DNA of 59,638 bases, the filler included, from Sphacelaria rigidula (lineage: Eukaryota): the NCBI GenBank assembly GCA_964200075.2. It is 9 parts of 9 records of this genome, joined end to end, with 100 filler letters (N's around TTAATTAATTAA, not from the genome) between each part and the next. Parts side by side here need not be neighbours in the genome. Positions count along the whole stretch, not along the records: positions 33,191 to 39,727 come from CAXNAA020019484.1; 8 more parts are not named here. One strand, 5' to 3'. The position numbers and the translations under genes are program-made. Below the pieces are notes generated by a model, which was not told where the DNA came from, ran no database searches, and saw only the letters and a list, made by a program, of their open reading frames with translations. Each line of letters begins with the position of its first letter. The first letter of the stretch is position 1. This document shows positions 1-59,638 of this stretch, in pieces.

Positions 1-3000
1 ACTGCTGTGGATATTCGCGGGGGAAGATGGCTCCGCTCGGTCGTAAGTGTTTCGCGTCTTCCCTGGAGAAGAGAAATGTCACTTCAACATCATTTTGTGG
101 AGGAACCCCATTTTCTAGGATACACTGTCATATACTGTCTCTGTATTGTATCTACTCGGGCAGACTCGGCTCTATCGAAAGCTGGTTTTGTACTAGCTTC
201 GAAACGTTGTTGGTCAGGCGCAGTGGTTGCTAAGGCGCGGGCTGCAGTAGTAGACAATGGACGGTCAGGGGTGTCCATATCGGATAAACCTAAAATGCGG
301 GCCGAAACATCAGCCAATTTAGGGATCACTTGCCTCGGGGCCGCCGGACCCGAGGGGGGAAGGTCGGTACCGGACCGATTCCAGCCGGTTGCGGAAGATC
401 TGGAAGAACTACCTACGGAGTTTTGTGGGGCGGGTTGCGGGGGTTTCGAGCTGGGCCGTTCGATCCGGAATCGCCCGAAGAAGATCCTCCACCGCCATGG
501 CGGTGGCGTGAACCTTCGCCATCATTGTCGTCGTCATCTTCCCGGTGGTTCTTTTTCTGTCCCGGGCAGTTTGTCGCTGCGGGAGTCCACCCATCTTCAT
601 TTTCGTCTCCGTCGGCGATGGTGGCGCCGGGATGAGGGTTGTAAGCGACGCGGAGTGCCGCAAAAAATCGGTGACAGCGTCAACGCAAGTCTGGTGTCGC
701 GGGTGATCGCCGATAGTCGTTTGAAGGACCAGTTAGCCCACGGTGAGCACCGAGACGCCCTCATTGGGGAAGAAGTCACCCTGCTCCACGTAAACACCAA
801 CGGCGTAGAGCATTCGCTGCGAAACCAGGGTCCATGCTTCGCGGGAGCAGTGAAGGTGGTTGCTGCGACGGAAAGGACCTGCATTGTCGGCTGCGGAACG
901 AGAAAGCCACTCTCGTTCGTTAGGTGCCAGTTACAGACCTTGGGTAGGGGCGGCATTCGCCGCCGAGCTAGCTCGTCAAGGTGGTGGTGTTGGGGCTGTC
1001 GTAGGTACGGCAGCGGCCGCGGCGTACGACTTTTGGTCAGTTTTACGTGGGATTTTGTAGGATGACTGACCAGTCTTGAGCGAAGCCGCTTGGGTCGAAG
1101 GCTGGCGAGGAGGACGGGCACTGAGCAAGTTGCTGGCGGAAGGCGGAGAGGCTTGATGGTTTGACAAACGCGCCATCGACGTAGCCGCTTCGTGAGCCGT
1201 CCGTCGGACATGATCTTCCAGTTCGCGCGCCCGTCTCTGAGCCGCCATGGCTGCAGTACGACCTTCGTGAAGCGCTCGTTGGACAGCCGTACTCGTGCAT
1301 TGAGAGTTAAAGGCCTGCCGCTGGAGATCCTTTTGGTTCTCGGCGTGTTCTTCCAGAAAGAGGCGGGTAGCGGCGGCGTCAGCTTCTCATTGTTGGTCGA
1401 GTATGTCTTGTGCGAGTGCTAATTAATGCTTATGAGGCGTAACCGTCAATGAGCTGCAGCTGCCCCGCGGGGGCGGTTTTTGAACAGCCTCAACGGAAGT
1501 CCGGTAGGGCATCGATCGTCGCCGAGTGGAGGGAGATCCCCCACAAATGGGGGCGAGCGCACGGGAGCATCCTCGACCGGTCCAGTCGTGGGGCCACTAT
1601 CTGCGTCAGTGTCAACCGCAGACGGGGCGACGGCGGTTGTAGGAGCCGTCGTGGGGGCGGCAGAAGGCGCAGTGGCCCGGTAGCGGCGGCGGCAGCGGCA
1701 GGTGTTGCGACACCAATAGCTGCAGGAACGCCAGTGGGCTCCGTGGTGATCTTGGCGGCAGCGGCAGTGGATCTTAAAGTGTCCATTGTTAGTAGGTGTC
1801 GCTCGAGGTCTGTCAATCGTTGTTGAAGAGGACGAATGATCGCAGCATCGGAGCGGGACGGTGTTTCGCGGTCAGTGCGGGGTCGTTGGTTTTGTGGTGA
1901 GGTGCGGCCGGATCCTTCAATTGAGGATTCCAGAGCCGGTGACATGTCCGAAAATATGTTTGGATATCGTCAGCATGTATAGTGTTGTCATTGCGTACAT
2001 GACGGCGGCGTGACAGGTGCGGAGCAGGGGGGGTGCGCGCGGTTGCATGATCGGTGTTCTTCGAGCGCGAGTGAACGCGCGAAGAACTTGATCTGTGCCG
2101 CGAATCATCCTCGTGAGTACGGTCACAGTTGGCATTCGCCGGGCGCTTCTGAGCGCGCAATGAATTCGAACTGTGGCGTGAACTACCGTCATATGTGTGA
2201 CCATGAGCGACATTCTTCGGGCGTGTGAAAACGCGCGATGAAGTCAAGCTTTGCTGGGAGTTGCCGTTGGAACTGCCAGAACGGGAGACGTGGTCGTGAC
2301 CAACTGTCGGTGTACGGCGCCGGTCAGAAGCGCGAGCAAGACTCTGGCTTGACGTTGAGGAGGGGCTGGACTCATGTTCGTTGAATTTTGCATGAGTGAC
2401 GAACGGAGGACGCGATGTCGCCGATCGGGGCGCCAAATGTACGGGTTTGGGCCTGGCAGGTGCAGAATCATCATTGAATTGCACGTGAGCAGCGCCGATT
2501 GGTCTTGGAGCGTGGCCTGGCAAAAAGCTGCAAATGCCTCGACGAGAGCAGAAGCTGGCGAGTGCGCCGACGCCGATGAAGTGCAATGCAGAGTCTGCAT
2601 GGCAGCATGCATGGCCGCAACTGCAGGTCCGACATTGGACTGCGCAGTAGGGCGCACGGGACTATCGAGAGTCGTGCGAGGGGGGTTCATAACGGAAGCA
2701 GCCCGCGTGACAAAGTCTCTTGCCCCAGAAGCGATACGCTTCGTCGGGACAGAATCGTCTCGAGAGTTGTCAGCCGTCATGCGACGGGGTGCCACGGTTG
2801 AAGCAACCGTTACAGGGCCAAGCTTGACACGTGGGTCCAGGGGCAACGACTCAGCTGGGGGCACAACCCTGACTTCGGATTCCACATCGAGATTCGGAAG
2901 AACAGAACGCAGCGAGGAGGGTGCTACGGAACCCACCGTTATGGGTTCACTGACATGTCCGTCAGGAACCAATGACTCAGCCGGTGGCACAAGCCTGTTC

Positions 3001-3260
3001 CCTGAGTCCGAGTCGGAACGTGAGAGAACAGGTCGCGGCGTCATAGTCTTGTCTTCAAGCCTTGAAGAACGAGCATCGCTCGAAGGTTGGTCTTCAGGTC
3101 CCGAAGGTCGAACAGCGCTCGCATACGTGCGTCGATGAGTTGAAGGTGACGTGATACTCTTCTTAAAAGATTTCGGACCACCAGTGGTTTGACTCCGTGT
3201 CCGACGAAGCGATTGGTTTCCCAATGGAGGGGAAGAGCCAGCGTTATTTCTGTGCGACAT
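1..3260 (-). pseudogene. Decayed long intronless ORF, probably ORF1/gag-like region of a retroelement; runs off the contig end
   Basis: Minus-strand ORF pieces 2244-3479 (ATG of MSHRNN at 3260), 1490-1945, 976-1248 and 90-329 chain together. Around 600-1410 one frame reads through isolated TGA/TAA stops (LALAQDILDQQ*EADAAATRLFLEEHAENQKDLQRQ...MAAQRRARELEDHVRR, coiled-coil-like). Ser/Pro/Arg-rich, no splice pattern, no diagnostic domain recognised. Confidence 0.45.
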
Positions 3261-4015
3261 GATAATCGTACGCAACTTGTGTGCTTGAAAAGGCAGGGGC
3301 AGTGTGTCTGGTCGGCGAGCTCTAATCAAACGAGCGTGACACCAAGAAATGCTGAGTGCAACGGCCGAAGCTTGTATCCGGAAATACGGGATAATGAAAC
3401 CTAATATCGCCTGGGGGGACCTTGGGACCTGATGAACTCGATATTTATTATTCAAGGGAATTGCTGTATGTAACAACAATGTCCGGGGTCTGGTTAATAC
3501 AACTTATCTAAGTTGTGGCGGTAATAGCTATCAACGGAAGCTCGGGATTTCGCACAGAACAGACGTATGGCGTCGAAGAAAAGCGAAAATTCAATTGTCT
3601 GTAGCAGCGTTGGTATGGAAAAGTAGTACAACTCACACGTGTTCCGGTTGTGGCGTCACGGGCAGACTATAACTGTATTATCCCGTTACAAGCTGAGAAA
3701 CGACTGGCGGTGTTCAATGAAATTTGTTTTTGATGAGCACCAAAAGATTGTGCGGCGTAGGGCAGCACAAAATCTTCTACAAAGCTTGGGATGTAGACCG
3801 CGAGATCGGACCTCGTAGTGGATAGGCAAGGCTTGTTACACAACGGAGTTGGGACAACGTACGTATGTGAAACAAAGTTGAAGTTATGCACAGCGGGGGC
3901 AACGCTGAGGGCGGGTGCCGAAAAAGATAGTGCACAGGCAAGGGGCACTGGCTTCGAGTGCTGTCTGCTCCAAGTGAGCACGTAACGTAGGTTTAGAATG
4001 TTTCAAACGAGTATT

Positions 4016-4398
4016 ATCGCGACGAAACCGTCTCGGAACAATCAATTATTATATGTTCGAGAGGGAGTCAATGAGAGAAAACTCATAGTTCGTTGTGCTG
4101 TGTATTGTTACTTACCACGCTGATGTACCGCGCTGCTCTACAGCTGTGCGAAGTACACCAGAAGAGATCAACAACAACAAAGTAGCTACGAATGACGTAT
4201 ATCGCGACGAAACCGTCTCGGAATAATTAGTTATTATTTGTTCGAGAGGGAGTCGATGAGAGTAAAGTCACAGTTCGTTGTGCTGTGTATTATCACTTAC
4301 CGCGGTGATGGACCGCACTGCTCTACAGCTGTGCGAAGTACACTAGAAGCGAACAACAACAACAAAGTAGCTACGAATGACGTAGATCGCGACGAAAC
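4016..4398. repeat. Tandem repeat, 185-bp unit, two copies plus a short third start
   Basis: ATCGCGACGAAAC begins at 4016, 4201 and 4386; the units align along their whole length with scattered substitutions. Confidence 0.9.
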
Positions 4399-4954
4399 TG
4401 AAGTGCCAAAACGGGTACAAATCTCGTGTATAGATGTCCGTGGTCACCTCTTTGGGAGCACGGGTTGTGTGCGCAGCAACTTCGTGAACAAAACATGCAA
4501 CAGTCGTGTACAATCGATACTAAAATATGAGAGCGGCAGATTGCTGACTTGGCAAGGAGCTCAGGTCAGGAACAGGGGCTGACAATGAACAACGATGCAC
4601 TTTGTGCACTGGTGTTCTGTAACAAACGTGTAGTAGAGGACTTCTTCTGCCAGAAGGAAGGGGGCAACAAGACCAAATACGCGAGCCAGGGAAGGCTGGG
4701 CGCGTGACCGTGCTGTACTGAATCACCAGCGGATGTTACGTTGTGCAGTCGAAACGTACCACCGTGCAACGTACAGGTGTATATGTGTCACAAAAATACA
4801 CAAAAACACAGAAAGGCGAGGCTGGCGTGCGGTGCGCGTTGACCCAACGTGGCACAAGATGTGCAGTCAAGCGCTGCAGCAAGCAGCAAGCAGCAAGGCA
4901 CGAATACTATGTACGAAGGGACATGCAGGGCAAAAGCTTTACAGAGCAGTGCTA

Positions 4955-5184
4955 CAGTAGGGTTGCACTTTTTGTTTCTGGGCCTCGTTTTTGTAGGAGC
5001 CCAAATATATGGGGCTTACTGTGCTACCAAAATCTCCGGGGATAGGACATGGAAATGCACACACGGGCCTTGTCGTGAATCGGCATCATTTTCAGTTGAA
5101 AAAAACTGAAAATGATGCCGATTCTTAAAATAATCCATGCAACACCCCGAGAAACATTTTCGCTCAAAAAGTGCAACCCTACTG
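4955..5184. mobile_element. Tc1/mariner-type MITE (230 bp)
   Basis: Perfect TIR CAGTAGGGTTGCACTTTTTG / CAAAAAGTGCAACCCTACTG, flanked by TA at 4953-4954 and 5185-5186. Internal hairpin GAATCGGCATCATTTTCAG..CTGAAAATGATGCCGATTC at about 5077-5124. Confidence 0.85.
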
Positions 5185-6347
5185 TAGCATCACTCTACAG
5201 TAGCTTAAGAACGGACTATCGAGAAAGCCGTAAAGAGCGAGAAGCGATAGGTTTGACTACTTACCGTACTTGAACCGAAAAAAAACACGAGGGCAAAACA
5301 AATGGTAACAAAAGCGGCGCGCGTGCAGCTCGACAAGCAGGGATGCGAATCGGTGTCAAGAAGGGAAACGCAATTGCAAAAGAAGAAGCTCCTTAGTCAA
5401 ACGCCAAACAAGGTCCTACCGTCGACGCCAAATGTAATGAGGTTGCGGTGCTGTAATAGAAAAGGTACAGCTCACAGTCCAAGCACAGGCTCACAAAGCA
5501 AGTGGACAATAGACAGTTTTGCACAGCTCAGCACAGCTCAGCACAGCTCTCACACAATATGTCGGGATGAGTTCTCACGCGTGGTTCTCTTCTTCTCCTT
5601 CGTCATCTTGTCTCTACCTTCCAGTATTCGATCAACCAATCCAATCCAACTCAGTCAATCAGTCTTACCGATGCTTAGGCTTCTTGGCTGGAGAAGGGGT
5701 GGAGGAGACGGCTCGAGGCATCCTCCTCTCTGCTATATACAGATTCACACTCGTACCTGACCAATTCTGAACAGACCTGTAGTCTTGTGTCTTGGAATGC
5801 TCTAAACACGAAATAGCCAGAAATGCAGATGGCCAGACTCGACAACGGATCTGAAGCGGCGTGACAACAGGCTAGTATGCGTCTTCATGACACGAGACAA
5901 TCGATCTAACAATCATTCATGAATTAAATGTCAATTTTTCGTTTGTCGTTGTCTTTGGACACGAGTTCCTCGACATGGGACAGACGACGAGGGAACACAT
6001 CATGTGGTTTCGTGACTTGTCATTCTGAGTGTGATGACGAGATGCATCTGCATCGACCTTCGCAGGATGCGAACAACGTACATTAATTGTGCCAAATCGT
6101 GATGGATATTCGAATCAGCAGGTTGCCCGCTATGTCTTGTGTGTAGGGCAGTGGGGGGGCGGCAAATAGCACAAGATGCAGTACATGTAGTGCGCAATGA
6201 TATACGATGATGCACCGTGTACGACAAGAGGAAAATACGGCATTCAAGCGTCCTAGTGTAGGCAGGTAGAATTTCGTATGTATATGACATGCATATAGTG
6301 ATAGGTGGCTCTGTATCCGGTCGAAAATGGCATCCTTGCCGGATATT

Positions 6348-6476
6348 ACGAGCATAATCGAGCAGAAATTCCACGTTGCGAGAATAAATCGAGCATAAAT
6401 ATTTTGGAAATGCAAGCATAAATCGAGCATAAATTCCACTTTACGAGCATAATTTTTGGTGAGAAACTAGCATAAA
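6348..6476. repeat. Cluster of short GAGCATAA(A/T) motifs, probably the subterminal region of a repeat
   Basis: Several GAGCATAA-like words and two AAATTCCAC words within about 130 bp. Confidence 0.55.
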
Positions 6477-6538
6477 AATAGAGTGGTAATATACGAAAAA
6501 GGGTACACCCTTATGCTTCTGGAGCAAAAAAGGGTGGC

Positions 6539-6638
6539 NNNNNNNNNNNNNNNNNNNNNNNNNNNNNNNNNNNNNNNNNNNNTTAATTAATTAANNNNNN
6601 NNNNNNNNNNNNNNNNNNNNNNNNNNNNNNNNNNNNNN
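6539..6638. other. Artificial contig spacer
   Basis: N44-TTAATTAATTAA-N44, with stops in all six frames. Confidence 0.99.
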
Positions 6639-6829
6639 CCATCGCTGAAAGTGTGGGAAAGTACTGTTTGAGGCTTGAACCTCATCTCGGAGTTAAACCT
6701 CAATTCGCGCAAATTGTTGTTATAAAATGATGGCAAGTTGAAGCATTGAAGCTTTGACGGCGGGAAGGCATGCGATGCATACGTTTTTGACGGCGTTGCA
6801 GAAGCAAGAGGCCAGGTGCGTTTTAGACG

Positions 6830-7375
6830 TGTTGAGTGCATATTTCCTTCTAGCGTGAGGATGATGTATCATTTGGCTGTTGCACTGCGTTGCGCAGGTG
6901 TTGAACGTACAAAGAGTGCATTTTGTATGTTGAGAAAACCTTGTCTCGGATGAGAGGGACGATGAGTCACGAATGCTCTGGAATTTGACGTTCGCTGACG
7001 TTTCCGGTTTCGTGCCGATGAAGAGTCAAGATACTTGTTTTGGGCGAGGATTTGAGAATTCGGCGCTAGCTATCGCTTTGTAACTCGAAGTGGTGCAAGT
7101 AGCATGATTGCATGTTCATGATGGACGACAATTTCCCGGGATATGTTGCGAGTTGTTCGGAAGTGGGGCAAGCTTGTCTGGAGCTGTTGTCGAAAGCAGC
7201 GGAAGAGATTGCTATTCTTCGCGAAAAACGAAATTACTGTCAGGCACCAATGATGTCTAAGTTTGTCAAGCTCTGATGTAACTACTTGTTGGTAGTAGAG
7301 AGCCTTGGGGGTGCTGTAGACCCTAGCCATCGTTGTTACCTAAGGTAAGGGGCATTTGTAGGTGGAGTTGCGGAT
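6830..7375 (-). repeat. Degenerate coding-type dispersed repeat, homologous to about 58860-59410
   Basis: Colinear nucleotide match to contig 9 (GGGCGAGGATTTG, GCAAGTAGC, ATGGACGA, TCTCGGATGAGA). Minus-strand peptides ELDKLRH and VHxEHA are conserved in both copies. Confidence 0.75.
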
Positions 7376-10300
7376 CTGATGGCCGGACTCTGTGATGGTG
7401 ACCTCCATGACGAGTAGGCCCGGTTTTGCTACTCTGGTGGAGAGGGGCTATGGTCCTGTTCTCCTGTACTATGCTGAGGGTTAACACATAAATAACTAGA
7501 GCTGCTGAGGTCCATGTGCCCATGATGGGAGGAGTTCACATGGCAATCTGATCTTGAGTGACAGAAGTCTACACGATACATTTCTCTATATATACATATT
7601 TTTTGCACCTGATCCATTATACTGTACATACAGTCCAGTGCAGCAATCATTTTTTCCGTTGAAGGGCACACTCATCGGCTCGGCTCTTCGTTGGTTGCAC
7701 ACAGCCTTCGCGATGAGCAAAGCTGTGTCGCTGTTGCTTCGGCCTTGTAGGTGCTTGGTCGGTGCTTCGCATTTCCTTGCGGCCCATTTGTTGTTTTGGT
7801 TAACTACACAGCTGCGCGCGACCCCTCTTGCTTCGACAGCCGGGGTGGAGACCATCCGGTTCTCGGATTGTGTGTTGATCTTCAACACAAACGAGCTCTA
7901 TGATCTGTGTTGTCGAAGAACCCCCCCCTCCCCCCGCGCACCCCCCCTTTGTTTTGGATAGCCGCGGTGTTCGACATACCGAGATCTATGGTATATCTGT
8001 ACCAGACCCGCCCCCCGCCAAGCCGCCCCCTTTCCCTTTCACGCTGTGCGCACTGCACCGCTTGCGATTGCTTCTTCACAAGCGGGACAACTACCGTTGG
8101 TAAAACATTTTACTGCATACTGCAGCTTCCAGCACGCTGTCTGTACTGTTCCGAGTTGTCGACAATCTTTACGATATTGGTGCAGGCACTGAAACTCGCG
8201 GCACTGATCGCCTACGACAGCGGCCATGGACGGTGTGTATCCACTCGACTGCACTGTACAGCGTAGTACAATGCCACAACTGCGTACTGTCTGTACTGTA
8301 TCACCCCCCAATTTTTTTATTCCACAGTACACGTGACCTTACTGTCCGGTGTCATATCGTATGTCGATACGATACCGCACTGTACTGAGTCATACTGTCT
8401 GTGCTTGTCTGTACTGTACTATAGATACGGCATGTTTTTGGATCGCCGGTGTATTTCGCTTGTCCGCCTCCACTGCATGTCACCCAACTTCCACCTCAGC
8501 TAATTGCAGCGGATCTCACGATCCTACCGACGGTACCGTCAGCTGGACAGTACATCAAAGTGTCGAGATTTTGCCAACGTTCAGTTGCGAATCGCGCCAA
8601 CTACTGTTTCTCATGTTGCCAAACCTTCCCAAGCGCTGGTACAGGACCTGGCGGGTTGATGTTGATGTTTACTGTGCCTCGTGAGTACATATCTATTTTT
8701 TCATGGCGGCATGATTGAATATTCGGTATCTCTGAACAGTACTGCAGGAAGCAGTCATCTTATGCCAGGCACTATTGAGATTGTGTCGTCCACCCATTTT
8801 TTCTTCTGAGGTTTTTGCGATCTTTTCTTCATTTTCTGCAATCACCTCACCCCAACACCTCATTACTTAGGTGGCGGGCCGGGTAAGTGTGCGGTGTGCA
8901 CTAAGCTGCATGTCTCCAGTGACGGTACCAACCACTGTCGTGATCACCAGTCGATTCTCTCCTTGGCTTTTCGCACCAAGAATCGGCGATAAGCACATCA
9001 AATCAGCACGTCCGCGGACCTCATCGAAACACCCATGTGGAACCGCTACGTCGACTCTCCTTCAAACTGACTAGATCCGCCCCTGGAAGGATACATGGCA
9101 ATGTTGTGGCATTTGGTTTCATGAAGACGCTGCGTATATCGCGGCCGATTGCGTACCTATACATTTGATGCGCACCCGTGAGAAGCTTTTCACAAACGCG
9201 TTCGGTGTGCTCAGATTATTTTCTTTTGACCAAATCCTCACAATACGGGCGTAAACGTTAAAACCGTCGCCCTCAACATCGCCATTCGCGCGGTTCAAAC
9301 AACCACCCCCGATTTGATATTGTAACCACGGTAGTCATCACAGCATTCTCAACCCACAGTGCGATCAGTCGTATTTTTAGGCTCGGGCGCAAAGGCTTTC
9401 GGCCCAAGCCTACCAATATATCATTCTGGCGCTTTTCACCCGTTTGCACAGGGTCAATTATAAGACGGCATACGCCCCCTTGTGATTGGACTTGCACAGC
9501 AGGTGAGCCCCGCCAGATTGATTGATGTCCCTCCACTGATGCTCACGCGCCACTTGATGATGTTTTGGAAATTACCGTACCCCGCGTTTTCAAATAAGCA
9601 CAGAGCGGGGCGATTCAGAGTGTACCGCTGCCTCAAAATTAGGCCGTCGTCCTCTGCCCGTTTTGAATACACTTCGCGTTCATTCCTCAATGTCTGCCGC
9701 AGGCCCACATTAGGGAACCAACGGTTGGAAGTGCCCCCCCTTTTCTTTCGCTCGACCAAAAGACACACATCATAGAACTGGATCAATGTCGTACGGCACA
9801 GGTTCAGGTTTGTGGTGCGGGTACACTTGGCTCCATCAGACTGTCATGATGGGTTCCATGGCAACACAATCCCGTGCATCGTTACATGACTCCCAATTGC
9901 GCAACGACCAACCCCAGTGTTTGAATTCTAGAGATGATCACCTAGTTTTACCTCCAAGTGGTATTAATCATAGCCAGTTGGATCCTTTCTCCCCGCGGCA
10001 TCGGCAGTCATGTAGTGCAACACCTCCCGCCTCCGAAGCAGGTACATCTTTTGTCACGGTAGCTGTTACCCCCGCAACTGTTCATTGCGGGACAAAACAA
10101 TCAAGGCCACACACCAGCCCCCAAACATGCTTAGGTGCCAAGCCGACCCCTGTTACACCCACGAACGAAATCAAGTCGATGCCCGGTCCCCTTTCATTTG
10201 GTGAGCGTAATTTTTCGAGCACGGAGTGTAAACGTGTCGAACCCTGGCTTTCCGTCGCTCAGTGGGTTGGGAAGGAACCCCAAGTAACAGCGCCGGTGGA

Positions 10301-10805
10301 GCGCCACGAGCGTGAGCAAAGGCGGACTGTCCTTGACCAATTTCCAATAGCCCCCGGAGCAGTCGAACCGTTAGTGCGCTATACGCGTTAACCTCGGCGG
10401 GCCCCTCCGGATGATCCTGTAAATATCCCTGAAGATACAGTTGCACCCGTCCACCGAATTCGTGAGCGGGTGTGGGTCTCACCAGATGAACACGATTCTA
10501 CGATCAGGCCGGTGTTTCCCAGATTTCGAACAGATCAACACTGCTCCCTGTCGACCCCTCACACACTATGTTAGAACCCACCGCTAAAATAGCGTTGTCG
10601 TCTGTTGGGTCAGATACTTCGCTGCAAATTGGGCGTTCGCCTCCTTGTCATGAAAATCCCCCGTCTAGTTCTTTACCACAAGGAAAACGTGGTGTAGTGA
10701 CCGACGAGCCGTCCACGCTTGACTGCTCATCGCCTAATTTACCAACGTCGTCCCCCACTAAGACGGGTAGCGAATTGACTACTGTAGCCAACTCGCCTCC
10801 ACCCT

Positions 10806-13031
10806 TTGACGAAACGTCCCTTTGTTTGCCCCCACTTCATGCTGTACCTTCGCCAGCTTCGCAAACAGACGCTTCGCTACTTGTTGCGGCCGACCGAGAT
10901 ATTTCAAACCAACTCGCGGCCAGCCACGACAACTGCCCTTCTCAAGAATCGTCCATCCCTTACAGTATCCGAAATTCAACACTCGACAGACCCTCCACCA
11001 ACTGCGACCGACACTCCGTGCCCCAACACACCTGTGAACAGAAATCTTGCTCCAAAGGATCACCAACGTGTGTATTCCAGCACAGCCGCTCACAACCACA
11101 AGCACGGTTTGTCCACAGATTTCTTGCCAGAATTTGGACCGGATCTAGTCAGCGGTACTGCAATCATGGATGATGCCTCCTTCACAACGAAAATAGATAT
11201 ACATAGTGGAATGCACGCAACATGCCCTTTATTAGCTGTTGCGTTGCCCGATTCAGGCTCGCCTTAAACGTTCATTACCGCCAGCTGTTGGCAACAAATG
11301 ATCAACGCGGGGGCTGCGGACGCACATTGCGTTTCTACGGTTTCCCCTCGTGTTTTCGGCGAGTTTGGTGCTTCCGCTTCACTTACGGTTGATCGATCAG
11401 TGAGACTTAGTGTGCAATTTTTCGATGACACGGGTTCGACTGCGCGATTATCCGTATGGGCTCTCATAGTGCCCGATGGTTCCATGTCGGTTGATGGTTT
11501 ACTGGGGCGTAATAGTTGGCTACGGTTTTCCACTCATGCATACACGTCAGACACACCTGTTTCGCACCATCCCAAGACTGGCAGGTTGAAATTGGGATAT
11601 CACGACACAGCTTCGGGGGCGCATGCCTATGTCGATGATCCAACACAAATAGGTGATGCTTTCCGACTGTACTATGTTGGCGAAAACGTAACCTCCTCAT
11701 CCCTTGAACCCCAACTCACACATATGAACCTTGTGAGGCGGAACGAATCCCCTGCCCTCACTGAGCAATACTTGGTCGAACTCATCAATCCCAATCAATC
11801 GGCTAATGATATAAGCACCTTTGATCAGACCGAAGTATTCGTCCACGAAGGTAGACAATCCATTCCTCTCACGTCCTCTGCATATTTCGATTTACTCCCA
11901 GGTCAGCTGTTAGGTTTTGCTCAGGCGCCCCTCCTACGGACAGGCTTGTCAAACGTGTGCCTGGCAACCGAACGGAAAATGCCACCAGACACGTCGATCA
12001 ACGCGGACTCTCCGCCGTTCGATAAACCTTGCCCGATGGTCGTGGACGATGCGTCTAACGCACCTGACCCAAACCCTCCAACTGCATTGCTTGATAGATT
12101 ATCGCCAGAGCAACGTGTTAGTTTCCAACATTTATGGGACGATATCCCCCCATATTTGCGACACATTGCTGCTTTTGACCTATCTGGTGAGGGTTGGACC
12201 CCCACGGTGATCGATAGGCTCCGTGCCACTTTGATAAGATATTCTGAACGATTTTTCACAGCGCCCCTAGATCTCGGCCGCTGCACCACTACACCGTTCA
12301 AAATAAAAATTCCTGATGGAACGCCACCTATCGCTACTCGTCCGTACAGTACAACCCCCCCCTTAGCGGATAAAATTCAGGTGATCCTCGACGGATACTT
12401 ATCCGCCGGTTTAATACGGCACTCAACGTCCCCGTGGGCCTCGCCGCTCGTAGTCGTCCGGAAGAAGAACGGTAAGATCAGACTGACGGTCAATTACCAA
12501 CGATTGAACGCAGTCACCAACATCTCACGTCTGCCTCTTCCCCGGATAGATGAAATCATTGACTCTCTCGGCGGGGGTAAAGTATTTTCGAACTTCGACA
12601 TGCAGTCTGGCTACCACCAACTTGCGATGGATCCGCAATCTATAGAACTGACGGCGTTTTGTACACCGTCAGGCCTGTATGAATGGTTGTTAACACCACT
12701 AGGTGCCGCCGACGCCCCCCGGGCATTTCAACATGTGATGTTTCGTGTGACAGATGGATTGTCTAAGTGCCATGTGTACCTCGATGACGCGGTCATACAC
12801 AGAAGCACCCCTTCCGAACATGTCGAGCACTTGGCATCCTTCTTCGCTCGCTTCGAACAACACAACTTAATAGTTGCCCCGTCTAAATCCCGCATTGGAG
12901 CGACTAGCATCGAATTCATGGGCCACTGTATCACTCCTGAAGGTCGTAGTCCAAACCTCAACAAGGTTGCCGCACTTACAGATATGCCCATGCCACGGGA
13001 TACATCTCAACTGCGCTCTCTGACGGTTTAA
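10806..13031 (+). mobile_element. Ty3/Gypsy LTR retrotransposon pol remnant (aspartic protease plus reverse transcriptase), pseudogenised and 3'-truncated
   Basis: Protease motif ALPDSGSP is followed by an in-frame TAA (11265-11267). The same frame continues as ORF 11298-13031 with Gypsy RT motifs SPWASPLVVVRKKNGKIRLTVNYQRLN, LPRIDEIIDSL, FDMQSGYHQ, TAFCTPSGLYEW, YLDD and IEFMGHCI. It ends at QLRSL before RNase H; no integrase is present. Confidence 0.93.
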
Positions 13032-13147
13032 GAGACTACCAACTAGACTACTGACAAGTCAGCGCTGACTGGTCAGTCGTCTAGTTGGCTGTCTCTTAAA
13101 CCGTCAAAAAGTTAGTCGCTGGTTCGATTCCCGTCAGACGCACTTTC
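13021..13147 (+). mobile_element. tRNA-derived SINE-like head with an 86-bp loopless palindrome
   Basis: 13021-13106 is self-complementary about AGCGCT (4 mismatches). The right arm carries an A-box-like GTCGTCTAGTTGG, and a B-box GGTTCGATTCCC follows at 13121-13132. Confidence 0.65.
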
Positions 13148-13176
13148 TTTGAAGAAAAAAGAGGAGTGATACAGTG

Positions 13177-13276
13177 NNNNNNNNNNNNNNNNNNNNNNNN
13201 NNNNNNNNNNNNNNNNNNNNTTAATTAATTAANNNNNNNNNNNNNNNNNNNNNNNNNNNNNNNNNNNNNNNNNNNN
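13177..13276. other. Artificial contig spacer
   Basis: N44-TTAATTAATTAA-N44. Confidence 0.99.
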
Positions 13277-13346
13277 AGATTTTAATCCTCCGGGTTCTCA
13301 TCCTCAATGAAAAGCACCATCCTCAACATAGATGATCGGCTGTTAT
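13277..13346. mobile_element. Right-end fragment of the fold-back family seen at 49777-50223
   Basis: CTCCGGGTTCTCATCCTCAA(C)TGAAAAGC(A/T)CCATCCTCAA is shared with about 50166-50205. Confidence 0.75.
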
Positions 13347-13369
13347 ACGTCCTCTATACAGTATTATAT

Positions 13370-14265
13370 GAAGAATTCATAGAAAACGACCCGAAATTGA
13401 GCTGCATCATCGCGTGTTCATGTCGAAGCGGTTCCTATGTGGAGATGGACCAGCCACGGAAAAATGAAACGCTATTATGTTGTTCACTTTCAAGTATTTT
13501 TTCCACGACATTTTGACACGATGTGCATGACATATGTTGTAAAGTATTTTTTGTCCCCTCTTGAAGTTTTTTTTTCAATGAGTTGTCGACGCTTTCGTAC
13601 CAAGAAAATTTGTTCCGAAATTGAGATCACCAATAAATAACTCGAGAGGAAAACAAAAAACAAATGAGGGGGGAACGGTAGGAGCTCCACACATACCTCA
13701 TGTACATCGTGTCAAAATTACATGGAAAACGCCCAGAAATTAACCTGTAAAATCGCGTTTTCCCGTTGAGAACCGGTTCGCTTGCTTCTAGAGTACAACA
13801 ACCTCAGCCGGAACTTTGACGTTTTGAACAAGGTTTGTTCACACACTGCTCAGCGGTTCGCACACTACTGCCAGACGCCTTGGCGCGCTGGAGATCTCGT
13901 CTGCGTGCCATCTCAGACACTACGCGCCTACCGTACGACATGCATTGTTGTAAAACCACAACTAGTGCAGCACCATCACTTTGCGGCCGGGGCACAACCG
14001 ACTGTAACCGTAAATGCGATTCCAGCCGTTTTCGCCCCCTAATGCCACCGCACATGCCACCCTTAACTCTCTACACTTCGCCGCTGACTACAGTTTGGTA
14101 TTTCGTTCGATGAGAACTTGTCAGGTCGCGGTGCTACGTGACGTGAAAGACATGCGTTGATTTGCAGACCACCACGTTGTGTCATATTGTAGTAGGCATA
14201 ACCCGCGATAGATCGTCGGCTAGAACCGGCTGGAGGAAAGTCCGCTTTTTGGGCGGCCGAGTCTG
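13370..14265. mobile_element. Left-truncated copy of the non-autonomous Tc1/mariner-type element at 44975-46104
   Basis: Colinear match, e.g. GGTTCCTATGTGGAGATGGACCAGCCACG and ACCACAACTAGTGCAGCACCATCACTTTGCGGCCG. Ends GGCGGCCGAGTCTG followed by TA. Confidence 0.85.
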
Positions 14266-15262
14266 TATTCGGTAATGGGTGATAGCTCCAGGCAACCCTT
14301 CGTTGGCCGCGTGTAAAACGTCATGTCCCGAGAAAGAGGGAAGGAGGGTAGGGAACAGCAGGGGTGGACCCGGTGGGACTGCGTGACTGCAATCACTATC
14401 TGCCTCATCCATACTCGTATTAACGTTCGTCATTATCACGCTCGCATATTATCATCACACTCGCACCCCTGAAGACGGTTCCACAATATCCTATGTAGCC
14501 TTAACTCTCCAAACATGGGCTACTGCTGCCTGTACGTTGCAACGTACCGATTAGCACACGAAACTTCCTCACGGACTTTCCTACAAAGTATCCGATTATG
14601 ATACTTCCTCTGTCGCATAAATAAGGATCTTTGAGTTTACCAGGAGCGTTCACCCTAACGGCGTGTATGACACACTACAGTTGGTATCGTTGGGAAGATA
14701 AACGTACGGGAAGCCGATCAAGAGAAGAAGAGATCATATATATATATATATATTTGGTTCAAAATTCGGGCCGAAATGTTTGGCCGCTTCAAATCCGGGT
14801 TTTGCCAAATCCCACATTTTTTTTTCCATTTTCGTACCGGCCATGAATGAAAACACGACAAAGCGGTTTCGGACGAGGCATAGCAACCTCTTCACGATAA
14901 GTGAGCGAAAAAGAACAGTTTTTGGCTAGTTTTTGCCATTTCTTCCGCGTGACGTTTTGTTTTGCCCCCGGGAAAGGGGTGAATTCCGGCCATGTTCAGG
15001 CCGACTGATTCTTTTCGGCCGTTCGGCCGCGTGGGGTAAGCGACATTCGCTAACAAAGAACAATCGGTCTCAACCCCCAAACCGGCAAAAAATGCATTAG
15101 AAAAAACAACAACAAAAGAATCGGACATGGTAAAGGGCCAGTACAACCTTAACTACCCTTACTTCTGGGCCAGAAGAAGTATTCTGTGTAATATTTTGAC
15201 ATTCTTGGTGCTCCGAATCATAGCGTACAACGTTTTGTTTTTCAAGTTCACCCTGTCGAGCC

Positions 15263-15619
15263 GGTCGCCCCGGTGGCTCAGTTGGTAACATCGAAGCCTT
15301 CTGACGGTTGGGTCGTGGGTTCAAATCTCGGAGCGATCTGGGTTCTTTCCTCACACCATGGCCAACAGTGGAGAGCGACTGTGTCGTGGGTACACAAAAC
15401 TCGACTTAACGGTCAACGAGGGAAAGGGACTGCCGAACTCTCTCGCGATCAAAAATAAAGGCAAGCACCGCAGAAGGAAGGCGGGGTCCTGAAAACAAAT
15501 AAAAATAAAAGAAGCTCCTGTGTTGACCTTCCTCTTGTGTGACCCCGGCTGGTGTGCCCACATATACCGAAAGGTGTTGACCGGCGTCCAGAATAGATGG
15601 GACGACAACACACGCACAC
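15263..15619 (+). mobile_element. tRNA-derived SINE
   Basis: A-box TGGCTCAGTTGG and B-box GGTTCAAATC. The body is homologous to 21149-21752 (ACGAGGGAAAGGG, AAAGGCAAGCACCGCA, TGTGTTGACCT, CCCACATATACCG) and ends in a CA-rich tail. Confidence 0.8.
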
Positions 15620-17138
15620 CCTGTCCTATCCTCCTTCTTTGTCTTGTTTCTTTCTCGCGTTTCCTTTGGCGAGTGTTGGCGTTTTGTTTGCCTTGGGTAC
15701 GCCCATCTCGTGGATAATGACCACGACTGCATTTTTCGGGGATCAGATAATAAGTGACGACCGACCAATAATTCGACAATCGAACTATCAATACGGGCTC
15801 AACTAAATAACATCCTGTGTACATACGTACACCAAGCACGGGCATGCGTCTCCGCATGATTACGTCAAAAATTTCTGTCTTTGACCGTAAGTCAAGCGAA
15901 GCAGTGCTTCTTCATCAATCCCCCCCGAGAAACTCGAGCACAAGCTAAGGGTGCTCCGGAAACAAACGCCCTATCGCCAGACCAAACTATTCATCACTAC
16001 CGCAACGTACATCGTAGGGACGGAGGTACAAAGGCAGTCGTTCACTGGGCTATTATGGCTTCTTACAACTTGCATAACGGAGTCAACGATAGATACACTC
16101 CCAGATCTCCGAGAGTAGATGCAGTTCCAATCCGAACACAAGATCACTCTCGGACTTACATGAAGTCCAACTACAACGTGACGTCAATGCACGAAAACAA
16201 AATAAGTTATTTCCCTCACCTCGTCAAGCAAGACTAGCTGCCAGCTTCCTCTAGCAAACTGCGTGCCACACGATATTTGATAACCTGAAAACCGTCATCT
16301 GGAAGCCCCAGTCGCCCCCACGCTGGGCATTGTCCGCTTAGAAACGTATACTATTGCTGTTGTAGCCAAACACTAGGACGATCACAATTTTACATCTGGG
16401 AATCTCCTCGGAGAGCAAGCCATACAGTCTCAACCAGCTGTAGCAAAAGGGCCAAAGCTAGACAAATCGAGCTTCTACCTGCAACAACAGGATAAAAGCC
16501 GAACAATAACACCGCCTGAGACCGGTCTCCTTTGCGAGTTGATCGAGCATACCGCCATCAACTATCGCCCGAAACAGTATCTTTCCGTCAGCGGGCAGCA
16601 ACGCTCCAACCGAAATGTACCGATTGGCAGAAAAATCAACTACAACAGTGTCCTCCAAAGTCAGTAGTCTAAGATACAGGGAATTCCCGCGAATTACACT
16701 GATGAAGTACCGGATGCCACCGATTACCTCTAACGCCTACGTTGGTTACTGCATCCGACGGATACCCTGTACGAGATCTTTGCCGGCTTGAGTAGCCTGT
16801 ATCAGCCATTCCACGGTTCTGTGTATGACTACCGAAGGTCATCTATATCCCTCCCTAACTCCGACATTCCACAGTGAGTCAGGACAAGGGACCGAACGAT
16901 GAAAAGCGAAACCTGGCAACGAGATCACACACGACAACACACGCTCACACGCTTGAACCGATATGTTCGCATCCAACCCCAAGAGCCATGCGGGTAATCT
17001 CACCCTCGCCAATAGTCTCGACTCAAGAGAAGCACTCGACCATACTTCTAGCCTCAACCGTGAGAAAATGTAACACAGTGCTTCCCACGCCCACCTTCGT
17101 GGTATGGCGGAACGAACACGGGAAAATTCAGTGTGTAA

Positions 17139-17616
17139 GGCCGCTTCTCATAATAGACAGAAATGTAAATGTGGAAAAGTGTCTTTTTGGAGCTTTTACG
17201 TCGTTTCACGCCCCAAGAGAAAGCTAGGCGGAGTTTGACACCTTGAAATGACTTGCTCCACTAGTTGAGGCGGTTCCAGGACATATTCGCGTTTTCCTGT
17301 GGCCACAGTTTCCATTTTGGCCAAACAAGAATTTTTGTCCAAGAACGGTAAAAAACAGTCAAGTCCAGGGGGAAGTGGCATGTTTTCTGGACTTGGCTGT
17401 TTATTACCGTTCCTGGACAAAAATTCTTGTTCGGCCAAAATGGAAACTGTGACCACAGGAAAACGCGAATATGTCCTGGAACCGCCTCAACTAGTGGAGC
17501 AAGTCATTTCAAGGTGTCAAACTCCGCCTAGCTTTCTCTTGGGGCGTGAAACGACGTAAAAGCTCCTAAAATACACTTTTCCAGATTTATATTTCTGTCT
17601 ATTATAAGGAGCGGCC
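17139..17616. mobile_element. PIF/Harbinger-like fold-back MITE, an almost fully palindromic 478 bp
   Basis: Termini GGCCGCT...AGCGGCC with TAA on both sides (17136-17138, 17617-17619). Arms of about 230 bp are complementary up to a short central loop near 17370-17386. Confidence 0.9.
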
Positions 17617-18130
17617 TAACAGTAAAAAAAAAACTTGAGTTTAGCTCGTCTGGCTCATCTTGATCTGCTATTATATGACCCGTAGATCAACTGCAGCTCT
17701 ATATGAATGCAAGCACTCACATAATAGAAAGGCTCATCTTCACCTGCTATTTTGCGCCCTGTAGAGCAACTGCAGCTCTATCTGAATGCAAGCACTCGCA
17801 TATTAAAACGGCCCCATACAGAATGAAGGGGCATGTACGCGAGTAGTAGTGAGGTAAACTAGGGTCCACGTTACCGTGCAGAGGACAGGGGAGGGGTCCT
17901 TGAAATCCCAGCAAGCACGCCTTGCACGACGAAGTCCATGGTCCCCACATACGATTTCGATTTGTCGAATTTGAGATGAACGTAACAGAATGTATCTACT
18001 AGAAACAAGTTTGTCGCGACACCGCATACAGAGTGAGAGAGACAGGAAGAGATCTCCCTCCTTCCACTCTCGTCCTTCCTTGATATTTTTCGATGTTCGT
18101 GGCAATTTGCCTTGAAAAAATTACTGGCAG

Positions 18131-18381
18131 GCATCGATCATCTGCTCGTCGGCGGAGAGGAGGTGGGAAGCCCAGAGGGCGAGGAATCAGACGAGCGTCG
18201 AGTTGCGTGTTTCATGTCCCTTTTATCGTTTCTGGCAGATAGATCTGAGGTACTATATATATCTCCGGCGTTTCGAATGGACACGCTAAACGCCGCCGCT
18301 TTCCGGAATGTGCAGAGCGCAACACTCACAGAGACTCCCCTGTCGGACGCTGGTGTGAATGGCAGAGGCGAAATTATTCAG
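18131..18381 (+). CDS. Internal exon of a subtilisin-like (S8) serine protease: end of propeptide and start of catalytic domain
   Basis: CAG|...CAG|GTGCGC boundaries. Reads IDHLLVGG...CFMSLLSFLADRSEVLYISP...NVQSATLTETPLSDAGVNGRGEIIQ; the end matches the G-x-x-G-x-G-(E/Q)-I segment just before the catalytic D(T/S)G of Kp43-type subtilases. The next exon was not located. Confidence 0.6.
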
Positions 18382-19814
18382 GTGCGCGTGTGTGTGATGG
18401 TGGAGATGATAATCATTTTTCTTTTTTCAATCATTATAGTGGAAACTAATGGCCTTTGTTTAATGTCTGGAGCTAACGTAAAAGAGTCGCGAGGTAACGT
18501 GTAAATGTTGTTCGACTGGCTACACATCGCATGTTCACTCGGCTGTTCGTCGGGTTGTATCCTCTGGATCATGTTTGCATACTACTCGTCGGAGGCACAA
18601 AACCATACTGTAGTGTGACGTCAAGATCAAAACGCCAGAAATTGGGTGGAGCGACAAACAGCGAGAGGTTTGTTACAGAAGCTAAATATATATATATATA
18701 TATATGTTGTTGCTCCTTCTCGAGGTCCTTTCTTACATTGCATCAAAAGAACGGAAACGCACGGCGTCTGTCTTAACGATCCCTTGTAGTGAATGTTTGG
18801 CGATTGATAAAATCCCTGCAAGCAGCAACTCTTCCAGCAACACAGCCAGAATTTGCCCAATATATAGTATATATAATGTTTCGAACTCACGAGCGTGAAG
18901 CATAGTTTGTAACGAGGCGTCCACGAGATTCAATGCTGATTTTGGTGTGCAAGTTTCTCCGTACCCGCCCCGGGCGATGTCTGTTCGGGCCAATGCCAAT
19001 GCTAGGGGCCCGGTTAGCGGATTCGTACTTGACTTTGTGCGGGGATACACATGCCTTCGCGACCGTTCGAACGGACGCGCGATTACGGTGGTCCTGCAAT
19101 GTTTCCGGCGGGCATGGATATTAGTTCGAGAGAGGATCTATTCTCACGAGGGCTTTCACGAGGGCTTGGCAAGGCAAGAATACCGAGACCCTCGAAAAAG
19201 ACGGACGGGGCCAGAGCCCCGGGTCCGGTGCGGCTTGAACATATATAAATATATATATGTAGATGAAACCCACCAACAGTTCGTAGTCGTATAATCATGT
19301 GCCCTTCATGGACGTGTTTGGATCTTACGACGCTTCCCGTCGAAGCGACACCGAACGAGACCTCCACACTACGATTTCGTACTGTGCGTCACCCTTCTTT
19401 TCAAGTTGGCCACGTTCACGACATTTCTACACTGAATTTTGCACTCACCCCTCTCCCCCATGGTTTAGTCTGACCCTTTCTCACAGAAGGGCACGGAGTA
19501 GGTACGAGATCTGTGAAACGGACCAGGTCTGCAAGCGATACCTCGTGGGGGAGAGGAGGTGTACCCATGATATTGCACATCGTAGTCTTGAGACCATTGA
19601 CCTCGCATCCCTACAAAGCCGGGACGGAGCACGCTGGGTTTTACGCCGGACCTCTCTCGCAATCAATCACTAAGCGCGGAGTGTCGTGATGTGTTTGGCG
19701 AGTCGCATGAAGGGTAATGAAATCACAGCTCGCTTCCCCCCCCCCCCCGGTTTTTGCTCCGTCCCGGAAGGGGGGGGCGGGGTACGGGCCAACGACGAAG
19801 GGAAGAAACAAATG

Positions 19815-19914
19815 NNNNNNNNNNNNNNNNNNNNNNNNNNNNNNNNNNNNNNNNNNNNTTAATTAATTAANNNNNNNNNNNNNNNNNNNNNNNNNNNNNN
19901 NNNNNNNNNNNNNN
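19815..19914. other. Artificial contig spacer
   Basis: N44-TTAATTAATTAA-N44. Confidence 0.99.
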
Positions 19915-19991
19915 CTGGCGCTCATTACTTTCTTTCCGTAGCTCATTACGTTTCTTCCATACATTACACAAACCCCTATAGAGGGTGAGGC

Positions 19992-20290
19992 AGATACCCG
20001 GTACTGGTATGTGGGACACCTCATACCCTATCGATACCGACCCAATCGAAAGTCGGGTATTTCCAAATGTCATACCTACGATATCTACTATACCACGGTA
20101 TTTCGAGATACGAGGATCTGCCGTATCTGCCCAATCGGGTATTTTTAAATGCTATACCTACGATACCTACGATACCACGGTGTTTCGAGATACCAGTACC
20201 TACTGTACCCGCTCAATCAGGTATCTTCGAAACTCATACCTACGATACCCACGCATACCACGCTATGTGACACCCCGGTAAATACCGGGA
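19992..20290. repeat. Degenerate tandem repeat (about 83-bp unit) rich in ATACC/GGTAT words
   Basis: Three occurrences of (C/A)GGTAT..ATACCTACGATA and two of ATACCACGGT(A/G)TTTCGAGATAC. Confidence 0.7.
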
Positions 20291-20460
20291 GTACGCTCGG
20301 TACGGTACCTCACCAACGGTTCCTGTGTACGGTTGCTGTTCTGCAAAAACAAATTTACCTGCCTTCATCATAGTATCACATGACAAAACACTCATACCGG
20401 TAAAACATGTTGAAATCCCGCGTGACGCTTGTTTTGATCGTGATTACACCCAGAGATATA

Positions 20461-21013
20461 CTCTCTGTCCGAAAATATAACTCCCATTTGGGAATTCGGA
20501 ATATAAGGTCGGTTTGTCGTTCAGAGTGTTGCAATAAGTTTTTTTGCCTCATTTTTTTTGTCGTGCTCCCAACGGTAGTGCTGTTTAAGAAATGGCCTAA
20601 AACAGGGGATGGTTCGTTTTCATCCCCTCTCATGGATTTTTTTGCCCCCAGGAGGATTTGCCGAAGATCTGGTCAGTAAGGGAAAAGACCGTGTCGCTTT
20701 CCCTCAGTTACGTGGCGAAGAAAACGTTTTTTTTCAGTGCAATCTTGGCTATATGTAGCCACCTGTAGGCGTGCACTTTAAAAAAGACAAACCTTTGCCG
20801 TTGACCGGGAGCAAAACTACAGGGTGTCAATAATTGGGACCTTTAAACCGAAAAAAAGGCATGAAGGGAAAAAAAAACAAAAAAAAATGTTTTTTTCGAA
20901 AGAAAAAACGATTTTTAAGGAGGGAATCGAACCCAGCATCTGCTCTTTCGTAGTGTAGAGCGTTTTTTTTTACATGAGGTGCAAATCGGAATTATATTTT
21001 CGGACAGAGGGAG
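20461..21013. mobile_element. Stowaway-like (mariner) MITE
   Basis: TIR CTC(CC)TCTGTCCGAAAATATAA / TTATATTTTCGGACAGAGGGAG with TA on both flanks; resembles the Stowaway CTCCCTCCGT terminus. Confidence 0.8.
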
Positions 21014-21148
21014 TAGTATCTATCCGGGTCTCTGGAGAAGCACGTGGGACACAGATACCGTGCAGTAGCCATGTTCATCTCCAGTCGTACTAACATTTCT
21101 CGAGCTGATCATCCGCGGTTGCTGCCTTGCAATATTTTGGTGCATACT

Positions 21149-21752
21149 GGTCGCCCGGGGCTCAGTTGACAACCTCGAAACCTTCTGACGGTTGAGATGC
21201 AGGTTCGAATCTTTACACGAACTGGGAATTTTGTTCACATCATGCCAGACAGTGGAGGGCAACTCATGTCTTGGGTACACGAAATTCAAATTCGGCTTGA
21301 CGAGCGACGAGGGAAAGGGGCGCTGAACCCTTCTCGCGATAAAGCGAAAGGCAAGCACCGCATAAGGAAGGTGGAGTGCTAAAAAAGAAGAAGGAAAACA
21401 AGAAAAATGCTGTGTTGACCTGCCTCCTGGTTTTTTCTTGTCCTCGAAGGAAGGAGGAAACCTGACCCAACACTCACCCCGCAAGCGGCTTCGTCCGCCG
21501 ATTACCCGGAGGCTCGACCAGACTGTCTCGTCGCAGTCATGTGGGGTAGGTGCCTCGAGCGTTCTCAAGCTTCGCTCAAGGCAATGTGGGGGTCAGACCC
21601 ACTAAAACCCATATCTACTCGGCGAAGGGCACGCGTCGCCAGGCTCTCACGAGCTTCGGCGCTAGGCTTGTATGTTGATGAGCCCACATATACCGGAAAG
21701 TGTACTTTGGCATCCAGATTATTTTGGATGACAACCCACAACAGCACCCACA
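21149..21752 (+). mobile_element. tRNA-derived SINE, second copy, with about 245 bp of unrelated internal sequence (about 21430-21675)
   Basis: GGGCTCAGTTGA A-box and GGTTCGAATC B-box; colinear with 15263-15619 on both sides of the extra segment. Confidence 0.75.
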
Positions 21753-22174
21753 GTACCAAGCAATAGGGTCGAAATACGACGTCTCGACGCTTGTTCAGTC
21801 CATTGATGCAGTGCAGCCTAAACGTCTGACCCGTGCAGAGACGTGATCGCAAGTTCCAGCACGACTCGTCTCCTGGTATATCCGTGTCATTGTTTCCACT
21901 ACTCATTTAATACAATTAATAACACTACTCACCAGGAGTACAGATGATCCTCGCTCTCCTCTCCTGCTGCGCAATCCCTCCTCTGCCCCCACCAATCCCA
22001 AAGTCGTCTGCGTGGAAATTGATATAGAGCCACACAACGTTCACTACGTCTTGCATACAATGACGCCTTATTTTCTCCCTTGAGAAAGAATGCCGTTCAC
22101 GTCTTCAACGACTCAGTAACACAGCCCGCTCTATTGACTGCACTGCGCGTTGATGACCATCATCATTCCACCAG

Positions 22175-25100
22175 CTACTCAGACCTGGAAAATGGCGTTG
22201 ACCTGAAACACACCACCGAGCGGGCTTTCGGACGCGAGGGTCTCGGGATCGTCGTGGTGACCGGGGTTCCCGATATCAGTGCCCCTCGCCGTAAGCTCTT
22301 CGCCTTGGGACAAAGGTGTGCGCGCTCTGATTGGATGTCGTTTTCGGTTTGATCAACATCTACTTATTATATTCGGTGCTCGAGTCGCCACTGCGGTGTA
22401 GAATCCCGGCGCTACTGGAGAAGCTCTACCCCCTTCCCCTCCCTCCCTCCCCGCGCCACACGTACGACAACCGCATGACAGGCTTCCCTCCCCTTCTATT
22501 GCCTTTATCTACCTCTGTCGTTTTTGTCTGTATATGTCAATATCTCAATTTTTCTACCTCCCTTCCTTGACTCTTCTTCCCTTTTCTACGGTGGCGACGG
22601 GGGAACACACGGGGGCGAAACTAAAACGCTGCATCCATCTTCGTACTATCGACAACCGCAAAAACATCACTATTAATACTACCACAACAACTCCAACCAC
22701 TACCACCACTGCTGCTATTGCTACTGCTACCACTACTTTCGCGACGACGACGACGACAAATACCACCACCACCACTACAACATCAATAACAACCACAACG
22801 GATGATACTAAAAACATCACAACATGGGTGAACCCCAAACAAAACGAAGGTTCGCCAAGCTTCCAGAGGCAACGAAAGTCAAGTGCGAGCACCCCGAAAG
22901 CCACTTCAGCTTCGGATGGAGTCACGGCAGGGAGACTTTGCAGGCAGGTACTCCCGACCTCGCCAAGGGCTCCTACTACGCCAACCCCTGTCACGATGCC
23001 CCGTTTGCCCACGACCCTGCGACCATCGAGGCCTACCCATCGTTCGCGCATCCTAACATTTGGCCGGATGATGGGATCGACGGCGGTGACGATATCATTG
23101 CTGCTGTGGGTGATGGTGGTGGTGCGGCTGGTGGTGGTGGTGGTGGAGGGGGTGCTGTGGATGGATTTTCGAAGGAATTCAAGGCCCTTGGGCAGGCGGT
23201 TGTGCGTGTTGGGGTCTTGGTGGCGCGACAGTGCGACAAGTGAGGCATGCTTTTATTTCGAACACGCTTCTTTGGCAGTCCTTCCTTATTTTCTCGTCCG
23301 TTTTGGCTGAAATGGGCTACATTTGCAAAAAAAACCCCTCGAGGCTAGATAAAACCGACGGCTTTGTTTTTCGAAGAAGGGGTGGGAAATGTCAGTCATG
23401 TACGCGACATTGTGTGTGCGTGGGCGTTTCGACTCTTTCGTCGGAACGGTACCGTTATACGATGAATATAGCAAGAGCTACGCAGATTTCAGTAACCGCA
23501 CAGGTGCGTTGTTTTCATGACCGGGCGGGAGGGTTCGATTGTGGCGGGTAGTCGATATCTTGAAAATTTCGAGCGTACATGTCGAACCGATTTTTTTGTC
23601 ATGTTCCTGTTGGCCATGCCCGACAAGGGGTACAGTAGGGCAGCGGACGTAGTCACTTTTACCTTGTTTCTTCGAACCGTTGAGATTCCGGACATTCCTA
23701 TGCATGGGAGCTTTTTCTTTGCTTTTTCTTACGAGGCAGACCCTCGAGCGAATGGAGTCCCGACTGGGGTGTTGTGCATGCCATTCATTCGCAAGTCACC
23801 CGTCGCGCCCTTGTGTCAAGGTATGTGGAGAGTTTGCACCCCGGCGGCGGCTACGAAGCCGGGAAGTTAGAGCGCATCGTGTCCTCCGGCCGATGTCACA
23901 AAGGTCGCCTTCTTCACTACTTCCCGCGCGAACGAGGAGGCGGCGGCGACGACGGCGACGACGGTGGTGGTGGTGAACATGATAGCTGCGAGTTTTCAGA
24001 TTGGTGCGGGTGGCACCACGATCATAGTTCGCTGACAGGCGAGACGGCGTTGTTCTTGCGGCTGTTGTATGTGTGTGTGTATGTCGTTTCGAACGATGCG
24101 AGGTAGGTAGGGGACCGGCGGTTCGGCTAGAAGGAATACGAGGTTCTGCGCTTTTGCTCGTGTATATATATATATACATGAGTGAGTGAGTAAAGGGTGC
24201 ACCTGCGGGTTTTTGCTTCCCGGGCATTAAATACTCCCACAAGGTACCCCGCGACGTGGGAGTCACAACGCACCTACGCATAACCCTTTCAAACTTCGCC
24301 GAGTTTTTTGTTCTTGTTCTGTTAAATGCATATGCAGCATCGCTTGGCGTTCCAGTTTTCAAGTGTACATGCGGCGCAATAGTTGAATCTTCAATGATCA
24401 CGCTTCTGTTTCCAGGGCTGGTCGTGGGAATGTTTCTGGACGACGCGGGGAAAGAAGTGGAAAACCAAGATCCCGATTGCGGACTATTCATACGCTCGCG
24501 ACAGGTGGGAGCAAGGGAGAGAAAGCGGGAGAACACAGTGAAGAAGTTGTACGGTATAATGGCACTGTTTTGCTGGCGTAAGTTTCAGAACATAATTTTC
24601 GGGGAGGGCATGGCAAGTGCACTTCGAGGCTGTGTATAAAGGGTTTCTTTTTATTGTCGTTGTTGCTACCGTTGTTGTGCCTGTATCCTGTACAGAACGA
24701 TTGTTCATATTTGGAAAAAAATTCGGCATGCTTCGTGGCAGCTGTGCTCTTGAAAGCAAAAAGCATAGCTCGTAGGAGGGACAAAAGTGTACATTTTATC
24801 AGAATACAGCGGGGAGTGTAGTCCTTTTTGCTCCGCGTGCCCTGTGTCATATTTGTTTGTCACCCTCACCCTGGCTTTTTTTTTTCTTCTGCTCTTTCCT
24901 CTTTATACTGCTTTATGTGTCAAAAACCATAATTTCTGTGCCTTTTCCTCGACTCTGTTTCGTGCGTGCCCCGCAGGGCAGCATTGTCAAGGCTAGTCTC
25001 CCTGAGGGGGAATCGCCGTCCACATGCTTGTTGTTTCAGATTGGAGAGACGACGCAAGCGCATTCCGGGGGTGCGCTGCAGGCCACTCCTCACGCTGTGC

Positions 25101-25483
25101 GTTCCACTCGACAGCCAGGTAGGCCAATGTATTGAGCTGAATTCAGGAGAAAAGCGGCTACTCGTTCAAGATAGCGTGGCGGAAAAAACTGACAAACGCG
25201 CGCACATTCCTGTCCTGACTTGTTCTGTATGCCCACCTGTGTCATTCCCCTCCTCCTGGGCCTTTTTCTTGCCCTTCTGACGAGCGTACCATGTATCCGA
25301 CGTCTTTTTTTTTTTTTTACTTTGTTCTTTCGAGCGACCATTACACACACCCCGCCCCCACATGCGTCGACTCCTCCGTCTGCCTGCTCCCACTCGCTGT
25401 GCTTTATCGTTCCCAGGCGTGAGCAGAGAAGCTTTCGCGGTGTTCATGCAGCCCGAATGGGGGGAGAGCATGGACGTTCCAAG
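22175..25483 (+). CDS. 2-oxoglutarate/Fe(II)-dependent dioxygenase (IPNS-like fold), partial; exons 22175-22315, 22850-23239, 23821-24038, 24416-24504, 24977-25118, 25417-25483
   Basis: Exon phases are mutually compatible. The spliced product has ERAFGREGLGIVVVTGVP, FGWSHGRE, KGSYYANP, PNIWP, KGRLLHYFP, WCGWHHDHSSLTGL (HxD), FQIGET, LQATPHAV (distal His) and SREAFAVFMQP (2OG-binding Arg). First and last exons were not found. Confidence 0.92.
22665..22800 (+). repeat. Intronic mixed trinucleotide tract (ACC/ACT/ACA/ACG)n
   Basis: Directly visible, immediately upstream of the 22850 acceptor. Confidence 0.85.
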
Positions 25484-26452
25484 GCAAGTTTTTTTTTTCA
25501 ATTTTCTCGTTCAATGCGGTATTGTAGAACGCCAAATACGCGCGGTGGGCAGTATACAACAGCATACATGGTGAACGCTACGAGTAGTCCATCGTATTGC
25601 CGGGTGTCGAATAAGTATTCCTAGTCCATTGCCAGCTCGGACGCCCTACAGATTCTCGACGACGACGTCGACAATAATGACCAAATAATATGGCAGCGTG
25701 AGTTCTCGTATCGTTGTGGCTCCAAAACCAAACGGCCGCAATCAGACTCCACCACCAATGCGGATTCAGCACCATACCCCAGTCTATGTTCCTCATCGCC
25801 GCACTCTTTCGTGCTTTCTGGCTTTTGCGCTTTTTTCCACTTTTGTGCGCCGAAATCAGGCGGGTATGCGCTAGATCGGCACCGCTCAGCGATGGTTGAC
25901 ACAAGCCTTGTTTCCGCCGAATAAATACACCTGATCCTATTCCTAACATGTACCCAAGGCAGACCGAGAACCCTCGGGCAAGTAGGGTACATACGAAGCC
26001 CTACCCATATATGCCTTGAGTAGCGATTTGAGCCACAGTGTGTGCTGCGTACGATACGCGCACGCTGGGCGAGGGTTTAGGTCCATGAACCCACAAAAAT
26101 CTGAATATGATCGTCCACACTAACACCAATGATATATTTTCAACCATTACATGATGGCGCCGACCTGGAGTAAAATCTATCGGCCGAAACGACATTTTCA
26201 ACCCCCCCCCTGCAGCTCACCCTTCATGCGAATCGCCGAACACACCACAGCGCTTCGCGCTTGGTGGTTGATTGCGAGCATGGTCCGGCGAAAACCCGGC
26301 GTGCCTCGTCCCGACTTTGTAAGAATGCGCAGTCAACGGTCATATGACTATGGCGTGCACGATCATGCGTACCCTCCCCCCTGGGCTCCGTCTCGAAAGG
26401 GATGCGTGGTCAATGGTCAAACGACTAAGGCAAGCAACAAATGAGTACGCCC

Positions 26453-26552
26453 NNNNNNNNNNNNNNNNNNNNNNNNNNNNNNNNNNNNNNNNNNNNTTAA
26501 TTAATTAANNNNNNNNNNNNNNNNNNNNNNNNNNNNNNNNNNNNNNNNNNNN
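26453..26552. other. Artificial contig spacer
   Basis: N44-TTAATTAATTAA-N44. Confidence 0.99.
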
Positions 26553-26715
26553 CCCCCCCCTCATCTCTAGACTTCTGTACTGGCGTCGAGTGGCAACGAC
26601 GCTGTAAATTAAACCACCAGACCCAAGACCCTGGACACAACATATGCAACCTGCCACCGTACATGTGCCAGAGACCGGCACTAGACAAAAAAACAACTCC
26701 CTGGACCAGCAGACA

Positions 26716-27165
26716 CACAGAACGGATATGGACATGAAATTCAGAAGCTCGCCATATTTTTCTTTTCATTCACCAAAACACAAACCGGATATAGACATGA
26801 CATACAGAAGCTCACCATATTTTTCTTTGCATGACGTGGACATAGACCGGATATAGACATGGAGTGCAGAAGCCAACCATCTTTTTTCTTTGCATTACCA
26901 GAATACAGACGGGGTACATAGACATGAATCGACGAAGCCAACCATCGTTTTCTCTGCATTACCAAAGCACAGACCGGACATGTTGTAGGCATGAACTGGC
27001 GTAGCTAACCATCGTTTTTCTTTGCATGACCCAGAATACAGACCGGCTGTTGACATGAAGTGATGAAGCCAACCATTTTATTTTTGCATCACTCAAAACA
27101 CAAATCAGATATAGACATGAAATGACGAAGTTAACCACCTTTTCTTTCTCCATACCATAAAAATT
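26716..27165. repeat. Minisatellite, about seven diverged copies of a 62-69-bp unit
   Basis: Recurring (C/T)ACAGACCGGATATAGACATGA..GAAGC(C/T)AACCAT..TTTTCTTTGCAT. Confidence 0.85.
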
Positions 27166-27559
27166 ACAGTTGAGATTATCTCTCCCATATCGCAACAAAG
27201 GTAATAACATGAAAGACCAAAACCTGAATGTGAAGGTTGACCACCTTACATGCTAAACCGAAGGCACAGAAAATATGAAACACGCATCGACAGAGTAAGG
27301 CACCCCCGACATGTTAAATTCACATGAAGGTTGGGTCTCGTGGTGAGATATCCGGGAAACTGTATCGATTTCCGTTGGGCGGTGGAAGTCTGGTCAGATA
27401 TCATCCTAAAATATTCAAAACTAGGAGCACATACGTGGAATGAAGGGAAGGGGTGAGTGACGTGTGAAAAAACGCAAAGGCCTACTGCAATCATGAAACA
27501 AACACCTTGCCAATGGCTCACCACATGAAAAAATGGAAGGGTAGATGAAGGAATAAGGA

Positions 27560-29060
27560 TTGGACCGGTAAAATACTAGTAGTACTAGTGTTTAGAGTCC
27601 CTCGCGATATGTCGAGAATATAGTGGAAGAGGAAATGCGATGAAGTAGGACTGTACTGTTTGGCAATAAGAGAAGTGGAAAGGGAGGGAAAACACTTCCG
27701 AGTCAAGCTAAACAAGAAATGGGAAAGGATAGAGACACGAAAGGTGTCGGCACGGGTCAGAAGGGTAGGATGGAGAATACGTATAGCCAACGGAACAATA
27801 GACCCAAACGTAGAGCTCGGGTAAGCGGAGGTAAGGGGAAGCAGGAACAAGTAAATGCCCTGAAGGGAAAGGTGGGGGATATAGCGGCCCAAAGCAAACA
27901 AACAAGAAACACACCGGCAACGGAAAGGAGAATTGAGCAAGAGAAAATTGAAGTGGAGATGACGGGGAGAGAAATATAGACAAAAAGGGAGTGTGGATAG
28001 TCATTCGAAAAAAGCTGAGAATAGGATCGGAGAACGTGTGCGGATTCGCTACGACAGATCGCGGAAGACTAGAGATAGCCGAACAAGTAAGTGGGCGCGA
28101 TCTAGATATAGTGGACACGATGAGGGGGAAAAATGATGTAAGGTTAGAGTTTACGCACGGGTAGGGAAGTAGAGGAGGGGACAGAAAAGGTAGCATAGGG
28201 GCGCGGGGGAGTAGGATTTCTAGTCAAGGAAGACCCGTGTAACATAGTAGAAGCGATCAAAGACACAAGTTCGACGATATGGATAAGGGTACCAGGAGGG
28301 CGGGGAACGAAATAGTTTTTCTTAGAGAACATCGACATGCCCCCAGGGTCGAAGAGAACGATAAAAATGATACAGAGAGAGTTCGTAGAGGTAGCAGCCG
28401 ATGTACACAAGTGTAAAAATCTAGGAGAAGTGATGTTAGCGAGAGTTTTCGATTCAAGGATTGAAAATAGCGAGCAAGCCGAGTAATAATCTCAGACACG
28501 TATGAGAAAACGAAGAAGAGTACGAGTGGGGTAGAGATGTTGAAGATCCGAGAGAGTGACGAGATGGACACGTTGGACAACAGAGTAAAACATCGAGATC
28601 CGCAACGGACTAGACAGTACATACAAAAGGAAGAAAGCTCCATTCTTGACTATATAGTGGAGGATATTGAAGTAGTAAGGTAAAGGGGAAACATGTATGC
28701 GTAGTAGATCACCGCCTGATATGAACAGACAGTCAACATACAGAAGTTTATTAAAAATGGGCGGGGTAGGAAGCTGTACAAATGGAGAGCAGATGAACTA
28801 GAAAAAAAATCAGATGGAGGTCCAAGAAGAGATCACAAAAAAAGTCGTGATTTTTTTCCGAGTCGTTGGAAGGCGTAGGCATCGGGCAGGAGCAAAGATA
28901 ATGAAATGATGGAAGTAATTGGTCAAGACCACTGCAAGCGAAGTCATGGGGGAAAAAACTGATCGTATGCGACAGAGCAGCGAATTGATGGGATGATGAA
29001 GTAGAAGAGGAGGGAAAGAGGCCAACGCAATATATACATCAAGTAAAAGTACGGTAGGGT
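27560..29060 (+). mobile_element. Decayed LINE: AP-endonuclease domain of ORF2 plus upstream remnant
   Basis: From about 28012 the translation gives KLRIGSENVCG...DLDIV, GAGGVGFLVKE, FFLENIDMPP, GEVMLARVFDSRI (a degenerate GDFN motif) and SSILDYIV, with stops and frameshifts. Strongly purine-rich sense strand. Outer limits are approximate. Confidence 0.8.
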
Positions 29061-29068
29061 AGAGAGGG

Positions 29069-30500
29069 TGTTGTTGTTGTTGTCTTCACATTGAAAACCG
29101 TTCCGATATCTGCGCGGTACATTCGTACTGGGCATCTGATGCGGACGCGTTCCGTGGTCACAGGCTAGCTACCTGTAGTGAGGTATGAGGAAATTAAAAA
29201 GAACAAAAAAATCAAAAATAGACCCAGAAAAACAACTCTCAAACGCGATACAAGCAAAACGGGAATAAATAATAAGAAGAAAGAGAAAAATATGGCTAAC
29301 CTCGAAAGATCCGGTGCCACAGGTTGTCATTCGGACTTCACGGGGTGGCGCCCGACTTTCCAACTCGACGCGCGAGGCCAAGTAGAAATGAACATAGGGC
29401 CCGACTACGGGCGAAACTCAAGGCCCAAAGACCACCAACCAAAGAACTAAGAATCACAAGGTTCTACCCTTCGGCCTCTCGAGGGACAGCCATACGTACA
29501 AGCATACCAGGCATATTAAGACAAGCACCGCATGACATAACGACACCCCTCATCGGGGGGGTTCACCCCCCATCCCCCTTCTCTGGACCGTCGTTATTGC
29601 TGTGTTGGCTTCGTTTGTATCCCGTCCAATCGCACGCAGTCGGCTGGCCTTCTCTTCCTCATTTCTGTGCCATGAGGTCATGGACCTCTCCGCTCCCTCC
29701 AGCACTACGGCGTGCCACGACAGCCCCCCCCTCCTCAGTTGCTGGTGAGGGCCAGAGGACGCGGTCAATTCCAAATTTCCGGCGGTTGTCGTCCGTACAT
29801 CCGTCTGTGGCTCCGAAAGCGTGGCAATCGTCCCTCAGGCACTTCAGCCAGTTTTGTTCCGGGCACCCTGGTCCTGGATCCTCCCCCCCGACTAGTGTTC
29901 CGAATGCTATTCGCTTCGGTAGTCGTCCGTCCGGTTGTCTAGCCAGGGCTCCTGCGAACAGCAGTCGTCGTTGCCGGACGATGGCTTCGGCACTTTGGTA
30001 TCCGGTCTTCTTGAGGGCCTGTGCATACAAAAGCTGTCAGTATGTGCTGCGCACTCGGCGGTACCCGATGACTCGCAGGAGGAGCCGGTAATGCACCTTT
30101 CTCAGCAAGTCGTAGTGTTCGCGGCGCGGGGCCCACGTCATGCATCCGTACAGTAGGGCCTCCATCGCCTCCGCCTTCAGCAGTCGGACCTTGAGTCTCG
30201 ACGGTGCTTTCGGTCGGTCGAAGAGCTCCCGAGAGAAACTTCCTGATGCACGCCCACGCTGCTCTGCTCCGATTGTTGATTTCTTGCTTGAGTTCGCCCT
30301 CTTCGTTGATGAGCCCGCCCACGTATTAGAAACTACTTTTCTGGGCGTACATCTGGCTCGCTGCTCCGATAATCAGCGGTGGGGAAGATGGTGTTGGTGA
30401 TTCCCCCTTGTTTGGTGCTTGCCTCGGTACTCGCATCAAGAGAGTCTCCGTCCTCTTCTCCGATACGGTCAGTTCAAAGGCCCCAAACACGTTCGTGTGA
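29069..30500 (-). mobile_element. 5'-truncated RTE-clade LINE (C-terminal part of RT, 3' UTR, (CAA)n tail)
   Basis: Minus-strand peptides FELTVSEKRTETL, GGLINEEGELKQEINNR, LKVRLLKAEAMEALLYGCMTW and IVRQRRLLFAGALARQPDGRLPKRIAFGTL. The 3' end reads AATGTGAAGACAACAACAACAAC. Confidence 0.88.
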
Positions 30501-30715
30501 CGGAAATATATGTATACATACATATGTATATGGTCCGAACAGGACCCAGGTAGTCTCTACTTTTCTTTTTTTTTCAAAAGTATCTCGTCAAACAGAGCAA
30601 AAATGGCTGGCGTTCTTGTTTTGCCGATGTTTTCGTTGTCGCCGGTGTCAGACCGTTTTTACAGTTCTTGTTTTTTTTCTGGCTGGATTTTCCGGATTTG
30701 GGATATTTGATCCGG

Positions 30716-31150
30716 TTTTCGATCCCCAAACAGGGAATATCGCCATCACATGTCTGGGACACTTTGCATCACCCCACCGGGAGGAGTCTAGCCCATTTTT
30801 TTCCCTTCATTTTTCCGATTTGCTTGGCTAAAAGGTTTCGAGAGTAACCTTTGAGCGAAAATCTAACGGGACATCAAAGACTGTGAGCACCAACGTGTGA
30901 AAATCTAACGGGACATCAAAGACTGTGAGCACCAACGTGTGTAGAAAATCGAAAGATCGATACAGGTTCCTGCAGACACCACATTTTTTCATGTCCAGTT
31001 GGCCTTTCGTTCAGAGGTCATACTCGAAACCTCGGAGCCAAGCGAATCGGAGAAGTGAAAAAAAAAAAAGTGGGCTAGATTCCTCTCGGTTGGGCAATAC
31101 AAAGTGTCCAAGGCATGTGATAAGCGATATTCCCTGTTTGGGGGCCAAAA
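30716..31150. mobile_element. Fold-back element with imperfect arms of about 145 bp and an internal 42-bp tandem duplication
   Basis: CCCCAAACAGGGAATATCGC..CTAGCCCA pairs with TGGGCTAG..GCGATATTCCCTGTTTGGGG. GAAAATCTAACGGGACATCAAAGACTGTGAGCACCAACGTGT occurs twice at 30858-30941. Confidence 0.8.
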
Positions 31151-32250
31151 TCTGAGTAAAATGTCCCGACACTGAAACACAGCCAACAACAACAAAAAAG
31201 GAAGAAAGGGTGCCAAAGCCATAATAAAATAGAGCGATTTTTCTCTTACATATACATTTATCTTCTGTTTTCAGGTTGGGGCTTCAAAAACCACCAGAGC
31301 ATCTACTGCATCTATAATTGTACAATGTGCATACAGAGTATGGAGCCTTGCCGGATCATTGTGGGGTGGGCGTCCACCACTCAACCACCTTCCATAAACA
31401 GCTCATACGCACGCAAGTTCCAGAGAAGAACTGGCTTGACTGACCCGTTGATACAGCACAAACTCATCCCGAGGAGAGGAGAGAAGAAGCGTCAAGACAT
31501 CGACGAAACACTAGACAAAATCGGTTCGGTGGGCTAAACTCTACCCCGTTCGCCTCCGGACAACGCGACCCTCGAGGTGAAACGCAGCAAGAGGGGAGTT
31601 GAGGTGACGACAGTGAAGAAAGTTTGAGGTTGGACGGAGCAGGATGTGGCTTGAAAGTGACGGTAGTAAAGAAAAGCAAAAAGTGGCTCGAGGGGGGAGG
31701 GCAAACTCTGCACCGCTCGCTTTCGGTGAACACAGTCACCCCCTCTGGTTGTGTGGAGGCGTGATTTGCAAAACGACAAAAAAATGGAATAAGAAACAGC
31801 TCCGTCGCCGAAAGCTTGCACTACTTGCTTCGGCACAATACATACAGTAGACAAATTCACCCTCTCACCAGCGGCAGACGTAGAGGGTCTCATTCTCATG
31901 CCACCCACGGACCCCACGCTGAACATCCTGTGCAAATGTTGGGGGTCCTTATCCTTGGTCGACGACGTCGCGGGGTGCACGTTGTCTTTGCTGGGCGACA
32001 TGCATGCCTCCAGCGAATAAGGTGCCACAATCTCTGCCGTGTAAGACGCGAAAACGAGTGAAAACAAAACAATCAAGAAAAAATAAGTTAGTTGTCACCA
32101 GTTCAAAACCCTGTCGACCCCGCCGGAGCTTTCAGAGTCACCAAGCATGGGCCTTGATCTCTTAACCCTAAAGCTGATTTTTTTATTATATTATCCAACA
32201 GTTATAATGATAGTATTTTATTTATTTATTTATAGTATTATTATAATCAT

Positions 32251-32252
<2 letters not shown>

Positions 32253-32305
<53 letters not shown>

Positions 32306-32420
32306 ATTTCCGCACGATAGCTCGATCTCTCGAAGCCGTGGTCACAGACGTAGACCCACCTTTCCAGTACCGTCACTACCATTGCTTCAATGAGATAGCA
32401 GCACTCTTCGAGCGGCATTT
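32253..32420 (-). mobile_element. (CAA)n-tailed 3' end of a LINE or SINE
   Basis: About 17 TTG units at 32253-32305. The adjacent CCGTGGTCACAG (32336-32347) is identical to a word near the RTE 3' end (29152-29163). Confidence 0.55.
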
Positions 32421-32537
32421 TATGTTTACCTTGGGTGCGTTATATCGTTACATCTTGTACACAACTGGGATCAATGAATGTGCGACAACATCCAATTAAT
32501 CAACCAACCAAACAATTCATCAGTCAATGTCAGGATA

Positions 32538-32705
32538 CAGTGGGGGGCTCTCAGTAGTGCCGGTTGAGTAGTGCCAACGACCTATATAATGCCGGTAAAA
32601 TCTCCGGGCACAGCCAGAGCTCGCAGTAGTGCCGCCCGGCACTTCTGACAGATGAACCTCAGTAGTGCCGGTTTGAACGGTTTTGCACCCTCAACAGTGC
32701 CGGTT
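32538..32705. mobile_element. Probable Tc1/mariner-type terminus with subterminal AGTAGTGCCG repeats
   Basis: TA followed by CAGTGG, then several AGTAGTGCC(GG) motifs; the other end is not in the contig. Confidence 0.45.
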
Positions 32706-33090
32706 CCGGACACACTCACGCATGCCTTACCCCCCACCAACCAAGCACCACTGGGGGTACAGCAGGGTACGTGCTGGTGCAGACCTTGCAACGCCTGGTG
32801 CAAGCCACGACGCCAGAAGGCCGTCATGGCCACGGTAGCCGGTAGGGAGTGAAAAGGGGTGTGGTTCATTCTTTCTCGCTCACTCCTTTCGGTGGGCGGC
32901 GTACTCTTTCGTGAGTTTTTTTCCACACCAGATACCGCACCTTCAAAGTTGCAGTGTTACGCCGGGGGATTTTTTTTTTATGGTATTTTCAACGCCTCCG
33001 CGAAAAACGGTTAAAAGCGTTGGATGATGGCAAATATCCTGATTTCCCAAGCACGTTCCGCACCTGCTGTGCATTCAAGAGCGGCCCAGA

Positions 33091-33190
33091 NNNNNNNNNN
33101 NNNNNNNNNNNNNNNNNNNNNNNNNNNNNNNNNNTTAATTAATTAANNNNNNNNNNNNNNNNNNNNNNNNNNNNNNNNNNNNNNNNNNNN
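33091..33190. other. Artificial contig spacer
   Basis: N44-TTAATTAATTAA-N44. Confidence 0.99.
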
Positions 33191-33279
33191 TTGGTTATTG
33201 CCGTCGTTCGGGGGGTCGGGGCGGTGAGGGGGGTTTGGGCGGGGGTAGGTTCGTGAACGGTCTACACGCTTTGTAACAG

Positions 33280-35870
33280 GCGGGTGTTCCGAAAGAGCGA
33301 GTTCTGATCAAAACACCAGCCACGTGGGCGGGGATCCGGGCGACGCAAATACTGGAGGCGGAAGGCATCAAGTGTCTTGTAACGCTTGTCTGCTCTGAGC
33401 TGCAGGGGCGTGCGGCTGCGGAAGCGGAGGCTTCCGTCATAGCCACGTGTGAGACTTGTTTTCATGCATTTTCTTCTTTTTTGTGAGCTGTCTTCGATCT
33501 TCCTTCCCTGTCCTTCCCTTTCCATCCTTTTCTCGAGTCTCTTTCGACGAGTGTTTCTGTTCTCTTTATCTTGACTACGTCTATCTCGCGGTCACGAATA
33601 CAATTTGCGCGGATCGCTTTATGCGCATCAATTACCCAACCAATCACTATAGCAAGGTGCGCCCGAAAGGAATACAGAACGGCGCCTCGGAACCCGAGGA
33701 GGCACCGTCCACTCTCCTAGGGCAGCCTGGACCTTTGGGTGTTTGGGTGGCACGTAATGGATGGCACATTGACCCTGTGCGAAGCAATTCCGTCTAGGTC
33801 ATGTGTGAACTCAAGTTGCACGGTCCCTTGAGGCACGCTGAACGCAGGGTGTGGTTTGCAAGAGATACTGTTCACGACCGGGACATTGGGGTCACGGTGA
33901 GCGCACCTGTTTTGAGATGTACACACGCCTTTGCCTGAGTTTGAGTCGCCGCAGTCTTGTTTGTACGTCTAGGCATTTTGCGATATCTCTGTTTTTGAAA
34001 GAATATCGTTCTTGGCATTGGCCATTAAAAAAGCACAAACTACCAATGTTGGACGAGGCTTGACTTTCGATGAGCAAGCCCTAGGCCTAGAATTGCCGAT
34101 GAAGCAACAGGAATAGTCTTGGGAGTACTGTTCTACTTACTCTGACGCAGCTTGCAGGGAGTCACCTGCACGGAGTACAACACCAGTAGCAGTTTCACCA
34201 TTCACCTGAAGTCCGCACTGTGCATAAGGGCGCAGTTTGCTCGCTCTACACACCAGCGCTATATGCAAACTTGTGTGTAATAAAAGGAGCTCCACACTAT
34301 CATCGTTTACCTTGTGAGCAGATGTGGGGCGCGTATCCGATTGGCACAAACAGAGAGCATGGGATGTGCCCTTTCCTGCCTCCGCAAGCGAAGATCCTGG
34401 CGTAGTCATGACCAATCGGTTACAGCATTTTGTCCGGGATCAGGGCTTGAGAACGGAGGTTATGGCGGCGAGTTTCCGCAGCGTGGATCAAGTAGCTGCG
34501 TTAGCCGGTTGCGACCACCTTACCATAGGTGAGGTGTGCGTTCTAATCGACACTTTGAGCCCTCGCCGTAGAGCAAGCACGACTGATGTCGCGCGAGGAT
34601 GGTATCCATTTGTGCCGCGAGTGGTTTCTCCGTTCGTGATCGACTCTGCTTCGGTTGATCATTGTGCAGAATCCCTTGTTCGGCACGAAAAGCACCCGAT
34701 AGTTCGTCACGAGGAATGCACCCCGTCCTCTTCTTCTAGTCTTGTGGTCGTTTCCCACGTGGATGAAAACGCTCAAGCTGTCGACAAGGAGCATGCGTGT
34801 ATCGTATTTCCCTGTCTATACATACAGTGTGTATGTATGTGTGTAGTTGCCTTACTTATCCTTCCCAAAAAGAAATCGAATGGACACTGCCGTCTTTGAT
34901 GCTGTAGGATTGACGCCACCGTGCGACGTCTAAAAGCTACAAAGAGGCGAAAGGTATCGTTCAGGGCGTTGATGGCCTAAGGGCCCGGTCTAATCACTCT
35001 GCTTGTTTCCTGTGCACGTTGTTGCCGCGGCGCCCCGGTGGTCACATTAGTGCAACTAAAACCAGCTTGGTTGAAAAAATGCGGGTTGGAATCCCGCGAG
35101 ATGCGGTCGAGTTTGTCTCTTCGAGGTATCTGATTTAACCCCAGTTGAAAACGTGGGGGCGTGAGAAGCAAATAACGTTCATTTTACGATAGTCGACGCA
35201 GTGCGGCAGTGTTGGTCATGATCCAATTCGCAATGTACCAAAATGTAACGAGGCGTGTGCCGACGGAGTGATGCCTTACTTGAGACCACAGACTCGTCCC
35301 GAGAAGGGGGAGGGGTTCAAAGTGTGGCGAAAACGAGAACGCGCGTGCCCCGACCTACTATACCGTGGATTCGGCGTTCGACAAGAGTACAGTAGGAATT
35401 CTGAGTGCTTTTTGAGAACGTGATATATGGGACCGCACTGCTATCCAGCAGCACTGCCTTGTTTACCGTGGCAGGCGCATGCAATTCTTCGATAACCACG
35501 TGCGGCTCGTGACACGAGCAAATCTGCTGCACAGCGCGTCGCAATTGCAACCTGACTGCCTGCAAAACTAATGTCCAACAGATAATGTTAGCCGTGGAAC
35601 GCGCCTTGTCCCTCTCCTACCGTGACAGCGCCGGCACTCATCGACGAATTGGCTGCAACTGCACCCATGGAAACGTTGGCCGATGTGCCGCACCCGGGGG
35701 CAATTTCAAGAGAAGCTCATCGATTTCCCGCGCAGTTGGATGAGAAATCGTTCTTGGAGTTTCTTGAAGCAGACTTGTGTGGAACGGACGTGCTGTGCGC
35801 AAGCATGGGGGATTTCGGAAGGGATACGGAGGCGTTGGAGAGTTGCATTTCTCAAGCTCTACAGTTGTAA
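33280..35870 (+). CDS. Transaldolase-family protein (TalB-type scaffold with FSA-like active-site residues), last three exons: 33280-33448, 34322-34528, 35629-35870
   Basis: Spliced translation [66 protein letters not shown]...EDPGV...[32 protein letters not shown]...* matches transaldolase motifs RILIK, TWxGIRA, VGRIxDW, EDPGV, MGASFR and LAGCDxLTIAP. Both introns are GT-AG with compatible phases. The 5' exons lie outside the contig. Confidence 0.93.
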
Positions 35871-36780
35871 CGGGTCTCCACTGACTGCCGAGCGAGCAGA
35901 CGCTCTCGACGGGTTTACACAAACCTCGTGACAAGATTCTATGGTTGAACAGACTTTGTTTTTATTAATAGACAGAATAGTGCATATACCTTAACCCTGT
36001 GGTTTTGGGGACAAAGTAGGGGTGCGCACTTTTCGATCCATCAAACCCAGACCTACCCCAACCCCAACACTACGCAAACCGAGTACCCTCTTCCGCAAGG
36101 TGGATGGGATACATGTAGCGCCCTAGGTCAAGTATTATCCCTTCTGGCTCAAATCGGCGCCTCATGCGCGCGCCAATTTGAGCCAAAACACGCGCCGCGC
36201 ACACTGGGCGAGGCTTTAAACCTGTAAGCCCCTCTAAAAATCCGAATGTGGTGTCCACACTGAAAACCAAGTTTTCTTAACCATAAATCTTTGTCGCCGA
36301 GTTCGCGTAACCTCTACAGCTCTCGCGACAGAGTGCGATGTGTGATGACATGGTTAGCGGGATTGGAGAGACGTCATGAAACTTTGTCTCCAGCAGTGTC
36401 GTCGAAGAGAAGACACGCAAGAACACCGCTAACTTAGCGAAATGTGATTTTGCGCTGTACGAACCAAGACCGTCGCGTTTTTTGTACTTGCCCCAGCTTC
36501 AATTTTGCATTTTGCGTTCATTCATGTAGCGGTGCTACACCCCCACGTTGTCAAAGTCGTTGAGGGCGCTCAAATACTGGTATGTGAGCGTTGAGTCAAA
36601 GCTTCTGCGCGGAAGTCTCGCTCGTCCACTCGTGCACTTACTTGACAGAGGGGGAAGGAAGCCTCTTGACACGTGCTGATTTAGCATTGAACTTGTGTTT
36701 TGGTAAAAAGAACAAAAGAGAAGAACGTATTCCGTTCGCGGTGGAACAAGCAAATGTGGCAGTTCAAAATTTCGAAGCAG

Positions 36781-39211
36781 ATGGTATGGTCATGGTATCG
36801 TACAACCAACTCCAGGTACACGCTCATTCAAGATGAAACGACTGCTCAGATGCAGTATGTTGACAAGTATTTCTCGCTTCAATTTCTCGAACCAAAAGCC
36901 CACGAGAGCGGGTGGGGGAATATCACGGGTTGTGTGCTTGGTGTTCACAGACCCATGGTACTACCAGGGAGTGCTGGGGTCGAGCTGTACAACACAAGCT
37001 GCGAATGCGCTAATGTGATGTCCTCGCGTAGTTATTATACCACAGCACTTACCCGTTTGAGCTCGATGCACATACTATCAAGCAGAGGATTCACGTCAGT
37101 GCATGTGCAGTGGTGGCGCAGGGATACGTTTTCAAGAGGATAGGCCGATGGCTGTAATATTGGTCTGCTCTACTGCCTGAGTGCAGGGTTACAGCCATCG
37201 GCTTGAGAACACTGACTGGAATATGACACCCCGTCTATACAAATGAAATACAACATGCTGCACGCGGTATACGTACTACGAAACGCCTCTTACCCATAAG
37301 CCATACGGCTAAGACCTGCCGTAACATCCCTCCCTTGCTTTGTGCGTATTTCCGACACGAGGCTAGAACAATATTGATACAAACATAACCGGAATAATTT
37401 TCTCGAATCTGTATTCCACCAGCTATTTTGTCATGCCAAAAGACAAGGAAAGCGCTAAATTTCAGGGCTACGGCTAACCGCAGGGAAAACGCGTCGTGAA
37501 TTTCGGGAAATGGGCAAAAGAAACTGTTGTTCAGACAACTGTGGGATTGTTTGGGAAAGGTCGTTCGGAATGAAACATGTCGGACAGCATTCGGGAATAT
37601 CGTAGTACATCTTTCCCTGTTCAAAATCGGAATTTCCTTGCCTAAACGCTTTATACCCGTTACAATGAACGACTGCTTTCCAAGAAAACCATCCGTTATT
37701 TCAGGACTTTCCCTGAGGTCTAATCCTAAGCCTGAGGTTGTCACAAATCCTATTCGAGGGGGAGGATGCCAGTGTTTTCCGTCGCTGGATCAAACCCCGT
37801 TTGGGACCGTCAGGAGTGATATTCAAACTACAGTTGATGCGGGTTCTAAATTTAGAGAAACGGCCCGGATTTTGCAAGCGCGTTGCACTACAGTAGTATT
37901 GTTCGACAGCCTCACCGCGAAACCGGTTCTCAACACAGCCACGGCGGAAGTGGCCATACAAGGCGTAATAGCTGGTTCAGACTTGATGAAGCACCTCGCA
38001 TGGGCAATACTGGCGAAACAACCCCAAGCGTAGGACTAACCCTTACCCCCGTTGTGTGTGTCTGCAGCTTTATTGTGGGGCATCCATTCGATCCAACTAA
38101 CGACTGTACTCCACTCTGGTGTACTGGTATATCTCAGCAGACTGCTGAATGATGCTGCGTTTCAAAGATCGCTGGCGTCTGTCGCCGCATTGGATCGTTC
38201 CGCTGATGGCGGTCGTCACCGGCGCAACAGCATGAAGTCTCTCGCAGATACTCAACAAGAGGCACTCGAAAACTCGATGACTAGTCCAAAGAAGTATGTT
38301 TTCAGCATGCTTTGTTACGTGTTCCGTAGCGCTCAAACGTAGGTCGTGCTCAAAAGATGCCGCACAATCAATGACGGCGGTTTTTGTGTTGGACTGCTCA
38401 TCATCATGCTTGCGCTGTCGTACAGAAACTTCTGGGTCAGGGTTACATGGTCGAAACTGGTTGCGAATCTCGAGCCTCTTGGGCGAAACAAATGAAATTT
38501 CGATGGTCAGTTGAACCTCACCCAAATGTTGGACCTCAAAAACGAATCTAGGCTGTCCTCATGTTCGTGCTCATAGACCTCGTTTTTTTTATGCAATCAA
38601 GCGCTACAAAGACAGTGTCCGAGTAGGAATCCTGCGCCCACCCTTTTTACAAGGCTGATACTATGCAGGGCGGCTTATGTACTCTTACAAGAAAAGAGTG
38701 ATGCACCCTCACGGTCGAAGCAACGTTCACCAAGGAAATAAGGGAGTGTTACACACCCGGAACGACAAAAAAAGAAGGTATCGTCGGAAATGGGGTTCAA
38801 TATCGCGGTGAAGTTGACCCTATTATTGTCTGAAATTCTCTATTTTTGTGCAAATGGCTAGAACAACGCAAACGATTTTGCCTAGTATATTTTTGCTGAA
38901 AGCTAAGCAGGTGTGTGGCTGGGTGTCAGCCCAAGTATCATGTACAGCCGCTCCCTACCGCAGGACAGCAATACAGATTGCGATTAGGGACATGTAATGT
39001 AGGACCCACGACTATGGAGATTTTCTTGACATGCCTAGTGAAATAAGATTTCTCGGGCAGTGGCTTAGCTGCTGCTGGTGTGGTCCACATGGGGACTGGT
39101 ATACTGTCATCTGTGTCGCGGCGCGCTGCGTCTGATGTGCAGCAGTTGAGAGAAGGCATACCCACATTTGCATACCTGCGTGTATTTGTTTGTACGCTTT
39201 CGAACAAAAAC
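36781..39211 (+). CDS. Hypothetical protein, partial; exons 36781-36911, 37814-38029, 38141-38293, 39061-39211
   Basis: Four AG/GT-bounded open segments with compatible phases (2,2,2,0) give a continuous stop-free product MVWSWYRTTNSRYTLIQDE...LMKHLAWAILAKQPQALLNDAAFQRSL...PTFAYLRVFVCTLSNKN. No family recognised. Confidence 0.65.
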
Positions 39212-39727
39212 GTAAGGGAAAACATGTCGAATATTTCACAAGTGCTGAGAAGTCACGGCTCTATTGACCACACGAAACTACCATCGGACAAGTATCGTGA
39301 CAGACACGTGCGATGGTTGGATGACCGTGTTGTCACGTGCTTCAACACGTCGCCATCCCTCACGCAGCAGCTCAGCTGTTCTTTCCTTATCGCACATGTT
39401 GTTGCTTCCCTCTATAAAGCCCCTACAATGAGTTGTGACTGAATGTAGACTCAACAAAGTGTTGCTTTGTTCTACAACAAAAATGAAAAGAGTCTGAAAC
39501 CAAGTTATTCTGATCGCCTCAAAACGGGTATCCCTAGGCAAGAGAATAACGCACTGTCCTCGGCTGCTCGTCTCAGGCGTCACGAAAAACAAAGTCAGCC
39601 TTTTTCAAACATATCCGAAAATTGTATAGACGGCGGGAAAGGGGGGGGGGGGGGGGGCAAACTCTTTTTTTTTTTTCCTTGTTCTTTTGCCCATTGCCCC
39701 CCCACCTCTTTCGTGGGGGAGACCCGT

Positions 39728-39827
39728 NNNNNNNNNNNNNNNNNNNNNNNNNNNNNNNNNNNNNNNNNNNNTTAATTAATTAANNNNNNNNNNNNNNNNN
39801 NNNNNNNNNNNNNNNNNNNNNNNNNNN
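39728..39827. other. Artificial contig spacer
   Basis: N44-TTAATTAATTAA-N44. Confidence 0.99.
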
Positions 39828-41272
39828 CTGTAGACGGTACGTGGAGCTGCGGCACAAAACACTACAGACTGCTGCTGTGCACAGTTATGCAGCGTAATGC
39901 AATAATAGCAGCTCTTCAGATTCCACAGCACTACTGCACTGTCTGCAGGCGCGTGGGTGATGACTCTCACAACTATGTGCCTAATATGAACCCCCGGACC
40001 CTTCCGCCGTAGAAAAGGCGTTTTGGTTTATGTCAAAGGAATGATTCTGAACCCAAAAGGTGGATAGTCTTACTCAGTCTTCCAGCGGGGGGGTCGCTGT
40101 CTAAGGGTTAAACGCGCTTACGGGGTTAATGCCTAATTATGGGCAGTTGCTTCCACTAAATTCAACTTCGAATCGATTTTAGGAGCAACGATCTTCACAA
40201 CAGGCGTGTTGCCGATAAATAACGCTCATTCATACTGCTTGACGCCGTTTTACCCAAATACACGCGCACGGCGAGTGTGTCGGATTGTCCGAAACATCTA
40301 TGAGTCTTTTCCCCTGGAATCAAACACCCAACCTATTGTAGCACGGCTCTGTATGTACTCTCCTGCGCTGTACCGGTAACACCGCATGGGTGGGCGCAGA
40401 GTACAAGCGCGGAAAAGCACGGCGCAACTTGTACCTTTTGAACTCATGACAGCGACCACGTGGCATTCGGAACAGAAAATACAGAACCCTCAAAAGTTTG
40501 CCACGGAACACACCTACGTGGAAACAAACCTGGGGTTCAAGCGTAAACAATCCAGTCGTTTCTCGCCGTTATCCCTGAGTTCAGTTTTTTTTTCCCGAAA
40601 CTCTCTATTATCTAGTTTTCGCTGAAATTTCAAAGGCCCATAACTTTTCTTTTTTTTTCTTTGCTGGTCCCGTGATCTTCTACATTTCGATCATGAAAAG
40701 CTGCTGTCAAAATTTCAGCGTCCAACTCCTGACATCGCGCCGTGCGTCGCCTGAGCGAGATTCACACCTGCTCTTGGCTGGCCCAGGTCGTAGTCAAGAC
40801 TGGTGGATGTGGTACGGCATTTCGCACGCCGACGTGATGTGCACAACCAGCGCATGCGTCATGGTCTACATTTCTTTCTGCGGCATCTTACCTCGACCAC
40901 TGTAGTTCAGTGCTGCGAAGCCTTGAAACTATCCTGTGACGCCAGACGCTTTCCTCCAAGCATGCAGGTGACGAGTTCAGGGAAGGAGTACTGGTACGGC
41001 CAACGATGATGATCGAGCAACATGATTTGTTGTCGCTTTACAAATGTCATCATGTTTTTGAAACGCGTTGAACACATGTCATTATCTTCCGAGTCGAGAC
41101 ACAGCTAGACCTCACCTTTTATCTTTCACAAACCCCATGCGGGGGTAGGGAGGACACCGGATACAACAATATTACGTCTCTCATTGGGGTGGCGCTGCAG
41201 TTGATTCGTAGGCCACGTGGGTGCTTTGTCCAGTGCACAAATTTTCTCCGTAGGACCACATCAACAAGAACG

Positions 41273-44067
41273 ATGGCGTGCAGCAATTCGACAAACGGAG
41301 TAACAGCAACCGCTGGTCTGTTGCTGGTGTGCTGGGCATGCACCTGGTCTCCCGTTGACTGCTTCGTTGTGGGAGGTGGGAAGGCCTCAGCTAGTGGAAG
41401 CAGACTGGCTGTGACAAGTGCCCATCACCCGGTGAGATGTGTACATTACAGCTACAGCACTGCGCTTGAGCCTACAGTATACTTGTGCAACGTCCGCGTT
41501 TGATGTTTGGGGTGCAGTACATACAAATAATTTCATGTCACATGAGACGTAGACGGAGCTCCGCTCAGATGATGCGATCAGGCATGACCGCTCTCCTGCT
41601 CTGCATGACCGCTCTCCTGCTCTATATTTCAGCAGTTGGGCTGACGGACTGTTAGCTGACAGGGAGCGCCTTTCTTTTCGAAAGCTCCGCCTCAAATACG
41701 CTCTATAAATAATGCAATCATCCCTGGAATATCGCACTGGTGCCTGCTGAGGCTGGTGCATGGGCAGAGATGCTGCAATCGGCCGACGCGTGTCGTTTAT
41801 GTCCGTTCTTCTTACCCTCTACATTCGCCGGGTATGTCCGCGAGTGATGACGAACCTTCTTCAGTCTTGGTGTGCTTGTAAAGCAGGCCGTGTAATCTCG
41901 AGAAATACCTAGTTATTGAGGCTCTCGACTTGATAACGCCAACAAAATATCGTGCGGTGATTGTACAGGTTCGAATGAATCAACCTTGACGATTGGGAGA
42001 GGAGGGGGGGAGGGCGGGTTTCTACGTAACTTACTGTCCTTGGACTTCAGGTCAGGCATGGACTGCTTTGCTATCCAAGAGTCACGCAGGGGTATTTTTT
42101 CTACAATAGTGCCTACTTTTAGCCATACACACACCGGGAGGATAGTGCTCTTGCGCATGTCGAGGATACTTTACACGATGGCGTCAGCTATTCGGCGCGT
42201 GTGTGTGCCAACTCATGAACCGTGTTGCGCGAAAAAAAAAAATCGGAACAGAATTCGACCGCTTTTCCCCCTTGTGCACACTGCTGCAACGCGCAGCACC
42301 AGAGATAGTGGTGTGGAACTGTTGACTGTGGTTCTCATAACATATGACCGAAGTTACAGCATCTTTGATCGTCTACAGCGCGCGTAAGGCCGTGCGTCAT
42401 GAACTGCGCACCTCTGCAGACAATATGCCGATCGGTACAGTACCTATGGTCATGATCCAGAAAGGGTCACGGGTGTCAGTTTGCTACAATATCGGCCGCC
42501 CAGCCGCTCAAGATGTCGAAGTTGGTGGACGTGCGCGTGCATATGTGCATTCATCTCTAGTGCACGAAGTCTGGATTGCAGGATAGCCGCTTTGAGGGCG
42601 CATCGACGGCATTCCCCGAAATTGCTTGTGGCCATCTCAGTAATTTGTGCGGGGCCCGATTGTGCGGGCGCTTGGCGCATATGTTGCCTCGTTTGAAATC
42701 ACGCCGGGTTTGGGAACGTAAATCTGCATCGTTTGGGAACGCAGTTCTGAATTTGCTTATACACACACACACGGGGGGTCACTTGAGTTTTGGTGAATCA
42801 TGACGGGAGATGAAAATACATGATGACGTTTTCAAGAAGGTATTGTCATCCTCTCTTCGTCTTTTTTTGCTCACCTAGCGCCTGCTTTCAAAGTGAGAAA
42901 ATGACAGAGAGTCGAGGGACGCCCATCCTGTGAAACGTTTTATGTCTTGCTCGAACAACGTAGCAAATACTGTTGATCAAGACTTTTTCCACGGCTCTGT
43001 TGTTTCAAAAAAGCAAGAGCAAGAAACCTCTCGGGAGGAAAATGTCAGCTTGGAATGCAAAATTCGAGAACCCAGGCCGTCGACATTTTTGGTTCGATAA
43101 TCATGTCTATTCCTGTCGTATTTTATTCATAGACACCCAGGCATTGCTCAGGAACTCCAATGCATTTGTTACTCCGCTGTAACCGTCATGATGCCTCACT
43201 GCCCAGAAGGTAATACATGTACCAGTTCAAGTCACATCGTGGAATCCCCCCCTCCCTCCCTCCCTACACCCGCTCTTTCGCCCCCCGCCCCCTGGACAAC
43301 ATCATCGGGTGATCAGTATTCGGGTTACCTTTTGCACAGGGTCGGTATCCACGGCACCATATAGGAGTACGTGGAATCGCGCACACGCGCAGGTATTTCT
43401 ATCGGGTGGTGCGTTCCCACTGTGCACAACTCGACACCCTGGGATCTTGCACCGATTTGACCGACATCTAGCGTTCCTAGACCCTCTTCCCACTCCCGCG
43501 CCCTGCAAGAATATTTCATCACTTTCAGCAACTTGGAGTCCGATTTCTTCTCTACACTGCGCATACATGACGCAAATTTAATCTTTGCGCCTCGTCCTTC
43601 CTTCAACCCCCCCCCCCGCTCGCCTGCCTCTTACAGGCATTCACCGCACTATCTGCGCAACGAACTCATGCAGTTTCTGCAACAAGATCAGCAACGAGCA
43701 TGACCATGTTATCGATGAGGAGGCGGCGAGGTCGCGATGAAGGAGAGGGGGGCCTTCTTGTGCGCCCGCGATGGAGGTGGATAATGACCGACTTGAGAAG
43801 GACGACGACAACATCTCGCGGGCGGCTGATGGGATCGACAGCCATTGCGGCAAGCGAATCTGACCGCGTCGGGGAGGAATCTGGATATGGATTCGATGTC
43901 GACGACAATGATTATGGAAGTGATGCTTGTTTAGCGAGTATGGCAGAGGGGGGCAGGGAGGTGCGACTGGAGGGGGCAAGAAGGGAAGCAGGGCTTCGGA
44001 AATTGTTGCGGCCGGCGGCGATGTTGCGATTCTTCAGGGAGCTCGTGGCGCAGGGTCTCCAGGCGAG
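41273..44067 (+). CDS. Putative plastid-targeted protein, 5' part; exons 41273-41431 and 43637-44067
   Basis: MACSNSTNGVTATAGLLLVCWACTWSPVDC-FVVGG is a hydrophobic signal peptide followed by Phe. Donor CCG|GTGAGA; a phase-compatible second exon after TTACAG is Ser/Thr/Arg-rich, then acidic, and ends FFRELVAQGLQAR|GT. Confidence 0.55.
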
Positions 44068-44974
44068 GTGAAGACCAGCGATACCCGTGCATGGGTTCTT
44101 TTGTTTTGTTGGATTTTAGTAGAAGAAAAATCATCACCCGGTATCACGCATAAATCTGGTATTTCGTACAGGCAAGACGCGAATTTGTGGTGTTCAGACC
44201 CTGTCTCACCTCAATTTTGCGAGTTAGACCTTGAAATTTGGTTGGGAGCAAGAATAGGGCATGCTACTACGCTGTCGCGCAGGACGCAAAGTTTTTGTTT
44301 TTTTTTAGTTAACGGTGTTTTACTGATATCAAGATACTGACTGTTGCCCCTAACCCTTTTGGGACCGGACCCCAACTAACACAGGGTTGATCCTGTGTTG
44401 GTGGAATAATCAAAAATAAGTCTTCGAGCGACCTGCCCAATCACGGCGAGGCGAAATTTATCGACCAGACCCGAACGACCTACGCGGGGATTGTTGTCGA
44501 GTGTGATGTCACTGCAAAGATCGTGTGGAGGCCCTATCCCTGGCCAAGATAAGCCTTCCCAGGTTTTCAAGCGCAGGGTGGTCGCAGCTTGGTTTTATGA
44601 TATTACTTGCACTCAGTATATCGTTCCCGAGTTTTTCTGGACTGGTTCTTGGGTCCCATTTCTATACTGAAACGTAGTCATTTACCCTAACACAGGGTGG
44701 ACCGGAAAACACGAGAAAGAGTGTACATGCTATCATGTTGTCATTTTCACGAGGCACAAAATCCAAGGGGGCTGTGGAAAGACAAAAGGAGCAACCGTCA
44801 TGAATTCTGCTTGTTTCTCTGCCAATGACTTGCAGTGTGCAGTCCACATGTATGTAGTGGACGGGGATGACAAAGCTTCATATAGGTAGCTGAGAATTGC
44901 CCAGAACGTGCGAGAAAGCATGCAGCGGCAGCTGCTGCTGCCGTCGGAGAGGCGTACCACACTGTACTGTACTA

Positions 44975-46104
44975 CAGTCTGGGCCGCCCAAGACGCGGAC
45001 AGGGATGTGAGCACGCGATTTAGCAGCTGAATTTCAGGTTATTTACTGTGAATTTTTGACACGATGTACAAGATGTATGTGCGAAGACGCCACCTTTTCC
45101 ACCCTACATTTTTTCTTTCTCTTTTTTGGAGTTATTCACGATTTTGTTCCGAAAAACTGTTCTGAAATGTTTGGTCGCTGATAACTCACGGAGAAGAACA
45201 CAAAAGTGTAGGGTGGAAAAGGTGGCGTCTTCGCACATACATCCTGTACATCGTGTCAAAATTTCATAAAAAACGACCTCAAATTAAGTTGCTAAATCGC
45301 GTGTTCGTATTCCAGACTGGTTCCTATGTGGAGATGGACCAGCCACGAAAAAATGAAACGCGGTTGGGCTGTTCACTTTCAAGTTTTTTTTCACGAAATT
45401 CCGACACGATGCGCATGAGATGTGTTGTGAAGTCCCTTTGTCCCTCCTTGACATTGGTGTTCTTACTCAATGACTTGTCGACGCTTTTGTACCCGGAAAA
45501 CTGTTCCGAAATTCAGATCACCAGTAACTCACGAGAGGAAGAGAAAATACAAGAGGGGGAAACGGTTGGGGCGTGACATATACCTGATGTATATCGTGTC
45601 GAAATTTCATGGAAAACGACTCGGAATTGAGCAGTGAAATCGCGTTTTTCTGTCGAGAACCGGTTCACTTGCTCTCAGAGGACAACCTCAGCCCGAACTT
45701 TGACGTTTTCTACAAGCCCGACGCCTTCGGACGCTGGACGTCTCGTCTGCGTGCCACCTCAGACCCTGCGCGCGTACAGTACGACATGGAATGTTGTACA
45801 ACCACAACTAGTGCAGCACCATCACTTTGCGGCCGCGGCACAACCGACTGTAACAGTAAATGCGATTTCAGCCGGGGTTTTTTCTAATTCCGCCGCACAT
45901 GCCAGTCTCAACTCTCTACACTTCGCAGCTGACTACAGTTTGGCATTCGCATGATGGGAACTTGTCGGATTGCAGTGCTACGTGAAGTAAAAGACGCGCG
46001 TTGATTTGCAGATCAGCACAATGTGTCATGGTGGGCACAACTCGCGATAGATTGTCAGTTAGACCCGGCTGGAGGAAAGTCTGCTTCTTAGGCGGCCCAG
46101 CCTG
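44975..46104. mobile_element. Non-autonomous Tc1/mariner-type element (1130 bp), complete
   Basis: Left [29 protein letters not shown] versus reverse-complemented right end CAGGCTGGGCCGCCTAAGAAGCAGAC. TA at 44973-44974 and 46105-46106. Second copy in contig 3. Confidence 0.88.
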
Positions 46105-46364
46105 TAATACATGGTGTTGTACGCATGCGCGCCGCAACGCTGATACCCTTCGAAGAGGATTTGCCGCATGTAACAAAGAGGAAAATGGCCGCCCACCACG
46201 ACCACAAAGGACTGTGTGGCAAGGTGGTGGAGACGAAAGTATCATCCAAAGCCACAAGTGGCGGGCGGCTTGCCGGTCGCCGCATCCTGTTGAAAGCTCT
46301 CTACCACAACCCATACTACTTGCTACATCAGATGTACACCACCTAATGCGCACCCTGCACCTGA

Positions 46365-46464
46365 NNNNNNNNNNNNNNNNNNNNNNNNNNNNNNNNNNNN
46401 NNNNNNNNTTAATTAATTAANNNNNNNNNNNNNNNNNNNNNNNNNNNNNNNNNNNNNNNNNNNN
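46365..46464. other. Artificial contig spacer
   Basis: N44-TTAATTAATTAA-N44. Confidence 0.99.
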
Positions 46465-46532
46465 CTTTATTCTGTGGTATCGCCACTTCCAGAGACAGCC
46501 ACAGCTTTTACACTGCCTCATGGGTGGCTAGG

Positions 46533-46724
46533 GTACATTTGTTGCTGGTCTTAGTCGTCTGACCATTGACCACGCATCCCTTTCGAGACAGAGCATCGCT
46601 CCTACTTTTACTAAAGACACCTCCAACATTTTGGTGCTCAATACGTTTCTTCCATACACTACACAAATAAATTTTACATATTTTATCCCCGTCCTATTTC
46701 GCCCTCTGTGGCCACCATCTACCT
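46533..46724 (+). repeat. Dispersed repeat (TGACCATTGACCACGCATC family)
   Basis: Colinear with 51004-51196; fragments also at 53102-53167 and 19915-19976. Confidence 0.85.
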
Positions 46725-47057
46725 TCTATCAAGGGGGGGGGGGGGTGACATGTTTCTCGTTTTGTTTCATGCCTTTACCGTCCTTTTGCTCAAGATAAAT
46801 CCATAGTCTCGAGGAATCGGCTCAACTCTCCCCTGGTGTTTGCCTCACGTGTTGATAGCACGGAATGAGTCAGTACTCGCGCGCCGCGTCGACTCTGGTC
46901 CAACGTTCCAGGCTTGCGTGAAGTAGTTTTAGTTTTTCAAGCTGGTCCGGTATGGTTTACATGTACGCATATTTCGGGTAGTCTTCCCCCCTCCCCAATG
47001 TTTCAGCTCTATTGTTTGTGCTTTTATTTCGCGTCTTTGTGTGTGTGTTGTTCACAG

Positions 47058-48178
47058 GGAGAGTTACGAGGGAAGGGTCTGGAGGAGTTCAACAAACGCC
47101 ACAAGCTGGAGTCGAGCGAGAAGCGACAGCAAGAGCTCGACAGGTGAGATGCAGTCGCTCTTTTGTCCTATCCAATGAAATGACACCCTCGTGTGAGAGG
47201 GCTCACCGCATGACTTACGTGTATTTGTGTTGTGTGTATGCGGGTTACTGTGATGCGTATGGATGTGCTCATCTTTTCTGCAGCTCAACTCGATACTGCT
47301 TTGGTGATGTCGAGATTTGCAGGCGCTTTTTTCGGGATACCGACAAGACTTGGAACGAGCACGCACATTGTTTTGTTGTTGTCGACTGCCCTCTTTGCTG
47401 CCGGCAGGGTCAGGTACGCGCGATGCTGCAAAGCCTGTGAAAGAGTGACCAACCGAGATACAACAGACACAACTCGAATCAAGGATGAAAACACAATTAA
47501 ACGTGCGACGTTTTTCGTGATTCAGGCACGCACGTCGTACTCCATTATGGCATACTCCGGTATGCCATACTCCAGTATTATTTTTCTTATTCCAGTCACT
47601 ATGAACCCCTCACCGTCCTCGGGATAAGTCCGTGGTCTGAAGGGATCAAGCGATGTCTCCCCCGGTACACGCCTTGCATTTTGATCTCGCGGATTGGATC
47701 ATGACCATCAACACTACCGCACCGCGTCGTCTATCGTCGAACAAACTCAGCCGAACTCTCCTTGCTACTCACGTACGTCCTCACGCTTTCAACCATGGGA
47801 ATCAGGCATTTCGAAGAATAAACCGAAACTCATCTAGCGGGAATCGAATTCGCGCCATTTCCATCCTACTGGTGTCTGTTGAGCCATTTTAATTGACCAC
47901 ACCGGGTTGCGGCGGTTAGTTTATTTATGTCGTTCCTCCGTATGTGTCATACTCCAGTGTGTGTATGTATGTATGATTATGGGTTTTGTGACGTTGTCCT
48001 GGCCGGTGATCGTCACAGGTATGTGGCGGCGTCATCAGCTGAGGAGGTGACCGCCAACATGTCCTCTTCGGTGGAGCACGGACTAATGGCCAAGGCAAAG
48101 TCAGACAAACGAAAAGCAAAGGAGCAAGCGGAAACCACCAAGGAGCTGCTTGCAATAGACATGCAGGCGGCCGGAAAG
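47058..48178 (+). CDS. Two internal exons (47058-47143, 48019-48178) of a charged, coiled-coil-like protein
   Basis: CACAG acceptors, GTGAGA and GTAAAA donors, compatible phase. Reads GELRGKGLEEFNKRHKLESSEKRQQELDR-YVAASSAEEV...KAKSDKRKAKEQAETTKELLAIDMQAAGK. A further candidate exon lies near 49310-49493. Confidence 0.7.
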
Positions 48179-48486
48179 GTAAAAAGCCTACAGCGCCGGG
48201 CAAAAATGTGGTCAACTGTTATGCCCGTGAATGAAGGCCTTACCGACCCAAAATCCGTTGTCAACAAAAAACAAAATGAACGCGGAGGGATATGGAAGAA
48301 GTCTTGAAGACGCCATTGACTGGTCGGACCTGTGCCGAACCTCTGCCGAACAGAATACACGCTCCATCCCAAGTTATCTAGGTTTAGTATACGACAGCTG
48401 TAATTTTTTCATCGCATTTTTCTCGAGACAAGAAGCAAACCGGCCTGTGGCACTTGACAGCCCCCCGCACACACACTAAATCTATT

Positions 48487-48634
48487 CAGTGTGGCGGCGG
48501 ATTTGCTCAATTCGCCACAGCGGATCCGACAAGCCCCAGAACGTTGAAGAAAACGCGTTTTTTAGTACATTTCGGCGGTTTGCAAAGTGCTGCGGGCTCC
48601 GCGGCACGCGTTACGGAAATCCGCCGCCACACTG
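48487..48634. mobile_element. Small MITE with a perfect 18-bp TIR (hAT-like CAGTG terminus)
   Basis: CAGTGTGGCGGCGGATTT / AAATCCGCCGCCACACTG. No clear 8-bp TSD, so the superfamily is uncertain. Confidence 0.7.
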
Positions 48635-49776
48635 ACTAGTTTTGGTGTGTGGGAAGCGCACATCAAACCACAGTCAAATCCTCTGCTTCGTTGCCGAGGA
48701 GTTTGCCTTGAAAGATGAGCACAGCAACGTACTGCAACAAGAGGGGTACAACAACACGAGCAGCAGCTTCTATCCTCCTGTTGTTGTAACCCTGTGTACA
48801 GGTGTACAGCAACGTCAGTCACAGGGTTGCTGTAAAATGTACTATAGAAATATTATATTTTGTATGAGCGTCGTCGTCATTTCGAGTGAGGTGCGTACTT
48901 ATGATTGATACTGATTGGCTCATTCAGGCTTCATTTTTTCTGCATTCAACTGACTGTGCAATTGTTCGGTCCATTTTCCCTGTATATAGTGCCCAAAATC
49001 GGGCCCCATTCACGGGCATAACTGCAGGAGGGTGCGGTAGATAACAAGAGGATAGCCCCCCCCACACACACACACACACCCTCACCGCCCCGCTTCTCCA
49101 TGTTGATAAGAAATCTGCTAACCGGATTTCTCGGTGATTGTGCCTAGTCAATAACGCTAAAGTATGTGTGATTTTTGGAGATATGTATTCCGAAATGGAA
49201 ATCGGTCGACGTGTACAGGTGGCGGCAGCACTTGAGAAATAACCAGGCGAGAAATCGAGGCTAATTTTTTTCAGTATTTAAGAGATTGATAGTAAGAAAT
49301 TTTGCTCAGATCGGAGCGAAATGAAGGGTAAGAAATTGAAAGATGCAAGAGGCTCGGCGGATAAGAAATCTGTCATCGACACTGCAGCCCTGGAAAATAA
49401 GGAACCGGTCTCAAACCCATCAGCCCCTCGACGCAAGGATGTCCCACCCCTCTCTACCCCGCCCCCTTCTAGAGAATACGGCACAACAGTCAGTACGTAT
49501 TCGTGTGCAGTACAGTACTAAAGGGATTGTACAATGACTAATACACTGCAGTGTACATGATCGGAAGATGATCACTGCCGGCGCACAAGAAGGTGCTCGC
49601 TGGTCAAGCGATCAGTTGGACAATGTGTCTGCTGGTACGCACCTACCTGCGGTACTGCATACCTCTGTACCGCTGTATTACACCGCAGTGCCCGGAGTGA
49701 TCCCCTGCAAAGCTTCAAGTTCGATTGGCTGCAGCGGCTGCAGTGCAGAGTACAACCGTGTTGTTCTCCGTGAAAC

Positions 49777-50223
49777 AACAGCTGATCATGGAGACTGAGA
49801 ATGGAGATTTTCAGTTGAGAATGGGAACCCGGAGAAAGAAAATCCTCGTCTCCACGCCAAATCTTGGAAATATGGTTCCATTCCTTCACCCAGTGGTAGC
49901 TATTGACAACCACGACACGCCATACAAATTTGGATTTCGATCACCGAAATGTTCGAGTCTCAGGTTAAAACTCGAGTTCGGGGAATTTAGGTGATACGAT
50001 CGGATCACCTAAGGTTCCCCAAAATTGTTTCTTCACATAGGACCCCAGTATTTCGGTAAAATGAATCCAAATTTGTGAAGCGTGAAATAGTTGTCAATAA
50101 CTACGAGTAGATGAAGGAATGGAACCATATTTCCAAGACTTGGTGTGGATACGAAGATTTTATTTCTCCGGGTTCTCATCCTCAACTGAAAAGCTCCATC
50201 CTCAATTTCGATAATTGACTATT
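49777..50223. mobile_element. Fold-back element with imperfect arms of about 190 bp
   Basis: TCTTGGAAATATGGTTCCATTCCTTCA pairs with TGAAGGAATGGAACCATATTTCCAAGA; TTTTCAGTTGAG pairs with CTCAACTGAAAA. A further end fragment lies at 13277. Confidence 0.85.
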
Positions 50224-50869
50224 AAATATATACGTACTAGTGTACTGTAAACACAATAAATACGACGAGCTGTGACTGCATTTTGTGTTAATTTTCATTT
50301 TGTCTCTAATATACCGGTACGTACTATATCATACATGTATGATAGTGTATAATACTTGTATTGCGATTCACCTCGATGTGATTGTACTTGTTTACATTGA
50401 TTGCGCAGCAAAGCAGTACACTGCGATTGCATTGCCTAGCCATTGCTTTTGCTGTATACTGCGAGGCCCATGCAGATAATCTGTCCAAGCAGCACTGAAA
50501 AAAAAACGAAATGTTTGGCGGCGTTGTACTGTAGTACTACATCCGTTCGTAAAGAGAGATATTTGCTTTCAAGAAGTCCATCACTGTGTAGGCGCCCGGG
50601 AAGAACAAGAAATTGGCCTTCGAGAAATTCATCACTTGCGCGTGTACGGAAAATTAGAAATTGGCTTTCAGAAACTCATCATTGCGCGTGTGCGGAAAGC
50701 AAGAAATTGGTTTTTAAGAAATTATGCTTGGCTCGACGATGAGGAAAAAAAATGAGCCTCACCTCAAATTAGATTTTCTTGAGTAGTGACGCCACGTGTA
50801 TGTGTTATACATACAATAACACAGGTTCTTCGCCGCTGAGAATACGAGGGTTAGAAATATCTTTCATAG

Positions 50870-51196
50870 GGGGGTATACCGACGAGGGGTCTGCGGAAAC
50901 GGGGGGGCGGGGGGGTGCCCACCCTTTTTTTATTCAGGTATCACCGCCATGGATGCTATGTTTCCTTGTGCTGGCGGGACGGGTAGGGAGGGGAGGGGCG
51001 CGCGTACTCATTTGTTGCTTGCCTTAATCGTTTGACCATTGACCACGCATCTCTTTCGAGATGGAGCACCGTTCCTACTCCTAATAGAGACACCTCCAAC
51101 ATTCCGGCGCTCATGACGATTTTCCATACATTACACAAAAACCGCTTACATTTCTTATCTTCGTCCTGTTTCGCCGTCTGTGGCCACCATCTCCTA
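50870..51196 (+). repeat. Longest copy of the TGACCATTGACCACGCATC repeat, ending in CTAG (possible non-autonomous Helitron)
   Basis: Homology to 46533-46724 stops near GTGGCCACCATCTCCTAG. No TIR or TSD seen; the 5' boundary is approximate. Confidence 0.55.
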
Positions 51197-52325
51197 GTAT
51201 AGCCATCATTTCCTCGCTACTGTCTAATGCATCAAACGACTTCATGCCACCTTCGTTCACGTCCTGCATTCCCCCCTGGGTGTTGTGCGAACTTCGTCAT
51301 CCGCGCGCTTTTGTAAGATCGGGCGTATTTTTTTTTTGGACTCTTTAGTTGTACATGTATGTTGGGGGGACGAGATCGACCAACGTTGCAAACACGTTTG
51401 GGTTTGAAGCATTAACGTTCTGAGGATATATGTGTCCCAGTGCAGCCATCTTGCGGCTTGTTTTTGTTTAGGTACGAACACTCTTGCAGTGAAGATCTAA
51501 AAATCTTCGCACGCACGCAGTCGATGAAGGATTTTGTTGTTGTTGTTGTTGTTGTCATTATTATATTCTTCATTAATAATATTGCCATCATTCTAGTGTT
51601 CATAGTTCAGTTTCATGTTATTAATTATTTATAGTTTTTCTTTTCTTGTTAATTTTATTTTCAACTTGTAATTTGATAGTTTTCTGCCGCTTTTTTCTTT
51701 CGATGTTGATGTATAAATATATACAGCAGTAGGTTGCATCGGCTACGGAAGTAGGGTGCGTTGTCACTCGCACACTCAAGACAGCAAGCGGTATAGATAT
51801 ACAAATACGTGTATAGATATACAAATACGTGAAGTGACCGGTGTTGATGGATTTGATTAATCGAATAAAGACATGAACTGCACTCGAGTTACGTCATGCC
51901 CCCTACCAAATTCGCGGCTGTCTTGACCATTCTGCGATTTTGGTCCAAAACATATTTCGCGAGAGCTGATATCAAAGTTACCCCAAAAGTGTATCAGGAA
52001 ATTGTTCTGAAATTGCCATCCGCACAACAGCATTATTAAGCCTTCCGCAACCTTTTGATGGGAAAATGACGATTTACAATTGACGTTTTCTTGGGCAAGA
52101 AGATATAGTTGTTGTTTTTCTGCAAATGTTGATGATTCAGCTCACCACAACGGTGTAGCACTCTAAGTCAAGTATGCGAATGTGGCAGATTTGTGCACCG
52201 AACTCGAAGTGACGTTTTCCCGGTGACGAAAGCTCGCGTATGGGACTTTGCACTGTTTTTCGCGAGTTCCAAAAGGGTTAAGTAAAGGTACGATTCCGTC
52301 GACGGAAACACACCAACACACACAG

Positions 52326-52478
52326 GCGAATCGCACGTCCGGTGGGGAATGTTCGTGGATGGCGGTAGTCGGAAGCGACGTAGAGCTAACCGAGGAAGGC
52401 GAGGTGCAGGGCGCTAGCGCATTCGGGTCGGTCATCGTGGTGGGCGTGGCGCTGCGAAAGAAGAAGTGGTACTATGAG
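52326..52478 (+). CDS. Exon encoding the start of a SPRY/B30.2 domain
   Basis: CACAG|...GAG|GTACGT, 51 codons. FGSVIVVGVALRKKKWYYE matches the F-x-S-V...(G)KWYYEV SPRY N-terminal pattern. May belong to the same gene as 47058-48178. Confidence 0.75.
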
Positions 52479-53001
52479 GTACGTATGTGGAGAAGGGGTC
52501 ATGGGCTGCACTCACTCCCTTTAATGATCTACGTGCGAGCGTTGGGCGCCGTTTCGAGACCATTCGCGTGAAAGTATTTACTTCGGTTGTAGGTGTGTGT
52601 GTCTGACGGGGTGAATAGCTTGCCCTGAAGTTCTCTCTGAAACCGTCGACCTCGTATTCCTCCGGTACCAGGATTGAGCGATACGCGTTTTTTTTGTGTG
52701 GGCCGTCCATCGCATGTTTGACGGCGGTCATCCCAGTGATCGATCTTGCTCCCTTGCTTTTGCTGTTCCCAGCGAGGGGGATTGGAGACGAATCACGTTG
52801 AGTGCAGTTGGCGTACAAGGATGATTTGGCCGGATGTGTGTCCTGCGCTCTTCGTGTTTTTTGTGATGGATTTCGACAGATGAAGGTGGTGTCCCACCCA
52901 CTTTTGGCAAATATTGTCGTGGTATTTCCCCCCCCCCCCCCCCCCCCCCTTTTTTTCTTCCCCTTTTTTTGTTGTGTTTTTTTTGCCGAGAGCCTTCTTT
53001 T

Positions 53002-53101
53002 NNNNNNNNNNNNNNNNNNNNNNNNNNNNNNNNNNNNNNNNNNNNTTAATTAATTAANNNNNNNNNNNNNNNNNNNNNNNNNNNNNNNNNNNNNNNNNNN
53101 N
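53002..53101. other. Artificial contig spacer
   Basis: N44-TTAATTAATTAA-N44. Confidence 0.99.
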
Positions 53102-54602
53102 GTACTCATTTGTTGCTTGCCTTAGTCGTTTGACCATTGACCACGCATCCCTTTCGAGACGGAGCACGCCTGATCATATTCGGGGGGGGAGGGGATGCGC
53201 GCATTTAACCTCGGGGTCAGGTGTTCTTTCTCCACCTTTTTACATGTCAAGTGTATGAAAAATATCCGGACATAATGCAGAAGTAATGCTATACGCTATA
53301 CAGGCCAAAATCGCGAATACCACCCCCAGGTTCACGGTAGTAGCCACCCCCCCGGGGACGGCTATTTTCTCGTCCGCTGCGTCACCATGCACCCCCTGCC
53401 CAAATCCAACTCCACCGATGTTGCATATATTCTGTGATGCGGCATTTATCAACATTTGGGCTCATTGACCATCTTTTATGGCAACGAATCTCGATTTTTC
53501 TGAGACAGGGACTCAAATTCGCGAACTCAAAATCGGGGGGGCCGCTTCATGGTATCACAGATTTGTGAAATAGTTCTGTACACAGACGGACATTTTCTGC
53601 ACGAGCGTGGTATTGCGTGCTCGTGCATGAAACCGAAGAGCAGGCAGACGGTGAACACCCCTTCAAGTACAGTGTCGTACCATGGCACCCTAGTAGGGTA
53701 ATGCACTGCAGGACACTCCATGATCACAGTACATGATCATGCCGTGTGGTAGTATATGATGGTGGCACAGTCGGTATTGCGAGAACAGCGAGCAATCAGT
53801 GCACGAGAAGAGTTCAGTAGTCCACTGCAAAACATCACCCTGCAACTACAGCGACAGCAGGCTAGGAAAGTACAGCACCGTTCGATATAGTGATACATGT
53901 GGCAGCGCAGTGCAGCATGAGATATTACCATCGCCACAGGGTGGGGCGTCAATAGTTATTATCCACTCGTCCCAAACCCCGTGCGAAGCTGCTGCAGCAG
54001 CTGGCACGGGCAGGCACACACTGCGTTGTCACGAGACTGTCTTCTGCTGCGGTTGCAAAAATATCAAACGCCTCGTCCTCTACCACTGTACGTCGTCAGT
54101 GCACGTACTTCACCTCCTCAAATTCGGGGGGACCTCAGATTTCCCTTGATAATGGGTGTAAATGGTTATGAAATCGTGACACCATGATTTTTTCCCAAAT
54201 CGGGGTCCATAGAACGCGTTCCCCGATTATTTTCCCCCGATCTGCGTAAAAACCGAGATCGGTGACTGCCATAAAAGATGGCCTTAACCCTGCGACAGCG
54301 AGCGTCGCCTCAAACCAATTTCATAAGCTGACAGTGCAGGGACATCCAAGGGTGGCCTCGGGGCGGCGGCGGCGGCGGCGGCGGCGGGGGGGAGGGGGGG
54401 GAGAGGGGGGGAACTACTCGCATAATAAGAGCCGAAAAGCTCTCCAAGTCAACCATATGTGTTTCGGGAGTTTCCCACAAAAGATTATTGGCCATGGATT
54501 ATGTGTTTTTCTCCCAGTTGAAGTTGATGCCGATTCAACAGATGATCACCCCTACTGGGTTGTTTCGTGTTTAGAGCTTGTAGAAATCAACGCCAACATT
54601 AA

Positions 54603-54801
54603 CCCTTAGACCGCGAGTTCATCTGGACCTCGCATACGTTTTTCAAGTGAAGTTGATGCCGATTCAACATATGACCTACTCTCATCGTCGAAGGGTTACC
54701 CCTTCGAAGGCGAGAGAGAGTAGGTCATCTGTTCAATCGACGTCAATTTCACTTGAAAGAATAATGCATGATCGAGATAGGATACCCTCGCGGCCTAAGG
54801 A
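54603..54801. mobile_element. Palindromic piggyBac-like MITE
   Basis: TTAA + CCCTTAGACCGCGAG ... CTCGCGGCCTAAGGA + TTGA. Inner arms ATGACCTACTCTC/GAGAGTAGGTCAT and TTTCAAGTGAA/TTCACTTGAAA. Related ends lie near 40093-40111 and 54284-54302. Confidence 0.65.
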
Positions 54802-55345
54802 TTGATGCAAGTCGGCATCACTTCACCTTGCAGAAGACAATGTGACTCGTACCGGTCGTAAGCATACAAATATCACAGAAGACACCACGGCTCAGGGCAC
54901 GGGGGTTGCATGATGCACTGAAGATCTCTCTGTTCTTGTGCTCAACGACACATGCTCCGTCAGACCTCCAGCTTCTGGTAAACCCTCTAGCGCCGGAAGT
55001 GTTGATTTGTAGAATTGACATCGTTATTACTTGAAAAGGGTGTGAAAATGATGCCGATTCCACAAATTCTTCGAGTGATGGGTTCCGTAAGTGACATATT
55101 CTGCGATAGTCCCCCCTCCCAAATAGTGGCTGGTTTGGAGAGGCAAAATCTACGTGAATCGAAATGAACTATGCCGAGCAGAACGAGCAGATGCTTTATG
55201 GAATCGGCATCATTTTCACTTGAAAAATAGATGAGAATCAGGCCTACTCCACAAATAAATGAACACCTCCGGCGGTTGAAGGGTTGGGATTGGCGTCGTA
55301 GAACAAAGCACCACGCGATTCCGAGAGCCATAGGATGGTCTCGGT

Positions 55346-55673
55346 GACCCTTTCTGCGATAGCTCCCCCCCCAAAAGTGGCTGGTTTGGAGGGGCAAAAT
55401 CTACACTACGTATATCGAAATGAAAGAAGCCGAGCACAGCGAGCAGCTGACTTGTGGCATCGGCATCATTTTCACTTGAAAAATAGGTGAGCCAAGCACA
55501 ACGAGCGGCTGGGAAGTCCCACGCTTGGATTCGTTTTCGCCAATGTCGCCCATATAAAGCGCTTCATACAGCCTGAAATCAAACATCAGGCGCTGTACGA
55601 CCCTTTTCTTCGTGAAAGTTTTAGGCTGGTTTGGGGGGAGGGGGAGGGGGGGAAAGCTATCGCAGAAAGTGCC
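55346..55673. mobile_element. MITE with 4-bp TSD (CGGT)
   Basis: GACCCTTTCTGCGATAGCT ... AGCTATCGCAGAAAGTGCC, with CGGT at 55342-55345 and 55674-55677. A partial third copy starts at 55093. Confidence 0.8.
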
Positions 55674-56368
55674 CGGTGCCCGAATTTTTACCATCTGCCT
55701 TCATCGGTGGATTACGGTTGGGGTTAGGCTTAGAGTGTAGCTGGATCAGTCTATCGAAGATTTGTATATATCATAGAGAGATGAACTGGAGACGAATTGA
55801 ACCCTTTGACCGCCTCTTGTTAAATAGGAATCATTTTCAGGTTTCTCTCGAGTTAAAAAAAACAGTGGTAGTCACTGGCACGAAAGGGGGGTCAAACGGC
55901 TGAGAGCATCACTGGTACCGGAGATATGTGCAGGTTCCGTTGCATTGACGGATGAAGAGTAGGTCACTGGTGCCGGGGAGATAGGGTGCGTTAGATTTTC
56001 ATGAGAGAAAAGTCAAACGGTTCGGCGCATCACTGGTGTTGTTGGAGGCCCCGCGTGTGAAATCCACAGGAGGAGGAGAGAGAAGTGAAAAGTGCCACGG
56101 AAAGAGGTTGCGGTAATTCCGAGTAGAGATCATGGTGGCTAGGGAAGTCATTGGTCCCAGAGTAAATTTCGCGGAGAAACGGGCAAATTCCGCGAAGGGG
56201 AACGGGAAAGTATGGATATAGGGTAAATTCCTCAAAAAGCACGGGAGAAAATAAACGGAATAATACTAGCCGCTGGTGCGTCGGACTTCGGAGGAATGGT
56301 GCGCTCTCAGGCCCCGTGATTGTTGCACCTGCGTCCAGAGACGCGGAATGCGGACAAACATAATGAAT

Positions 56369-56615
56369 GACACTTTCTACGATAGCCCCCCCAGAAGAGT
56401 GCATGGTTTTGGGAGGAAAAATCTTCACGTAAATCGAAATGGGAAAGGCCGAGAACAACAAGCAGCTGGGAATTCCCACGTTTGGGTTCGTTCTAGCCAA
56501 TGTCACCGATATGATGCGCTTCATGCAGCCTGGACCCTAACATTGGGCGCTGTATGGCCATTTTTTTCGCGACACTTTTGGGCTGGTTTGGGGGGGGGCT
56601 ATCGTAGAAAGTGTC
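56369..56615. mobile_element. MITE with 4-bp TSD (GAAT), same family as 55346-55673
   Basis: Perfect TIR GACACTTTCTACGATAGCCCCCCC / GGGGGGGCTATCGTAGAAAGTGTC, with GAAT at 56365-56368 and 56616-56619. Confidence 0.85.
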
Positions 56616-58859
56616 GAATAAGAACAATATATGTGTGTATCAAACGAATTCGACAACTCTTGGTAGCAATGCACGCGAACTTCTGCCACTCCCTTCGAAG
56701 CGTTTCTCAATCTGCACGGGCTCCGGCATCCACCGCGTCTGGATCTTTCTTAAAGTGTACACCATACTTATACTACACAATATATGTTGACCGGTCAGTA
56801 GTTCTCTGCGATCCTGATATATATTGGTCATGCAATATGCCGTCACCCACACTGCCCCAATATATATTGGGTGGGCAATACGTATGCAGTCCCACGACAT
56901 CAATGTATATTGGGCGCGCAATACGTATGAGATCCAAGCGTACCGACATACATTACGCCGGCAATATATCGCGAAAATTCAATATAATCGACTAATATAT
57001 ATATTGAAAACATGGTTTTGTTCAGGGTGTTGTATCTTTTTACGCTGGTGCATAGCTGTCGGGCTACCTATGGTTGAGCACCTGCTACACTGCCAAACAA
57101 AATCCGGGCACCCTCTGGAAAATGACCATCTGTACAAATTTCGTGCACGTATCGTCTGTTGAGCTGCCTATGTTCAGATATACCACCGTACACACGCTGT
57201 TGGAGCCGCACGGCACCGAACCTTCGCCTAGGTGTAATGTACCGCACAATAAACAAGCCCTCGTCTGGTCTTGGCTGTGGCAGGAGCGTGTCAAGGGGGG
57301 AAAATAGATCAGATTGTAATGATAGGCACTTGGCCTCCTTCGTCGGCGCAACACTGAAATGGCAGAAACACATGATATTATTCGGTTGCGGCAGATCTCG
57401 GAGTCATCACACGTACTGGAGTCATTGCACAGGGATGTGGAAAAGTCAAGAACGGCTGATTTCGGAAACGAACGCACCGGGATGCTTGCGGTAGTCAAGG
57501 ATGTGCATCACGGACGTCATACACTCACTATTGGATCACTTAAACATATTAAAACGTTGACAACTGCACCCTAGCTTGCAATCGCCCAGAAGCTTCTGGA
57601 GAGTAATGTAGCATCAACATGTGCGCCCAACTCTCACCCTGCGCCACAAGTGAAGAAGGTCAAGTGGGTACAAAATCCGACTACATAGAATTGACACCTA
57701 GCTGGTGTCGTGTTACAAGCCAAACTTTGTGCATCACAGAATTGGCCAGACATCCAAACCTCCTCGCTGTGCTCGTTAACTGTGTGATAGACATGTTACG
57801 TGCATTGCTCCTCATGAAATGGCGTCATCTCAACAAGTGACAAACCCTTTTTTTTTCATATACTCGTGGTGCGTGAGTGAAACAGGTACGTGCTTCTTGC
57901 GCGGGACGTCATGCCGTTACACCATTATGCTTTTGTGACCATGGTTGAAATTCCCAGGGGACAATTCAATGTGCGACAAGCAATAGAAGAAAATCAACCC
58001 ATCAACCACAGCATAACTGGACGTGTCGCGCTCACTCTTGAACTTGAAGGGCCTCAATTTTTTTTTCCGGGTACATGTGAAGCAAGTGCATTCCGCAGCC
58101 GAAGTAGTACGCGTCCGCGACCGCATCTGCCGCGTGCTCCGGACTGAGAAAGCGGTAGTTGTCGTAGCGGAAACACAAGCCCCGCCCGCCCCCCTCGATG
58201 GTGTCCACGCAGCAGCCCGGGTCGCCCTTCTGGTACACCTGTTCACGCCACATAAAACATGACACAGTGCCCGCGAAGCCAACAAAGAAAAACGGTGGAA
58301 CCATGTGCCCGTCAACAAGACACAAAGTCTGTCGGTGCGAATACACCGTCTGGTGGCGCGCTGAGGGGCATCGTAGGGGAGTAAGCTGTAGTTTGACTAA
58401 AGATGCGAAGAGCGGGTGCTCGAGAGGGAACGCTGCTCTATGGTGTACACGAGGTTGTGGTTCAAGCGCTGCTGTTTCTCAGCAGCGGGCCGGAGGAAGA
58501 CAACGAAGCCGTTACCTGAGGTGCTTGCGGTTGTGGTGAGCACCGGGTTGGGTGAAGTTGAGGAGCAAGTGCTGGTGTGATTGAGTGCGCGAATGCATCA
58601 GTGATCTTTGACCGTGAAACGTTCTCTCATAGATTGTCACGTGTTTGGACGAACACGTGGATGGTCTTTCGCCCCTGTGTGGAAGGAGCATGTGAATGGT
58701 GTGCCCATCTGTTCGAAAGGGGCGGTGCCGGCGGGTTGCAAGTCTGTTCAAACACTCCTTCGTATAGTATTCCTACACTGCGGTTGATGCACGGACGGGA
58801 TATTACCGTACAGAACCCAAGATGGATATGCCTGAGAGTATTCTGACGTGTACTCGAGT

Positions 58860-59410
58860 TTAAGACGTGTTGGATACTTCGTTCATTTTAGGTTCAGGAA
58901 ATATCATCATTTGGTCGTTGACTCCGTTGCGGAGGTGTTGACAGCACGGAAGTGCATTTTTTATCTTGGGAGATGCTTTGTCTCGGATGAGAAAGACGAA
59001 CGGTCACGGATGCTTGGGGCATTCGACGTACGCTGACGCTCAAGGTTTTCTTTGCCGATGTAGAATCAAGGGCTCTGTTTGGGGCGAGGATTTGTGAAAT
59101 TGGCGTCACCTATCGCTCCGTAGCCCGGAGTACCGCAAGTAGCGTGGTTGCGTGCTCATCATGGACGATGTATTTGGGATCTCTTGCGAGTTTCGGGAAT
59201 TGGACAAGCTTGTAGGGAGCTGTTATCGGTAGGAATCGCTAGTCTGTCTGGAAAACGACGGCATTACGATTAGGCAATAATTATGTCTGAGTTTGTCCAG
59301 CTCTAGTTTTACTACTCGTCGGTACTAAGCGAGCTTCGGGGGGGCTTGAAACTCTGGCCACCACTGTTACCTTTATCAGGTCCATGAATGTAGGCGGAGC
59401 AATGCGGAGT
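58860..59410 (-). repeat. Degenerate coding-type dispersed repeat, homologous to about 6830-7375
   Basis: Colinear match to contig 2; minus-strand ELDKLRH, IVHDEHA and SQILAPN. Confidence 0.75.
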
Positions 59411-59638
59411 AGGCATGTCTACAGTCGGTTGATGGTTCGCGAGTCTGCGTGTCTGATCGGTGGACACTGCGGGGGGTTTTCTATCTCGATGGAAAACGAG
59501 ATTGGTTTCCGTTCCGTGGGAGGGAGGCTGGGATGTCGCTCTCCGGTAACATAAACAGCTAAGGGTTCATATATGAACAACTAGAGCTCCCAAACTCTAT
59601 GCGGCCGCGATAGGAGGGGTCCACACAGCTGTCTGGTT

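Follow-up and report, generated by a model that had tools for sequence, protein, structure and literature searches.

Gene structure and transcription

The window, a 59,638-nt stretch of Sphacelaria rigidula DNA, consists of nine separate contigs of 6537-6538 nt each, joined end to end. Linkers of the form N44-TTAATTAATTAA-N44 occur at regular steps and mark the artificial joins between contigs. Based on this spacing, the 6537-nt contig studied here occupies positions 33191..39727. It contains the 3′ part of a TAL_FSA-family gene of this brown alga in three exons spanning 33280-35870 (+). The exons (33280-33448, 34322-34528, and 35629-35870) have AG/GT borders and together make up a 618-nt open frame of 205 codons with no internal stops. 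The upstream exons fall beyond the contig: the 5′ part of the gene is missing because the contig starts at 33191, and no lesion is involved.

Exon 1 (33280..33448, + strand) is an internal exon that was delimited using the reading frame, its borders, a match to Pfam PF00923, and alignment to Escherichia coli TalB. It contains the codons for the Schiff-base Lys (33310-33312, +), the Leu at the TalB N154 position (33376-33378, +), and the Ala at the S176 position (33442-33444, +), and ends in ...VIAT followed by the first base, T, of a Tyr codon. This codon is interrupted by intron 1 (33449..34321, +), a phase 1 intron of 873 nt with GT..AG borders that was placed by the contig joint 33448->34322. 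The last two bases of the codon (34322-34323, +) open exon 2 (34322..34528, +), whose product reads (Y)VGRVSDWHK...EDPGV...MAASFR...GCDHLTI. Based on its frame, PF00923, and the TalB alignment, exon 2 encodes the Arg at the TalB R181 position (34330-34332, +) as well as the Ser and Arg at the S226 and R228 positions. Intron 2 (34529..35628, +; 1100 nt, GT..AG) was placed using a contig joint recorded as 34526->35627 with "cut +2" in four of four runs. Finally, the last coding exon (35629..35870, +) encodes the C-terminal long-form helices and ends in ...QALQL and a TAA stop (35868-35870, +). This exon is absent from the partial NCBI model, P0001. It was identified from the frame, the joined contigs, and tblastn, in which residues 335-420 of the Ectocarpus protein P0004 matched 35628-35858 (E = 4e-10). 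In tblastn searches of the whole window, P0004, P0279, and P0008 matched nothing besides the three exons, and five other ORFs near the gene had no Pfam match. Intron 2 also harbors a high-copy repeat at about 35196-35326: contig depth was 127-318 at 35166-35353 versus 2-15 in the flanks.

Splicing was evaluated using Logan contigs from four runs of two studies, the RNA nature of which is presumed as none is on record as RNA. Each run yielded one contig across the unambiguous GT..AG junction 33448|34322 and one across 34528|35629. The first junction is identical in the S. rigidula model P0001. Because both introns are removed, the first at 33448|34322, the split Tyr codon, T|AT, postulated in the preliminary description is real. 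The contigs of all four runs carry an additional 25 nt upstream of 33278 that are unmatched in the genome. These nucleotides read in frame as ..RSIMAMYAE, resembling ..LVSTYSE in Ectocarpus. In other brown algae, the ORFs P0002, P0005, and P0006 read through and go on as ..IATCE.., which fits the same exon end. Overall, the Sphacelaria gene is transcribed and spliced.

Active-site residues

From the Schiff-base Lys to the VGR motif, the window protein aligned without gaps to K132-R181 of TalB, reproducing the original alignment. At TalB positions 132, 154, 156, 176, 178, 181, 226, and 228, the window protein reads K-L-T-A-Y-R-S-R, TalB reads K-N-T-S-F-R-S-R, and E. coli FsaA reads K-L-T-A-Y-R-S-K. 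The preliminary description had noted Leu, Ala, and Tyr at N154, S176, and F178, and alignment with both enzymes confirmed these. The equivalents of R181, S226, and R228, said to be retained, are likewise present in the alignment together with K132 and T156; the EDPGV segment was found, and the C-terminal long-form helices are encoded by the third exon.

In Sphacelaria, the codon equivalent to TalB Glu96 belongs to an exon beyond the contig, and this position was read in orthologues. The residue is Gln in all seven clade sequences that cover the position (P0003, P0004, P0013, P0043, P0130, P0133, and P0134/P0279), which extends the FSA-type set from the three changes first proposed to four. 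Specifically, Ectocarpus P0004, Tribonema P0279/P0134, Heterosigma P0130, P0013, P0043, and P0133 share the signature D-T-N-Q-K-L-T-A-Y-R-S-R. At the same twelve positions, FsaA has D-T-N-Q-K-L-T-A-Y-R-S-K and TalB has D-T-N-E-K-N-T-S-F-R-S-R. Thus, Asp17, Thr33/Asn35, Thr156, and the phosphate site, Arg181/Ser226/Arg228, are retained in the orthologues. As judged by alignment, the orthologues combine a long-form TalB fold with four of four FSA-type catalytic residues (Gln, Leu, Ala, and Tyr).

Of the features typical of TalAB proteins, Lys132 and the phosphate-site residues are present in the window protein and all orthologues. The Glu96/Phe178 pair is absent, with Tyr178 in the window protein and Gln96 in the orthologues, and Asn154/Ser176 is replaced by Leu and Ala. 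With respect to FSA, the Gln59-Thr109-Tyr131 triad around Lys85 corresponds to Q, T, Y, and K in the orthologues and to T, Y, and K in the window protein, and the Leu107/Ala129 donor pocket corresponds to L and A in the window protein and a six-member clade described below.

Family assignment and fold

Pfam PF00923 (TAL_FSA) matched exon 1 with 60.3 bits and exon 2 with 46.8 bits, relative to a cut-off of 27. The best family model of the algal clade is TIGR00874 (talAB), with scores of 220.7 bits for P0004, 266.3 for P0013, and 180.5 for P0279 versus an equivalog cut-off of 396.2. Scores with TIGR00875 (fsa) were 65.8-90.3 bits versus a cut-off of 245.95. The clade thus falls below both NCBIfam equivalog cut-offs, and the controls passed their own: TalB scored 555 bits with talAB and FsaA scored 279.1 with fsa.

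A structure model of the orthologue P0013 had a pLDDT of 84.9. Among the matches listed, its TM scores with TalB-type structures (TalB, human, yeast, and others) were 0.82-0.91, target-normalised, and at least 0.85 in 26 of 27; the rmsd ranged from 2.1 to 6.9 Å and was 2.1-2.6 Å in 20 of these 27. Short-form Tal chains covered less than half of the model (TM 0.44-0.49, query-normalised). The short FSA scaffold, of about 220 amino acids, was not matched, and the algal proteins are long-form. As modelled, the protein is a long-form TIM barrel with C-terminal helices. Together with the two introns of the S. rigidula gene, this bears out the claim of a TalB-type, intron-containing scaffold in an alga.

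Orthologues and residue co-variation

The alignment and tree recommended in the preliminary description, with TalB, FsaA, and homologues, placed six sequences (Ectocarpus, Tribonema, Heterosigma, P0013, P0043, and P0133) in one clade with an SH-aLRT of 93. The clade spans brown algae, Xanthophyceae (Tribonema), and Raphidophyceae (Heterosigma). The tree was rooted on FsaA, whose end branch of 5.88 makes the root unreliable, and the basal position of the algal clade does not denote ancestry. Across the six sequences, identity to P0013 is 36-65%, and 58 columns, which include all signature residues, are invariant. As no diatom member of the clade and no supporting evidence were found, we set aside a connection with mannitol metabolism or with the plastid SBPase that diatoms lack (PMC2173943).

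These data bear on whether the gene is a decaying or non-catalytic paralogue, with substitutions that arose under relaxed constraint and a truncation at 33280 caused by gene breakage. The window holds only the 3′ 205 codons, and the NCBI model is partial. However, the truncation coincides with the contig end, the transcript contigs extend into an upstream exon without loss of frame and with both introns removed, and the 205 codons contain no stop. Moreover, the four residues and the invariant columns persist at sequence identities that are otherwise low. Decay is therefore strongly disfavoured, and we consider it very improbable.

We also evaluated the co-occurrence of the four residues in 145 cluster representatives of long-form relatives, using raw counts in which relatedness is ignored. 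With all four columns filled, 119 of the 145 read E-N-S-F. Proteins with Tyr178 (n = 16) had Ala176 in 15 cases, Gln96 in 12, and Leu154 in 5. In proteins with Phe178 (n = 125), the respective numbers were 1, 4, and 0. By these counts, Gln, Leu, and Ala accompany Tyr more than expected by chance. Long-form proteins with Tyr are dispersed across the tree and occur in other lineages as well. The FSA-type signature is not confined to algae. Convergence of the algal long-form protein with FSA is plausible. A contig profile search using an alignment of ten Tyr-bearing long-form proteins returned at least 600 stretches and 590 relatives. The best 80 of these 590 were examined: all 80 had the canonical S-P-F, and no named prokaryote with A-P-Y was among them.

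N-terminal sequences

Bipartite plastid presequences in ochrophytes begin with a signal peptide, have an aromatic residue or Leu where it is cleaved, and continue with a stretch resembling a transit peptide. Using a hydrophobicity scan and reading by eye, we found a hydrophobic N-terminal stretch in four of the five members with an N-terminus (12-residue Kyte-Doolittle mean of 1.8-3.2); P0043 lacks one. In Ectocarpus, the sequence ..ATG|FASS.. is followed by 63 residues containing 24% Ser+Thr, 7 Lys/Arg, and 3 Asp/Glu. A Phe and a basic, Ser/Thr-rich stretch after the hydrophobic part occur in Ectocarpus and one other member. The extensions of Tribonema and P0133 are very short. With its resemblance to a signal peptide, the N-terminus suggests that the protein may enter the complex plastid or the secretory system.

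Predicted function

Engineering studies bear on the consequences of these substitutions. As the preliminary description had stated, TalB F178Y is a DHA-dependent aldolase: its aldol addition activity is increased 70-fold, to an efficiency like that of FSA (PMC3962226). Donor choice is tuned by the S176A/A129S exchange (PMC3962226). In FSA, Gln59-Thr109-Tyr131 constitutes the water triad, and residue swaps between FSA and TalB interconvert the two activities (PMC13259622, citing Stellmacher 2015).

We propose that the gene product, a member of the transaldolase/FSA superfamily, combines the long TalB-type form with FSA-type acid-base machinery and acts as a true aldolase, and we assign this reading a probability of approximately 0.65. 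The FSA catalytic residues in Sphacelaria and in relatives from two other algal classes indicate that the enzyme probably makes or cleaves sugar phosphates instead of transferring a three-carbon unit. In the proposed mechanism, Gln-Thr-Tyr would hold a catalytic water, which would let the Lys-bound three-carbon enamine be protonated and released. The enzyme would thereby interconvert fructose-6-phosphate (F6P) with dihydroxyacetone and glyceraldehyde-3-phosphate, and the three-carbon unit would not be passed to an aldose phosphate. Hydroxyacetone or glycolaldehyde may serve as alternative donors in the same chemistry, with the Leu/Ala donor pocket predicted to be of the apolar FSA type. Retention of the Arg/Ser/Arg site would imply a phosphorylated acceptor or product.

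The same features were weighed with respect to a working transaldolase (EC 2.2.1.2), that is, a divergent organelle isoform belonging to the non-oxidative pentose-phosphate or Calvin-cycle set in which the four substitutions only tune the kinetics. Consistent with such an enzyme, the best family model is talAB, the fold is that of long-form TalB, and neither the phosphate site nor the Lys, Asp, and Thr residues have changed. Its public names fit as well: the orthologues are called "transaldolase B" or "Transaldolase", the plain labels that automated pipelines had been expected to give. However, all four residues that discriminate Tal from FSA are FSA-type and conserved across three algal classes, and the scores are far under the talAB equivalog cut-off. 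In addition, Glu/Phe to Gln/Tyr swaps and their reverse interconvert the activities according to PMC13259622, and F178Y alone confers FSA-like aldolase efficiency according to PMC3962226. We therefore consider a transaldolase unlikely.

The scaffold, phosphate site, and best family model are all transaldolase-type and, as such, count against the aldolase reading. TalB F178Y retains some transferase activity, and in combination with the transaldolase-type scaffold, this makes a mixed or transferase activity possible.

Alternatively, the enzyme could use the same chemistry, as an aldolase or transferase, on another ketose derivative as its natural substrate, with F6P only a side substrate. Candidates are a 1-deoxy-ketose phosphate (from hydroxyacetone), arabinose-5-phosphate (from glycolaldehyde), and a sulfosugar from the turnover of plastid sulfolipid. 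Sulfolipid is made in the plastid, and the possible plastid targeting would bring the enzyme to this site of synthesis. Further, FSA, whose apolar Leu/Ala donor pocket is shared, favours hydroxyacetone-type donors over DHA (PMC3962226), and bacterial Tal-family enzymes act on 6-deoxy-6-sulfofructose (PMC7491151). Nevertheless, the known sulfofructose transaldolase resembles not the long form but the Thermoplasma acidophilum transaldolase (41.7% identity; PMC7491151), a short-form, 218-residue chain, and the phosphate site, Arg181/Ser226/Arg228, is that of TalB. A different ketose substrate thus appears improbable to us.

Relation to known enzymes

With canonical transaldolase B (TIGR00874; E. 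coli, human, yeast, and cyanobacterial), the algal clade has in common the long-form fold, the Schiff-base Lys, and the phosphate site; it differs in the replacement of Glu96, Asn154, Ser176, and Phe178 and in scoring below the equivalog cut-off. With E. coli FsaA (also FsaB/TalC, TIGR00875; short-form and decameric), it shares PF00923 and the Asp, Thr/Asn, Gln59, Lys85, Leu107, Thr109, Ala129, Tyr131, Arg134, and Ser residues. However, FsaA has 220 residues, whereas the mature algal proteins are about 320 residues long and include the TalB-type insertions and the C-terminal helices, and FsaA Lys168 is Arg in the algal protein, as in TalB. Moreover, the algal gene is eukaryotic, contains introns, and encodes an N-terminal extension. 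The window protein is 30% identical to FsaA versus 42% to TalB. Finally, the engineered TalB variants F178Y (3CWN), E96Q/F178Y (4RZ6), and E96Q/F178Y/R300E (9QPK) share the TalB fold at about 37-38% identity to the algal clade, and Gln96 and Tyr178 are common to the clade and 4RZ6/9QPK. These laboratory constructs keep Asn154 and Ser176, whereas the natural clade has Leu154 and Ala176. Among solved structures, the sequence of P0004 best matches 9QPK, "TalB mutant E96Q, F178Y, R300E", and next 4RZ6, "TalB E96Q F178Y". Engineered TalB E96Q/F178Y is the closest solved analogue.

FSA-type aldolases are valued biocatalysts. To our knowledge, they have been described from prokaryotes only, and their physiological role is still unclear. 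Our literature searches found no description of an algal or stramenopile FSA-like enzyme, and a protein atlas search returned only generic "transaldolase family" clusters. Prokaryotic aldolases annotated as transaldolases reportedly carry Tyr in place of Phe. They were revealed by genome mining, which showed such "transaldolases" to be DHA aldolases and which concerned 313 prokaryote species only (Guerard-Helaine et al. 2015, ChemCatChem). In both cases the protein is natural and annotated as Tal, the aldolase activity being factual there and predicted here. Given these reports and the Tyr-bearing long-form proteins elsewhere, what would be new is the eukaryotic, probably organelle-targeted form of an already known aldolase-in-transaldolase type.

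A broader reading is more tentative. Brown algae, xanthophytes, and raphidophytes might hold the first natural eukaryotic F6P/dihydroxyacetone-type aldolase, a dimer with the TalB-type scaffold that would be taken up by the complex plastid or surrounding compartments. There, it could link free C2/C3 carbonyls (dihydroxyacetone, hydroxyacetone, and glycolaldehyde) to the hexose-phosphate pool without phosphorylation. The Gln/Leu/Ala/Tyr module might then be a recurrent switch that has converted long-form transaldolases to aldolases on several occasions, one of them in an opisthokont-type lineage. If the aldolase assignment is true, the clade would represent a natural counterpart of TalB E96Q/F178Y across three photosynthetic stramenopile classes and a eukaryotic system for asking what an F6P/DHA aldolase does. 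In that case, metabolic reconstructions of brown algae would at present include a "transaldolase" for which that reaction is probably the wrong one. The way these four residues vary together across lineages offers a straightforward sequence criterion by which Tal-family proteins can be re-annotated.

Active-site residues

The E. coli genes talB (transaldolase B) and fsaA (fructose-6-phosphate aldolase, FSA), taken from the K-12 record, were aligned to the product of the window gene. The preliminary description had placed an FSA active site on a TalB-type scaffold. As it claimed, the alignment runs without a gap from the Schiff-base Lys to VGR (TalB K132-R181), FSA-type Leu, Ala and Tyr stand at TalB N154, S176 and F178, and the phosphate-site residues Arg181, Ser226 and Arg228 are present. 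At TalB positions 132/154/156/176/178/181/226/228, the window protein has K-L-T-A-Y-R-S-R, TalB K-N-T-S-F-R-S-R and FsaA K-L-T-A-Y-R-S-K. Overall identity is 42% to TalB and 30% to FsaA.

The position of TalB Glu96, which is Gln in FSA, was read in Ectocarpus orthologues, and the Sphacelaria codon itself lies off the contig. The full-length orthologue of Ectocarpus siliculosus, P0004 (422 aa; P-numbers denote proteins from our searches), has ..VPGRVCTQLD.. opposite TalB ..STEVD.., giving Gln at this position as at FsaA Gln59. Two other Ectocarpus species share this Gln (P0003 and P0011). Thus, all four residues that separate FSA from TalB are FSA-type, alongside conserved Asp17, Thr33, Asn35, Lys132, Thr156, Arg181, Ser226 and Arg228. 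A plain transaldolase label had been anticipated, and P0004 is indeed named 'transaldolase B'; the protein is probably mis-named in current databases. Mis-annotated aldolases from a prokaryotic screen reportedly carry Tyr.

Gene structure and transcription

The window of 59,638 nt is not contiguous genomic sequence but consists of nine pieces of 6537-6538 nt each, separated by regularly spaced N44-TTAATTAATTAA-N44 linkers (6539-6638, 13177-13276, 19815-19914, 26453-26552, 33091-33190, 39728-39827, 46365-46464 and 53002-53101). The NCBI protein that matches exon 1 (P0001, described below) lies on a contig of 6537 nt; the pieces are therefore entire small contigs, unrelated to one another, from a brown-alga assembly in fragments. 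The gene sits in the sixth piece (33191-39727) and is cut by its 5' contig end; because the linkers join unrelated contigs, sequence before 33191 provides no genomic context. Searching the whole window using tblastn with orthologues yielded no additional exons. The preceding contig contains a (TTG)n microsatellite of about 18 units (~32253-32306) after an AT-rich low-complexity stretch.

Three plus-strand exons with AG/GT borders, 33280-33448, 34322-34528 and the last coding exon, 35629-35870, form a 205-codon open frame ending in TAA. Against Pfam TAL_FSA (cut-off 27 bits), the first two score 60.3 and 46.8 bits, respectively. Splicing was evaluated using Logan contigs from four sequencing runs of the same organism in two studies, whose RNA nature was assigned by guess, not being on record. 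The junction 33448/34322, at which intron 1 splits the Tyr codon as T/AT, was bridged unambiguously by a GT..AG joining contig in all four runs, as the preliminary description had predicted. Exons 2 and 3 were likewise joined in four of four runs (34526->35627 'cut +2', equivalent to 34528/35629). Exon bins were about three times as deep as intron bins: 15-21 versus 5.75 in run X1 and 42-48 versus 14.9 in X8. GT..AG-bounded skips with deeper exons are the pattern expected of spliced mRNA.

In all four runs, the exon-1 contig carried 25 extra nt before 33278 that had no genome match. Read in frame, they give ..RSIMAMYAE, resembling the Ectocarpus ..LVSTYSE that precedes AGIPRERVLIK. The transcript thus takes in a further exon upstream; the gene is no stump, and a dead paralogue is very improbable. 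The gene is real and expressed.

The NCBI model P0001 ('unnamed protein product, partial [Sphacelaria rigidula]', 126 residues) is 100% identical to exon 1 and agrees on the first junction. Its leading 'Q' (Gln) is the intron's CAG acceptor, and it ends at ..DHLTI, without the exon at 35629-35870 that the RNA contigs attach. In other brown algae, the read-through ORFs P0002, P0005 and P0006 run on as ..IATCE.., consistent with an exon end at the same point. Within intron 2, a segment at ~35196-35326 had a contig depth of 127-318 versus 2-15 in its surroundings, and in each of the four runs its contigs diverged into dissimilar sequence to either side. The segment probably represents a dispersed repeat, or else a piece of an abundant transcript from elsewhere.

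Fold and family membership

P0013, a member of the algal clade, was modelled using AlphaFold2 from a six-sequence alignment (mean pLDDT 84.9, pTM 0.80). The model matched long-form transaldolases from E. coli (TalB), mouse, human, yeast, Francisella, Oleispira and Prochlorococcus, with target-normalised TM scores of 0.82-0.91 (at least 0.85 in 26 of the 27 chains listed) and rmsd values of 2.1-6.9 Å over about 320 columns (2.1-2.6 Å in 20 of 27). Short-form enzymes covered less than half of the model (query-normalised TM 0.44-0.49). By sequence, the best solved match to P0004 was 9QPK, 'E. coli TalB mutant E96Q, F178Y, R300E', followed by 4RZ6, 'TalB E96Q F178Y', and 3M16, an Oleispira antarctica transaldolase; wild-type TalB scored slightly lower.

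The best NCBIfam model for the clade was talAB, at 180-266 bits (cut-off 396.2), and the fsa model scored 66-90 bits (cut-off 245.95). The E. coli controls passed their own models: TalB at 555 bits and FsaA at 279. By these scores, the clade is formally outside both curated families, combining a talAB scaffold with an fsa active site.

Distribution and phylogeny

Querying a word index with P0004 produced a list of 120 proteins. Among 129 proteins collected, VGR was preceded by A-T-Y in 5 and S-P-F in 116, the other 8 being incomplete or missed by the regular expression. A profile of four clade members, run against 1.84 billion cluster representatives, gave 5614 matches at E ≤ 0.001; the analysis covered the 150 best, and 145 of 149 new representatives had all four columns filled, in a list biased towards the query profile. 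Signatures at positions 96, 154, 176 and 178 were E-N-S-F in 119 of the 145, Q-N-A-Y in 6, Q-L-A-Y in 4 (P0130, P0133, P0134 and P0250), Q-N-S-F in 3, E-N-A-Y in 2, and Q-I-A-Y, E-T-A-Y, E-L-A-Y, Q-N-S-Y and Q-N-A-F in 1 each; other combinations accounted for 5. Within this set, Tyr178 was accompanied by Ala176 in 15/16, Gln96 in 12/16 and Leu154 in 5/16, and Phe178 by the same residues in 1/125, 4/125 and 0/125, respectively. Fisher p values, treating rows from this query-biased list as unrelated, were 4e-18, 4e-11 and 1e-5.

A third search added P0279 from Tribonema minus (Xanthophyceae), the only A-T-Y protein among 113 new ones, and identified P0130 as Heterosigma akashiwo (Raphidophyceae). 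Among the proteins listed by these searches, no diatom or other named group had the signature, which does not prove its absence. P0279 closely matches P0134, a protein derived from a transcript, except that it has 37 additional residues between ..SFRSVDQ and VLAMRGACDH.., probably an intron retained in the genome annotation.

A quick IQ-TREE analysis used 76 rows (23 variant-signature proteins, 51 hand-picked canonical ones, TalB and FsaA), leaving out incomplete sequences and some 100 other canonical representatives. In this tree, the six algal Q-L-A-Y proteins formed one clade (SH-aLRT 93), divided into Ectocarpus, P0133 and Tribonema (95) and P0013, P0043 and Heterosigma (99). The remaining Tyr-bearing rows were scattered, and the tree required at least 8, 3, 5 and 5 state changes at positions 96, 154, 176 and 178, respectively. 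Given the great length of the FsaA outgroup branch (5.88), the root is untrustworthy. Convergence of the algal clade with FSA is plausible, since a TalB-type scaffold bears the FSA-type residues.

A separate long-form pair, P0250 (Q-L-A-Y) and P0224 (E-L-A-Y), grouped with SH-aLRT 98. Among solved structures, human or mouse transaldolase comes closest to P0250 (257 bits versus about 213 for TalB); the same switch seems to have taken place in an opisthokont-type lineage, which at a guess may be fungal. Other tree-scattered Tyr178 long-form proteins, mostly Q-N-A-Y, were P0165, P0168, P0227, P0239, P0252, P0262, P0277, P0159, P0161, P0216 and P0241. Canonical genes swamped the matches when prokaryote genomes were scanned for such proteins. 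EF-hand domains (PF13405, PF13499, PF13202, PF00036) occur at the C terminus of many canonical transaldolases of ~390 aa (P0057, P0070, P0281 and others); those with a named source come from Synechococcaceae and Cyanobium. In P0012 (666 aa), two canonical transaldolases are fused in tandem.

Predicted activity

According to PMC3962226, the F178Y substitution in TalB raises the addition of DHA to GAP, forming F6P, 70-fold, to about the efficiency of FSA. In the same paper, FSA prefers apolar donors and TalB F178Y prefers DHA, and A129S in FSA, or S176A in TalB F178Y, changes that preference. The FSA catalytic water is bound by Gln59-Thr109-Tyr131 (PMC13259622), and residue swaps between FSA and TalB interconvert their activities (Stellmacher et al., as summarised in PMC13259622). 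The algal proteins share with FSA exactly this Gln-Thr-Tyr set and the Leu/Ala donor pocket; unlike FSA, they retain the phosphate site of TalB. From this combination, we infer, with a probability of roughly 65%, an aldolase that would set its C3 (or C2) donor free rather than pass it on. Retention of transaldolase activity is unlikely by comparison. A different natural substrate for the same chemistry is equally unlikely.

According to the review PMC7230286, a screen of the prokaryotic Tal/FSA family (Guerard-Helaine et al. 2015) showed six enzymes annotated as 'transaldolase' to be aldolases. A literature search, with most subscription journals outside its scope, found no published description of such an enzyme for algae or any eukaryote. 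The window-gene protein is, by its predicted activity, a new eukaryotic long-form version of a known kind of enzyme.

N-terminal extensions

The sequence preceding the conserved D-x-x-D motif is 90 aa in Ectocarpus, 42 in Tribonema, 36 in P0133, 58 in P0013 and 33 in P0043, versus 13 in TalB; two members have short extensions. A 12-residue window of strong hydrophobicity (Kyte-Doolittle mean 1.8-3.2) is present in four of the five. In Ectocarpus, this is followed by ..ATG/FASS.. and then 63 residues with 24% Ser+Thr, 7 Lys/Arg and 3 Asp/Glu, resembling the bipartite plastid presequence of ochrophytes. These features offer a lead towards possible plastid or secretory routing of the algal proteins, and the window-gene protein may be organelle-targeted.
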